This document shows, in pieces, positions 1 to 64,000 of a DNA stretch of 64,000 nt. Location of the stretch: the NCBI GenBank assembly GCA_037305845.1, contig CP147778.1, positions 868,783 to 932,782 on the forward strand, read 5' to 3'. Made by a program: the position numbers and the translations under genes. The number at the start of each line of letters is the position of its first letter. Position 1 is the first letter of the stretch. The notes under the pieces were generated by a model. The model was not told where the DNA came from. It did not search any database and saw nothing but the letters and a program-made list of their open reading frames with translations. Source of the stretch: Candidatus Freyarchaeum deiterrae (GTDB lineage Archaea > Asgardarchaeota > Jordiarchaeia > Jordiarchaeales > Jordiarchaeaceae).

Positions 1-477
1 TCTACATTTCTCATATTGACCAGTGTAGTGATAGGTATTGGTTTCTATGGTACGTACAAAGCTGGTGGAGGGGCTATGGGTGTAGTGGGTCTTACCTTCA
101 GTATTATAGGAATCACATCGGGGGCTCTGCTAATCATTATGGGTAATCTAGCAACAGGCTACATGTATGTACAAATGCTCGTGGAAATGTCTTCTGCTCC
201 CTTTTTGCCTGTACCTACACCGAACTTTCCGCTCATCTGGATAGGTTTTCTTATACTATGTGTTACTTTCATCTTGCTTGGTTCGGCTAGTATACGCGTA
301 CGTGAAATGACTGATAAGCCGGGTGCTTCTTATGCTGCGGGGGTCCTGAGCATCATAGGTGCGGTGTTTTTCCTTATAGGTAGCCTTTGGTATATACTAC
401 TAATTATTGGCTTCGGACTGATACTTGTAGCTTTCATTCTCTGGGCCGTGATTTTCTACTCCTCCCGAAACCTGTAA
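1..477 (+). CDS. Polytopic membrane protein of unknown function (5' end may lie outside the window)
   Basis: The track ORF 16..477 starts at TTG and the frame stays open back to base 1. The translation is a series of hydrophobic helices (GVVGLTFSIIGITSGALLIIMG, LIWIGFLILCVTFILLG, LLIIGFGLILVAFILWAVIF). No family motif recognised. Confidence 0.5.
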   Translation, partial: STFLILTSVVIGIGFYGTYKAGGGAMGVVGLTFSIIGITSGALLIIMGNLATGYMYVQMLVEMSSAPFLPVPTPNFPLIWIGFLILCVTFILLGSASIRVREMTDKPGASYAAGVLSIIGAVFFLIGSLWYILLIIGFGLILVAFILWAVIFYSSRNL

Positions 478-774
478 TCCTTAGAAAAATACTAACAAAC
501 TATCACTCTTTTTTTGTTTATTTTCTAGGTTTATTGAATTGGTTGTTCGCTCTAGGGTCTACTCCAAACTGGAGGGGTAGGTGTTCCAGATGTTAATGGT
601 TTTCAATTGTTCTACGATAGTAAATATTGTGCAAGTGAAGGTTAGAACTCCATCGTAGTGTAAGGGCATAATATTTTTGTAAAAAATGAAGATTAATATG
701 TTTGAAATAGGTAGAATTTTCTGGAGATTCTTGGTGCAATTTTAGATTCTAAAAGAGTTTATGGAGATTAAGGT

Positions 775-1671
775 ATGGTTAACGAAATAAAGACTGTAGC
801 GGTGATTGGAGCAGGAGTTATGGGAAAGCAGATTGCTTCTTGGACTGCACTATACGATTATAATTTACGCATTTATGATATTAACCCCGAGGCGATGGAG
901 GCGATGAGAGAATACATCGAGCGCTACTTCAAGCCGGAAGATGTTAAGGGAAAATCAGAATTACTTCGAAAAATCACCTATCACAATAATCTACCAGAAG
1001 CGGTGGAGAACGCGGACCTCATAATCGAGTCGGTGCCAGAGGATCTTAAGTTAAAGAAGAAGGTTTTCTCCCAGATTGACAAAGCAGCGCCGCCCCATGC
1101 GATTATTGCCACTAACAGCTCCTCGATTCCCGTCTCAAAAATTGAGGAAGCAGTCAAGCGTAAGGACAAGGCGTTAAATATTCACTTCTATCCGCCAATC
1201 AATCTGAGACCTATGGTTGATATCATGGGAGGACGTGAAACGAGTGACGAGACGCTTGAGAAGGGAAAAGCGTGGATTGAGAGCATCGGCTGTGTTCCAC
1301 TCGTTGTGTTGAAGGAATGCTTGGGCTTTGTCTTCAACCGAGTGTGGAGGGCAGTTAAGAAAGAATGCTTGAAAATCTGGGCTGAAGGAAACGCCGACTT
1401 TGAGGATGTTGACCGCGGTTGGAGAATATTCACTGGAATGAATATGGGGCCCTTCGCAATGATGGATGGGGTAGGTCTGGATGTGGTTTATGATGTCGAG
1501 AAGTCTTACTATAAGGAGAGTGGTAATCCCGATGATAAACCGCCGCAAGCGTTGAAGGATAAGATTGACCGAGGTGAGCTTGGGTTAAAGGCTGGGAAGG
1601 GTTTTTATGACTGGACTGGTTCACTAGATTTTACGTCTCCAGACTTTATTAAGCCTAAAAAGGAAAAGTAA
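775..1671 (+). CDS. 3-hydroxyacyl-CoA / 3-hydroxybutyryl-CoA dehydrogenase (NAD-binding)
   Basis: Rossmann fingerprint VAVIGAGVMGKQIA at the N-terminus, ATNSSS segment and a C-terminal dimerisation domain typical of the HBD family. GGAGA lies just upstream of the ATG. Confidence 0.85.
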   Translation: MVNEIKTVAVIGAGVMGKQIASWTALYDYNLRIYDINPEAMEAMREYIERYFKPEDVKGKSELLRKITYHNNLPEAVENADLIIESVPEDLKLKKKVFSQIDKAAPPHAIIATNSSSIPVSKIEEAVKRKDKALNIHFYPPINLRPMVDIMGGRETSDETLEKGKAWIESIGCVPLVVLKECLGFVFNRVWRAVKKECLKIWAEGNADFEDVDRGWRIFTGMNMGPFAMMDGVGLDVVYDVEKSYYKESGNPDDKPPQALKDKIDRGELGLKAGKGFYDWTGSLDFTSPDFIKPKKEK

Positions 1672-1692
1672 TTTTACATTTTTAAAGGTTAA

Positions 1693-1717
1693 AGGAGAAA
1701 TTCTTCTCTCCTTTTTT
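1693..1717 (+). terminator. Hairpin plus T-tract downstream of the first dehydrogenase gene
   Basis: AGGAGA (1693-1698) pairs with TCTCCT (1707-1712) across an 8-nt loop and runs into TTTTTT. Archaeal termination normally needs only the T-tract. Confidence 0.4.
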
Positions 1718-1814
1718 CCGGCATGTGCATGATGGTCAAGTAGGGGAATCATAAAACTTTTGGGTTAAATAGTGGTTTTCTTTTTCGATGAGGTGTTTAG
1801 TGAGGAGATAAATT

Positions 1815-2756
1815 ATGGACGCGGAAGATGTTAAGAGGGTTGTGGTTGTTGGAGCAGGTACTATGGGTCATTCCATCGCTCAGGTTTTTGCCCAGGCCGG
1901 CATTGAGGTGGGTCTTGTAGATGTGGATGAAAAATGCCTGGAGCATGCTATGAGATTGGTAAAGTCCAATTTGGATACGTTAGCGGAGTTTAAGCGTGTG
2001 CCTATGGGTAAGATTCCGGCGATTCTCAAACGTATTCACCCATCTACAGATCTTGCCGCCGCGGCTCAAGATGTTAACTTTGTTATTGAGGCAGTTTCTG
2101 AAGTTGCTGATATTAAGAAGAATATTTTTTCGCAGTTGAATGAAATCTGTTCTGAAGATGTGGTTTTAGCTAGCAATACCTCTGGGCTAAACATTTTTAG
2201 CGTTGTGGAGGTCAAAAAGCCTGAACGGTTGATTATTTCCCACTGGTTCGCTCCGCCGCACATAATTCCTTTAGTTGAGGTGGTTCCGGGACCTATGACT
2301 TCTCCGGAAGTCGTTGCCTTTACTGCGAAGTTGATGGAAAGACTTGGCAAAAAGCCTGTGGTAATGAAAGAGTTTGTACGTTCCTTTATCGTCAACAGGA
2401 TTCAAAACCAAATTTCTCTAGCGGTTTTGGAGATGCTGGATAAAGGTTGGGCAACTCCGGAGGAAATCGATTTAGCTGTGAAATCCAGTTTAGGCATTCG
2501 ACTTCCTATTGTGGGAGTGGTCCAGACTTATGATTTCACGGGACTCGATTGTGTGCTCGATATAATGAAGAGTTATGGGAGAATTCACCCTCTCTTCGAG
2601 GAGAAGGTAAAGAAAGGATACCTCGGAGCGAAAACTTCTAAGGGCATTTATGATTACGGCGGGCGGAGTGAGGAGGAAATTCTCAGGAAGAGAGATAGAT
2701 TGTACCTCAAAATGCTTGACTGTCTGGAGAGTATAAATGCTTTTGAACCTGTGTGA
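1815..2756 (+). CDS. 3-hydroxyacyl-CoA dehydrogenase paralog
   Basis: VVVVGAGTMGHSIAQVFAQAG Rossmann motif, NTSGL segment and the same two-domain layout as the upstream gene. GAGGAG lies upstream of the ATG. Confidence 0.85.
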   Translation: MDAEDVKRVVVVGAGTMGHSIAQVFAQAGIEVGLVDVDEKCLEHAMRLVKSNLDTLAEFKRVPMGKIPAILKRIHPSTDLAAAAQDVNFVIEAVSEVADIKKNIFSQLNEICSEDVVLASNTSGLNIFSVVEVKKPERLIISHWFAPPHIIPLVEVVPGPMTSPEVVAFTAKLMERLGKKPVVMKEFVRSFIVNRIQNQISLAVLEMLDKGWATPEEIDLAVKSSLGIRLPIVGVVQTYDFTGLDCVLDIMKSYGRIHPLFEEKVKKGYLGAKTSKGIYDYGGRSEEEILRKRDRLYLKMLDCLESINAFEPV

Positions 2757-2859
2757 CGCCGTGTTTGATTAGCTCAGTGCTGGAGGTTTAAAGTTCAATA
2801 AACGTTAAAACTCAGGGATGCGCTTTTACATTATTGTTAATTAATTGTGAGGAATTTTT

Positions 2860-4464
2860 ATGGCTGTAAAGTTCACTGATTCTGAAATTGATTCCGTTAC
2901 AGTTTTTCGCGACGGTGCTAGAGTAACTCGCACCGCCAGCGTGACTCTGGAGTCTGGAACCCATGTTTTGAGCTTTGAGGTTCTCACACCTTACATTGAC
3001 ACTAACTCTGTGAGGGTTAAAGGCCTGGGCAAGGGCGCCCTGTCCAACATTAATGTTTACCCCCTCTGGAGGGAACTCCTACCCGAGGGAGACCTAGTGT
3101 CACTTCTTGCTAGGAAGGAAGAGCTTGAGAGGCAGTTAAGGGAGATTCAGGAAGAGATACAGTTCTACGAGGGACGGGTTAAACAGTTCTCAACGCTTGT
3201 TGATAGTTTCGTAGCCACTTTTCCGCAGTTTTACTCAGCGGGGGAGAGTACCATAAACACCCTAACTGACCTCGACTCCCTCACTTCCGAGAAAATCTTA
3301 GAGCTGAAGAAAATTATTAGGGAGAAGTCCATGAAGCTGAAGGATGTAAGTGACGAGCTGCAAGTGGTGACGAACAACATTCAGAAGTACAGCAAGAGCA
3401 AAACAGAGCAGGTATATGTTGTAGACGTAACCATAGATGCAGCCCAACGCTCAGAATTCAAAGTTGAAATGGCGTACCAGACTGGTGGCGCGGCGTGGAC
3501 TCCGGTTTACGATGTGAACATTGAGAATGGAAACGCTGTAATTAGAACCAACGGTGCAGTGGGAAATAGAACTCGAGAAGACTGGAGTAATGTGCAGCTA
3601 ACGGTTTCCACAGCCACATCGAAACCCGCTGTAGTTATTGAACCCCAACCATACTACATAGATGTCTACAGACCCCCCCAGCCAGTATTGAGTAAGTCAG
3701 CTCGCGGAGCAGGGGGGATGCCTGCATCGGCACCGAAACGTGATGATGGGATAATGGCTAAAGAGAAAGATAGAGGGGAACCAATGGAACGCGAGGAAGT
3801 GATGCCGGAAGCTCAACTCGCTGAAACCTTCGCTACACCAGAAGTAGCACTATCGGGAATCCAGATATACAATGTTCCGGGGCGTGTCTCAATACCCGCT
3901 GATAATGCGAGTCACCCCATAGTTTTAACGGAGAACACATTCCCCTCTGAGAGGTTCTACTACTGGTACAGCGAGGCGGGAAGCGAGGTTATAGCTCAGG
4001 ATGAAATCACAAACGGTGAAGGAGTCCTCCTTTCTGGAAGGATGAAGGTTTTCGCTTCCGGAGACTACATGGGAGAGAGTTCGATAGGTTTGATATCTCC
4101 CGGTGAGAAGTTCAAGCTGGGTGCGAGGTTCACTTACGATGTTAAGGTTGAAAAGAAGTTGGTCGCAAGGGAGGCTGAAAAGGGAGGAATAACCAAGGGC
4201 AAGCTTAGAAACGAGTACAAGTACCGGTTAAAGTTAAACAACTACTCCAGTGACAAATCCAAAATAGAGCTAGTTGATAGAATTCCCCACAGCTTGTCCC
4301 CCGAAATAGAAGCTAAGATAACTTCTATAAAGCCTCAGCCAGACAAGCAGGAACTAGGAATCCTAAGATGGAAACTAGAACTCAACCCCGGAGAGGAGAC
4401 CGAAGTAAGTTACGAGTACAATGTGGAGTGGAACAGAAACTACACGGTAACCGGACTGCCCTAA
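2860..4464 (+). CDS. DUF4140/DUF4139 (MuiA-like) family protein with a central coiled coil
   Basis: The N-terminus (VTVFRDGARVTRTASVTLESGTHVLSFEVLTPYIDTNSVRVKG) and the beta-rich C-terminal half resemble this conserved hypothetical family as I recall it. No catalytic motif seen. Confidence 0.55.
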   Translation: MAVKFTDSEIDSVTVFRDGARVTRTASVTLESGTHVLSFEVLTPYIDTNSVRVKGLGKGALSNINVYPLWRELLPEGDLVSLLARKEELERQLREIQEEIQFYEGRVKQFSTLVDSFVATFPQFYSAGESTINTLTDLDSLTSEKILELKKIIREKSMKLKDVSDELQVVTNNIQKYSKSKTEQVYVVDVTIDAAQRSEFKVEMAYQTGGAAWTPVYDVNIENGNAVIRTNGAVGNRTREDWSNVQLTVSTATSKPAVVIEPQPYYIDVYRPPQPVLSKSARGAGGMPASAPKRDDGIMAKEKDRGEPMEREEVMPEAQLAETFATPEVALSGIQIYNVPGRVSIPADNASHPIVLTENTFPSERFYYWYSEAGSEVIAQDEITNGEGVLLSGRMKVFASGDYMGESSIGLISPGEKFKLGARFTYDVKVEKKLVAREAEKGGITKGKLRNEYKYRLKLNNYSSDKSKIELVDRIPHSLSPEIEAKITSIKPQPDKQELGILRWKLELNPGEETEVSYEYNVEWNRNYTVTGLP

Positions 4465-4645
4465 CATCATAATTCAAATACCAGCCACTCATTTTTTTCA
4501 TATTCTTTTTCATTTGTTTGCTTGAGCGTTTTTGAGACCAAGAAGCTAAATAAACCTATTTCGTTTTTATGGTTTAGAGAAGCGTTTAATTTAGGATAAA
4601 GCATTCTAAAATCAAGTTGTTACTCGGCTAAATGAGGAGATAAAG

Positions 4646-6382
4646 GTGGCCACAACGCTAACGGGAAGTCCAAAGTCGATCTTGCCGAAGGGTTATATTA
4701 GACATAAAGAGGTAAGAAGAACAAACATTATGATTGCAAGGGCGATTTCCGATGTTGTAAAAACAATGTTGGGACCTAAGGGAATGGATAAAATGCTAGT
4801 GACCGAAACAGGAGATGTGGTTGTCACAAATGATGGTAAGACGCTATTGGATAATATACGTGTTACTCATCCTATTGCCAAGATTCTTATAGGTGTTGCA
4901 AAGACGCAGGATGCTATTGCAGGTGACGGCACGAAGACCGTTGTAATGCTCGCAGCGGAACTGCTGAAGGAAGCGGGGAAGTTGTTAGATCAAAAGATTC
5001 ATCCCACAGTTATAGTTAGGGGGTACGATAAAGCTACCAAGAAGACCTTAGAGATTTTGGATAGTATCGCAATGCCTGTATCCATCGAGGAGGAGGAGAC
5101 CTTGAAAAGAGTCGCACGAACCGTTATGGGAGGCAGAATCGGTGCAGGATTAAAAAATCATCTTGCGGGTCTTGTTGTTATCGCAGTTAAGCGTGTTGCC
5201 GAGGAGAGGAGGGGCAAAGTAATCGTAGATGTGGATCAGGTTGGTTTCGCAAAAAAGGCTGGGGGAAGTATAAACGATTCTGAATTAGTTGAAGGAGTGG
5301 TCATCTCCAAAGGGAAACCTCATCCAAAGATGCCCGAGAGGATTGAAGACGCAAAAATTGCTTTATTGGAGTGCTCACTTGATCCTCTCACACGAAAGAA
5401 CACGGATTGGAGAAAGGAGTATGTAATTAAGAAACCAGAGCAGCTGAAAGGTTTCATTGATAAGGAGAAAGAACTTAACATGGGAATTGCGGAGCACGTT
5501 AAACGTGCGGGTGCGAGAGTTTTGTTCTGCCGTAAGCGCGTTAGCGAATCGATTCTTAATTGCTTTGCTGAAGAAGGGGTGTTAGCGTTCGATTTGGTGA
5601 GAGAGAATGATATGACGAGACTGGGGAGAGCAACGGGAGGTAAAATTGTGTCCAGTGTGGATGATTTAACAGAGAACGACTTGGGCGAAGCGGGGTTAGT
5701 GGAGTTCCGTAAAATCGCGGGAGATGAGATGCTGTTTATAGATTGCTGCAAAGATTCAAAGGCAACTACGATGTTGATCAGAGGTGGAACTGAACAGGTT
5801 ATAGAGGAAGTGGAGAGAGTTATTAAAGACAGCTTTAAAGCAGTGGCTGTTACAGTCGAGAGCGGTAAAGTCATCGCGGGCGGCGGAGCCATAGAAATGG
5901 AAGTTTCTGGAAAGTTAAGAGATTTTTCGAAAACATTTAAGGGCATAGAACAACTGGCAATAGAAGCTTTTGCAGTTGCTATGGAAGTTATTCCAAAGAC
6001 TCTTGCAACTAACGCCGGATTAGACCCTATAGATGTTTTGATAAAGTTGAGGACCGGACATGCTAATGGCTGTACGCACCTTGGAATTAATGCCGTAGAA
6101 CATGAGGTTGAGAATGTAATGGAGAGAGGCTTGGTTGACGCGTTCAAGGTCAAACAGCATGCAATTAAAGCTGCAAGCGAGACCGCAGCGATTATTTTGA
6201 GGGTTGACGATTTTATCGCCGCCACTAATCAAAAGGAAATAAAAGAAGAGGAGAAGAGAAAAGAAAGCGAACGAAAACGGATCATGGGTGAACAGGTTAG
6301 AAGGGTTCTAGAGAAAGAAGAAGAGTTGAAAGAGATCGACAGGCGTTTTATGGAAAAGATAAAGCATCCAGAAACCGTCTAA
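4646..6382 (+). CDS. ths: Group II chaperonin (thermosome/CCT-like subunit), divergent
   Basis: GPKGMDKML, VTNDGKTLL, GDGTKT (canonical GDGTT[TS]) and AGGGAIEME chaperonin motifs. GTG start preceded by GGAGA. Carries an unusual ~55-aa Lys/Glu-rich C-terminal tail. Confidence 0.9.
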   Translation: MATTLTGSPKSILPKGYIRHKEVRRTNIMIARAISDVVKTMLGPKGMDKMLVTETGDVVVTNDGKTLLDNIRVTHPIAKILIGVAKTQDAIAGDGTKTVVMLAAELLKEAGKLLDQKIHPTVIVRGYDKATKKTLEILDSIAMPVSIEEEETLKRVARTVMGGRIGAGLKNHLAGLVVIAVKRVAEERRGKVIVDVDQVGFAKKAGGSINDSELVEGVVISKGKPHPKMPERIEDAKIALLECSLDPLTRKNTDWRKEYVIKKPEQLKGFIDKEKELNMGIAEHVKRAGARVLFCRKRVSESILNCFAEEGVLAFDLVRENDMTRLGRATGGKIVSSVDDLTENDLGEAGLVEFRKIAGDEMLFIDCCKDSKATTMLIRGGTEQVIEEVERVIKDSFKAVAVTVESGKVIAGGGAIEMEVSGKLRDFSKTFKGIEQLAIEAFAVAMEVIPKTLATNAGLDPIDVLIKLRTGHANGCTHLGINAVEHEVENVMERGLVDAFKVKQHAIKAASETAAIILRVDDFIAATNQKEIKEEEKRKESERKRIMGEQVRRVLEKEEELKEIDRRFMEKIKHPETV

Positions 6383-6496
6383 AAAAGAGTATCCTAGTCT
6401 GCAAACCCTTATTTTTATAATGAAGACTTTTTCGTGTGCAAGTAGGAGGATTAATAAAAAAATGAGGGAGTTTGTTATTCTCTCTTATATTTATTC

Positions 6497-7153
6497 CTAT
6501 TTAATTTCGAGGATTTCTTTGACTTTTTCCAAGGCTATGGTTACGTCAGTGGCATAGCCGTCAGCCCCCACCTCGTTGCACCATTCCTCTCCCGGAAATG
6601 CTCCGCCGCCGACCAGGTATATGTACTTGTCTCTCAGCCCCCTCTTCTTGAGAGCGTCGCCGAGGAGCCTCTGCTGCTGAAGCGTGTTGCTCATCAGAGC
6701 GGATGCACCTATTATGTCGGCATTGACCTCTTCAGCCTTCTTTATGAAGTTTTCCACCGGCTGGTCGGAACCTAGGTTGTACACCTTAAATCCTGCCGCA
6801 GAGAAAACTGCTGCTACTATGCTCACGCCCAAGTCATGTATGTCGCCTTGAACAGTTCCAATAACTATCGTGGCTAAGGGTTTAGGCAATTTATCCTTCG
6901 GGATGTGTTCCTGAAGCTTTTCAGATGCCTTGCTCATAACCTGAGCAGCCAACATCAGCTCGGGGATGTAGGCCTCGCCCTTCGCAAACTTATCACCAAT
7001 TTCCTTGATACCTGTACTGAGACCTTTCGTGATGGCATCTATAGGATTAATCCCAGATTTAATTGCTTCATCCACAGTAGCCATAGCAGCATCCTCATCA
7101 TAACTTGCGACAGCCTTCGCCAATTTTTCCAAGATTTTTTCCTTATCCGCCAT
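6497..7153 (-). CDS. Cobalamin-binding corrinoid protein (MttC/MtbC-like)
   Basis: B12-binding signature GDIHDLG (DxHxxG), SALMSNTL (SxL) and LVGGGAF (GG). Starts 3 nt downstream of the MttB-family gene. Confidence 0.9.
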   Translation of the reverse strand: MADKEKILEKLAKAVASYDEDAAMATVDEAIKSGINPIDAITKGLSTGIKEIGDKFAKGEAYIPELMLAAQVMSKASEKLQEHIPKDKLPKPLATIVIGTVQGDIHDLGVSIVAAVFSAAGFKVYNLGSDQPVENFIKKAEEVNADIIGASALMSNTLQQQRLLGDALKKRGLRDKYIYLVGGGAFPGEEWCNEVGADGYATDVTIALEKVKEILEIK

Positions 7154-7156
7154 TCC

Positions 7157-8656
7157 TTATCCCACCTTGAGCTCCTCATTTCCTTCTTTCACGATAGCGT
7201 CCATCCGTTCAACTACATCATCCGGCAATGGTTTCGGTTCGTGTTTCTCCAGTTCCTTCAGCTTCTCTCTGCAACGAATGTAGACCCACGAAGGTGCTCC
7301 AGCTTTGAGCCAATCATCAAAAGCGTTGTTTTCAAGGCAGAAAGCCTGGGGGAATATGTGTAGACGCTTGAGGTTATACTTGTGTGTCATCCATTTCTCT
7401 CCCTTGGGCCCAATCTCTTTAATCACGTCAAGGGCAAGGTTTTCAGGTGTAGGGCTAATCTGGTCGAAAGTGGACATCAGATTTTTACTCTCCCTTGCTA
7501 TCTCAGCAGCGATAGGTATCAATACAGGATCAAAAGCTTCTGTTCCACATTGAATAAATATCATATCTGTTCCCAACGCCATCTCCAAAGCCATCCAATT
7601 CGAAAGATTAAACGCTTGCTGGTCAAGACTTGAAGCGAAAACGCCGCCATACTGTGCTGTAGGTAGTCCATAAAGTTCATGCCATAGTTGATTCATAGCG
7701 CCTGAACCTAACAGAAAATGTGGAGATAACGGGCTTCCTCTTCCTGTCTTTGGATCCAAGTTGAAAACGGCGTTATTTGCTACCGCTGCTGTGCTTGGAT
7801 CGTAGAACTGTTGGAGCGCTATCATGAAGAGTACTCCTGCGTGGCTAATCGCGGTGTTTCCGGCAGCCATCGCGGGACCTAGTAATGGTGCTGCGTCGGT
7901 CACAGCAGGCATTATTGGGAAGTGATGCTTGATTGCTGCCCGGAGCAGCCAGCTATTGAACCTGTTTAACTGCAGTGTTCCAGCGTAGTTATAAACGGTC
8001 CAGAAGAGGGGTCTCTTCCTTAACTCCTCTTCGCCTCCGGCTACTTCTGCACCTAATCTTTCTACGTAATCGTATTCTTCAATGTGTGAAACGGTTGTGC
8101 AGAGGTGTCCAGCCCACTTCGTAGTACCCTGAAGCATGGCGTTCATCTTGTTGAGTTCTGAGGGTAGTCCTCGCTGCCCCTCTTCTGCAGCATCGTAGAG
8201 GTAGATATTAAGATCGAAGTCATCTATGCCGTCTACGATTTTGGCTCCATACAATGTGTCTTTCGAACTTGCTCTCCTTCTAAAATAAGTCTTCTTCCCT
8301 TCATCCCACTCAATGCGATCTGTCGCTCCGCTTTCCGGTGCCCAGAACTGTTTTCTTCCGGGTCCCTCAATAACAACATCCCACTCGGGATCTCTGCCAG
8401 CTAATATGAAGCTTCTAGGCGCCTTGTGCACATTCTCTTTAATTACATATTCAGGAATCTCTTTGATTATCTTCTTCTCATAGTCAACACTGCCTCCCAT
8501 TTTCTCCGCCATCTTTAGCAGCTCCTCGTCATCTATGAAAACACCAGCATCGTTCAGAATCTTGTAAGCAGCAGCATCAATGATATCCAACTCTTCCTTA
8601 TTCAACAACTTCCATAATCTACGTGATGATGGTAAAGTAACGCCAGGTTTAGGCAT
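7157..8656 (-). CDS. MttB-superfamily methyltransferase, pyrrolysine-free (quaternary-amine:corrinoid methyltransferase-like)
   Basis: Full-length 499-aa uninterrupted ORF. The N-terminus (LNKEELDIIDAAAYKILNDAGVFIDDEELLKMAEKMGG) is typical of the MttB superfamily. Directly followed by a corrinoid protein gene. Confidence 0.85.
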   Translation of the reverse strand: MPKPGVTLPSSRRLWKLLNKEELDIIDAAAYKILNDAGVFIDDEELLKMAEKMGGSVDYEKKIIKEIPEYVIKENVHKAPRSFILAGRDPEWDVVIEGPGRKQFWAPESGATDRIEWDEGKKTYFRRRASSKDTLYGAKIVDGIDDFDLNIYLYDAAEEGQRGLPSELNKMNAMLQGTTKWAGHLCTTVSHIEEYDYVERLGAEVAGGEEELRKRPLFWTVYNYAGTLQLNRFNSWLLRAAIKHHFPIMPAVTDAAPLLGPAMAAGNTAISHAGVLFMIALQQFYDPSTAAVANNAVFNLDPKTGRGSPLSPHFLLGSGAMNQLWHELYGLPTAQYGGVFASSLDQQAFNLSNWMALEMALGTDMIFIQCGTEAFDPVLIPIAAEIARESKNLMSTFDQISPTPENLALDVIKEIGPKGEKWMTHKYNLKRLHIFPQAFCLENNAFDDWLKAGAPSWVYIRCREKLKELEKHEPKPLPDDVVERMDAIVKEGNEELKVG

Positions 8657-9035
8657 TTTCCATTTTCCTCCATATATTTAAACAAGTGTACGTTATAGCG
8701 TTCTTATATAAGCGACTTTTAATCTTTTTAATAAATAAATTTTATGCTAATTGGTTGTAGATTTACGCTTGGATAGTATCTGAAGGAGTAATCGAATGTA
8801 AATTCAGAAATCATTGATGAGTGGTTTGTGGATAAAGCTGGCGTAATCCTTGCTCATTAAAAGATATTTTCTTAAATCTGGATTTTTAACCCGAATTGAG
8901 TGAGTACATGACACAATAATCGCATGAAAAGAAAAACAAAATTTAATAGCTAAATACATTAATGGGAATTAATAAATAAAAAAAGTTTTTTAAAAACAGT
9001 TAATGAATATGAAAGCTTTAAGATGAGTGGTTTAG

Positions 9036-10964
9036 ATGGCTGCAGAAGTGGAAGTTATTTTTCAGCCGGAAGGAAAACGTGCGAAGATTAAATCTGGAGC
9101 TACCATATTAGAAGGAGCAAAACTGGTAGGTGCCGATCTAACCTCTATTTGTGGTGGAAGTGGTAAGTGTGGAAAATGTAAGGTCATAGTTGAAAAAGAA
9201 TTGGGAAACGTGGGTTCTGTAACCGAATTGGAGGAGGAGCTCCTATCGCCGATGGAGATGTCTGCGGGCTATAGGCTGGCTTGCTGTGTATCAGTTAAGG
9301 ATCGTCTTACCGTTAGGATTCCAGAGGAAAGCAGAACTGGTCGGCAGAGACTTCAGGTTGAAGGAATAGAAACACCTGTGAAACTTGAACCTCTAATCAA
9401 CAAATATTTTGTCAAATTGTTAGCTCCAACTCTCCAGGACCCCAAGTCCGATGTCGACAGACTGTTAGACGAGTTACGAGTTCGACATGGCTTTGAGAAC
9501 CTCGAAGTAAGCTATAATCTTCTTCAACGTCTACCGCTCATCTTAAGAGATAGTGAATGGGAGATAACGGTTGTTGTGTGGAACAATGACACAATCATTG
9601 GTGTGGAGTCTGGAGACACAACTCACAGAATTTTTGGATACGCCGTTGACATAGGTACGACTAAACTCGCCGGGTACCTCCTAGACTTAAACACAGGAGG
9701 GGTAATGGCAGTAGAATCTTTGATGAACCCACAGATACCCTACGGTGAGGATATAATAACAAGAATCACTTATGCAAACAGGGGGCTTGAGGAGCAGAAA
9801 GAACTTCAACAAGCCGTTGTAAATGGTATAAACCAAATCCTTGAGCGACTCTTAGACAAGACGGATGCGAATCCGGATGAAGTGTATGAAATGACCGCCG
9901 TTGGTAACACCGCCATGCATCACCTCTTCCTAAATATCTGTCCAAAGTATGTGGCTCTATCGCCATACCCTCCGGTCATAAGACGGAGGATGAACGTTAA
10001 CGCAGAAAGTATCGGGATGAAAATCAATCCAAATGGTAAAGTCCATGTCCTTCCCGTAATTGCGGGATTTGTTGGAGCTGATACGGTTGCGGTAATATTG
10101 GCAACCGAAGTCTACAAGAGAGATGAACTTTGCATGGCGTTAGATATTGGGACGAATACTGAAGTTTTTTTGGGGAATAAAGACGAGATACTAGCATGCT
10201 CCTGTGCGTCTGGCCCAGCACTTGAAGGCGCTCATATAAAACATGGAATGAGAGCCGCTACAGGCGCGATTGAAAAAGTGAGAATAGAGCCGGATACATT
10301 TGAGGTTAGGTATAGGACTATAGATGATGCTAAACCTTGTGGAATTTGTGGTTCAGCTATGGTGGACATACTTGCTGAGATGTTAAAGGCTGGAATAATT
10401 GAAGTTACAGGAACGATGAACAAAAATGTTGCCTCACCCAGATTGCGCGCCGGGGAAGATGGACTTGGGTTTGTGCTAGCGTGGGGAAAGGAAACCTCGA
10501 CCGGAGAAGACATTGTTTTCACCCAAAAAGACATCAGGGAAATTCAGCTAGCGAAGGCAGCTATGCATACAGGGACCATGGCGCTGATGAGAAAGAAGGG
10601 CGTAGTTGAGAAAGACATAGATATACTCTTCATAGCGGGAGCCTTCGGCTCTTACATAGATCCGGAAAACGCAAGGATAATCGGCATGTACCCTGAGATA
10701 ACATTAGAGAAGGTAAGAGTTGTGGGAAACGCAGCAGGAACAGGAGCAAGAATGGCTCTAGCTTCCAAAACGGCTAGGAAAACCGCTGAAGAAGTATCAG
10801 GTAAGGTCACATATGTGGAGCTTGCAGCAGAACCTAATTTTCAATCGGAATTCTTTAACTCAAATGTTTTACCCTACGCGGATCTAGCAAGATACCCACA
10901 GACAAGCGAACTGCTCAAGAAGTTGGGTAAGTATCCGAAAAAACCTCCAACAATCTTTCATTGA
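9036..10964 (+). CDS. Corrinoid reductive activase (RACo/ASKHA, DUF4445) with an N-terminal 2Fe-2S ferredoxin domain
   Basis: Plant-type ferredoxin cysteines CGGSGKCGKCKV ... LACCV. ASKHA-type phosphate motifs (AVDIGTTKLAGY, ALDIGTNTE). Divergent from the MttB/corrinoid operon. Confidence 0.85.
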   Translation: MAAEVEVIFQPEGKRAKIKSGATILEGAKLVGADLTSICGGSGKCGKCKVIVEKELGNVGSVTELEEELLSPMEMSAGYRLACCVSVKDRLTVRIPEESRTGRQRLQVEGIETPVKLEPLINKYFVKLLAPTLQDPKSDVDRLLDELRVRHGFENLEVSYNLLQRLPLILRDSEWEITVVVWNNDTIIGVESGDTTHRIFGYAVDIGTTKLAGYLLDLNTGGVMAVESLMNPQIPYGEDIITRITYANRGLEEQKELQQAVVNGINQILERLLDKTDANPDEVYEMTAVGNTAMHHLFLNICPKYVALSPYPPVIRRRMNVNAESIGMKINPNGKVHVLPVIAGFVGADTVAVILATEVYKRDELCMALDIGTNTEVFLGNKDEILACSCASGPALEGAHIKHGMRAATGAIEKVRIEPDTFEVRYRTIDDAKPCGICGSAMVDILAEMLKAGIIEVTGTMNKNVASPRLRAGEDGLGFVLAWGKETSTGEDIVFTQKDIREIQLAKAAMHTGTMALMRKKGVVEKDIDILFIAGAFGSYIDPENARIIGMYPEITLEKVRVVGNAAGTGARMALASKTARKTAEEVSGKVTYVELAAEPNFQSEFFNSNVLPYADLARYPQTSELLKKLGKYPKKPPTIFH

Positions 10965-11150
10965 TACTATTAAAAAATGATGATACTGTTCCTGTTGATT
11001 TTGCAACGATGATTGAACGCGACACTTTAATATATAGGTACTTATTTAACATTACTAGAGTTTCTTAATTGGACATCAGAATTCGCTTACGCAAATAATT
11101 CGCGATGTTGGGATTGAAGATAGTAGTCATTCGAGGAGGTGTAAACTATC

Positions 11151-12389
11151 ATGGATAAGGAATTTTATACCATGTCCGATTTTGATTTTAGTGGAAAGAC
11201 TGTTTTGTTGCGTGTAGATTTTAATAGCGCCGTGGATCCGAATACAAAAGCGATTTTGGACGATTCACGCATCAGGGACCATGTTCCCACTCTTAAGGAA
11301 TTAGTTAAGAAAGGGGCGAAGGTTGTGGTTCTTGCTCATCAGGGTCGTAAAGGAGATTATGATTTTATTTCCTTGGAGCCACACGCTAAAATATTGGGCA
11401 AGTTATTGGGTAAGCCTGTAGGATTTGTAGATGATGTTTATGGAGATAAGGCGAAAAATGCGATAAAAAATTTGAAGAAAGGGGATATTCTGGTTTTACA
11501 GAATGTTAGATTTACTCCCGATGAGAAGGCGGATTTGCCTCCGGAGAAACTTGCGGACACGGATATGGTTCGTACCCTTTCTAAGCTTGCGGACTATTAT
11601 GTAAACGATGCTTTTAGTGCAGCTCACCGAGCGGATGCCTCTCTGGTGGCCTTTGACCAGGTTTTGCCTGCTATGGCTGGTCGACTTATGGAGCGCGAGC
11701 TGGAAAATTTGGAAAAAGTTTCCAAGGATCCAGAGAAACCATCTGTCTATGTTCTCGGTGGCACAAAGGTAGAGGATACTTTTACAATAGTTAAATACGT
11801 GCTGGAGGAGAACATAGCGACCAACGTTCTAACGACCGGGCTAGTCGCCAACACCTATCTTCTAGCAGAGGGACATGATCTAGGTGAAGTGAATAATTCG
11901 TTGATAGAAAAGAAGGGCCATCTCACGTACCTTTCTCCTATTAAAGAGGTGCTGGATAAGTTCAGAGACAAAATAGAACTGCCTGAGGATTTAGCATACG
12001 ATGATGGTGGAAAGAGGGTCGAGATTGACGTGGAGAAGCTGCCCGTGGAGAAGCCAATAAAGGACATCGGGTCCAAATCCATTGAGAAGTACTCCAAAAT
12101 AATTCAAAACGCAAAGACTATAGTATGTAACGGTCCTCCGGGAATGTTTGAAGAACAAAATTTTGAAATGGGAACAAAAAAGATTTTCCAAGCGATAACC
12201 CAATCAAAGGCATTTTCGCTGGTTGGAGGAGGGCATACCACAGCAGCACTCCGCAAGTACGGACTAGAGAAAAAGGTTTCTTACTCCACCACTGCGGGAG
12301 GAGCGTTCATATCTTACTTGTCTGGCGAAAAGCTGCCCGCCGTTGAGGCTCTCAAAGAAGCCTACGAGAAAAAGAAAACCTCTAAATAA
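11151..12389 (+). CDS. pgk: Phosphoglycerate kinase (archaeal type)
   Basis: LRVDFNSAVD near the N-terminus, AHQGRKGD, NDAFSAAHR and GGGHTTAAL motifs. GAGGAGGTG lies upstream of the ATG. Confidence 0.92.
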   Translation: MDKEFYTMSDFDFSGKTVLLRVDFNSAVDPNTKAILDDSRIRDHVPTLKELVKKGAKVVVLAHQGRKGDYDFISLEPHAKILGKLLGKPVGFVDDVYGDKAKNAIKNLKKGDILVLQNVRFTPDEKADLPPEKLADTDMVRTLSKLADYYVNDAFSAAHRADASLVAFDQVLPAMAGRLMERELENLEKVSKDPEKPSVYVLGGTKVEDTFTIVKYVLEENIATNVLTTGLVANTYLLAEGHDLGEVNNSLIEKKGHLTYLSPIKEVLDKFRDKIELPEDLAYDDGGKRVEIDVEKLPVEKPIKDIGSKSIEKYSKIIQNAKTIVCNGPPGMFEEQNFEMGTKKIFQAITQSKAFSLVGGGHTTAALRKYGLEKKVSYSTTAGGAFISYLSGEKLPAVEALKEAYEKKKTSK

Positions 12390-12492
12390 TCATTGAAATT
12401 CTCCCTTAATACTGAGGAGTGTCTATGTTTAAAGTCCTAAACTCAAACCCCAAACAATTTTCTACGGCGCATCACGTGTATATATCACAACA

Positions 12493-12957
12493 CTAGGTTT
12501 TGGCGGTTCTTTTCCTGTAAGTAATCAATCGGTTGTGGAGATATTCAAAATGTGAAAAGAAAAACGGTTCCTTGAGGCTTTCTCTCATGCCATAAATCAA
12601 GTGGCTGATTGAGTCCCACAATAAATTCAAGGAAGAACCGAAAAGGCTGTCAACTAATTTAATGTCTATTAAATTTTGCTCCAGAAGAGCCCCAAGTCCT
12701 TCAAAAAGTACGGCGATCTGCGTGACTTCTGTCAATCCATATTTCTTCGTGTAATCCTGAAAGGTCTCAGTTTTAGCTGGGCCAACTTTGTACATGGCCT
12801 CTACCATTTCTCTGCTACAGAATCTATCATAAATTTTCAGGATGACATCTGTTCTTCTGGTTCTAGCCAGGTGACGAATTTCCATTACGGTGAAGACAAC
12901 GCCGATGATGACGCTCACTGCTGCAACTATCGTCGAGACTTCAGTTATGTCAACCAT
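12493..12957 (-). CDS. Hypothetical protein with one N-terminal transmembrane helix
   Basis: N-terminal anchor VSTIVAAVSVIIGVVFTVM followed by a helical soluble part. No motif recognised. Confidence 0.5.
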   Translation of the reverse strand: MVDITEVSTIVAAVSVIIGVVFTVMEIRHLARTRRTDVILKIYDRFCSREMVEAMYKVGPAKTETFQDYTKKYGLTEVTQIAVLFEGLGALLEQNLIDIKLVDSLFGSSLNLLWDSISHLIYGMRESLKEPFFFSHFEYLHNRLITYRKRTAKT

Positions 12958-13108
12958 ACGATTCGCCTAACTATATGAACTATTTTGCCTTAAAGAACTT
13001 TCCGAACTCAATAATTCTGCTAATACTCACCTTATGAAACAGCTTTAGGGATAGAAATATAATTAAAATCAATCTTTGTAAAAACATGGAGTTTTTTGGT
13101 GAATAGTT

Positions 13109-14539
13109 ATGGATCAAAAGGAAATTTATGAAACCCTAGCGTCTATAGTTGGAGAAGACGATGTAACCATAGACCCAGTGGAACTCCTAGCATACGCTTC
13201 GGACGCCTCATTCCTAAGAGTCATACCGGGAGCTGTCGTAAGACCCGAAAACAAGGAAGAAGTGGCTGAAATCCTCAAATTCGCTGACAAAAACAGAATA
13301 CCAGTAACTCCTAGAGGAGCTGGAACCAGTTACGCCGGGCAATCCCTAGGATACAATAACGCGATCCTAATAGATTTTGTGAAAATGGACAAAATTTTGG
13401 AAATCAACCTAAAGGACAGAGTCGCAGTAGTCCAACCCGGTGTAATTTATGGAGAATTAAACAAGGAGCTTAAAAAGCATGGTTACTGCTTCCCCCCAGA
13501 CCCCGGCTCCGCAATCGCCTGCACAGTAGGAGGAATGGTGGGAAACAACGCCAGCGGAGTCAGAGCGTTAAAATACGGGGCGACAGTAGACCATGTACTC
13601 GGTTTAGAGGTTGTGCTACCCGGAGGCAAAATTATAAGAACAGGTGGGAGAGTTTGGAAGAGTTCCTCGGGTTACAATTTGACCAAGCTACTTGTCGGCT
13701 CAGAGGGAACACTAGGGGTATTCACGGAGATTATTTTGAAGATTACTCCAGCACCAAAATATACAGCTATGATAGTACCGGTTTTTGAAAAGTATGATCA
13801 GGGATTAGAATCATCCACTGAAATCATAAAAACTGGAATCTTACCCTCAGCTATGGAGATTCTGGACGACATATGTATTATGGTTCTGAACTCGTCTCTC
13901 AAAGAGAAACTTCCACAAGCGGGAGCGGTACTATTCATTGAAGTCGATGGAAGCAACGAAGAAGTGGTAAAGGAACAGACTGAAATAGTTAGGAGTGTTT
14001 GTGAAAAAATAGGAGTGAAACAGATAATATACTCCACGGATCCCGAAAGAACAGAGGAGCTTTGGAGACTCAGACACTCACTAGCAAACCTGTTGGCGAA
14101 AGTAAGGGGAGAGAACATTGCTATAAACAGTATCATGGACTTTGCGATACCCATTTCTCAAGTGCCGGAAGCCGTGAAAGAAATTAAAGCATTAGCAACA
14201 AAGTACGGGAGACTCATGGCTACCTTCGGACACATAGGGGATGGTAACATCCATAACGGGAGTGCTATCAACGTGGAGGATCCTGCGCAGAGGGAGATGG
14301 CTGTGAAATTTTCAAAGGAAGCGGCAGAGATTATCATAAAGAAGTATGGCGGTACCCTTTCCGCGGAGCATGGTGTTGGTATGGCGAAATCGGCGTTTAT
14401 CAATATGGAGCACGAGGACACGCTTCCCCTGATGCGGGGAATCAAGAAGGTGTTTGACCCTCACAACATCATGAACCCTATGGTAATGGGTCTCACCGAG
14501 ATTCCCGAATCAGAATACGTGTACATGCCTACGAGGTGA
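13109..14539 (+). CDS. FAD-linked oxidase (GlcD / D-lactate dehydrogenase family)
   Basis: FAD-binding PCMH-type domain (IPVTPRGAGTSYAGQS, GSEGTLGVFTEIILK) and C-terminal SAEHGVG motif. Confidence 0.88.
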   Translation: MDQKEIYETLASIVGEDDVTIDPVELLAYASDASFLRVIPGAVVRPENKEEVAEILKFADKNRIPVTPRGAGTSYAGQSLGYNNAILIDFVKMDKILEINLKDRVAVVQPGVIYGELNKELKKHGYCFPPDPGSAIACTVGGMVGNNASGVRALKYGATVDHVLGLEVVLPGGKIIRTGGRVWKSSSGYNLTKLLVGSEGTLGVFTEIILKITPAPKYTAMIVPVFEKYDQGLESSTEIIKTGILPSAMEILDDICIMVLNSSLKEKLPQAGAVLFIEVDGSNEEVVKEQTEIVRSVCEKIGVKQIIYSTDPERTEELWRLRHSLANLLAKVRGENIAINSIMDFAIPISQVPEAVKEIKALATKYGRLMATFGHIGDGNIHNGSAINVEDPAQREMAVKFSKEAAEIIIKKYGGTLSAEHGVGMAKSAFINMEHEDTLPLMRGIKKVFDPHNIMNPMVMGLTEIPESEYVYMPTR

Positions 14540-14544
14540 AATAA

Positions 14545-15732
14545 ATGGAAGTTAGCGACGACGAGAAGAAGAAAACCATGGAAGAATATGAGAAGCTGAA
14601 GGCGGCTGAGAAAAAGACTCTGAATGATTATCGAACGCAGCTTGCTATGTGTAATATCTGTGCCTTCTGCAGAATTCGGTGCCCTGTTTATCAACAGGTT
14701 AAATGGGAGTCTGTAACGCCGAGAGGAAAGATGCAGATACTCAGGAATGTGGTTAAGGGATGGCTTAAGCCCTCGCCTCAAGTTGCTGAGAGGATTTTCT
14801 CGTGTACTACCTGTCAGATTTGCAACGAGCAGTGTGATGCGGATGTTCGCCCATTTGATATACTTAAAGTTGCGAGAAGGGAACTTACTGGGCAGGAATT
14901 GGGTCCGCTTTCCGCGGAGAAAAAAATGGATAATAGGATAGTGGAGTATAAGAATCCTTACAAAGAGCCTCAGGAGAGTCGCTTCAACTGGCTGGAAGTT
15001 GAGGTACCGAAGACCTCGGACACCCTGCTTTACTTCGGCTGTGTGACCGCCTACAGATATGGAGAAACGGGGAAAGCTATTGTAGAGCTGCTCAAAAAGG
15101 CTGACTACGACTTCACAATAACTCCCGATGAGGGCTGCTGCGGTATGCACCCGTACTGGGATGGTGAAATAAAACTAACCGCTGACATAGCCCGGGAGAA
15201 CGTTGAGATATTCAAAAAGACCGGTGCGAAAACAATTGTGACTGCGTGTGCGGGATGCTATTCAACATTCAAGAACGCTTATCCAGCACTCGTGGAAAAC
15301 TTCGACTTCAAAGTAGTACACTTCTCAGAACTACTTTGGGAGCTGATAAAAGGGGGTAAGCTCAAACTTAAGAAAACAACTCCAATGAAAGTGACTTACC
15401 ATGATCCCTGCCACTTGGGAAGACATGCGGAAGTCTTTGATGCTCCCCGTGAGGTAATCAAATCCATTCCGGGAGTGGAACTAGTAGAGATGGAGCATCA
15501 CGGGAGGGACTCGAACTGCTGCGGTGGCGGTGGAGGATACTTTACCGCGTTTCCTGAAAACTCGGTAGAGATTGCCGAGAAGCGTGTACGTGAAGCGGAG
15601 GAAACCGGAGCAGATGCACTGGTTACAACCTGTCCTCTCTGTAAAACAAATCTGGACCTAGGTATTAAGAGATTGGACTCGAAACTTAAACTCTACGAAC
15701 TATCGGAACTGGTATTAGAACACTTGGCTTAA
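14545..15732 (+). CDS. Fe-S oxidoreductase (GlcF/HdrD-like, two CCG domains)
   Basis: Two ferredoxin-type motifs (CNICAFCRIRCP, CTTCQICNEQC) and two CCG motifs (PDEGCCGMH, SNCCGGGGG). Starts 5 nt after the GlcD-like gene. Confidence 0.88.
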   Translation: MEVSDDEKKKTMEEYEKLKAAEKKTLNDYRTQLAMCNICAFCRIRCPVYQQVKWESVTPRGKMQILRNVVKGWLKPSPQVAERIFSCTTCQICNEQCDADVRPFDILKVARRELTGQELGPLSAEKKMDNRIVEYKNPYKEPQESRFNWLEVEVPKTSDTLLYFGCVTAYRYGETGKAIVELLKKADYDFTITPDEGCCGMHPYWDGEIKLTADIARENVEIFKKTGAKTIVTACAGCYSTFKNAYPALVENFDFKVVHFSELLWELIKGGKLKLKKTTPMKVTYHDPCHLGRHAEVFDAPREVIKSIPGVELVEMEHHGRDSNCCGGGGGYFTAFPENSVEIAEKRVREAEETGADALVTTCPLCKTNLDLGIKRLDSKLKLYELSELVLEHLA

Positions 15733-16089
15733 AATAAAAATTAGAACCAGTCTCTACCCATCCTTTTTTATTGACTTCTTTATCCAAAGGTTGTGGGGTT
15801 CTTTCTCTTCGCGTTTTTGTTTGACTTGGTTATTTTAACCTCAAAGTTTATAAAGTACAGCTTAACTTAAGTCTTAAAGATTGGCTCAGAGGGATAGAGG
15901 GATTTTTAGAGATATTGAAAACAAGTGGCTACACTAAACCTGTGAATTGTGATTTTGTGAGAAAAGATGAGAGATTTGGTTTCCTGTTTCCGTGGATTGC
16001 TTATAGTAATAGGGAAACAGGGTTTCCGAAATGCGAAGCCTTGCCCTTTACAGAACGGGAATGGAGTAAAGTCAACGGTATAATCCCGT

Positions 16090-17496
16090 TTGGTGGGGAT
16101 AATTATGGGAAGTATTGGAACAAAAAGCGGAGCATTAAAAATAGCGGTATTAGTGACAATTCTCCTAACTGCGTCTACAGTAACAGCTGCCTTGATAATC
16201 CAAAGCCAGAATCAGAACTCGAATCAGACTATTAACCAGGCCTTCGAACTAAACTTGTATTTCTCACTATTTAGTGCCCCTTTCGGAGTTGAACGGGCTT
16301 TCCCGAATCTGCTCTTTGACCATCCAGTGGGACTCTATAGCGCGGGAGATGGATCGAATCGTCTCTTCGTGATTGAACAGCCGGGTGTAATTAAGGTATT
16401 TAATAATTCTGTGAACACGACTACAGCTGAAGTCTTCCTCGATATTCGTGACCAAGTAGTATACGGTGGTGAGCAGGGCTTACTAGGCTTGGCGTTTCAC
16501 CCAAACTTTACCACTAATCATTATTTCTACGTCGATTACACAGCTAAAAATGACGGACGAACCGTGATTGCAAGATACACAGTTAACCAAACTAATCCAG
16601 ACCAAGCCAACAGGAGCAGTGAACAAATCATATTAGAGGTGCCACAGCCTTTCGCGAACCACAACGGCGGACAGTTGGCCTTCGGACCTAGTGATGGTTA
16701 CCTTTACATCGCTCTCGGGGACGGCGGTTCAGAAGGTGACCCTCAGGGTAACGGCCAGAACCTATCTACACTATTAGGCAAAATTCTACGCATAGATATC
16801 AATACGGCTACACCGCCCCTAAACTATAGCATTCCACCGGATAACCCCTTCGCTAGCAATACTCAAAATATTAGGGAGGAAATCTACGCGTACGGTTTTC
16901 GCAACCCGTGGCGATTCAGTTTCGATAATGTTACTGGCCAGCAGCTATGGGCAGGAGATGTAGGTCAAAATTCTTGGGAAGAAATAGACATTATTCAGAG
17001 TGGCAGGAACTACGGCTGGAACATCATGGAAGGCAATCATATCTTCATTCTTCCGCCGGGTTTCAACACAGGCACGCTTACGCCCCCAATCTGGGAGTAC
17101 AGTCATTTGGTAGGTGATGCTATAATGGGCGGATTCGTTTACCGAGGCTCAGAACTCCCTGAATTGAATGGATCCTACATCTACGGAGATTTTGGGAGTG
17201 GCAGGATTTGGGCACTGAACTACGATGGCGTGAACCCTACAAATAATACACTGCTTGCTCATAGCAATCTCCCGATCACCGCGTTCGGGGTCGACGAAAA
17301 CAATGAACTTTATATAGTCGACTATGGGGGCGGAATCTATCAGTTAAATTCTTCGACATCACCTAAAGAAATAGTTTCCACAATGCTTCTTTCGACGCTT
17401 AATCCTATTCAGCAAAACCTTCAAGTCAGTCAAACTTATCTAGTACCTGCCTTACCAACTATCGTCGCTCAATCGGTTAAAGACTTTAGTAAATAA
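16090..17496 (+). CDS. PQQ-dependent sugar dehydrogenase-like beta-propeller, membrane-anchored or secreted
   Basis: N-terminal anchor ALKIAVLVTILLTASTVTAALII. Family motifs EQGLLGLAFHP, HNGGQLAFGPSDGYLYIALGDGG, YAYGFRNPWRFSFD and GRNYGWN. Confidence 0.8.
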   Translation: MVGIIMGSIGTKSGALKIAVLVTILLTASTVTAALIIQSQNQNSNQTINQAFELNLYFSLFSAPFGVERAFPNLLFDHPVGLYSAGDGSNRLFVIEQPGVIKVFNNSVNTTTAEVFLDIRDQVVYGGEQGLLGLAFHPNFTTNHYFYVDYTAKNDGRTVIARYTVNQTNPDQANRSSEQIILEVPQPFANHNGGQLAFGPSDGYLYIALGDGGSEGDPQGNGQNLSTLLGKILRIDINTATPPLNYSIPPDNPFASNTQNIREEIYAYGFRNPWRFSFDNVTGQQLWAGDVGQNSWEEIDIIQSGRNYGWNIMEGNHIFILPPGFNTGTLTPPIWEYSHLVGDAIMGGFVYRGSELPELNGSYIYGDFGSGRIWALNYDGVNPTNNTLLAHSNLPITAFGVDENNELYIVDYGGGIYQLNSSTSPKEIVSTMLLSTLNPIQQNLQVSQTYLVPALPTIVAQSVKDFSK

Positions 17497-17508
17497 CCAA
17501 GCGGAATC

Positions 17509-17555
17509 TTTCCTCTTTTTTCTATTTTTTAATTTATTTTTTTGTTTCTTGTTTA
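17509..17555 (+). terminator. T-rich tract downstream of the dehydrogenase gene
   Basis: Several T5-T7 runs (tcctcttttttctattttttaatttatttttttgtttcttg) lie directly after the stop codon. Oligo-T is the usual archaeal termination signal. Confidence 0.4.
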
Positions 17556-17710
17556 ATAACGAGTATCTCAGAAAGGAAATAGTTAGTAAATCGATGACTG
17601 TTTTTTAGTTTAAATACCCGACTTCCCCAAGTTACCAAAATAGATTATCAAATCAGCGTAGAGTGACCAAAAGCGCTGAGGATAGTGACTCAAAAAGCCT
17701 CGATAAGGTT

Positions 17711-18049
17711 TCATGCCTTTTTCAATTGGTCTTCATAACCATATTTTTCGAAAAATTTCTTGATTTTATTCAACAGGGAATTTTCTGCTCCCATATCAAA
17801 CTGAAGCATTCCCCTTCCTCCACCTGCAACAATTATTTTTATATTGCATACGTCAACGCTTTCTAAATCGAATAACAGGGTCACCGCCAGATTAGAATTG
17901 GTTCTAAAAAAATCGTATTTATCTAAGACTAAAATTTTAAGATTTCCTGATTTTGAATCATATTCAAATGGAGGATGGAACTTCTCCTTGAAAGTGTTAA
18001 TCGCAATAGTGGCATTCTCCCTCTTGATGGACATTGTGTCAATTTTCAT
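17711..18049 (-). CDS. Hypothetical ~110-aa protein, paralog of 19949..20278
   Basis: MKIDTMSIKRENATIAINTFKEKFHPPFEYDSKSGNLKILVLDKY aligns residue by residue with MKYDVLSIERKNAEILINAFKQKFQPSFEYTSKSGNVKILVLEKF of the other copy. Gly-rich segment VAGGGRG. Confidence 0.6.
   Translation of the reverse strand: MKIDTMSIKRENATIAINTFKEKFHPPFEYDSKSGNLKILVLDKYDFFRTNSNLAVTLLFDLESVDVCNIKIIVAGGGRGMLQFDMGAENSLLNKIKKFFEKYGYEDQLKKA
18006..18049. repeat. Left arm of a ~44-bp inverted repeat bracketing the AbiE cassette
   Basis: The reverse complement of 18006-18049 matches 19867-19910 at about 40 of 44 positions. This includes a perfect 23-mer, tgtccatcaagagggagaatgcc (18011-18033 versus 19883-19905). Confidence 0.8.
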
Positions 18050-18083
18050 AACTTCAATATTTCTAATGGTCTTTTTTAAAGAC

Positions 18084-19013
18084 TTATACTAATTCCTCTG
18101 TAACCCTTTTCAAGAACACGCTGAAGTCTCTGAGGAACTTGTAGAATTCCTTTTCATCTATATCTGACAGTAGCAGCTCTCGTTCTTCTCCCCAGGTAAA
18201 GGCATTTTCTGAAGTGATTATATCTTTCTTCGCTTCCAGATTCATCCTGTACTTCTCGTAAAGGTTGAGTATAAATTTGGTCTTGTCAATTATGATTTCG
18301 TGCAGGTCTTCCAGATTGACACCGAACTTGCTGCAGATCAGGTAAACGTCCAGAAAGTCGCGTGCTTTAATTCCCTTCCTTGTCAGAATCGCTCTTACCT
18401 TTTCGCTCAGAATCTCCCGAATATCGTAAACATCAAAGCTAATTCCATGCGCGTATTCTTTGTACTCTGGAAACAGCACGTCGAGCTCCTCCTGTTTTAT
18501 CTCGCTTAGTAGGCTTTTCAGTTCTACTTTCTGAGGGGCAAAGTATAGTTCTTCAACAAAATTTATCTGGATTTTTATGAAGCTTAATCGCTCAAGTGTT
18601 TCTGATTGGTACCAGATTTTAAGCGTGCAGGTTTTGTCGCTTCCTCCAAGCTCAACATAGTTTCTGTTGTGCTTCTCGCACTTGAAGTCAAAGCCTCGCT
18701 TCAAGACTATCTCCTCTAAAACAGCACCCACCTCATCTATGACTTTTGACAGATAACTCCGAATCTCTTTCTGAGACTTGCCCTCAAAGACCTCTTGATT
18801 CTTCCATGTGAAGTCTGTGTCCTCTGAGAAGCGGAAGTAACCGAGGTAGCCTTTAATCAGGCAAGTTCCGCCTTTGAAAATGAAGTTTTCTGAAAAGAAC
18901 TTGTTCAGGGAAAGGTCAAGGAGCAGCTGGTGGAGGATTAAATCCTTCTCAATCAAATCTGTTCTCTGGATTCCCTGAAGTCTGCCGACTTCGTTCACAA
19001 AATCTTTCCTCAT
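18084..19013 (-). CDS. abiEii: Nucleotidyltransferase toxin, AbiEii/AbiGii (DUF1814) family
   Basis: FIFKGGTCLIKGY and FSEDTDF segments typical of DUF1814 nucleotidyltransferases. 4-bp overlap with the upstream AbiEi-like gene. Confidence 0.75.
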   Translation of the reverse strand: MRKDFVNEVGRLQGIQRTDLIEKDLILHQLLLDLSLNKFFSENFIFKGGTCLIKGYLGYFRFSEDTDFTWKNQEVFEGKSQKEIRSYLSKVIDEVGAVLEEIVLKRGFDFKCEKHNRNYVELGGSDKTCTLKIWYQSETLERLSFIKIQINFVEELYFAPQKVELKSLLSEIKQEELDVLFPEYKEYAHGISFDVYDIREILSEKVRAILTRKGIKARDFLDVYLICSKFGVNLEDLHEIIIDKTKFILNLYEKYRMNLEAKKDIITSENAFTWGEERELLLSDIDEKEFYKFLRDFSVFLKRVTEELV

Positions 19014-19654
19014 TTTACCACCTCTCTAACAATTTCCCTAACAGTCTTTGGATACTTCTCAGAATACTTCTTGATTTTTGCTCTTGAAACATTCTTCGCC
19101 CAATCTTCAACATCCAAAATTATCTTATTTCTCGGCACTCCGTTGTACCTCCACACGTAGATGAAGTCAAGAATAGTTTTCTCAACATCAGAGTACCTCA
19201 AGCGGTCCTCCACCGTTACACCGAATTCCAACAACTCGGGCGCAAGCTTAACGAATTTGAACTTGTAGCCCGCAATGTTCACCGGCTTAGCGCGAAAAAT
19301 CCGGTCATTAACAACGTGGTCAACGGCAAAATGTTCGTGAGTCACGTTATTCAGCTTCAAGGCGGTGTATAAGCCGAAATACCAGTTCTTAACATTTTTT
19401 AGCTCCATTCCTTTAGCAACCAGCTCCAGATGACTGTATTTGGTTTTACCCAGCTCAATCTCATCCAAAGCTTTAACATAAAAGATTCCTCGAAAAATCC
19501 GTACTAGGTAACCTCTCGAAATAAAGTGTCTAATGGCTATCTCATAGTCAAGATTCATTGAGCCGCAGTACCGCTTGAGTTCCGTAGAGGTCACAAACTC
19601 CTTTCCTTCCATGCGAAGCTTCCTGAGCAAAAGGTTCGTTTTCATACATATCAC
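19010..19654 (-). CDS. abiEi: AbiEi-like antitoxin / wHTH transcriptional regulator (type IV TA)
   Basis: N-terminal wHTH ending in the family-typical LVRIFRGIFYV. Its size and its position immediately upstream of, and overlapping, the DUF1814 gene also fit. Confidence 0.7.
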   Translation of the reverse strand: MICMKTNLLLRKLRMEGKEFVTSTELKRYCGSMNLDYEIAIRHFISRGYLVRIFRGIFYVKALDEIELGKTKYSHLELVAKGMELKNVKNWYFGLYTALKLNNVTHEHFAVDHVVNDRIFRAKPVNIAGYKFKFVKLAPELLEFGVTVEDRLRYSDVEKTILDFIYVWRYNGVPRNKIILDVEDWAKNVSRAKIKKYSEKYPKTVREIVREVVK

Positions 19655-19866
19655 AAAGTCACAGAAATGTGATATTATAATATATATCAGAAAGTAATAT
19701 AAATTCTTATTCCCAACCAGAAAATTCGCTTACCAGCATCCTTGGCATAGGTGTTCAATCACTCAATAGATAACGACCATCACCCAATTACCATCATCGC
19801 TAAAAAGGATAATATCATAATAGAACACTGGGACATAAAAAAGGAACCATTAGAAACGTTGAAGCT

Positions 19867-19935
19867 ATGAAATATGACACATTGTCCATCAAGAGGGAGA
19901 ATGCCGCTATAGAAACTTTTTTTAAGAACCATTAG
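19867..19935 (+). pseudogene. 22-codon remnant of the 110-aa paralog family (right arm of the inverted repeat)
   Basis: ATG AAA TAT GAC ACA TTG TCC ATC AAG AGG GAG AAT GCC ... TAG encodes MKYDTLSIKRENAAIETFFKNH*. It is nearly identical at DNA level to the 5' end of 17711..18049 and sits 13 nt upstream of the intact copy. Confidence 0.7.
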
Positions 19936-19948
19936 GAATTCAAAAATT

Positions 19949-20278
19949 ATGAAATACGATGTATTATCAATTGAGAGGAAGAATGCCGAAATTCTGATCA
20001 ATGCTTTCAAGCAGAAGTTTCAACCATCATTTGAATACACTTCAAAATCAGGAAATGTTAAAATTCTGGTTTTAGAAAAATTCGGTTTAAACGGTGCTTA
20101 TATGGCCGCGACCGTGTTATTCGATTCCAAAGATAATGACTCATGCATTATAAACATAGTTGTTACTGGTGGAAAAAAGGGCAGCGGTGGGAGCTTCGGG
20201 AGCCAAGAAAAAATGTTAAATGAAATCAAGCGCTTTTTACAGAAATCTGGTTGTGAAAAATCATGGAAAGAAGTTTGA
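19949..20278 (+). CDS. Hypothetical ~110-aa protein, paralog of 17711..18049
   Basis: See 17711..18049. Same length and a conserved N-terminal half. Gly-rich VTGGKKGSGGSFGS. Confidence 0.6.
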   Translation: MKYDVLSIERKNAEILINAFKQKFQPSFEYTSKSGNVKILVLEKFGLNGAYMAATVLFDSKDNDSCIINIVVTGGKKGSGGSFGSQEKMLNEIKRFLQKSGCEKSWKEV

Positions 20279-20300
20279 AATCCGAATATTAATTAAAAAT

Positions 20301-20594
20301 TCAGCCTCCGGCAATAGCCGTAGTCAAATCTACTCTAGAGTTCTCTCTTAGCACGACCTTGTCATAACCACCCAGAGCCATAGGGTCCTCGCCGTCAACA
20401 ACAACCAAAACCAAGGGTTTGAGTTCTTTCTCCTTCTTATCCCACAACTTATCGTACAAGTCATCCCTCTTATGCTTCTCAACAATCAGATTCATCAAAT
20501 CTATGAACACAGAACCCTCCGGCAAAACATACTCCTCCGTAGAAGTTCCAGCGAACTCCTTAATCACACCATAGTACTTGACAAAAACTCTCAT
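20301..20594 (-). CDS. MoaD/ThiS-family ubiquitin-like protein (C-terminal Gly-Gly)
   Basis: MRVFVKYYGVIKEFAG start typical of MoaD and a C-terminus ending ...TAIAGG. I prefer the internal Met (20594) over the track start at 20627, which adds an Arg/Cys-rich leader. Confidence 0.7.
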   Translation of the reverse strand: MRVFVKYYGVIKEFAGTSTEEYVLPEGSVFIDLMNLIVEKHKRDDLYDKLWDKKEKELKPLVLVVVDGEDPMALGGYDKVVLRENSRVDLTTAIAGG

Positions 20595-20710
20595 TCTGCA
20601 TCGCTGCCTCCTTAAAATCTTTAACAAACCTCAAGACTGGCATAAATTTGATACTGTATGTATTGACAATTCATCAAGATAACTTCATAGTACCAAATGC
20701 TACTCGTTTT

Positions 20711-21451
20711 TTATATGACCTTCAAAGAAGCAATATAATAATATCCCGCTGGTGCATTATTCTGTGCCGTTTCATCGCTTATGAATTCAATGTTTTTACC
20801 AAAATGTTTTGCAGCTATCCACAAGTGGCAAAGAGCTATACCAATACTAATCGCGTTCATTTTTTTAAGCATAATTGACTTAACACAATATGCATGAAGT
20901 AAGTCTCTACTACCCGTAAAAAACCAAGGCTGACTGTTCGTTCCGGATGGGGCAAGGCGAGCAGGTTCCAACAACTCATCCATACCATTAATGTTACTTA
21001 TCTGTCCAAGAGGTTTTCTCTTAAATTCCGAAACACGCTCTCTATGCAATGGTTCTTTAGGCTTCCCAAAAGCTAATACAATGACAAATTCAAGCTTTGA
21101 ATTGCTCAATATTTCTTTGGTCGGTTTTTGCAGTCCTCGCCAACAGGCACCGATACCGTTAGCTGAAAGGAACAAATCAATCTGCTGCAGCATAAAGCCT
21201 ACATTTTCCAAATAACCGTCTTTAGTTTCGGAAAATGCAACAATATAATGGGGTGCTGGTGATCCCAACAAACCTTTAACATCTTTTTGTGATACAATTT
21301 TCATTTCGGTTTTGATGTTACCATACATCGGGCTTAAGGTGCTCATATAAGTTGAAATCTCCGCCAGAGTATCCTCATCAAGCGGAGTCAAATCATATTT
21401 TCTGATCGATTTGCGCTTAAATATTGTTTCGTAAAGGTCTGTACTTTCCAT
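20711..21451 (-). CDS. Nitroreductase-family flavoprotein
   Basis: IFKRKSIRKYD N-terminal signature and PSGTNSQPW segment typical of the nitroreductase fold. Confidence 0.8.
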   Translation of the reverse strand: MESTDLYETIFKRKSIRKYDLTPLDEDTLAEISTYMSTLSPMYGNIKTEMKIVSQKDVKGLLGSPAPHYIVAFSETKDGYLENVGFMLQQIDLFLSANGIGACWRGLQKPTKEILSNSKLEFVIVLAFGKPKEPLHRERVSEFKRKPLGQISNINGMDELLEPARLAPSGTNSQPWFFTGSRDLLHAYCVKSIMLKKMNAISIGIALCHLWIAAKHFGKNIEFISDETAQNNAPAGYYYIASLKVI

Positions 21452-21648
21452 TGTTTTACCTCCTCCTTAGATATTATTATCTTTAGGCAATTATTAGAGC
21501 AGAATTTAATCGTTCATTTTTTCTTAATAAGACTTTTCCTTATATGTTTCTGTCGGTGAATGGTTATTCTCTAAACAAACAAAACCAGCAAAAAACAATA
21601 AAAAAATAAACGAAATAAAAGAAAAAAGAGAGGGTTTTCAGTTTAAAC

Positions 21649-23520
21649 TTATTCGCCCCATAGATCCTTAGCCACATCGGGCAAACCAAGCAGTATCAAT
21701 CTATCCTTCTCTGGAATAGCGTCCTCAGTCCATCCACGAAAAGCATAGTACTGTTCCATCATCTCTTTCATCGGCGGAACTTTGCCCTTCTGACTGCCCT
21801 CTTTGGTGGGCGTCAAAAGCCTTGGCGGAAGCTTATTGTCTTTATCACGCATTCCTACACGTACGTTATAGGCCCACTTAAGATTGTACAATTTATCTGC
21901 AGTAATGTTCAAGTAGAGCTCGTCAGTCGCCCAACCGCAACAATTCTTAAAGGCTTCAATAAAAGTCGTTATTCCAAAGGGCATAGCTCCGAAAAAGCAT
22001 AGTACTGATGATCCTAGTAATGCGAATAGGTCTTGTACTATTGCGGTGATTTCGCCCTTTCTTGCGGGGTCGAATCTTCCTGTTCTTTTCAGCAATCCTG
22101 CGGAGGCGTTTAGTATTCCCATGTCTGATATGCAGGCGTATCCGGTTACGTGGCATGCTCCTCTGTGTGAGGTGGCGTATTCTACTCCCATTGAGTAGAA
22201 TGCTCGGGGGTCGTGTCCGGGGGCTTCGAGTCCTTTGACTGTTGTGAGGAATTCGTGTCCTTTACCCAGTTTGTCAGCTGCTGCTTGTGAGCCGTCACCT
22301 AGGAGTACTCCTGCTTTTCCTTCTCTCTTGACTATCTTCTCTGTTATCTCAAGCATTGCTTCAGCGTCTCCCCATTTTAGGGCTATTCCGTCGAGGTCAT
22401 TCTTTTTTATTATTCCCTTCTCGAGTGCTTCAGTCGCCCAGGCGATTGTTGACCCTGTGGATATGGTGTCTACTCCATAGTCGTTGCAGAGCTGGTTCGC
22501 CATAGATATTGCTTTAAGGTCGTCTATGAGTAGCATGGAGCCGAATGTTACACAGGTTTCATATTCTGGTCCCGGGCCTTCGAACTCGAAGGGTTCTTTA
22601 ATTTCTATCCATCTGCCGCATCTTATGGGGCAGCCGAAGCAGCCAGTTCCTCTCTTAAGTATGGTATTAGCCATTTCCCCTCCGCCAATCTTGGTTGTTC
22701 CTTCCCATTCTCCCAGTTGCCAGTTTTTGATCGGAATGTCTCCCATGGGGGCCATGGAGTCCATCATATATTCGGTTCCGTATTTTTGCATTCCTGATAC
22801 TAGCATGGGTCCGACAGAGCTGGGTGACCCCTTCGGAATAATCAATTGGGTGAGTCTTTTGATTTGTTCTTTTACTGCTCCAGAGTCTGCCCACTGTATT
22901 TCTCCGGTTCCTCTCACGGCTATGGCTTTGAAGTTTTTGCTTCCCATCACTGCCCCGGAGCCGCCTCTTCCTAAGGCTCGGGCTTCATCGTTTAGAATGT
23001 TAGCTAGTTTTGATTGCTTCTCGCCGGCTGGTCCTATGCATAGGACTCTGGCTTTTTTCTCTCCGGTTTCTTCTTGGATCATTTCTTGGGTTTTGAAGGT
23101 TCCTTGTCCCCATATGCCAGAGGCGTCTCTGAGTTCTTTTTGAGCGTCTTTTATCCAGAGGTATACTGGTTTGTCGGATTTTCCTTCGATGATTATTCCG
23201 TCGTATCCTGCTCTTTTCATTTCTATAGCGAAGTAGCCGCCGGAGCTTGCTTCTCCGTAGCCGTGCGAGATTGGTGATTTGAATACTACGGTGAATCTTG
23301 AGCTGCAGGGTAAGCCGCCTGAAAGTGGTCCTGTGAAGAAGTAGAGTTTGTTTCTCTCGTCGAGTTCATCAATGTCTGGGGGGACTTCGTCGTAGAGTAG
23401 TCGGGCTCCGAATCCGCTTCCTCCGAGCCAGTTTTTCGCCCATTGCTCATCTAATGGTACTTCTTTTATTGTTCCCTCTGAGAGGTTTACTCTTAGGTAT
23501 TTACCCATCCATCCGAACAT
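21649..23520 (-). CDS. Tungsten aldehyde:ferredoxin oxidoreductase (AOR family)
   Basis: N-terminal GKYLRVNLSEGTI, GGSGFGARLLY, GRGGSGAVMGSKNFKAI and the C-terminal pterin-binding domains. 623 aa as expected. Confidence 0.9.
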   Translation of the reverse strand: MFGWMGKYLRVNLSEGTIKEVPLDEQWAKNWLGGSGFGARLLYDEVPPDIDELDERNKLYFFTGPLSGGLPCSSRFTVVFKSPISHGYGEASSGGYFAIEMKRAGYDGIIIEGKSDKPVYLWIKDAQKELRDASGIWGQGTFKTQEMIQEETGEKKARVLCIGPAGEKQSKLANILNDEARALGRGGSGAVMGSKNFKAIAVRGTGEIQWADSGAVKEQIKRLTQLIIPKGSPSSVGPMLVSGMQKYGTEYMMDSMAPMGDIPIKNWQLGEWEGTTKIGGGEMANTILKRGTGCFGCPIRCGRWIEIKEPFEFEGPGPEYETCVTFGSMLLIDDLKAISMANQLCNDYGVDTISTGSTIAWATEALEKGIIKKNDLDGIALKWGDAEAMLEITEKIVKREGKAGVLLGDGSQAAADKLGKGHEFLTTVKGLEAPGHDPRAFYSMGVEYATSHRGACHVTGYACISDMGILNASAGLLKRTGRFDPARKGEITAIVQDLFALLGSSVLCFFGAMPFGITTFIEAFKNCCGWATDELYLNITADKLYNLKWAYNVRVGMRDKDNKLPPRLLTPTKEGSQKGKVPPMKEMMEQYYAFRGWTEDAIPEKDRLILLGLPDVAKDLWGE

Positions 23521-23527
23521 CTCTCTT

Positions 23528-24850
23528 TCACCTCACTTTTGTTATGTCGGGTTCCTCCACGCGTTTAAATCCTTCTTTAGGAACTGGGTCTATCTTCTTG
23601 TAGAACCTTCTTAGAACAAGTCCCGCGGGTTGCTGGTGCAGGAAGGTTGGTTTTGCTGATTCCATGGGTTCAATGTCTTTGAGCTCGTAATCCTTACTAC
23701 CTAAGCCGATTTCTTGTCCTACGTTACACTGTATGTCCTCGCTTACACCCAAGAATGAACCTGAAACAGAAAACTTTGGTCTCCCTTTAGTTGCATCTTT
23801 CTCCTCGGCTACAGAACCAGGCATTGCTATTGATTTAACAGCCATGTCTAAGCAAGCTCGGTCTATAGCAACGGGATCTTTACTGGCGAAGATTCCCATG
23901 TTGGGAATGATGGCGCGGTCGGAATAAGGAATACAGTCACACCAAGGTGTGCTGTCTAATCCAAAGTTTAGGAATCCCACTTTTCCTGGCTCAAATGTGT
24001 TCATACAGGCTTTTGCCGAATCAGCCACTGCGACGCAAGTAGCTTCAAACCAGTCTATTAATTTCAAGTTCGCGAAAACTCCGCAATCCAGAGTCGTGAA
24101 CATGTGACATGTGCAACCATTGCAGAGTTCCTTAATGAATTCAATAGGCCCCTTTTCCGGAACGACCAGCGCCCCTTCAGGACAGATAGAATTACACGTC
24201 TCCCACTTCGAGCATTCCCTGCCGCCACAATAACCGGGTATGTATTCCATCGTTTGCATGCCTAGGACTGGATGAGCTCCCATGTGAAGGTTGTATTTCC
24301 CTCTCTTAGATGCACACCCCACACCAACGTTTTTAATGGCTCCACCAAAGACTCCCCATGGGTGTCCCTTGAAGTGGCTTAGGACTATCATGGAGTCAGC
24401 GCATGCTACTGCTGTTGCTACGTATTGTTCTTTGAGTATGTATCCTTCGGGTAGGTCTATTCTGACATCGTCGGTTCCTAGGAATCCGTCTCCGACTATC
24501 ACTGGGCATCCTACTGTTCCGGAGTTGAATCCGTTTCTTTCAGCGGTCATGTAGAGGTCCCAGCCGTTTGTTCGGAAGCAGAAGGGTGCGTATGGTAGTG
24601 TGGTTGTTTCGACTACGAATGGTCTCCCTCCGAGTTCTTTTACTTTGTCTACTATTGCTCTTACGTAAACTGGTCTGAGATAGCCGGTGTTGTTCCATTC
24701 TCCCAAGTGGGCTTTTATTACTACATAGTCATCTTTGTCTATGCACTCGTTTAGTTTGGCTTCGTTGAATAGATGTAGTGCTTTTGCAACTAGGCTGGTA
24801 GAAGTTCCATAAGCTCTATCATCCATATGCAATACTTCAGATTTTGCCAT
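23528..24850 (-). CDS. DUF362 domain protein with a Cys-rich Fe-S insert
   Basis: DDYVVIKAHLGEWNNTGYLRPVYVRAIVDKVKELGGRPFVVETTT is typical of DUF362. Has a cysteine cluster CGGRECSKWETCNSICPEG. Ends 7 nt upstream of the AOR gene. Confidence 0.7.
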   Translation of the reverse strand: MAKSEVLHMDDRAYGTSTSLVAKALHLFNEAKLNECIDKDDYVVIKAHLGEWNNTGYLRPVYVRAIVDKVKELGGRPFVVETTTLPYAPFCFRTNGWDLYMTAERNGFNSGTVGCPVIVGDGFLGTDDVRIDLPEGYILKEQYVATAVACADSMIVLSHFKGHPWGVFGGAIKNVGVGCASKRGKYNLHMGAHPVLGMQTMEYIPGYCGGRECSKWETCNSICPEGALVVPEKGPIEFIKELCNGCTCHMFTTLDCGVFANLKLIDWFEATCVAVADSAKACMNTFEPGKVGFLNFGLDSTPWCDCIPYSDRAIIPNMGIFASKDPVAIDRACLDMAVKSIAMPGSVAEEKDATKGRPKFSVSGSFLGVSEDIQCNVGQEIGLGSKDYELKDIEPMESAKPTFLHQQPAGLVLRRFYKKIDPVPKEGFKRVEEPDITKVR

Positions 24851-25060
24851 CTTTTACTCTCCCTTTCATAAATATTTTCAAAATTCGTCATTTTTTATAA
24901 ATTTGTTATGTATTGACTTGATTTTTCTAATTCTTAAATTTTATTCTGCAATTGTCGTATTTTTTTGTCGGGTTGAAGATAAAAGTAGATTAGTGTTGTG
25001 TTTCCAATATTATATTATACTTTTTCTCAGTTTTTGAAACAGAACGATTTATTTTCGAGT

Positions 25061-25951
25061 CTACATGCACCTGTAGAGTTGGATGAGGGGTGTCACATCG
25101 TTTAGTGCCGCTTCAAGGCTTATGGAGGAGTATTGGTCTATTTGATATTGTTCATCATCATCTTTCTTTATTACGTTGTGTTTTTCTAGGAGTTCTAACG
25201 CTTCTGCTGCGCTTTCGAAAAGGTTGGAGTTTTTTGTTTGGTTTATTGTTTGATGTTGTAGTATTTGGAGTGCTGTTACTTCTAGTTTCTCTTGGCGTAT
25301 TTCTTTGAGAGCTAGTATTATGTTTTTGGGGGGTGGGGTTCCTGCTTTCCAAATGAACGTTTCTTTTCCTAGCCCTTGTAGACTGATTATTTTGTTGTCG
25401 TGAAGTTCTTTTATGAGCAGCTTGGGGTTATCGGTGAAGTTTTGGGTGAGCTTAATGATATCTTCCGTGTTTGCCGGGTTAGGGGAGTGAAGTATTGCAT
25501 CGAATACTTTTCTAAGTTCGCTCCAGTCTTTGTGGTTTCCTTGGAGTAGAAAACCGCTGTATTTCAGAACCGAGATTTTTCCGTTTTTCACTATGATGGG
25601 GTTCAGTTCATTCTCGACTTTTGTGAGAAGATCCTTGAAAACTCCATTTCCGTTTGGAGTTACTCCGGTTATCTCTGTTACCAGTTCGGGAAGTTCAGCG
25701 GGTATGTTTAGAAGCCTAGCGGCTCTGGCAGTGATTGATTCTATTCCATTTGAGAAGAAAACGTCTATGAGTTTCCTCACATGGTAGGTGGGAAGGATGG
25801 ATTTTTTTTCATAGAATTTTTTTATGCACTGGTCAATGAATTTTCTTCGGAGTGTTTCCCCTATTTTTAGGGAGGGAAAAAGTGTGGTGAATGCTACCGC
25901 ATCCCTGTTTGCTCGAATGAAGCTCAGTGAACCAGATTGTTCAGGGTGCAA
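25061..25951 (-). CDS. ORFan, 296 aa, last gene of the HerA-NurA transcription unit
   Basis: Long uninterrupted ORF on the same strand as NurA/HerA, with a mixed alpha/beta composition. I recognise no motif. Confidence 0.55.
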   Translation of the reverse strand: MHPEQSGSLSFIRANRDAVAFTTLFPSLKIGETLRRKFIDQCIKKFYEKKSILPTYHVRKLIDVFFSNGIESITARAARLLNIPAELPELVTEITGVTPNGNGVFKDLLTKVENELNPIIVKNGKISVLKYSGFLLQGNHKDWSELRKVFDAILHSPNPANTEDIIKLTQNFTDNPKLLIKELHDNKIISLQGLGKETFIWKAGTPPPKNIILALKEIRQEKLEVTALQILQHQTINQTKNSNLFESAAEALELLEKHNVIKKDDDEQYQIDQYSSISLEAALNDVTPLIQLYRCM

Positions 25952-26019
25952 AGTTAAACCCCCTTATAATTTCTTATACTCCAAATCACCTCTACTCCGC
26001 AAGGAAGCCCACTAACTTT

Positions 26020-26260
26020 AGTTAAGGCTCGAGAAATTGCGGATTTATGGGGTGGGGCTTTCATTGTCTATAAGGTCTGGTGACCCACAAACCAGTTTAA
26101 CCCCTTCGACAAGCCGAGCCGGACCTTAGCTACCCCTAGGCGCCACGTATTGAGTAGTTCTGCCGAAGGGAAGCGGGACTAGACCGCATATCCCGCCGTT
26201 CTCGTAGCCCGAGGTGGGCAATCGTTTGAAACTACAATGTCCGGTTAAGATTTGCGTTTT
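26020..26260. ncRNA. GC-rich structured non-coding island (candidate ncRNA, class and strand undetermined)
   Basis: The 317-bp gap between ORFs holds no ORF of 60 aa or more. Hand count for 26101-26220 is 75/120 G+C, versus 14/60 in spacer 29161-29220. Nested complementarities: ggctcgag 26026-33 / ctcgtagcc 26201-09, ctggt 26077-81 / accag 26091-95, gtagtt 26154-59 / aactac 26230-35, gcggga 26173-78 / tcccgc 26191-96. Confidence 0.55.
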
Positions 26261-26268
26261 TACAATCA

Positions 26269-27480
26269 TTACAAGCCCGCACGATTTGGCCGTAGGTTCT
26301 TGATGTCTATCCCGTGTTTTGGTTTAAATAGGCGATAAAACTTTTTTGGGGATATGTTGTTTTGTCTGGCTATTTTAACTATTTTGGCTAGTAGTTCATC
26401 TGCTAGAAAGTTGGGTAAATCTGTTTCTATGAGGCTGAAGGCGTGAGCGAATTCCAGTGACCAGGGTATATTGTTTAGGTTATTTGCCTGGTGGTAAATG
26501 GCTGAGCATATGTATTCAAGCTGCTTCTCGCTTTCAGCCAAACTCTTGTGTATTTCTACTCTGATAGGGAGCGCGTCCTTGTGAGGTTTTATGTAGAAAA
26601 ATCTCTGCTCCGCAAGAAATCTGGAATATCTCGCCCCAAAAATATTCCTTTGTGCCAGCATTGACCACAGGCCGCTCATTTGCGGGACTGTTATGTGGAG
26701 TTCCTCCGGATTACACGGCTGGAGAATTGAATCCAGAAGATTTACATCGTTTATTCTTCCGTAAATACCGCTCAGCCAAGAGGATACGTTTCTGTAATTT
26801 GCGATAAAATCCATGGAGTGGGGAGACTTTATTACAAACGCGTGGAGCGTGTCTAAGAGTTTTTCTGCCAGTATGTCCGCGGTGCCGTTGCTTCCATAAA
26901 TTTTTTCAAAAACTATTTGGTACTCCTGTTGAACCTCTCTCGCCCGATTACTGAAAGCTTTTGTGTCCGCTGGGCCGTATGGCAGGAGATCGTATTGGGG
27001 AAGAAAGGGACCGTCCAGCAAAACTAGATCGTAACTGTTACCTTCGAGTGTCCTAAGGGTGACTAGCCGCTCCAAATACTGTCGGGATACCGCCTGGATT
27101 CGCTCAACATCCTCGTCCACTAATCCCATGACTGGTATACATTTTCCAATGACATAGGGATTCTGTGCTACCGGATTGTTGCATTTGAAGGTGATGCCCG
27201 CAGCGGAAACCACTATGAGATCCAAGCCCGCTCTCTGGCTTCTATTGGAAGAGCCGTCAACTGCTAGTGTAACAGCGTCTCTCGCTGAGAGATTGGTTCT
27301 GAGTTTTAGTGTTTCAAGCTCCTTGTTCTCATTTAGGTTTTCAACTGCCTCGAGTAGTTCCAGATACATATCGTAGAATCTATGAACTTCGGATTCGAGT
27401 ACATCAAGTGTTTGATGAAAGAGTTCTCCCCTATGTTTTTTATTACTCTCCTCTTCCAAGAATTTTAATAGGTCGGTCAA
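26269..27480 (-). CDS. nurA: NurA-domain nuclease
   Basis: LAVDGSSNRS and LVLLDGPFLPQ acidic motifs characteristic of NurA. 4-bp overlap with the upstream HerA-like ATPase gene. Confidence 0.75.
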   Translation of the reverse strand: MTDLLKFLEEESNKKHRGELFHQTLDVLESEVHRFYDMYLELLEAVENLNENKELETLKLRTNLSARDAVTLAVDGSSNRSQRAGLDLIVVSAAGITFKCNNPVAQNPYVIGKCIPVMGLVDEDVERIQAVSRQYLERLVTLRTLEGNSYDLVLLDGPFLPQYDLLPYGPADTKAFSNRAREVQQEYQIVFEKIYGSNGTADILAEKLLDTLHAFVIKSPHSMDFIANYRNVSSWLSGIYGRINDVNLLDSILQPCNPEELHITVPQMSGLWSMLAQRNIFGARYSRFLAEQRFFYIKPHKDALPIRVEIHKSLAESEKQLEYICSAIYHQANNLNNIPWSLEFAHAFSLIETDLPNFLADELLAKIVKIARQNNISPKKFYRLFKPKHGIDIKNLRPNRAGL

Positions 27481-36071: not shown

Positions 36072-36368
36072 TTATGAAAGGTAGGATCTCATTTCATCAA
36101 TGTCAGGAAATATTTTAAAAAACATGTTTAAGCGAGTCTCCAACTCTTTCATTCCCTTTTTTGTTAGGGAGTAACTTTTATTTTCATCAATTGAAAGCAA
36201 GTCCGCGTCTTTTAGATTTTTTAGTACGGGATATATTGTGCCGGGACTTAGTTTTCTCCCCTTTCTTTTTTCTAGTTCTGAGGTTATTTCTACTCCAGTC
36301 ATGTTTTTTTTACTGACCAGCCACAGTATGAGAAAAGTGAGAAAGCCCTTCATCTTTTGATGAGACAT
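36072..36368 (-). CDS. PadR-family transcriptional regulator
   Basis: LILWLVSKKNMTGVEITSELEKRKGRKLSPGTIYPVLKNLKDADLL is a typical PadR wHTH. Confidence 0.8.
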   Translation of the reverse strand: MSHQKMKGFLTFLILWLVSKKNMTGVEITSELEKRKGRKLSPGTIYPVLKNLKDADLLSIDENKSYSLTKKGMKELETRLNMFFKIFPDIDEMRSYLS

Positions 36369-36693
36369 ATCTGAATATGACGGATGATTGATATTAAGAT
36401 TTTCGGCTGCATAACTAATATCGGTTTACCGACAGTCTTATATACCAATAAAATATTTTGAATATTGTATTTCTGATAGCCGAACCGCGCCATATTTGTT
36501 CTGATGAAAAATATATGTGCCATAAAATATTATGGCTGAGATTTCATCATGGCGGAGTAAAAGATAGGTAAACTAAAAGAATAGAAAGAAGATTTGGATA
36601 GTGAAAGCAAAGGCTTTCAGGAAACTATTTCAAAATTGAAGAAAGCCCAATTAAATTGAACCAACTTTTTATACCATCAAGTGGATGATGCAG

Positions 36694-37227
36694 ATGAGTA
36701 AACAAGATAAAATTTGGATTAAGCGATCCTATGAGAATTGTAGTGGATGCAGAAGATGCGTGATTGCTTGTTCGCTTTATCATGAGGGAAAAATTTGGCC
36801 TGAAGCTTCAAGAATAAGGGTTTTCATGCTTGTACCGGGAGTTGAAATTCCCCATTTATGCTTCCAATGCGAGGGTTACCCATGTGTTAAAGAATGCCCA
36901 GAAGGGGCCCTATCCATAAGCAATCAAACTGGGGCGGTGAAAGTGGATGTTTCGAAGTGCACCGCATGCGGTCTGTGCATAAATGCTTGCCCAGGCAATG
37001 TTCCGCACCTCCATCCAGAAGGTAACCGTATTGTTATCTGCGATCTGTGTGATGGAGAGCCAGAATGCGTCAAAGCATGCCAAGAGGGTAAATGGAATAC
37101 TTTAACGATTATTCCAAGAGAGAAAGGAGTCTCCCGTAAGGCTTTATCCAAAACACCTCAAGAACTCACCCACGAGGTTGCCAAACAAATTCTTGGAGAA
37201 GAAATTGCAAAGGAGGTTTTAGACTGA
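36694..37227 (+). CDS. 4Fe-4S dicluster ferredoxin-like subunit (AOR partner), copy 1
   Basis: Cys motifs CSGCRRCVIAC, CFQCEGYPC, CTACGLCINACP and CDLCDGEPECVKAC. The start is set at MSKQDK by comparison with copy 2, where the upstream ATGs are out of frame. Confidence 0.85.
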   Translation: MSKQDKIWIKRSYENCSGCRRCVIACSLYHEGKIWPEASRIRVFMLVPGVEIPHLCFQCEGYPCVKECPEGALSISNQTGAVKVDVSKCTACGLCINACPGNVPHLHPEGNRIVICDLCDGEPECVKACQEGKWNTLTIIPREKGVSRKALSKTPQELTHEVAKQILGEEIAKEVLD

Positions 37228-39107
37228 TGAAAGGCTACGCTGGAAAATTCTTGGAAATAGATCTCACCAAGGGAAACATTGAGGAAATAAAGTTACCGGA
37301 CGAGGTTCAAAGAGATTATGTCGGAGGAAGAGGTTTAGCCACAAAGATATTATGGGATAGACTTGGCAAAAACTGGGAGACAGTAGATCCGTTAGGTCCG
37401 GATAATATTCTACTCGTGCTTACAGGACCTTTGACGGGATATTTCCCGGGAGCCAGGGTTTGTGTTTCAGGGAAGTCGCCTCAAAGCAATGGTGTAATAG
37501 GCTCGACGATTTCAGGTGAGTTTGGAGTAGACTTGAAATGCGCAGGTTACGACGGCCTAATAATAACGGGAAAGGCGGAAAATCCGTGTTACATATTCAT
37601 ATGCGACAACCAAGTCGAAATTAAAGACGCCTCACCTATCTGGGGTAAAAAGGCAAGGGAAACCGTACGTTATCTTGTCAAAGAATCAATTGAGCAAATT
37701 AAAAGTATTCGACCAAACTATGGAGAAGTAGTTGACCCCTCAATTCTTTATATTGGCCCAGCTGGAGAGAACAAGACTAGGATTGCAGTTGTTGGCTCTA
37801 AGTATGCGCATGCTGCGGGCTACGGAGGATATGGTGGAGTAATGGGATCTAAAAACCTTAAGGCAATAGTCGCGAAGGGTTTTGGTCCACTACCTGACAT
37901 TTATGATAAAGAAAAAACGTTGAATTTAGCCCACGAATTTTCAGAAAAATGTTTTAAAAACGAATACTTTAGACGCTTCGGAACTGGTGGAGGAGGCTAC
38001 ACGTTTGGAGCCGGAACAAGCTCCGAGCCTGTCAGAAACTGGCAGAGTGAATGGCATGATGAAGCGAGTTATAAGGGAGAAGAATTCGACAAGTTATGGG
38101 TTAAGAAAAACTGGGGAGACTTCGGTTGCCCGACTACATGCCTTAAGCTTGCGGTGTTGAAAACTGGAAAGTATAAGGGGGCAATATGTGACAATCCGGA
38201 TTATGAGCTTGAGGCTTTTTGGGGACCAAACATTGGGATATTCACTCCAGAGGATAACATCTACTTAGCATATTCTATTGAGGAGCTTGGCTTTTGCGGA
38301 ATTCAGGGCGGATCAGTCATGGGATTCGCAGCAGAACTTTACGAGAAGGGAATACTAACGGAAGAAGATTTAGATGGAATAAAGCTTGAATGGGGGAACA
38401 CCCAAGCCTTCGCAGCACTAGCCGAAAAAATAGCTCTTAGACAGGGGATCGGCGACATCCTAGCCGAAGGAGTCTATAGAGCAGCCCTAAAGCTTGGAGA
38501 AATGAAAGGTGTTGATTTGCTCCAGTACGCCGTTCAAGAGAAAGGCATGTCCATAGGAGCACACGGACTTAGGAGCGGAAACGACTTCATTTCAAGTAAC
38601 ATTGCTTACGCGTGCTCAGTCCAAGCCGGAGATCACACATCGGGGACAGGTCTGCCACTTGATAGTAGTGACAGCGAGCTATTCACAATAATGCATGACT
38701 CGGCTGTTTACTGCTTCTTCGATGCAATGCAGCTTGAAGACACAGACATATTCAACTTTTACGAGACAGTAACAGGACAGAAACTAACAAAAGAGGAATG
38801 GTACCATGAAAAGGCACTAAGAATACTGCAGATGCAAAGAGCCGTGCTACTTTTAGGAGGACCAGACGCCAAGTGGAAACCCAAAATAGACGATGATAAT
38901 CCGCCGAGGTTCTGGGAGCCACTACCCTCAGGACCCAGCAAGGGAAAAACATTGGATAGAGAAGAGTTTGAAGAAGCTAGGCTTGAATACTTTGATGCTG
39001 CTGGCTGGGACGAAAATGGAGTGCCTAAACCAGAAACGCTAAGAAAACTCGGCCTGAAAGATTTGGAAGCTAAGCTTAGGGAAGTAGACTTAATCAAGTC
39101 CAATTAA
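37227..39107 (+). CDS. Tungsten aldehyde:ferredoxin oxidoreductase paralog, copy 1
   Basis: GKFLEIDLTKGNI, GGRGLATKILW and GYGGYGGVMGSKNLKAI, with full AOR length. TGATG stop/start overlap with the ferredoxin gene. Confidence 0.9.
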   Translation: MKGYAGKFLEIDLTKGNIEEIKLPDEVQRDYVGGRGLATKILWDRLGKNWETVDPLGPDNILLVLTGPLTGYFPGARVCVSGKSPQSNGVIGSTISGEFGVDLKCAGYDGLIITGKAENPCYIFICDNQVEIKDASPIWGKKARETVRYLVKESIEQIKSIRPNYGEVVDPSILYIGPAGENKTRIAVVGSKYAHAAGYGGYGGVMGSKNLKAIVAKGFGPLPDIYDKEKTLNLAHEFSEKCFKNEYFRRFGTGGGGYTFGAGTSSEPVRNWQSEWHDEASYKGEEFDKLWVKKNWGDFGCPTTCLKLAVLKTGKYKGAICDNPDYELEAFWGPNIGIFTPEDNIYLAYSIEELGFCGIQGGSVMGFAAELYEKGILTEEDLDGIKLEWGNTQAFAALAEKIALRQGIGDILAEGVYRAALKLGEMKGVDLLQYAVQEKGMSIGAHGLRSGNDFISSNIAYACSVQAGDHTSGTGLPLDSSDSELFTIMHDSAVYCFFDAMQLEDTDIFNFYETVTGQKLTKEEWYHEKALRILQMQRAVLLLGGPDAKWKPKIDDDNPPRFWEPLPSGPSKGKTLDREEFEEARLEYFDAAGWDENGVPKPETLRKLGLKDLEAKLREVDLIKSN

Positions 39108-39147
39108 ATCTAATCAACTTTTTATAGCATGTAGTGGATGATGCAGT

Positions 39148-39681
39148 ATGAGTAAACAGGATAAAATTTGGATTAAGCGATCCTATGAGAATTGTAGCGG
39201 ATGCAGAAGATGCGTGATTGCTTGTTCACTTTATCATGAAGGAAAAATTTGGCCTGAAGCTTCAAGAATAAGGGTTTTCATGCTTGTTCCAGGAGTGGAA
39301 ATTCCCCACTTATGCTTCCAATGCGAGGGTTACCCATGTGTTAAAGCGTGTCCAGAGGATGCTCTATCCGTAAATAATAAAACGGGAGCGGTGAAAGTGG
39401 ATGTTTCGAAGTGCACCGCATGCGGAGATTGCATAACTGCTTGTCCGGGGAAAATTCCGCACCTCCATCCAGCAGAGAACCACATTGTCATCTGCGACTT
39501 ATGTGATGGATCGCCAAAATGCGTGGAAGCATGCCAAGAGGGCAAATGGAATACTTTAATGCTTATTACAAGAGAGAAGGGAGTATCCCGTAAAGCTTTA
39601 TCCAAAACGCCCCAAGAACTCACCCATGAGGTTGGTAAGCTAATTCTTGGAGAAGAAATTTTAAAGGAGGTCATAGATTGA
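39148..39681 (+). CDS. 4Fe-4S dicluster ferredoxin-like subunit, copy 2
   Basis: Nearly identical to copy 1, with the same four Cys clusters. Confidence 0.88.
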   Translation: MSKQDKIWIKRSYENCSGCRRCVIACSLYHEGKIWPEASRIRVFMLVPGVEIPHLCFQCEGYPCVKACPEDALSVNNKTGAVKVDVSKCTACGDCITACPGKIPHLHPAENHIVICDLCDGSPKCVEACQEGKWNTLMLITREKGVSRKALSKTPQELTHEVGKLILGEEILKEVID

Positions 39682-41555
39682 TTAAGGGCTATGCTGGAAA
39701 ATTCTTAGAGGTAGATCTCACTAGCGGAAACATTGAAGAAACAAAGTTACCAGACGAGGTTCTAAAAGATTATATTGGCGGAAGAGGTTTAGCCACAAAG
39801 ATATTGTGGGATAGACTTAGCAAAAACTGGGAGACAGTAGATCCATTAAGTCAAGATAATATTCTGCTCGTGCTTACAGGGCCTTTGACAGGATATTTCC
39901 CAGGAACCAAGGTTTGTGTTTCAGGAAAGGCTCCACACATGAACGGTGTAATAGGCTCTACGATTGCAGGCGAGTTTGGAGTAGACCTGAAATGCGCAGG
40001 TTATGACGGCCTAATAATAACGGGAAAGGCGGAAAAGCCGAGCTACCTATTCATATGCGACAACCAAGTCGAAATTAAAGACGCTTCGCCTATCTGGGGT
40101 AAAAAGGCAAGGGAAACCGTACGTTTTCTGGTTAAAGAATCAATCGAGGAAGTTAAAGGTATTCGACCAAACTACGGAGAAGTAGTTGACCCCTCAATTC
40201 TTTATATTGGCCCCGCCGGAGAGAACAAGACTAGGATTGCAGCTGTCAGCTCTAAGTACGCGCATGCCGCGGGCTACGGAGGATATGGCGGAGTTATGGG
40301 AGCTAAAAACCTGAAGGCAATAGTCGCAAAGGGTTTTGGTCCACTACCTGACGTTTATGATAATGAGGGAATGTTGAAGTTAGTCCATGAATTTTCAGAA
40401 AAGAATTTTAAAAACGAATTTTTTAGACGGTGGGGAACTGGGCAAGGATGCTGGATGTTTGGAAACATGACCAGTTCTGAGCCTATCAGAAACTGGCAGA
40501 GTGAATGGCATGATAACGAGAGTTATAAGGGAGAAGAATTCGACAAATTCTGGGTTAAGAAAAACTGGGGAGACTTCGGCTGTCCTGTTACATGCCTTAA
40601 GCTTGCGGTGTTGAAAACTGGAAAGTATAAGGGGGCAATATGCGACAATCCGGATTATGAGCTTGAAGCTTTTTGGGGACCAAACATTGGGGTATTCACT
40701 CCAGAGTATAACATCTATCTAGCATCCTATATTGAGGAGCTTGGTTTTTGCGGGATTCAGGGCGGATCAGTCATGGGATTCGCAGCGGAACTCTATGAGA
40801 AGGGAATACTAACGGAAGAAGATTTAGGTGGAATAAAGCTTGAATGGGGGAACGTTGAAGCCTTCGCAGCACTAGCCGAAAAAATAGCTCTTAGACAGGG
40901 GATTGGCAACATCCTAGCTGAAGGAGTCTATAGAGCAGCCCTAAAGCTTGGAGAAATGAAAGAGCTTGATTTACTCCAGTACGCCGTTCAAGAGAAAGGC
41001 ATGTCCATAGGAGCACACGGACTTAGGAGCGGAAAAGACTTCATTTCAAATACAATTGGTTATGCATGTTCGGTCCAAGCCGGAGACCACGGATCGGGGG
41101 CAAGTCTGCCGCTGGACAGTGGTCATAGCGAGCTATCCTTAATATGGCATGACTCCGCTGTTTACTGCCACTTCGATTCAATGCAACTTAAAGATAAAGA
41201 ATTATTCAATTTTTACGAGACAGTAACAGGACGGAAACTAACAAGAGAAGAATGGTACAATGAGAAGGCACTAAGAATACTGCAACTGCAGAGAGCCGTG
41301 TTGCTTTTAGGAGGACCGGATGTAAAGTGGAAACCTAAAATGGATGACGATAATCCGCCGAGGTTCTGGGAGCCGCTACCCTCGGGACCCTATAAGGGAA
41401 AAACATTGGATAGAGAAAGGTTTGAAAAAGAGAGGGCTGAATACTTTAATGCTGTTGGCTGGGACGAAAACGGCGTGCCGAAACCAGAAACGCTGAGAAA
41501 ACTCGGCCTGGAAGACTTGGAAGAGAAGCTTAGGGAAGAAGAGTTAATCCAGTAG
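39678..41555 (+). CDS. Tungsten aldehyde:ferredoxin oxidoreductase paralog, copy 2
   Basis: Roughly 85-90% identical to copy 1 by eye. 4-bp overlap with its ferredoxin gene. Confidence 0.9.
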   Translation: MIKGYAGKFLEVDLTSGNIEETKLPDEVLKDYIGGRGLATKILWDRLSKNWETVDPLSQDNILLVLTGPLTGYFPGTKVCVSGKAPHMNGVIGSTIAGEFGVDLKCAGYDGLIITGKAEKPSYLFICDNQVEIKDASPIWGKKARETVRFLVKESIEEVKGIRPNYGEVVDPSILYIGPAGENKTRIAAVSSKYAHAAGYGGYGGVMGAKNLKAIVAKGFGPLPDVYDNEGMLKLVHEFSEKNFKNEFFRRWGTGQGCWMFGNMTSSEPIRNWQSEWHDNESYKGEEFDKFWVKKNWGDFGCPVTCLKLAVLKTGKYKGAICDNPDYELEAFWGPNIGVFTPEYNIYLASYIEELGFCGIQGGSVMGFAAELYEKGILTEEDLGGIKLEWGNVEAFAALAEKIALRQGIGNILAEGVYRAALKLGEMKELDLLQYAVQEKGMSIGAHGLRSGKDFISNTIGYACSVQAGDHGSGASLPLDSGHSELSLIWHDSAVYCHFDSMQLKDKELFNFYETVTGRKLTREEWYNEKALRILQLQRAVLLLGGPDVKWKPKMDDDNPPRFWEPLPSGPYKGKTLDRERFEKERAEYFNAVGWDENGVPKPETLRKLGLEDLEEKLREEELIQ

Positions 41556-41646
41556 CTCGGCTTAGATTATAAAGTAAACATAATAGTGGTTCTGCAGAAG
41601 GATAAAACAGATCATCAAATATGAGCATTTGCGTAGATATTCTAGA

Positions 41647-42603
41647 CTATTCATTCTCAGTATTGGAGTCCTTTATAGGATTTTTTAGAACCCCCAATTT
41701 TTCCAATGATGCTTCCATAACGTCTCCCACTTTTAACAGTCGAGGTTCAGGTTTGGCGTATATTCCCACTCCTGAGGGAGTTCCTGTGGCGATGATGTCG
41801 CCTGGTTCAAGGGTCATGACGTCGGATATGAATGATATTAGGTAGGGGATTTTGAAGAACATGTTTTTTGTAGAGCTGTCCTGCCTGATTTCTCCATTAA
41901 CCTTCATTTGCATTTTTAGGTTTTGAGGATTGGATATCTGTTCCTTGAGCGTAAGGCAAGGACCCATGGGCGCGAATGTGTCGAAGCTTTTTCCGCGGAA
42001 CCATTGGCCGTCGCCGAACTGGATGTCTCTTGCGGATACATCGTTGAAAACAGAGTATCCGGCTACGTAATCGTAGGCTTTTTCCTCCGGGATTTCCCTT
42101 CCCTTCTTACCCATAACGACTGCTAATTCAACCTCGTAATCTACCTTATCTGAGATTTTGGGATAGATTACTGGTTCCTCGTGTCCAATTATTGCAGTTG
42201 GCGGTTTTGAGAATAGGATTGGTTTTTCCGGGGGTTTTAGTCCTCCCTCTTCTGCATGGTCAGAGTAGTTTAGCCCAAGGCAGATTATTTTTCTCGGATT
42301 TAGTACGGGAGCTTTTATCTTAACTTGCCTGATATCGTTTACAATATCATCAAGTTTTTCGGGTTCACTCTTATACTGTTTTTTGATGAACTCAAAGATT
42401 TTCCTCGTAGCTTCTATTCCTGCTTCACCTGTATTTAGGAGTTCAATCATGTCACCGGGGATTTCGAATGCTAGATCCTTTTCCTCCGTTTTATACAGGT
42501 TGCAAGCGGAGACTAAATCTATAATTTTGTTCTCTTGAAAGAGAACTCCAATCTTTAAAATTCCATTTTGAGAAAAGGTAACTAGTTTCATTCCTTTTTT
42601 CAA
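41647..42603 (-). CDS. Fumarylacetoacetate hydrolase (FAH) family protein
   Basis: KIICLGLNYSDHAEE, DYEVELAVVMGK and PGDIIATGTPSGVG motifs. Confidence 0.88.
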   Translation of the reverse strand: MKKGMKLVTFSQNGILKIGVLFQENKIIDLVSACNLYKTEEKDLAFEIPGDMIELLNTGEAGIEATRKIFEFIKKQYKSEPEKLDDIVNDIRQVKIKAPVLNPRKIICLGLNYSDHAEEGGLKPPEKPILFSKPPTAIIGHEEPVIYPKISDKVDYEVELAVVMGKKGREIPEEKAYDYVAGYSVFNDVSARDIQFGDGQWFRGKSFDTFAPMGPCLTLKEQISNPQNLKMQMKVNGEIRQDSSTKNMFFKIPYLISFISDVMTLEPGDIIATGTPSGVGIYAKPEPRLLKVGDVMEASLEKLGVLKNPIKDSNTENE

Positions 42604-42679
42604 CGCTCCTTTTCATACTCTCTAATCGAAGATGAAAGAGGTGTTTTAAATAAGGTCTCTTTCTAGATTTGTTTTCTTT

Positions 42680-43669
42680 TTACACTTTTTTCAGTTTCTT
42701 TGCAGCGTTTACCGACCATTTAGGGTCTTTTAGGAATGCTCTTCCAATGAAAACCATGTCCACCTTTTTTTCTTTAATTACCTTGTCTGCAAATTCGGGA
42801 TCAGTTATGCCGCCCCCACCGATTACGGTGGCTTTGCCAGCTTTCTTAATTGCCTCAGCTTGAGGTATGAAGAATCCTTCCCCACTGAGACTCTGAGGCG
42901 ATGCGCCGCATATTCCACCAGAAACATTTATCGAATTGATTCCTGCCCAAACCAGTTCCTTAGCGAACACTTCGCTGTCTTCGATGGTTGTGCCCTCTGG
43001 AGCGAGATCAACTGACCCCAGACGGTATTCAAGGGGGAAACCCTTTCCTACAATCTCTCTGATTCTTGTTACTATCTGTAAGGGGAATCTTATTCTGTTC
43101 TTGAGAGAGCCACCGTAGTTATCCTTTCTTTTGTTTGTGATAGGTGAAACAAATTGGTTCAAGAGAAATCCGTGAGCCCCATGAATTTCTATGAGGTCGA
43201 ATCCTGCAGACAAGGCTCTCTCCGCAGCCTTACCAAACTTTTCCACGAGACTCTCGATCTGACTCTCGATCAACTCTCGTGGAGTTTCCTTCCCTCCGGG
43301 AATGGATGAGGGAGCTATTGGAGGTTCTCCCACGATGCTAGAAGATGCTTTTCCTCCCGCATGGTTTATTTGAATACCTATTGCTGTGCCGTAGTCGTGT
43401 ACCGCTTTGACGAGTTTCTTTAGTCCAGGGATGAGGGTATCGCTGTATATTCCCATCTGGCCCTTATTTAATCTACCAACAGGTTCAACATAATTGTGCT
43501 CCGTGATTATTATTCCGGTTTTTTCCGCCCGGTCGGCATAATGTTTGATTAAATTATCGGTTACCTCTCCTTTCTGTTCTCCAGCTAAACCCGTAGCCAT
43601 GGGCGCCATTAATATTCTGTTTTTAATCTCCAAAGAATTGATTTTTATTAAATCGAACAATCCCACCAA
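42680..43669 (-). CDS. Old Yellow Enzyme-family NADH:flavin oxidoreductase
   Basis: LKNRILMAPM and HGAHGFLLNQFVSPITNKRKDNYGGS motifs. Confidence 0.88.
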   Translation of the reverse strand: MVGLFDLIKINSLEIKNRILMAPMATGLAGEQKGEVTDNLIKHYADRAEKTGIIITEHNYVEPVGRLNKGQMGIYSDTLIPGLKKLVKAVHDYGTAIGIQINHAGGKASSSIVGEPPIAPSSIPGGKETPRELIESQIESLVEKFGKAAERALSAGFDLIEIHGAHGFLLNQFVSPITNKRKDNYGGSLKNRIRFPLQIVTRIREIVGKGFPLEYRLGSVDLAPEGTTIEDSEVFAKELVWAGINSINVSGGICGASPQSLSGEGFFIPQAEAIKKAGKATVIGGGGITDPEFADKVIKEKKVDMVFIGRAFLKDPKWSVNAAKKLKKV

Positions 43670-43884
43670 TCAAATCACCTTCAGTATAAGAAGGGCACCT
43701 ACCCGCTTCAAAAAAATTTCCCTCACTAAAGTTGGTTTAAGAAATTGGAAATGATAGTTTGGTAAGTCTCTGGATATCGTTTTTTCCTTTTTCGCCAGCT
43801 CAAATCCATTCTTTAACCAGAAATGCTTATAAATTTTAAATTTGAAAATATCTACTAAATATAAGATTAGAGGAGGAGGATAGA

Positions 43885-44202
43885 ATGGCAGCACGTCAAT
43901 CAAAAGTCGCATTTACTATGGATAATGCTAAAAAATGCATCTGCGGTAAATGCCCAGTTCAGGCCAATAGCAAGTGTGTAAAGAATTTGCAGGCAAAATT
44001 AATGGAAACATTGAAAAATCCGAAGGCGACGCCCAAGCCTAAAGAGATGCCTGGGTTTTACTGTTCTGCCGGTAAAGCTTCGTGTAAAGACCTTGACACA
44101 AAGAAAGCTTGCATTTGTGCTACATGTCCTGTCTTTGCAGACTTCAAGTTAGCAAGTGGAAAACCAGTTGGTTATTACTGCAGAGATGGAAGATCCATGT
44201 AA
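43885..44202 (+). CDS. Cys-rich DUF2769-like protein
   Basis: Two CIC(G/A)xCPV motifs (CICGKCPV, CICATCPV) plus additional cysteines. GGAGGAGGA lies upstream. Confidence 0.6.
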   Translation: MAARQSKVAFTMDNAKKCICGKCPVQANSKCVKNLQAKLMETLKNPKATPKPKEMPGFYCSAGKASCKDLDTKKACICATCPVFADFKLASGKPVGYYCRDGRSM

Positions 44203-44363
44203 TAACTATGCAGGAAAGTAAGTCAAGAGCAGTAATGCAGTAAAAATTTTTCTCCTAATTTTTCTTTTTTAATCTAGCCAAGTTCTCAACACTTAACCAA
44301 GCGGGAGTATTAATCAGCTTAATTGTTCTTTTCATTAGTGGTTTAAAAATATCTAGAAAATTT

Positions 44364-45242
44364 CTATAAGCGTCGTTGTTTTTCTTGGCGCAATGGTACT
44401 TTTCCCGATTTTTGTAGTGCTAGGTCGATTACCTCTAGTAATTCTTTCTTGTCTTGGGGTAGTGCCCCGCCTATAGGCAGGTAATTGGAGGCATGGTTGC
44501 TTCTAAAAACACAATTGGTGAGTTCAAGGTTTTCGACAAGTAGACGCATTTCTTGCAGAATTTCCTGTAAGTTTAATAACTGAAATTTTCCTTCCTGAAC
44601 CTCTCTGTGTAAAGAAGTTCCGGGCACCACCATTAGTGTTAGTGCCCCAATGTACTGGGGATCAATGCGATTAAGCACTTTTGCAGTTTCTATCGCATTT
44701 TCTCTCCATCTCTCCTTGCCTCCCAAGCCTAAAATTATGGTTACTGAGAGCGTAATTCCTGCGTTAATTATTTTTTTGCAGCCTTCAATGGTTTGCTCAG
44801 CATTTACCCCTTTATGCACCCTTTCCAGAATTACGTCGTCACCGGATTCTACACCGAGATAAGCTATTTTTAAACCTGCTTTGTAGAGCTCTCGGAGATC
44901 TTCCTCGGATTTTCTGATTGCATCCGCAGCGCAAGCGTACACTCCTACTCTATCTAGGTGGGGGAACACGGCGTATAGCAGGCTTAGTAGTTCTATTAGG
45001 TCTTCGGTTTTCATGCATAGGGCGTTGCCGTCTAGGAGAAACACTCTCCGAATTTCTTCTCCGTAGAGAGACCGAGCTTCAAGTATATCCTCTTCGATTT
45101 CTTCCAGGGGGCGTATGCCGAATTTTTTTATTAGGTTGGAACCGCAGAACGTGCAGGTGTTGTTGGCGCAGCCTATAGTTGCCTGTAAAAGTAGGCTTTG
45201 TCCTTCTGATGGCGGTCGGAAAACCGGTTCTTCGTAACGCAA
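44364..45242 (-). CDS. Radical SAM protein with CX4CX2C spacing
   Basis: TTG start. The translation RYEEPVFRPPSEGQSLLLQATIGCANNTCTFCG was checked against the DNA. A TIM-barrel-like remainder follows (GNALCM, GVESGDD). Confidence 0.75.
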   Translation of the reverse strand: MRYEEPVFRPPSEGQSLLLQATIGCANNTCTFCGSNLIKKFGIRPLEEIEEDILEARSLYGEEIRRVFLLDGNALCMKTEDLIELLSLLYAVFPHLDRVGVYACAADAIRKSEEDLRELYKAGLKIAYLGVESGDDVILERVHKGVNAEQTIEGCKKIINAGITLSVTIILGLGGKERWRENAIETAKVLNRIDPQYIGALTLMVVPGTSLHREVQEGKFQLLNLQEILQEMRLLVENLELTNCVFRSNHASNYLPIGGALPQDKKELLEVIDLALQKSGKVPLRQEKQRRL

Positions 45243-45371
45243 TTATGCTCACCACAGGTTTAAGCTACTAAAGATTTAAATAATTTATATTTTTATCTAA
45301 CGCTTCGGATAATTGTTCAAAACTACTAAAAACTCGAGCGTTGCGGCCTGTGTGAAGTTTATATTATTGTT

Positions 45372-46100
45372 GTGTTTGTAGTAGATGATAGGACGATAAA
45401 GATGAAATCATTTGACTTTGTGGTTAGAGTTGGCGGGAGTCTTTCTAGAAGCAAATTGATTATGAGGAAACTATTCGAGGAACTCGCGGTAATTTCTAAG
45501 AACCATAAATTACTCGTGGTTCCGGGTGGTGGTCCTTTCGCGGATATGGTTCGTAGGATTTATTATAAGTTCAATATTTCCGAGGATGCTGCTCACTGGA
45601 TGGCTATTCTAGCTATGGACCAGATGGGGTACTTCTTTTCCGATTTTCATCCTAATATTAGGGTCGTTGATGAGATTAAGGAAGCTAATCAAGTAACCCG
45701 TGGTTTGATTCCTGTTTTGACTCCCTCTAGGATAATGATTGATGAAGACCCTCTACCTCATTCTTGGGATGTAACTTCTGATTCTATAGCAGCTTATATC
45801 GCACACATCACCGGTACCAAAAAATTATTTATTCTAACCGATGTTGACGGAGTATTTACTTCCGATCCTAAATCCAGCCCTGATGCAAGGTTGGTGTATG
45901 AGATTTCGGCGGAGGAGCTTGCTAGTAAAAATATTTGTAGCAGTGTTGACAAAAAGTTTCCGAGCTTGGTTTCAGAGTATGGATTAGAGTGCCTGGTTCT
46001 TAATGGAAAACACCCTGAGCGAGTAACTCAAGCTTTAAACAACAAAAAGGTTAAGGGAACCACTATATACTCTTCTGCTACTCGTAAGATAACCAATTAA
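45372..46100 (+). CDS. mfnE: Amino-acid-kinase-fold protein, MfnE-like ([5-(aminomethyl)furan-3-yl]methyl phosphate kinase family)
   Basis: VVRVGGS, VVPGGGPFAD and SWDVTSDSIAAYIA...LTDVDGVFTSDP. The short AAK fold matches my recollection of the MfnE family. The true start may be the Met at 45402. Confidence 0.55.
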   Translation: MFVVDDRTIKMKSFDFVVRVGGSLSRSKLIMRKLFEELAVISKNHKLLVVPGGGPFADMVRRIYYKFNISEDAAHWMAILAMDQMGYFFSDFHPNIRVVDEIKEANQVTRGLIPVLTPSRIMIDEDPLPHSWDVTSDSIAAYIAHITGTKKLFILTDVDGVFTSDPKSSPDARLVYEISAEELASKNICSSVDKKFPSLVSEYGLECLVLNGKHPERVTQALNNKKVKGTTIYSSATRKITN

Positions 46101-46155
46101 CCTAGTATAAACTGGGAAGAAATAACTAGCTTGGTTTGGTCTTCATTTGTAGGTT

Positions 46156-46866
46156 TTAGACCGTGAACTCTTTTATTATGAGTTTGGGTTGGTCTATGAC
46201 CTTTTTGATGGGGGACGTCAGCCAGTAAATTGAGGTTCGCCAATCTACCTCAACGTAGCCTCTTAATTCTAGCCAGTTTAAGTGTTGACGGAGAGCCCTC
46301 GCATCTATGTTCAAGTCTTCCCGCAATAATTCGATTCCTTTAACTTCTCCATCGTGGCGCATCATTAATTTTAAAAGGTTTAACTCTTTCTGGACGGTGA
46401 TCAGTAGTAGGACCCGTAGTGCGTTTTCAACGTTTTGACCAGTTTTTGCAATCGTTGGGACGATATAAACTTCTGAGGGAATTTCTAAAGCTTCTCTTAT
46501 TTGCGCCACTTTGCGTGCATTGGGGAGATCCTGTTTATTCGCCACGACAGTTATTGAGACTCCTGGTAGGAATTCTTGAATTTCCTTCCATATAGTTTTA
46601 GCCTCTTGGTCCGAGTTTTTATCCTGACTGTCAACCATGAAGAGGACGCCGTCGGCTCCTTTGGATAAAATCTGTCGTAGGATTTTGAAGTGTTTTAATC
46701 CAGGAGTTCCAAACAGATTAATCCTCAAGTCTTCAATATTTGCTATCCCGTAGTCAAGTGCTACTGTTGTGTTTTTTTTGTCTATACTGATGCTTTTACC
46801 TTGGGTTAGATTTCTTATTATGGTAGATTTTCCGGAATGATAACTACCAGTGACCAAGATTTTCAA
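46156..46866 (-). CDS. MglA-like small GTPase fused to a C-terminal winged-helix domain
   Basis: G1 GSYHSGKST, G3 FGTPG (lacks the Asp, like MglA TxPGQ) and G4 NKQDL. The C-terminal ~70 aa (HDGEVKGIELLREDLNIDARALRQHLNWLELRGYVEV) look like a wHTH. Confidence 0.75.
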   Translation of the reverse strand: MKILVTGSYHSGKSTIIRNLTQGKSISIDKKNTTVALDYGIANIEDLRINLFGTPGLKHFKILRQILSKGADGVLFMVDSQDKNSDQEAKTIWKEIQEFLPGVSITVVANKQDLPNARKVAQIREALEIPSEVYIVPTIAKTGQNVENALRVLLLITVQKELNLLKLMMRHDGEVKGIELLREDLNIDARALRQHLNWLELRGYVEVDWRTSIYWLTSPIKKVIDQPKLIIKEFTV

Positions 46867-47005
46867 CGAACCGCCTCACTTTCTAAGAGTTTAGTTATAT
46901 AATAAAAGGTTAAAGAAGTTAAAAAACCTTTGTTTATTGATGATTTTCCCTAAAAAAAAGAGCAATTCATAATAATTCGCTAATCATTTGATGTCATCAA
47001 TAAGC

Positions 47006-47755
47006 TTATAGAACTTTGAATTGTGTGACTTCGTGTAATATATTTGATAGTTCTTGAACTCTTCCCCGAACGATTTTTCCCTGTCTGTTTGATTTTTCAC
47101 ACGCCGCGCCTCTTATGCCCACAACATCTGCGCCAAAATCGCGGATCAGGGGGAGCTCTACCTTTTTTATTGAGCCTGCTAGGGCAACTAGAACATTCTT
47201 ATCATGGGCTTCTTTGACAAAGTTTTCGACAGTATCCCAGGACCATAAATCGAGCAAACCCTCGCCGTCTTTAATCGCCGTGTCAACCATTGCAACATCG
47301 GCTCCCGCTTCCGAAGTTATTTGAGGAATCAAGGATGGGTCTATAGCGTTTATTTTGTGCGCATCAGCGTATCCGGCTATCACAACCTTGATGTTTGGAT
47401 TATAATCCTTGACGCTTCTTACGACTTGTTTTGCAAAGTAGAGGGCGTCTTGATAAATATTTACACCATGTAATCCCACTTTTACATAATTCGCGCCACT
47501 CACTGCTGCCCCTAGAGCGGCTAGGGACGCTGTTCCGGGTTTGTTTGGGAAGTCTCCGATAGCGGCGCTGACTTCCAGCTCTATAGGGGTTATTTCTCTT
47601 ATTCGTCGAATTATCGAGGGAAAATTGGCTCCTAGAGAGCCTTCTGAGGGGTTCTTTACATCTATAATGTCAGCTTTGCCGGCTATAGCTTCTAGAGCTT
47701 CTTCCTCATCCTTTGGACTGATAAGTAATTTCAATTGATTCACAATCCTCCTCAA
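47006..47755 (-). CDS. mfnB: DUF556 / MfnB-like (5-formylfuran-3-yl)methyl phosphate synthase
   Basis: LLISPKDEEEALEAIAGKADIIDVKNPSEGSLGA is the family-typical N-terminus, with a TIM-barrel length. Confidence 0.65.
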   Translation of the reverse strand: MRRIVNQLKLLISPKDEEEALEAIAGKADIIDVKNPSEGSLGANFPSIIRRIREITPIELEVSAAIGDFPNKPGTASLAALGAAVSGANYVKVGLHGVNIYQDALYFAKQVVRSVKDYNPNIKVVIAGYADAHKINAIDPSLIPQITSEAGADVAMVDTAIKDGEGLLDLWSWDTVENFVKEAHDKNVLVALAGSIKKVELPLIRDFGADVVGIRGAACEKSNRQGKIVRGRVQELSNILHEVTQFKVL

Positions 47756-47947
47756 AGTAAGCTTACCATATTTAGAAGTGGGTTCTTAACGCGTCTTGGG
47801 TCTGGTTATTAATTGCGTGTATTTTTTACTAAATGAGACTCAACTTTTAAGCTTTCTTCTTGGAGTTAAAGAGTAGTAAAAGGTAATTTGCGGTATTCAC
47901 TCTTTATTAGGTTAGGGAAATAAAAGAAGGAGTATGTTATTTTCCGA

Positions 47948-50362
47948 TTAGGCTTCTTTGAGTTTTCTTGAATAGCCTAAAACTTTACTATATTCTTTTC
48001 CGATTTTTTCTGCTATTGCGGGTGCTATGTATCTTTCTATGTCGCCTTCCATTATGGTGCTGGGTCTGATTTTTGGGGATAGTTTACCTTCTCTCTGTAA
48101 ATCAGCTAGTAGGTTTTTTATCTCTTTTAATGCTTCATCGTAGGTTATTTTTTCAACTTCGGCGCGTTTAAAGCTTGTGTGTATTGTATTTATAGATAGG
48201 TAGTAGAATTTGGCGAGAGCTTCCATGTTTCCCAGCTTGACTGGTGTAACCGATCCATGATTCGGACAATAAGATTTCTCCAACTCCTTACTACAGAGGG
48301 GGCACACGGTTTTCCCAGTTTCTGTACGCAGATAGAAGATTATCATTGCTGAGGTTCTGCGGTTATCATCTTCAGTCCAAGCTAACTGGGTTAGCTCTAC
48401 ACCGCTGATTGCTCTCATGGCAACGTTTATCTTCTTTTCGATGAGACCTATTGGTTCGACTTTTTCGAATCTTTCCATTCTAGCGAGTTCTTTTTTCTTT
48501 TCTTCCTTCTCCTTTGCGTCACCTATGCGTTTTCTTCTTCCCTCTTGTATCGTGAGGTAGCGCTGTGTGAGGTCAAAAGCAGTAGCGTAACTTATTGGTG
48601 GAATCTTTTCTATTTTAAGGGGTTTCTCAACCACACCTAGAAAGGTGGGACTTGACGAACTTTTCAGTTCTTCCATTGATTCTTTAAGAGAGTTAATGCT
48701 GGTACGTGCCCATATGAAACCATTTATCTGGTTAGAGTTCAGATGTGGGAATACATCTTCTAATTCTTTTTGGCGAATCATAATTAAATCGAAGAAAAGC
48801 TCCTCTTTTGAGGTTTTAAGGTTGGGTTCAGGTTCGTCTATAACTGTCTTGTAGATGACTCCAAATCGTTCAATATCTTTTCTTAGTCTCTCGTAGATTT
48901 CGACTATGCGGCTCACATGTGTGAAAGTGTCTGAGATTAGTTTGTAGTAAGCGTCGTCATTAACTCGTCGGACGAATTCCTCTATTTGGCTTATTGCGGT
49001 CAATTCTTTTATGCTTCCGATGTTCAAGCCACTGAGAATCTGGTTAACCTTTTGCTCGGCTTCAAGAAGTTCTTTTAGTTCCTCTGGAGGAGGAGGCGTC
49101 ATATATTTCTTAAGCTCTTTTAGTATAAGGTCATCTATGCCAGTTATCCCGCCTGCGGGTTTGGTGTAGGTCCATAAGGAAATCTTTCCCTCTTCTATTT
49201 TGTAACCCTGGCCTTTGAGGCGGGGTATTACGTTTTTGACTAGCGTGTTTCGTATTCTGAGAAGACGGTTTAGTCTCTCAATCGTATAATTGAAGTCCTT
49301 GGCACTAATTTTAGTCTCTTCCAGTTTTTTGGTTAGTTTATCAACGGGGAGCGTGAGTGAGGAACATAAAGTATACCAATCGTCGAATCCTTGTTGTTTC
49401 ATTCGGTGTTGAATATCTTCCCGGGTCTCATCCAATAGATACATGAGGAACGATTCGAGCATAACTGGTTCGGCGGCTTTTTTAATTACCTCATTTCTAA
49501 TAATTTTACTAGCCATCTCGTATAGGTCGTTTAACGGTGTCTTTTTTGCATCATAATCATCAAATAGTTTTAGAAGTTCTAGTTTCAATTTGCATACATC
49601 GATGTAAGCTTTTAAATCCAATTCTTTTTGTGGTATATTTTTCATCAGGTTTTCAGTTACTACTGAAGAAGTATTTTCCAAGTTCTCGACATCAGTCGTT
49701 AGACTTTCGAGGTTAATCATCTCTTCTAGTTTACTTTTTAATTCTTTGTAAGTTGATATTTCGGTGCACTCCTCATCATGAGAACCTTTGATATCTTCTT
49801 CAAGTTCCATAGGTTTTGGTTTGAATCCATACGCCAGTTTTATCTTCTCTACCCTGATCGGTGGGGCGAGATAGCTTATGTTTCCCAAAAAGTCAATAAA
49901 ATGTGTTTTAGGGTACTTGTTGTATATTTCAATTAATTTTTCTTGAATTAGTTTCTGAAGTTTGCTTTTGGACTCACCCTTAAGCCTTATTTTTGCAGCC
50001 TCTGACTGAATTTCTATTTGCCGTCTTAACAGCTCTCGTTCTTTTTGAAATGAATCAGCCAAAAGGAGGTCTACTTCGTAATAGAGTTGGTCCAACTGTC
50101 TTTTAGCTAATCCTGCCTGTTCTTCAGGCGGGATACTTTCACCTGATGCCAGATCAATCGTGTGTATACCGCGATAGTGGTAAATGTAAGATACCACTGC
50201 AGCTTTAACAAAATCGGAGAAAATGGCTCTCTCTCCCACTATCGAGATCAGGTATTTCTGCTCCGGTTCAGATTTTAAGCGCGTGGCTAAGACTTGCCTC
50301 ACGACAAGTTCTTGAGCTACTTCTCTTAACAACATTCGCTGTGAAGTTAACCAATCAGACAT
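47948..50362 (-). CDS. Giant ORFan B (804 aa) with a CxxC...CxxH zinc knuckle
   Basis: Uninterrupted 2.4-kb ORF starting 4 nt after giant ORFan A ends. Mostly helical and charged. Contains CPLCSKELEKSYCPNHG (about 48250-48310). No P-loop or other enzyme motif seen. Confidence 0.7.
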   Translation of the reverse strand: MSDWLTSQRMLLREVAQELVVRQVLATRLKSEPEQKYLISIVGERAIFSDFVKAAVVSYIYHYRGIHTIDLASGESIPPEEQAGLAKRQLDQLYYEVDLLLADSFQKERELLRRQIEIQSEAAKIRLKGESKSKLQKLIQEKLIEIYNKYPKTHFIDFLGNISYLAPPIRVEKIKLAYGFKPKPMELEEDIKGSHDEECTEISTYKELKSKLEEMINLESLTTDVENLENTSSVVTENLMKNIPQKELDLKAYIDVCKLKLELLKLFDDYDAKKTPLNDLYEMASKIIRNEVIKKAAEPVMLESFLMYLLDETREDIQHRMKQQGFDDWYTLCSSLTLPVDKLTKKLEETKISAKDFNYTIERLNRLLRIRNTLVKNVIPRLKGQGYKIEEGKISLWTYTKPAGGITGIDDLILKELKKYMTPPPPEELKELLEAEQKVNQILSGLNIGSIKELTAISQIEEFVRRVNDDAYYKLISDTFTHVSRIVEIYERLRKDIERFGVIYKTVIDEPEPNLKTSKEELFFDLIMIRQKELEDVFPHLNSNQINGFIWARTSINSLKESMEELKSSSSPTFLGVVEKPLKIEKIPPISYATAFDLTQRYLTIQEGRRKRIGDAKEKEEKKKELARMERFEKVEPIGLIEKKINVAMRAISGVELTQLAWTEDDNRRTSAMIIFYLRTETGKTVCPLCSKELEKSYCPNHGSVTPVKLGNMEALAKFYYLSINTIHTSFKRAEVEKITYDEALKEIKNLLADLQREGKLSPKIRPSTIMEGDIERYIAPAIAEKIGKEYSKVLGYSRKLKEA

Positions 50363-50366
50363 TCCA

Positions 50367-53111
50367 TCACTCTCCCTTTTTTACATGCGTCTTCATCCAA
50401 TTATTTCCAATCGAAAGCCTGACTCGGCCGGGAGCCGAGTAATCGTATAGAACGAGATACTCCAAGCTCTGATCATCCTTGTTTCTAAGATATAGTCTTG
50501 TAGGTTGGGGTAAAAGTCCGCTGAAAGCTTTCAGATAAGTGTACTCGATATAATCAGGTAGTCCTTCAATAAAAACAGTCGGCGTTCTAGGTTGAATTTC
50601 TAAAGACTTCATTGAATCCATAAACTTGTTTATTTCGGGCTTAAAGAGCCTAGATGTGTCTTTGCTTAAATTCAACATGTCCGAATAAGTGCTCATAAGA
50701 GTATTTACCGCTTGCAATAAGGTTTCAAGCCGAGCTATTTGGGCATTATATTCACTAATTTGCGCTTCCAGCGATTTTAAATCGGCTAAGAGTTGGTTAT
50801 AAGCTGGTTCGAGGCCGTTTATTTGCTCATTTATTTGCTTTAACTGATTCTGTAGGATTTGCACATCCTTAGCCATTTTTTCAATATCGGCATTTAGTTT
50901 TTCAATGGAAGAACGAAGATTAGTGGTTTGGATTTGCAAATCTGCGTCGCTTCTTCCTCCCGCAACAGTGGCTTTTATGGCTTTGAGTCTTTGTATCTCT
51001 GCTTCTATTTTATCAATTAATTGTCTTTTAGCTTCTATCTCTTCACGGAGCCGTATTGGTGTTTCCTGCTTTACTTTTATTTCCTCTTCGATCTTCTTTC
51101 TAATATTAACTTTAGCGTCTATATCGCTTTTCACAACTTTAAGTTGCTGTTCAGTGCTGTACATCCGGTTTCTCAATTCTTCTATCTTGTTATTCCACTG
51201 TTGAATTTCGTGTTCTATACTTTGGTTCACTTCTCTCAAATGGTTGAGAGGCGCGTACTCTCCGCTTCCCTTTTCTATCTGATCACTAACGAAATTTACG
51301 AAGCTCTTTATTAATTTGAAAGCTGATAATTTTTTTTCCTCTACCTCTTCTTTAAACTTGGCAATCCATATTTGTGCTAATTCTTTCCACTGTGGGTATT
51401 CTTCAAACTCGGGTTCAATATAACTTGAAAAAGCGTCAGGGAATTCATCTGTTGAGAGTTTATCCTGTTTCTTTTTTATAAATTTGGGAAGCACGTCGTA
51501 ACTCAATATATAATCTGCAAGGCCGGGAACCACATCGTTCATTCTGTTGATTATACTCTCTTTAGTATTTTTCAAAAACGCTTGCACTTCGGATCCCACT
51601 TTTTCTGTGGTAGTATTACTTGCAATTTCTAAGAGTTGTATGGGAGGAATTATGCTCTCTCTATAACCGAATCTCAGAGCAGTATCAAGGATATCACTCT
51701 TAACCGTGTTTTTGAGTCCTTCTTCTGTCCAGTTTGTCGGTCCGATTAGCGCGTATTTGCCCTCTATCTCGTTTCCAAAAAATAACTTGAACTCATCCAA
51801 GTATTTTTTTAGAAGCCCTGTTCGTGTTTCATCCTTCCTCAAGCTCTCAAAAAATCTTTGGAAGATTTGCTCTGCCAACTCCTTTTCACATTTGGTTGCC
51901 AGGAAAGCGAATAGAGCGTGATCAAAAACATCGAGCGCTCTCTTCGCATGTACCATAAAGTATGCCAAATCACCTTTGAATTCCCATGCCCAGATTTCTT
52001 TAGTACCTTCCCCGTATTCGGATATAAGATACTCCTGAAAAGCATTCCCCAAATAAGTCATTAGGGGAGCAGTGTTACTCTCATTCTTACCTATCATTTT
52101 TTCAAGGCTTTCTATATGACCAGCTATTTTTAATTTTGCACCGCTCTGTATAAATGTGTTTCCTTTCTCTTCAAATCTATCAAGAACTTCGTTACACTCC
52201 TTGAGGAACTCTTTCTCTGAGTCTAGAAGCCGTCTGGGTTGCTGTGCGGATACGTTTTCCAGTCTTTTACTAAAGTCGTTAAACAAGGCCTCGACAACGT
52301 TTTTTTCCACAACTTCAATGGTGTAGTCGTTAATCAGCGAAAGAATCTCTCTTCCTAATGCTCCTAGATCATCCATTAAAGTTTTGATGGCGGTCTTCGT
52401 AAATATCATGGTCTGGAGATGTTCAAGTAGAGCTTCATCCGGGGCGGAGAGATCTTGAATGGTCACTTTGTCAACAGTGGCCTTAAACCCTGCGGGTCTT
52501 AAAGAGTAATCAATTTCGAAGTTTCCTGTGACCACTGTGTCAATATCAATTCCAATATGTTTGATAAAATCTCTACCGTATTTTTCACGATACTTCTTCT
52601 GGATTACTTCTCCTTGAACGCGTTTTGTAAAACGATCAACAAACTTTTCTAAAACGTTAGCTCCCTCTGATTTAAGTTTTAAACCGGATACGGAGCATGC
52701 TTCTTCTATGTCATATAGCTTCTTGTTTAATTCGTCGGCTAGGTCGATTGATCGAATTATATCCACCAAGCCCTTTTCCTGTTCTAAAAGAACCAAGAAG
52801 TTTGAATTTTCTTCATGGAACCCCATGTTTAATAACAACACTTCGGGTAGTGTACCGCCCTTAGTCATCCTCAAGAGTTCAAACTCCGCTGCTCGAAGTT
52901 CAACTCCACTCTCTTCTCCGATTAAATGATTTAGTTTATGTATTAATTCTCCGATGTGTGACGCTAACGTTTTAGCTCTGGCTAATGAAACAGTTTCCGG
53001 CCCAGCTAGAGAGCCGAAAGAGCCAGTGTTATTTGAAGTATATCCGAAAACGGAAACGACAGCCTTTTTTAAGGCTTCAGCGGTGCTAGGTGCAGCTTCT
53101 CTACGTGACAT
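50367..53111 (-). CDS. Giant ORFan A (914 aa) with a ~200-aa coiled coil
   Basis: Uninterrupted 2.7-kb ORF. The heptad-rich segment from IEELRNRMYSTEQQLKVVKSD to LEAQISEYNAQIARLETLLQ spans about 50710-51260. No nucleotide-binding motif seen. Confidence 0.7.
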   Translation of the reverse strand: MSRREAAPSTAEALKKAVVSVFGYTSNNTGSFGSLAGPETVSLARAKTLASHIGELIHKLNHLIGEESGVELRAAEFELLRMTKGGTLPEVLLLNMGFHEENSNFLVLLEQEKGLVDIIRSIDLADELNKKLYDIEEACSVSGLKLKSEGANVLEKFVDRFTKRVQGEVIQKKYREKYGRDFIKHIGIDIDTVVTGNFEIDYSLRPAGFKATVDKVTIQDLSAPDEALLEHLQTMIFTKTAIKTLMDDLGALGREILSLINDYTIEVVEKNVVEALFNDFSKRLENVSAQQPRRLLDSEKEFLKECNEVLDRFEEKGNTFIQSGAKLKIAGHIESLEKMIGKNESNTAPLMTYLGNAFQEYLISEYGEGTKEIWAWEFKGDLAYFMVHAKRALDVFDHALFAFLATKCEKELAEQIFQRFFESLRKDETRTGLLKKYLDEFKLFFGNEIEGKYALIGPTNWTEEGLKNTVKSDILDTALRFGYRESIIPPIQLLEIASNTTTEKVGSEVQAFLKNTKESIINRMNDVVPGLADYILSYDVLPKFIKKKQDKLSTDEFPDAFSSYIEPEFEEYPQWKELAQIWIAKFKEEVEEKKLSAFKLIKSFVNFVSDQIEKGSGEYAPLNHLREVNQSIEHEIQQWNNKIEELRNRMYSTEQQLKVVKSDIDAKVNIRKKIEEEIKVKQETPIRLREEIEAKRQLIDKIEAEIQRLKAIKATVAGGRSDADLQIQTTNLRSSIEKLNADIEKMAKDVQILQNQLKQINEQINGLEPAYNQLLADLKSLEAQISEYNAQIARLETLLQAVNTLMSTYSDMLNLSKDTSRLFKPEINKFMDSMKSLEIQPRTPTVFIEGLPDYIEYTYLKAFSGLLPQPTRLYLRNKDDQSLEYLVLYDYSAPGRVRLSIGNNWMKTHVKKGE

Positions 53112-53293
53112 GGTTAACCCTCACTTCTCGAAATGATTTTAATTTAAAATATGTCCTTTAGAATTATTTAACGTTTCTCACAGGAATCGATTCGCAAATT
53201 TATCTCTTCTAGAAACATTTCCGTAGGCGCTCCTTGCTCAAAACGAAAGAATCTTAAATTCAGATTGTATTCATAATTTACAAGGTGTAAGTA

Positions 53294-53767
53294 ATGGCTA
53301 ACGCAACACTAATAGCATTCAGTATCGTATTAGGCGCTCTCGGGGTATTCACAGTTATAGTAGCTTTTGCATTCCAAAGTATTGCGGGATTGGTTATTGC
53401 CCTTGCTATTTTTGTTATCAGCGTAATAAGTCTAGCTTGGGGCTTTAGAGAAGAACCCTCCAAAAAAGAAAAAGCGTCAAAGCCTGTCAAGGTAGAAGCA
53501 CCAGTTAAAGTGCAACCAAAGGCTCCCACACCCCCGCCCACCAAGGTAGAAACACAATTCAAAGCAAAAACGCCTGCCAAGGTAGGAGTGCCAGTTAAAG
53601 TGCAACCAAAGGTAACAACTATTCCAGTAAAAAGCGGGAAACCCAAATCGGTCAAACCCAACAAGTCTAAAATTCTACCACCGAATACGGTTTATTGTCC
53701 ATATTGTGGAAAACAAATACCTAAGAACAGTGTTTTCTGTCCAAATTGCGGATCATCAATAGAGTAG
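53294..53767 (+). CDS. Membrane-anchored Pro/Lys/Val-repeat protein with a C-terminal zinc ribbon
   Basis: Two N-terminal TM helices, a repeat KV(E/G)xPVKVQPK encoded by a ~35-nt direct repeat (53488-53522 and 53578-53612), and a C-terminal YCPYCGKQIPKNSVFCPNCG. Confidence 0.7.
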   Translation: MANATLIAFSIVLGALGVFTVIVAFAFQSIAGLVIALAIFVISVISLAWGFREEPSKKEKASKPVKVEAPVKVQPKAPTPPPTKVETQFKAKTPAKVGVPVKVQPKVTTIPVKSGKPKSVKPNKSKILPPNTVYCPYCGKQIPKNSVFCPNCGSSIE

Positions 53768-53897
53768 ACTATAACCTCAGATCAGTCCCTGTGATTAAAG
53801 TATTGAATTTGAAAGGCTTCCTTTAAGCCTTCTTATTTTTCGAAAGGCTTATTTTTAACTAAATTCTCATGTTCTCCAAAAAAAGTAGTGTGAGTAA

Positions 53898-54704
53898 TTG
53901 CTTCTGGAACTTTTGTTATTATTTAGCATGAGTTTTATTATCGGCCTCTCAGGCGCCCTCACTCCGGGGCCGTTGCTTGTTGTTACTATAAATAAATCTC
54001 TTGAGGGAGGTTTCAGAAAAGGAGGATTCACAGTTTTCGGCCACCTCATTTTGGAAGCGCCCTTAATTCTTTTATTGTGTTTAGGGCTAGGCACATTTCT
54101 GAACCAAAACTGGATTAAAATAGCCTTAGCCATAATCGGAGGCAGCGGCTTAATTATACTCGGAGGGTACACAATTTTCTCCGTCTGGAAGAAAAAAATC
54201 AATTACCCCCTAAATGAAGTTGAAGAAAACCATGCGAAAGGTGGCGCCGAACTGGTGAATATAACTAACGATTTTGAAGAAAAAAATTGGAAGCAGAGAA
54301 CGCTAAATAACCCTGTGGTTTTGGGTCTAACAGCGACGGCGTCAAATCCGTTCTTCTGGATCTGGTGGGTCACTGTTGGCGTAGCCATTTTAACCTATGG
54401 ACCCACACTGGCTGGTGTCACCACCTCAAGCCCGCTTTATTGGATTCTTGGAAGCTATGCTGGGTTGTTTTTCCAAAGTGGGTTCGATTTAGGATATTTG
54501 ATTGTAGGCTCTGTAGCATTGGGCTGGATTTTCTTGGCAGCTGGACATTTCTCTAGCGACTTGGCTTGGTATACGGTGGTTTCTTTTGCGGTTGGTAGGG
54601 GTAGGGTTTTACTGAACCAAAGAAAATATGAAATAATAATTGCAATCTGTGGTGTTGCTCTTGTTATTCTTGGTGCATGGTTTCTCTTAAGTTCTGTTTT
54701 ATGA
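53898..54704 (+). CDS. LysE/RhtB-type translocator-like membrane protein
   Basis: N-terminal GLSGALTPGPLL signature, six TM segments and a central hydrophilic loop. Confidence 0.6.
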   Translation: MLLELLLLFSMSFIIGLSGALTPGPLLVVTINKSLEGGFRKGGFTVFGHLILEAPLILLLCLGLGTFLNQNWIKIALAIIGGSGLIILGGYTIFSVWKKKINYPLNEVEENHAKGGAELVNITNDFEEKNWKQRTLNNPVVLGLTATASNPFFWIWWVTVGVAILTYGPTLAGVTTSSPLYWILGSYAGLFFQSGFDLGYLIVGSVALGWIFLAAGHFSSDLAWYTVVSFAVGRGRVLLNQRKYEIIIAICGVALVILGAWFLLSSVL

Positions 54705-54838
54705 TGACAGCGATATGGAAAAATACTCTGCTGAGAATAAATGGATTAATGTAAAATAATATTTTGAGGGAATTTTTCGGATAGTTAAATATATTTTCAG
54801 AATGATTGTTTTCTAAAAAGACTTGGTGTGAGTATTGT

Positions 54839-55420
54839 ATGGAATGGGAAGAAGCCGTTATGAATGCTGTTAAAAAGAGTTTATCGGGTGAAGGCGGCCA
54901 TGATTACGACCATACGCTCAGAGTTTACAATCTTTGCTTGAAGCTTGGAGAGCTTGAAGGAGCAGATATTGAGGTTCTTAAAGCCGCTTCTCTCCTGCAC
55001 GATATAGCCCGCCCGCTTGAAGAGACTTCAGGTGTTTCCCACTCAATAAAGGGTGCAGAAATTGCTGGAAATATTTTGAAGCAGACAGATTTTCCAGAAA
55101 CAAAAATCGAAAAGGTATGCGGAGTAATCAGAAAACATAGATTTAGCGAGGGAGTTGAAGCCCGGGAAATAGAGGCCCAGATACTGCAAGATGCGGATCG
55201 ATTGGATGCGAGTGGGGCTATTGGAATCGCAAGAGCCTTCATGTTTGGAGGCGGAAATGGAAGAAGTTTAAAGGAATCGGTCAAGCATTTTCATGATAAG
55301 CTACTTCAGTTGAAGGATGAAATGCATACGACAAGTGCTTATAATATCTCTGTTCAGCGTCACGAGTTTATGGAGAAATTTTTGGATAGGCTTCAAAAAG
55401 AAATAGAGGGGGAAGCATAA
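54839..55420 (+). CDS. HD-domain phosphohydrolase
   Basis: GHDYDHTLRV ... LLHDIARP ... DADRLDA motifs. The ATG at 54839 is preferred over the TTG at 54806. Confidence 0.8.
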   Translation: MEWEEAVMNAVKKSLSGEGGHDYDHTLRVYNLCLKLGELEGADIEVLKAASLLHDIARPLEETSGVSHSIKGAEIAGNILKQTDFPETKIEKVCGVIRKHRFSEGVEAREIEAQILQDADRLDASGAIGIARAFMFGGGNGRSLKESVKHFHDKLLQLKDEMHTTSAYNISVQRHEFMEKFLDRLQKEIEGEA

Positions 55421-55545
55421 AATCTAGTCATTTCTTTGAGTCTGATTGGGTATGATATTTTTAAATTAGTAAATAATTTTGAAAAGAATTAAGGTGGGCT
55501 TAAAATTCAATAATATATTTCTTTATTTCCATCGAGGTGATTTCA

Positions 55546-55974
55546 ATGTCTAGAAAGTATCCTAATAGGCCTTTGTTAGGAGTGGGTAGTGTTATTGTTT
55601 CTGATGGAAAAGTGGTGCTTGTTAAGCGGGGGAGCCATCCGGATTATGGATTGTGGTCTATTCCTGGAGGGCTGGTTAATAAGGGGGAGACTCTGAGAGA
55701 AGCCTGTGCCAGAGAGTCACTTGAAGAAACCGGTATTGTGGTGGAAGTTAAAGAACTTCTGGAAGTTCTGACCAGAATAGTTTATGATGATGAAGGTCGT
55801 ATTCAGTACCAGTTTGTTATTGTAGATTTTAGTGCTGAACCAATATACGGTGAGCTTAAGGCGAGTACGGATGCGTTAGAAGCGAGATACGTTAGGTTTG
55901 AAGACTTGAAGGAATATGAGATTACGGAGGCTGTAAAAGATTTGTTAAGAAAAGCAGGTATAATGAAGGATTAA
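55546..55974 (+). CDS. NUDIX hydrolase
   Basis: Complete Nudix box GGLVNKGETLREACARESLEETGI. The ATG at 55546 is preferred over the GTG at 55537. Confidence 0.88.
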   Translation: MSRKYPNRPLLGVGSVIVSDGKVVLVKRGSHPDYGLWSIPGGLVNKGETLREACARESLEETGIVVEVKELLEVLTRIVYDDEGRIQYQFVIVDFSAEPIYGELKASTDALEARYVRFEDLKEYEITEAVKDLLRKAGIMKD

Positions 55975-56375
55975 GGTTCATCCTTTGTTAGGGCACCTTT
56001 CAGTTTCTCCTCTATGTCGACGGCTTCCTCTTCTCCCCTTTTCTTATACATTATGCGTGGTTCAACGCCCTCTAGTTTTCGCTCCGCTCTCATTATGTCT
56101 ATTTTGTCGAGTTTTCGCGGTATCTTTCTCTGTGCTACCAGAATGATTATGGCGTCCTCTATTTGTTCCCCAATTTTGGGTTTAGTTTTTCTCAAGTTTT
56201 CAAGATAGTTTTGAGCATCGGGGAGCAGTACATATTTTAAGACGGCTTCTTTCTTTTCTTCTTGTTCACTCTGGGCGGTTTCTTGTTTCTCTTTTTGTTG
56301 TTTTTGCGCCAGATTCTTATGCATTAATTCCATCATCTTTCTTCGCTTAATGGCTTCAAGTTCTTCGTCTGACAT
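55971..56375 (-). CDS. PDCD5/TFAR19-like DNA-binding protein
   Basis: MSDEELEAIKRRKMMEL...QQKEKQ start followed by ...LENLRKTKPKIGEQIEDAIIILVAQRKI, as in archaeal PDCD5 homologs. An internal Met is preferred over the track start at 56468. Confidence 0.65.
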   Translation of the reverse strand: MSDEELEAIKRRKMMELMHKNLAQKQQKEKQETAQSEQEEKKEAVLKYVLLPDAQNYLENLRKTKPKIGEQIEDAIIILVAQRKIPRKLDKIDIMRAERKLEGVEPRIMYKKRGEEEAVDIEEKLKGALTKDEP

Positions 56376-56570
56376 TTTCTTACCCCATGCAGAGGGAATA
56401 AAGTAATAGGTATTATGCTTTTTGGTACTTTTTGCCACATTAATCAAACTTTTTAAGTAGTACGACATATGATAACATAAAAAACATATGCGAACTTAAT
56501 TTCAAAAACCAGTCATTTTTATAATACAGAAGGCTTCGGAAGAACAAAAAATACGGCTGGCGGTTCTAGT

Positions 56571-57356
56571 TTGAGTAGAGAAGAGTATACCATTAAAATT
56601 AAAAAAATAGATAATATAGATGAGGTGCTCTATCTAATAGAGTCTCTCTACGCCAGTGGAGCCAGAATGATTAACTTAGAGATGGAAACACCAGCAACAG
56701 CCGAACAGTTTCAAAAGATTCGGGAATTAATTGTATCACTTCCGGGCTACGAGGTAACGGTTAAAACACCAATGAACATCTCGCTTCAAGACATTATGGA
56801 GATGAGCCACAGCTCTATTCTTGAGACAATCAGCAACTCGGTACTTCATCTTATGGAAGACATAGTAGACTCAGTGGAATCTTTTGATCTGGCAAAAGCG
56901 GAGGCCGTGGAGCTTGCCCACGATAACGTTCACAGGTATTGCCAGAGGTATCGCAGACAAGCTCATAGTGGGACAACTCAAAACGTAAATGAACTTCTCA
57001 ACTCCTCAGTGTACATATCAAATCTGGAAAACGTAGCAAATTATCTTTCATACATAGCCCACTCTCTGAGTCAACAAACACTCCCTTCAGACCAATCTAA
57101 GCTGTTGCTGAAAATATTAGTTCCCATTAAAGAATTTATGAACAAGACTATCGAAACCTTTTTAACAAAAAATGTTGACAGGGCGCGAGCCATCCTCAGA
57201 GGGGAAAGTATGATACGAAAGGAAATTGAAAGCCTTCTAAACAGAATACTCAGCTATCCCGACAGGACAACGCGTCTCATTATAGAAAGCATAATGATAC
57301 ATTCAGGGGAAATACTGCGCAATCTTCATCAAATATTAATAAACACAATTAAATAG
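56571..57356 (+). CDS. Helical protein of unknown function (weakly PhoU-like)
   Basis: TTG start. All-alpha C-terminal two thirds. The NVDRARAILRGESMIRKEIESLLNRI segment is reminiscent of PhoU repeats. The assignment is weak. Confidence 0.4.
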   Translation: MSREEYTIKIKKIDNIDEVLYLIESLYASGARMINLEMETPATAEQFQKIRELIVSLPGYEVTVKTPMNISLQDIMEMSHSSILETISNSVLHLMEDIVDSVESFDLAKAEAVELAHDNVHRYCQRYRRQAHSGTTQNVNELLNSSVYISNLENVANYLSYIAHSLSQQTLPSDQSKLLLKILVPIKEFMNKTIETFLTKNVDRARAILRGESMIRKEIESLLNRILSYPDRTTRLIIESIMIHSGEILRNLHQILINTIK

Positions 57357-57520
57357 AAATAGTTAAATTTTCTATAGAATTAAATTGTATCAAGTAATAT
57401 TATTTTAAGAAAAACATATTAAACTCGTTTTTATAAATGGATGTTTAATAAAGTAATCATACACTCAAAACTTTTAAGTGGTTTCAAGAACTAATATTAA
57501 ACAAGCGAGAGGTGTAAAAT

Positions 57521-58138
57521 TTGAGCGAAAAAAAGTCAGGATCAAGCAACCCATCATCATCCGACTCAAAGGCTAAAACAGCCGCCACCGAAGTAGCTAT
57601 GTCCGCAGAAGGAACCAGAGAAGAAGAAATGTCTATGCTCCGCATGATGGTTAATATAATGGAAGACAACGTTAACACCATGCTCAGAATAGAAAAGACC
57701 CTCAATGATAGATTAGGCTCAATAGAGAGAAGGTTGACAGAAACAGAAAAAAGGCTCTCTGATCGAATTGGAAGCATTGGAGTTTCCGGTTCAGAAAAAC
57801 TGGAAGAGACCCTAGGCAAAGCGGTAAACGATATGCAGAAAGGAATGGAGATAATGGTCCTTCAGAACATGGTCGAAAAGGTTGAGGGACTAGCAGCCCA
57901 GTTAAGAGGCGAACCATTGCCTGAGAGAAAGAAGCCTGCAGAAGGGAAAGAAGAAAAGCCTGCCCAAAGGATTCAGAGAAAGGATAAGGATAAGGAAAAA
58001 GACAAGGAAAGAGAAGACAGAGGATTTAGAGATCGGTCGAAAGATAAAGTGGAGTACAGAGAAGAAGAAGAAAGAGAGCCGAAGAAAGGAGACGAGCGAT
58101 TGGTCAGACCTTCGGACCTGTTTGGCAGAGGTTACTGA
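57521..58138 (+). CDS. Highly charged coiled-coil protein with a KD/KE/RE-rich tail
   Basis: TTG start 8 nt after GAGGTG. Internal repeat NDRLGSIERRL / SDRIGSIG. The C-terminal ~70 aa are almost entirely K/E/D/R. Confidence 0.55.
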   Translation: MSEKKSGSSNPSSSDSKAKTAATEVAMSAEGTREEEMSMLRMMVNIMEDNVNTMLRIEKTLNDRLGSIERRLTETEKRLSDRIGSIGVSGSEKLEETLGKAVNDMQKGMEIMVLQNMVEKVEGLAAQLRGEPLPERKKPAEGKEEKPAQRIQRKDKDKEKDKEREDRGFRDRSKDKVEYREEEEREPKKGDERLVRPSDLFGRGY

Positions 58139-58333
58139 TAAACCTAGGCACTAGCAAAAATTAATTATTTTATTCTCATCGTGAACATTTAGAACCCGGA
58201 TTTCTTATCCCCACAATTTTTTATTCTCATCCTGATGGATAATAGAGCAAAAAGGTTAATGGGAGTTAGAAATTCAACTAATATCTGTTGATTCTGATTT
58301 TATTTTTTTAATTTGGGGTAAACTTTTTTGGAG

Positions 58334-58807
58334 TTACCATTTGGTTCCTTGCTTTTCTTTCTCTTTTTGTTGTTGTTGCTTTGGGGGATTTACTTGGGCG
58401 TCTATTTCTCCTTGTAGGTATTGTACTGCGTCTAAGAATCTGTTTAGTACGATGAGCATTTGAACGCTCCAGGTAGCATCTTGTACGCTTCCAAGAGTTT
58501 GCCTGTGGGTTTTAATGGTTTCATCACGTACTTGTTCTATATTTATTTGCTGAACTTTATGTAACTCGTTGAGAACATTAGTGGTGGATTCATTCATTTT
58601 TTGTATGGTCTTTGTTCTTTCTGAACGAATGGTGTTGGTTAATTCCACAGAGGCTTGGATCATGTTTGTGATGTTTTGAGAGAAGAATTCGGTAAATTTC
58701 AGAATTTTGTTCGTGTAGTTTTCAATTAGAGAAGTCACATTTTCTATCTTTGTGTAGATATCATTAAGAGCCTGGGTAACTAGAGGTATGATTGCTTCTG
58801 CCGACAT
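58334..58807 (-). CDS. All-helical ORFan (157 aa)
   Basis: Starts 2 nt downstream of 58810..59262. Helical, Asn/Gln/Thr-rich, with a QQQQKEKEKQ tail. Confidence 0.55.
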   Translation of the reverse strand: MSAEAIIPLVTQALNDIYTKIENVTSLIENYTNKILKFTEFFSQNITNMIQASVELTNTIRSERTKTIQKMNESTTNVLNELHKVQQINIEQVRDETIKTHRQTLGSVQDATWSVQMLIVLNRFLDAVQYLQGEIDAQVNPPKQQQQKEKEKQGTKW

Positions 58808-58809
58808 GT

Positions 58810-59262
58810 TTAATAACCTCCCTCATCTCGTGTTGACTCCATTTTTGGTTGAACACTTGTAGCTGCTGTCAGAATCTTGAGTGAAGCTTGAACAAGTTCC
58901 CTCATCATTGGGCGTAGCTTCTGAGGGTCTAGTTCACCGTATACTAGCTTTAGAAGCTCTTCCATTGCTTCTTTGGATTTGGTGAATGTCTCAAGTTTTA
59001 GGAGATCACTTACGTTTCCTACCTCAAAGCTAAAAGTGTTTACAAGCGTGTTAACCTGATCGCCGAAAATTTCTTCTTCTTCTCTTATTGCTCGAGCTAA
59101 TTTTTCAAGTGTGTCGTTTATTTGTTTAATGCTCCTTTCCACGTTTTCCATCAATCCCGATAAAAGATCGTAATTCTTTTGCATGACGTTGAGAGAACTA
59201 TCTAATTTCGAGGAAATATTTTTGAATTGAAAGATGAAATTTGAAGTTACATCTTCGGACAA
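58810..59262 (-). CDS. All-helical ORFan (150 aa)
   Basis: Same strand as the Roadblock-like gene and downstream of it. Its helical heptad-like composition resembles the next gene. Confidence 0.55.
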   Translation of the reverse strand: MSEDVTSNFIFQFKNISSKLDSSLNVMQKNYDLLSGLMENVERSIKQINDTLEKLARAIREEEEIFGDQVNTLVNTFSFEVGNVSDLLKLETFTKSKEAMEELLKLVYGELDPQKLRPMMRELVQASLKILTAATSVQPKMESTRDEGGY

Positions 59263-59434
59263 TTTTTACACCTGACTCTTCCTTTATGAAATAATTACAT
59301 TCATAGAATAAAAAACTTCCTAGTTACAAAAATAGATACCTTCATCTTAGTAGTGCCAAAATGGTATTAGTTTTCAGTTCTGCTGAGAATTCAATTTGGG
59401 AAACGAGGAAGAGAGTTGTTGAGAATTTGTTTTT

Positions 59435-60124
59435 TCATAGGTTATTGAGCTTCAAACGCTTAATGGCTACCGCCCGGTTTTTTATTAATTCTTCTATAAC
59501 CATTATTACCTCGCCTATGTCTCTTTTTAGAACTTTTGTTATTTGACCAATGTTCTTTTCTCCATCGATCATTAAAAATAAGTCTACAACCCAGCCTCCA
59601 AATATGGAGGTCAAATCTTCGGATATTTTGTTATTAAGAAATTCTAGTGTGAATATTTTCTTCACGGGTATTGAGAAAACAGTCATTTCACTTTGGGATG
59701 TGTCTAGCAACGGCTCATATGCCGGGAGGCTTTGCTTCAGAGGCATTTTCAGTGATCCACTTAAGACCTTTATATCGGTTTCTTGTTGTTTTAGCGCTTT
59801 TTCCTCTAAGTATTTTTGGAACTTCTCAGTTGAACTCTCTAAAACTTTTTGTAATTCGTAGGCGTCTCCTTGGTTAACTATAACCAAAAAATAATCTTGG
59901 AAGCGAGAGATTCCAATGTTGCTTTCACGAATTTTGGCAGTAAGAGTGTGAATGTTTATCGCGCTTAAATAAAGAATCAGAGACTGTATTATATCAACCA
60001 TATTATCGGGAAAGTGTGAAATTAGCAGGTTACCGTTTAAATCTGAAATACCAGCATGCTTTACGTAATCACTTTTTTCAACTTCTTTTAACAGCGCCTC
60101 AAAATCCTCTATTACTGCGCTCAT
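59435..60124 (-). CDS. Roadblock/LC7 (MglB-like) domain protein with a C-terminal wHTH-like extension
   Basis: The N-terminal ~100 aa (VKHAGISDLNGNLLISHFPD ... ISRFQDYFLVIVN) fit the Roadblock pattern. The C-terminal DGEKNIGQITKVLKRDIGEVIMVIEELIKNRAV looks like a wHTH. Confidence 0.6.
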   Translation of the reverse strand: MSAVIEDFEALLKEVEKSDYVKHAGISDLNGNLLISHFPDNMVDIIQSLILYLSAINIHTLTAKIRESNIGISRFQDYFLVIVNQGDAYELQKVLESSTEKFQKYLEEKALKQQETDIKVLSGSLKMPLKQSLPAYEPLLDTSQSEMTVFSIPVKKIFTLEFLNNKISEDLTSIFGGWVVDLFLMIDGEKNIGQITKVLKRDIGEVIMVIEELIKNRAVAIKRLKLNNL

Positions 60125-60493
60125 GACTTATCCCACTAAGTAGCTATTTTTACCGGTTTATTATTTATTGAATTTTGCAGTTTTCCCATTATCAGGAAGG
60201 AATGGGGAGTAAACTGAATTGTTGTTATTACTATTATTATTGCGTCATAGTTTATTTGCTGGTTAGTTTGCCAGTAGGCTGTTCAAGTTATATGTTTTAC
60301 TCCATTCTCAAAAATAGGATTTGGATTTTTCTGAAAAAATAAACGAAATAAAACCTTTTTTAAAAAGCAGTATTGTAATATGAACGTAATAATGATTTTT
60401 CGGCAGTTAAAAATAAGAGTTAAATATAATTACAAACTCTTAGCTTTATGTGTCACTCAGAAGAGAAAATGGTAAGGTTTTAGAGGGAATAAA

Positions 60494-61849
60494 ATGTCTG
60501 GAAATGTTTTCCATGCTTATGACGTAAGGGCAGTTTTTAATGAGGAAATAGATGCGGAGAACATAGTGAGAATAGGACTCGCTTTTGGAACGTATCTAGG
60601 TGGGCAAGGCCTTGTTTTCACCGGAAGAGATGTTAGAACAAGTTCAAAGATAGTGGAAAACGCTGCCGTTTCTGGGATTTGCTCCACCGGTTGTGATGTC
60701 ACTTCACTGGGTTTACTTCCAATCCCTCTGTTTAATTTCTATACATGGAAACATAAACCCGAAGCAGGATTAATGGTTACCGCGTCTCATAATCCACCAG
60801 AATTTACTGGATTGCGTTTTAGACACAACGATGGCACTGGTTTCTCCGAAGAGAACGAAAAAATTAAGAAAATTTATCTTGAAGGCAACTTCCATAAAGA
60901 GCCCTGGAATAAGCTAGGAGAATTCACGAGCATCAGCACGCAAGTGGTTATTTCTGAGTACATTAAATATTTGTTTGAGAAGATATCTTTAGAGAAAAAA
61001 TTGAAAGTGGTTCTCGACCCGGGAACAGGAACAGCCTCCATAGTGGCGCCCCAGCTCTTCAGAAAGGCTGGTTGTAAGGTTTTTACGATAAATTCGCAGA
61101 TTGACGGAACTTTCCCTGGTAGAGATCCCTATCCCCACGAGGGAAATATTGATGATTTACAAAAAATTATTGTGGATCAAGGCGCGGATATAGGAGTGGC
61201 TTACGATGGGGATGCGGATAGAGCGGTTTTTGTGGACGATAAGGGGCGAGTGGTGAGACCTGAGGTTGCAGGGGTGCTCTTCATAAGGGACGCCCTTTCC
61301 AAGAAGAAAGGCAGTATTATAGTAGCTAACGTTGCTAGCTCCATGATTGTACAAGAACAGGTAGAGGCTTTAGGAGGCGAAGTAATTTATGAGCGAGTCG
61401 GAGACGTTTTTATGACGGACGCAATTAAAAAACATAACGCGGTATTTGGAATCGAACCCTCAGGACACTTTTATTCAAATTTATTCTATCCTTTTGATGA
61501 TGGAATTCAATCCAGTCTTCTTTTGGCAGAAATCATTTCCAAGGAAAAGAAGCCACTATCAGAACTTGTCGATGAAATTCCAGTATATCCCATGACGGAA
61601 GAATCCATTGACTGCCCTGAAGAGAAAAAATCTCAGGTCATAGAGAGAACCAAAGAAAAACTAGAAGAGAAAGGATATAAACTCAACTTGATGGATGGCG
61701 TGAGAATAGACAAACAAGAAGGCTGGGCAATAGTAAGACCCTCAAACACTCAACCATTAATCCGTGTTACCGCAGAAGCGAAGACCGAATCGAAGTTAAA
61801 ACAGCTAAAAAGCGAGATATTAAGTGTTTTAAAAGAGACGCTGGAATAA
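60494..61849 (+). CDS. Phosphohexomutase (phosphoglucosamine/phosphomannomutase family)
   Basis: Active-site TASHNPPEFTG, metal loop AYDGDADR and sugar loop GIEPSGH. Confidence 0.9.
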   Translation: MSGNVFHAYDVRAVFNEEIDAENIVRIGLAFGTYLGGQGLVFTGRDVRTSSKIVENAAVSGICSTGCDVTSLGLLPIPLFNFYTWKHKPEAGLMVTASHNPPEFTGLRFRHNDGTGFSEENEKIKKIYLEGNFHKEPWNKLGEFTSISTQVVISEYIKYLFEKISLEKKLKVVLDPGTGTASIVAPQLFRKAGCKVFTINSQIDGTFPGRDPYPHEGNIDDLQKIIVDQGADIGVAYDGDADRAVFVDDKGRVVRPEVAGVLFIRDALSKKKGSIIVANVASSMIVQEQVEALGGEVIYERVGDVFMTDAIKKHNAVFGIEPSGHFYSNLFYPFDDGIQSSLLLAEIISKEKKPLSELVDEIPVYPMTEESIDCPEEKKSQVIERTKEKLEEKGYKLNLMDGVRIDKQEGWAIVRPSNTQPLIRVTAEAKTESKLKQLKSEILSVLKETLE

Positions 61850-62263
61850 GGTTGAGAAAACCATGCGATTTCAGGAACGAAAAATGTCTACGAACCAAAA
61901 AATTTGGTAAGAGATATTAGCAATATATGTCTCTTTTTCGTGGATAAATTTTATTTACTCAAAATGTAGTTTTTATTTTTACTTTTCCCTGTACCAGATT
62001 CTTTGGTGTTTATAAAAGAGATAAATATTTATTTTAGTTACGTATTGATATGCGTTATAGATACTTATAATAACTCAAGTTACTTTAATCCGAAAATGAT
62101 GGAAAAACGGCAACGCATAAGATACAATCAAAGGACGAACCGTAAATTCGGTTTCAGATTATATGAATTCACTATTTATAATGTCTCTTCTACTTTTACA
62201 GAGCAAAAGAAATCAGCATTTCGAAGTTTAACAAAGCGATAAGAGGAGTTGATTTGAAACTTA

Positions 62264-62665
62264 ATGGAGTGTAAAACAATGGAAGAAGCTCTAGCCTTAC
62301 ACATCATTGGTGAATTATTCTCGAATTCGGAAAACATAGACAATCTAAAATTCATTAAGAAGGTGCTCATAGAATCAGCTAAAAAAGCCGGCCTAACTAT
62401 ATTAAATTCGAAATTTCACAGATTTAAACCCCAGGGTGTCAGTGGTTTTATAATGATCAGCGAATCCCACTTATCAATTCATACCTGGCCTGAGAGTGGA
62501 TACGTAGCAATAGATGTCTTTACTTGTGGGGAACCCTCGCATTGTAGAGCCGCGTACGACTACATAGTGTCAATGCTCAAACCGTCATATCATACGAAAA
62601 TAGAAATTAAAAGGGGAAGGTTCAACGAGAACAAAGAACCTGAGAAGAGTATAGTCTATGAATAA
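62264..62665 (+). CDS. speH: S-adenosylmethionine decarboxylase proenzyme (class 1, pyruvoyl)
   Basis: Self-cleavage and active-site segment SESHLSIHTWPE, plus size. Overlaps speE by 8 nt. Confidence 0.9.
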   Translation: MECKTMEEALALHIIGELFSNSENIDNLKFIKKVLIESAKKAGLTILNSKFHRFKPQGVSGFIMISESHLSIHTWPESGYVAIDVFTCGEPSHCRAAYDYIVSMLKPSYHTKIEIKRGRFNENKEPEKSIVYE

Positions 62666-63563
62666 CGAAAACCTGACCCTGTGGTTTGCTAATTGGCACA
62701 CGGATAATATTCAGCACCTAGTGAAGGTTAAACCTATTTACAGCACTCAATCAGAATATCAGCGAATTGAAGTAGTTGATTCTGAGGTTTATGGAAGACT
62801 GCTGATTTTGAATGGAGAGATTCAACTATCAACAAAATTCAACTCCTACATCCACGAAAGCATGACCCACCCCGCACTACTTTTACACCCCCATCCTAAG
62901 AATGTGCTAATAATAGGAGGCGGAGATGGAGGCTCTACAACAGAGGTGGTTAAACACAACGTGGAATCTGATACTGTAGTGGAAATCGATAGGAAAGTTG
63001 TCCAAGTTGCAAAGGAATATTTTCCGGGTGTCTCCGCGGGTTTTTCTGACAAACGAGTAACTATAAAATATTTGGATGGCAGGGACTTTGTTGAAAAGAG
63101 CAAGGATAAATTTGATGTTATTATAAATGATATTTCGGACCCGACAGAATCTGCGTGCACCGTGTTCACACGAAGTTTTTTCGGCAAGTTGTATGATTGT
63201 TTGAGGGAGGATGGAGTTTTCCTCACCCACGCTGAGTCTCCGGACTCCTGTGAGGAGGTATTTTATAGGGTTATTGCTACTTTGAGGGATGTTTTTCCCA
63301 TAGTTAGACCTTTCAGAGTATGGATCCCCCCTTACATTGATTTTTGGGGGAGAGTTATTGCATCCAAAAAGTATGATCCTTTAGAGCTGGATGTTAGCGA
63401 TATAACTGAGCGTATTAGTGAGAGAGGCTTTTTGCTAGAATGGTTAACTCCTGAATTGTTTTATGCCATGTTTCGCTCCTTCTCAAAGGATGTTATTGAT
63501 AAAATGAATCAGAAGTGGAGAATAATTACTGAGACGGATTTCCCTCTTTTTAACAGACCTTGA
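62658..63563 (+). CDS. speE: Spermidine synthase (polyamine aminopropyltransferase)
   Basis: VLIIGGGDGG, VEIDRKVV and INDISDP motifs. Confidence 0.9.
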   Translation: MNNENLTLWFANWHTDNIQHLVKVKPIYSTQSEYQRIEVVDSEVYGRLLILNGEIQLSTKFNSYIHESMTHPALLLHPHPKNVLIIGGGDGGSTTEVVKHNVESDTVVEIDRKVVQVAKEYFPGVSAGFSDKRVTIKYLDGRDFVEKSKDKFDVIINDISDPTESACTVFTRSFFGKLYDCLREDGVFLTHAESPDSCEEVFYRVIATLRDVFPIVRPFRVWIPPYIDFWGRVIASKKYDPLELDVSDITERISERGFLLEWLTPELFYAMFRSFSKDVIDKMNQKWRIITETDFPLFNRP

Positions 63564-63583
63564 AGAATTATAGGTGAACAATC

Positions 63584-64000
63584 ATGTCAAATTTTGAAAT
63601 AAATAAGAAATTTTTGAGTTCAATGGCAAAAGAGTGTAAAAGGAAGAACCCCGTGGATCCCAACATTACCTCCTATGAGATATCAAGAATAATTTTTCAA
63701 CTTGTCGATGGAAATACCTTAGGAAACATCACTTCTAAAATGCAGGTAGCTTCGGTTATGGCGGCAATGGGATATTTGCATTACAAAGAATTGCTATCCT
63801 ATGAGGAAAGTACAAGAATATTCAAACTTAAGGCGACTCCGAGTTGGAATTTGAAATCCTTTACTGGTCTTCAATATAATGTTTTGAAAGAGGTACTTCC
63901 GAAAGCTGATTTACTCAATCGGATTCTGGAGGAGCGTAAACTCGGGTTGATATCGGAATACGCCCAGTTATTTATTAATATTGAGACGCTTCTCAGAAAG
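63584..64000 (+). CDS. Hypothetical protein, 3'-truncated by the window end
   Basis: My own translation from the ATG at 63584 (MSNFEINKKFLSSMAKECKRKNPVDPN...) stays open for 139 codons to base 64000. It is missing from the ORF track because no stop is reached. Confidence 0.45.
   Translation, partial: MSNFEINKKFLSSMAKECKRKNPVDPNITSYEISRIIFQLVDGNTLGNITSKMQVASVMAAMGYLHYKELLSYEESTRIFKLKATPSWNLKSFTGLQYNVLKEVLPKADLLNRILEERKLGLISEYAQLFINIETLLRK

Follow-up and report, generated by a model that had tools for sequence, protein, structure and literature searches.

A conserved pair of large, mostly helical proteins in Asgard archaea, possibly subunits of a membrane-associated scaffold

SMC, Rad50, and MukB proteins carry a long antiparallel coiled-coil arm flanked by globular N- and C-terminal parts. 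In SMC and Rad50, the ABC-type head has Walker A, Walker B, and signature motifs, and the arm tip has a hinge or a CxxC zinc hook. Roadblock/LC7 proteins (MglB) and longin regulators (Ragulator, Mon1-Ccz1, FLCN-FNIP, and Nprl2-Nprl3) form large two-subunit assemblies; the eukaryotic longin/Roadblock regulators are typically large heterodimers. Eukaryotic alpha-solenoid or HEAT scaffolds serve in adaptor/coat and tethering complexes and as condensin HAWK subunits. COG1579/CT398-type proteins combine a zinc ribbon with a coiled-coil hairpin, and alpha-pore-forming toxins (AhlB, XaxB, and YaxA) have a hydrophobic head. The gene pair described here encodes protein A, which in Jordarchaeia has an antiparallel coiled-coil hairpin of ~210 residues inserted between its large N-terminal part and a small alpha+beta domain at the C-terminus, and protein B, which is all-helical and ~800 aa long.

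The window is the whole stretch of DNA analyzed, 64,000 nucleotides from Candidatus Freyarchaeum deiterrae. The pair and its surrounding elements are as follows.

50367-53111, minus strand: gene A, 914 aa, first gene of the pair (open reading frame list)
47948-50362, minus strand: gene B, 804 aa, second gene of the pair (open reading frame list)
50370-50376, minus strand: GGGAGAG, a ribosome-binding-like motif (GGAG type) within the last codons of A, 8 nt ahead of the ATG of B
47915-47929, minus strand: T-rich run (CTTCTTTTATTTCCC), putative archaeal terminator, ~20 nt past the stop codon of B
53112-53293, no strand: divergent intergenic region of 182 bp, putative promoter region common to A and the membrane/zinc-ribbon gene
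53294-53767, plus strand: possible accessory gene, divergent from A, encoding a 157-aa membrane/zinc-ribbon protein (Pfam Zn_Ribbon_1, 3e-9)

An earlier note on this DNA had described two large minus-strand reading frames (914 and 804 aa) 4 nt apart, and the coordinates and the gap (50363-50366) were reproduced exactly. The position of the GGGAGAG motif suggests that translation of B is coupled to the end of A. B is separated from the neighboring MfnB gene by 192 nt, and the putative terminator after B points to an A-B transcript that is probably bicistronic. The divergent intergenic region reads as A/T-rich TATA-like elements with a GAGG motif ahead of the ATG. A sigma-70 promoter and terminator scan gave nothing above shuffled expectation, and the sigma-70 model is uninformative for archaea. 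No RNA genes or tRNAs were found in the window.

Both families are restricted to Asgard archaea, and the label "ORFans" given to the two genes in the earlier note does not hold. An exhaustive HMM search placed B in 49 sequence clusters, with every named cluster belonging to Jord-, Thor-, Loki-, or Helarchaeota, while word-indexed searches matched A and B in Jordarchaeia only. A has 16 Jordarchaeia homologues, and the ORFs upstream of B in Thor-, Loki-, and Hel-type loci are also A homologues by BLASTP and HMM. Members of the A family are 755-914 aa long, the window's A being the founding member, and members of the B family are about 790-825 aa. In 12 of 13 contexts (two Jord clades and Thor-type, Loki, and Hel-type loci), the gene immediately preceding B is an A homologue, and the spacing at these 12 ranges between an overlap of 19 nt and a gap of 21 nt; at the remaining locus (L020), B has no adjacent A. 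The pair is not unique to its source genome, and this adjacency across several Asgard lineages agrees with the tightly coupled two-gene unit originally proposed. Flanking genes vary between lineages, and therefore A-B alone is the conserved unit.

Identity of A and B falls in step across increasingly distant relatives (70-87%, 32-38%, about 21-25%, and about 17-23%). Against orthologues where dS is unsaturated, dN/dS is 0.07-0.15 for both genes, and by this measure they are real genes under strong purifying selection. Inside each clade, the pair has housekeeping-gene surroundings and conserved synteny, and it appears to be vertically inherited across Asgard classes. A and B were ruled out as paralogues of each other (hhalign probability 1.6%).

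In the AlphaFold2 model of A (mean pLDDT 74, pTM 0.61), the N-terminus (residues 1-220) is alpha/beta and is followed by a body of helices (225-616, pLDDT mostly 70-90), a coiled-coil hairpin, and a C-terminal helix with three strands (844-909).

52677-53111, minus strand: A residues 1-145, N-terminal alpha/beta domain, best-conserved part of the A family (pLDDT 28-70)
51264-52676, minus strand: A residues 146-616, a conserved basic helix (FVDRFTKR...QKKYREKYGRDF), a second small sheet, and a long helical body (AlphaFold2 model)
50613-51254, minus strand: A residues 620-833, antiparallel coiled-coil hairpin (AlphaFold2 helices 620-712 and 722-833)
50385-50582, minus strand: A residues 844-909, C-terminal helix and three-strand domain, conserved in all lineages

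The N-terminal domain is modeled in the order strand-strand-helix-strand-strand-(strand)-helix at pLDDT 28-70, and its family-wide conserved residues are T10, G23, G33, G37, G69, E76, P89, G97, L109, and D117. F157, R160, and F161 are conserved in at least 90% of 14 family members, with F157 and R160 strictly invariant. At the other end, P870, L875, and N904 are conserved in at least 90% of members, and block conservation is 0.68. The heptad coiled coil that had been placed at about 50710-51260 is present, with its extent revised to the coordinates above; its tip is a loop of 8-10 residues (…KATVAGGRSDAD…) without cysteine. The coiled-coil segment spans 212-220 aa in Jordarchaeia, against 161-171 aa in proteins of the Thor type and 76-127 aa in those of the Loki/Hel type, and on these lengths the long coiled coil of A is a lineage-specific expansion of Jordarchaeia.

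The AlphaFold2 model of B (pLDDT 74.5, pTM 0.60) consists of 34 helices and, at CPLCSKELEKSYCPNHG (around residues 687-703), a short knuckle rich in strands.

49751-49876, minus strand: B residues 163-204 (…KLAYGFKPKP…HDEECTEIST), candidate partner-binding segment, strongly conserved at pLDDT <50
48560-48922, minus strand: B residues 481-601, most conserved core of the B family (SRI.E.Y.K.K.D, EEL, RQ.EL, NGFI.AR, SP.SY..A.D...R)
48257-48304, minus strand: B residues 687-702, predicted CPxC-x8-C-x2-H zinc knuckle, marked by conservation of the Cys/His ligands

The core of B has invariant residues R485, E488, D496, K505, E520, E533, A552, and R601 (block conservation 0.65-0.76), and further invariant charged residues are E14, E96, E108, E201, and D666. 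E201 is invariant in 19 members and lies in a block with conservation of 0.69 where pLDDT is 36. The invariant acidic and basic residues of B could equally mark an unrecognized active site or a nucleic-acid-binding surface. The zinc knuckle noted earlier near residue 690 was confirmed as a CPxC...CxxH motif at 687-702, and C687, P688, C690, C699, and H702 are invariant in Jordarchaeia. Its four ligands (C687, C690, C699, and H702, in CxxC...CxxH spacing) are kept in 17 of 19 B representatives, and the knuckle is cleanly deleted in the other two (P0045 and P0046). Judged from these deletions, the predicted knuckle is dispensable and not family-defining. Coiled coil and knuckle, which headed the earlier description, are therefore not the defining features of the pair, given the short coil of the Loki/Hel-type proteins and the loss of the knuckle.

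The neighbors of the pair in the window are as first described, with MfnB (Pfam 4HFCP_synth, 3e-79) and a small Arf/Ras-type (MglA-like) GTPase on one side and the divergent membrane/zinc-ribbon protein on the other. The MfnB/GTPase flank is limited to one clade, and these genes are not conserved partners of A-B. MfnB is unlinked to A-B in other lineages, its true partner is MfnE, and the window's GTPase is located within the MfnB-MfnE cluster. All close-clade loci have the membrane/zinc-ribbon gene upstream of A in divergent orientation. In its 157-aa product, a K/P-rich linker lies between two hydrophobic segments in the N-terminal part and a zinc ribbon at the C-terminus. Five Loki/Hel-type loci encode a small protein, D, which also has two hydrophobic segments and is homologous across them (E 1e-20 to 1e-35). 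The D gene follows B in the operon in four of the five and lies 3.7 kb downstream in L023. The window's 157-aa protein has the same architecture as D; by profile comparison it is at most a candidate homologue (hhalign probability 22%, reciprocal HMM E about 0.15). No small membrane protein is found beside the pair in Thor-type loci or in the distant Jord clade.

A third gene, C, of 400-550 aa follows B in L019, L021, and L024; in L017 the gene after B is cut by the contig end at no less than 335 aa. In the distant Jord clade, the third gene encodes a HEAT-repeat protein, with Pfam matches that include Cnd1, PDS5, Cohesin_HEAT, and Adaptin_N, and is followed by a gene for a Zn-ribbon and wHTH-like protein. 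The third-gene proteins other than the HEAT type are unannotated in profile libraries. A conserved third gene is supported only in part, and the proteins do not make up one clear family: those of L021 and L024 are homologous (E = 3e-9), and the other comparisons are marginal (E about 1e-3 to 2e-2).

Comparison with known families and structures returned little. Searches of Pfam, NCBIfam, PADLOC, and PHROGs with full-length A and B gave nothing above cut-off and only coiled-coil noise, and the same four libraries gave only such noise with six domain pieces, 19 B-family members, and distant A, C, and D proteins. Searches of PDB sequence profiles with five alignments (A3, A2, A5, A6, and A10) returned nothing or coiled coil only. 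Sensitive profile searches thus placed neither protein in an SMC-like or other known family. Foldseek comparison of both models with PDB, and of B with BFVD, gave no match at E <= 1e-3, and it likewise assigned neither protein to a known family. No relatives of the pair were found on viral contigs, and a literature search covering a named homologue (Loki CR_4) and structure-based Asgard surveys found no description of the A-B family. Pattern searches of A and B found no Walker A, nuclease, or peptidase motif, in agreement with the earlier reading and with the four profile libraries, and no TM-like segment. By every test available, A and B are large, mostly helical, and non-enzymatic. The pair is new at the family level only, on medium-confidence models compared with Pfam, NCBIfam, PADLOC, PHROGs, PDB, and BFVD.

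Partial likenesses do occur. One A homologue carries the COG1579/CT398-type name in JGI, and the hairpin is common to both; however, A has no zinc ribbon, and the knuckle belongs to B. Foldseek matches A to 4ilo_A with probability 1.0 over 168 columns (E = 0.047), as a generic helical hairpin only. The best Foldseek matches of B are importins, the WAVE complex, and similar proteins (E >= 0.15, TM < 0.1). The resemblance to HEAT scaffolds extends to the HEAT protein with Adaptin_N and Cnd1 matches that is co-encoded in one clade and to the link with small membrane proteins, but B itself matches no HEAT, ARM, or TPR family (B and 19 family members searched).

We tentatively favor, at well below even confidence, the explanation that A and B form an obligate non-enzymatic scaffold complex, probably or possibly membrane-tethered. 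It takes in the observed pairing, conservation, purifying selection, absence of known domains, and recurring small hydrophobic partner. A and B would be two subunits of one Asgard-specific physical complex, made together from one short transcript with translation of B coupled to the end of A. The complex is probably a non-enzymatic scaffold, and its conserved parts are the small alpha/beta domains at both ends of A, the helical body of A, and the helical core of B. The best-conserved blocks (A 61-120, 161-180, and 861-880; B 181-200 and 581-600) have the lowest model confidence, and these stretches probably need the partner in order to fold. The operon of many lineages also encodes a third helical or HEAT-repeat protein and the small protein with two hydrophobic segments. 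From the recurrence of small membrane proteins beside the pair, we infer that a small anchor may hold the complex at the cytoplasmic face of the membrane, where it could serve as a platform of a structural, tethering, or coat-like kind. The Jordarchaeia version of A would have gained a coiled-coil arm of ~200 residues that projects from this platform. The earlier note had suggested a structural, cytoskeletal, or membrane-remodelling role; a structural or membrane-linked one is the best guess and draws some support from the small membrane proteins.

A platform that regulates or serves small GTPases is an unlikely explanation, and it is compatible with a membrane location. Here the N-terminus of A would be a Roadblock/longin-type module, and A-B would be a GEF, GAP, or effector scaffold for an Asgard Ras/Arf/Rag-like GTPase, its two subunits recalling the large heterodimeric eukaryotic regulators. 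The element order in A residues 20-141 fits the Roadblock/longin pattern (strands 20-26 and 30-36, helix 43-68, strands 70-78 and 91-95, and helix 118-141), but this region of the model has a pLDDT of 28-70 and the expected fifth strand (99-117) is unmodeled. There is no sequence or profile similarity: Roadblock identity was rejected at the sequence level, where Pfam gave nothing for residues 1-226 at E <= 10 and hhalign of the A6 alignment against a Roadblock alignment gave 0.1%, and the PDB profile search with A returned no Roadblock, MglB, or LAMTOR chain. B lacks an alpha/beta domain of this kind. Roadblock or GTPase genes are occasional neighbors: in L017 and L022 the next gene upstream of A, in divergent orientation, encodes a Roadblock protein, and in both the window and L020 a small GTPase gene is found two genes away from B. 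However, the association is inconsistent across lineages, the syntenic loci L017 and L022 are not independent cases, and the window's GTPase belongs with MfnB and MfnE. Because Asgard genomes are dense in such genes, their presence beside the pair in a minority of loci can arise by chance.

Equally improbable is a chromatin or nucleic-acid complex, in which A would be an SMC-like arm protein without ATPase and B a zinc-knuckle protein, joined in some lineages by a HEAT subunit and a zinc-ribbon/winged-helix protein. The hairpin of A superposes on SMC arm fragments (5xg2 and 5nnv; TMt 0.44-0.45, E about 3e-3 to 1e-2), B has its CCCH knuckle, A has the conserved basic motif QKKYREKYGRD, and the distant Jord clade encodes the HEAT protein with Cnd1, PDS5, and Cohesin_HEAT matches followed by the Zn-ribbon and wHTH-like protein. 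In contrast to SMC and Rad50, A has no Walker A, Walker B, or signature motif by pattern search, and its arm tip has neither hinge nor zinc hook. The TIGR02169, TIGR02168, and Rad50 models score 30-36 bits against A (cut-offs 567-1087) and align with about residues 583-840 only, which is coiled coil. The arm is not conserved among A homologues, being short or absent outside Jordarchaeia, and the knuckle is dispensable in two members. The overall pI of the two proteins is acidic to neutral (5.4 for A and 6.8 for B), and the HEAT matches are generic repeat matches.

It is quite improbable that the pair is an unrecognized enzyme or enzyme complex, with the invariant acidic and basic residues of B as the active site of a new fold. 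Fifteen positions of B are invariant across 19 very divergent members, mostly Glu, Asp, Arg, and Lys clustered at 485-601. However, four profile libraries and PDB sequence and structure searches gave no catalytic family match, the all-helical, solenoid-like architecture of B is more typical of scaffolds, and A has no invariant polar cluster beyond structural Gly, Pro, and aromatic positions. A defence or toxin/effector pair, the other role raised in the earlier note, is very improbable, since the presence of two large uncharacterized genes in one operon, PADLOC matches of A to MkoC, LmuB, and JetC (coiled-coil noise over about residues 570-830, with none for B), and top Foldseek matches of A to alpha-pore-forming toxins (coiled coil only, E > 1e-3, TM 0.1-0.24, rmsd over 20 Å; for AhlB/XaxB/YaxA, E >= 3e-3, TMq 0.09-0.12, rmsd 22-24 Å) stand against the lack of a hydrophobic segment in A (maximum 19-residue hydropathy 1.04), housekeeping surroundings with synteny conserved per clade, apparently vertical inheritance at dN/dS <= 0.15, no viral relative or BFVD structure match for B, and no patchy strain-level presence or defence-island location seen.

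The scaffold complex may also have a wider form, which we consider possible but doubtful: A-B, a variable helical or HEAT subunit, and the small two-segment membrane protein would make up an unrecognized Asgard-specific membrane-associated scaffold (a tether, coat, or protrusion support), unrelated to known eukaryotic-signature proteins and dating back to the ancestor shared by Jord-, Thor-, Loki-, and Helarchaeota. Two proteins of ~90-105 kDa form a conserved unit in at least four Asgard groups, yet match no domain library or solved structure searched. If the membrane-linked scaffold is real, it would be a piece of Asgard-specific cell architecture missed by homology-based surveys. Whatever the function, the family as defined here, by its core domains, a coiled-coil insertion specific to one lineage, a zinc knuckle that members can lose, and recurring partners, provides a concrete and testable target for work with cultured Lokiarchaeia.

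The two genes under study occupy the minus strand, with the positions and 4-nt spacing exactly as the earlier note gave them:

50367-53111, minus strand, ORF of A, the upstream gene, 914 aa
47948-50362, minus strand, ORF of B, the second gene, 804 aa

The A-B junction reads GGGAGAG-TGA-TGGA-ATG, and a GGAG-type ribosome-binding motif therefore lies within the last codons of A. A T-rich run follows the B stop codon, the gap from B to MfnB is 192 nt, and the divergent region 5' of A is A/T-rich (182 bp). The simplest reading of the junction, T-rich run, and gaps is that the transcript would be bicistronic. Within the part of A that codes for the coiled coil, two hydrophobic, low-complexity ORFs of 97-99 aa run antisense (50905-51204 and 51021-51314, both plus strand); they are most probably shadow ORFs created by Glu/Lys-rich codons.

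Neither gene is an ORFan, as the earlier note had labeled them. Word-indexed searches detected A and B in Jordarchaeia only, with 69-87% identity in the close clade and 32-38% in the distant clade. Scanning of species-representative genomes detected A in eight species (seven titled Jordarchaeia/Freyarchaeota, one only “Thermoproteota archaeon”). With a B profile, exhaustive HMM search at E <= 1e-3 yielded 49 clusters. Roughly 20 of these are full length, at about 790-825 aa and with E values between 1e-110 and 1e-40. All named B clusters are from Asgard archaea (Thorarchaeota, Lokiarchaeota CR_4, Lokiarchaeia/Promethearchaeia, Helarchaeota, and “Promethearchaeota”), and the Asgard-only status of the B family is judged from these name-bearing clusters. 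A single Helarchaeota MAG has two B paralogues; these (P0038, ACTSO9_14325; P0046, ACTSO9_00065) are divergent, and P0046 has no zinc knuckle. Directly 5' of B, a large unannotated ORF (755-879 aa) is present in Thor-, Loki-, and Hel-type loci L016, L017, L018, L019, L021, L022, L023, and L024. These ORFs are A homologues in several Asgard lineages: the Thor-type ORF matches A end to end (BLASTP E = 5e-47), the Loki CR_4 ORF matches at E = 2e-16, four match an HMM of the A N-terminus (E between 1e-57 and 3e-23), and the remainder match a broad A HMM (E from 1e-80 to 1e-115).

Conservation of adjacency, a check proposed with the original observation, was found in 12 of 13 contexts (the window, close-clade L004 and L006, the distant Jordarchaeia clade, and loci L016-L024 including L020), with the two genes overlapping by up to 19 nt or lying up to 21 nt apart. 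The sole exception is L020, where the 2.1 kb of sequence available 5' of B holds an unrelated divergent ORF and no A homologue:

L020:2152-4557, full-length B homologue P0035

The genes around the pair are completely different from lineage to lineage, indicating that the unit under selection is A-B itself. Values of dN/dS are 0.07-0.15 for A and B in all unsaturated comparisons.

Both proteins are predicted to be soluble (maximum hydropathy over 19 residues 1.0-1.3; pI 5.4 for A and 6.8 for B). Pattern search detected no Walker A, nuclease, peptidase, or other simple catalytic pattern in either, which together with the profile libraries bears out the reported lack of an enzymatic motif. AlphaFold2 monomer models built with family alignments are usable and not of high confidence (A, pLDDT 74.4, pTM 0.61; B, pLDDT 74.5, pTM 0.60, with 34 helices). 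The modeled regions of A and the conserved cores of both proteins are:

A strands 20-26, 30-36, 70-78, 91-95 and helices 43-68, 118-141, N-terminal alpha/beta region (pLDDT 28-70)
A 189-218, second small sheet
A 225-616, helical body
A 620-712 and 722-833, hairpin of two very long helices
A 844-909, C-terminal helix and three strands
A T10, G23, G33, G37, G69, E76, P89, G97, L109, D117, conserved core of the N-terminal alpha/beta domain
A F157, R160, F161, conserved FVDRF helix
A P870, L875, N904, conserved core of the C-terminal domain
B R485, E488, D496, K505, E520, E533, A552, R601, W662, D666, conserved core (residues 481-601, 637-666)
B E14, E96, E108, E201, further residues of the conserved core

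The most conserved blocks (A 61-120, 161-180, 861-880; B 181-200, 581-600) are also the parts modeled with the least confidence, which suggests that these segments may order only within a complex. In broad alignments, the coiled-coil segment of A is longest in Jordarchaeia (212-220 aa), intermediate in Thor-type proteins (161-171 aa), and shortest in Loki/Hel-type proteins (76-127 aa). The short, strand-rich zinc knuckle of B (C687, P688, C690, C699, and H702 invariant within Jordarchaeia) is missing by clean deletion from 2 of 19 representatives. Because of this length range and these deletions, coiled coil and knuckle, the features headlined in the earlier note, are present here but are lineage-variable ornaments and not family-defining traits.

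For A, searches against Pfam, NCBIfam, PADLOC, and PHROGs returned coiled-coil matches below threshold and nothing else; for B they returned no match at all, and six domain pieces scanned one by one gave no family match. PDB sequence profiles searched with five different alignments returned nothing or coiled coils only. Placement in a known family, the outcome named beforehand as refuting the observation, did not occur in any of these searches. Foldseek, also proposed at the outset, was run with whole models of medium confidence and gave no match: nothing at E <= 1e-3 for A against PDB, where all entries listed are helical hairpins, SMC arm fragments and AhlB/XaxB toxins among them (TMq <= 0.17), and a best E of 0.15 (PDB) and 0.02 (BFVD) for B (TM < 0.12). 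Paralogy of A and B was ruled out (hhalign probability 1.6%). The A and B families are new at family level; neither is described in the curated libraries, the solved structures, or the papers found in our literature search.

Genes encoded near the pair in other lineages include:

L001:15037-16233, HEAT-repeat protein, 398 aa, 20 nt after B (also L012, L013, L015)
L001:16278-16622, zinc-ribbon and winged-helix-like protein, 114 aa, after the HEAT gene (also L012, L013, L015)
L017:4953-5363, minus strand, Roadblock/LC7 gene
L022:3933-4319, minus strand, Roadblock/LC7 gene
L020:5686-6306, minus strand, Arf/RagA-like GTPase, two genes after B

A third ORF of about 400-550 aa follows B by <= 25 nt in L017, L019, L021, and the distant Jordarchaeia clade, and by 94 nt in L024. 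In the distant clade it encodes a clear HEAT-repeat protein (HEAT_2 2e-26, Cnd1 6e-20, Adaptin_N 2e-16; PDS5 also matched), kept across the clade with the 114-aa gene. Locus L015 (JAPDJY010000035.1), titled “Thermoproteota archaeon,” carries this A-B-HEAT cluster typical of Jordarchaeia, and the public label of this MAG may be wrong. The third ORFs (C) of L021 and L024 are homologous (E = 3e-9); others are marginally similar only. A small protein (D; 85-121 aa), which combines a charged tail with two hydrophobic segments, is homologous among L019, L021, L022, L023, and L024 (E between 1e-35 and 1e-20). C and D are absent from the window's clade, which always has a 129-157-aa protein, encoded divergently from A, whose two N-terminal hydrophobic segments are followed by a K/P-rich linker and a zinc ribbon. 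Comparison of this protein with D (hhalign probability 22%; mutual best sub-threshold HMM matches, E about 0.15) is only suggestive of a relationship. Two mutually syntenic loci, L017 and L022, have a divergent Roadblock gene immediately 5' of A, and in the window and L020 a small GTPase is encoded two genes away from B. Asgard genomes carry numerous Roadblock and GTPase genes, so this adjacency may be chance.

The window's own flank includes:

45372-46100, plus strand, MfnE-type kinase (AA-kinase gene)
46156-46866, minus strand, small Arf/Ras-type GTPase between MfnB and the kinase
47006-47755, minus strand, MfnB

The MfnB and GTPase flank pointed out earlier is present in the window and close clade, where the whole neighborhood is syntenic, but it is limited to that clade and does not mark partners across lineages. 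MfnB and MfnE are direct neighbors in gene tables of sister (Atabeyarchaeia) genomes (PMC11291895), so MfnB belongs with the AA-kinase gene; the GTPase looks to be an insertion into a methanofuran-biosynthesis cluster. This GTPase has a C-terminal extension of roughly 75 aa with a weak winged-helix match. Neighbors of the pair in Thor-type loci are:

L016:4295-5242, ODP-type metallo-beta-lactamase gene, directly 5' of A, preceded by a DUF123 gene
L018:4333-5295, ODP-type metallo-beta-lactamase gene, likewise placed
L016:10519-13398, two DHDPS-Fae fusion genes, 3' of B

DHDPS-Fae after B in L016 represents C1/methanopterin-related metabolism, like MfnB after B in the window. Elsewhere in the window, a 105-aa cysteine-rich ORF (43885-44202, plus strand) with repeated C.C..CP motifs matches DUF2769 (5e-9). 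Positions 22001-26000 have strongly negative AT skew (-0.26 to -0.31) and raised GC (up to 0.476), overlying a run of minus-strand genes (21649-25951).

A and B very probably form an obligate, Asgard-specific complex. Its function is tentatively read as that of a scaffold tethered to the membrane, with a structural, tethering, or coat-like role, favored because of the lack of a catalytic signature, the large helical build, the recurring alpha-solenoid third subunit, and above all the recurring small membrane protein. A GTPase-regulator platform fits the topology of the A N-terminus and some neighboring genes, but sequence tests fail and we consider it unlikely. The SMC-like arm, zinc knuckle, and HEAT partner could indicate a nucleic-acid or chromatin complex; this is doubtful, as there is no ATPase, neither arm nor knuckle is conserved, and the proteins are acidic. 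Both of these alternatives are compatible with a membrane location. The invariant charged residues of B could form the basis of an unrecognized enzyme, which seems quite improbable. A defense or effector pair, the other possibility raised in the earlier note, is very unlikely and contradicted by the data: A and B sit among housekeeping genes, are conserved vertically and under strong purifying selection, and no relatives turned up on viral contigs. In Jordarchaeia, the membrane-tethered scaffold would bear an added coiled-coil arm.
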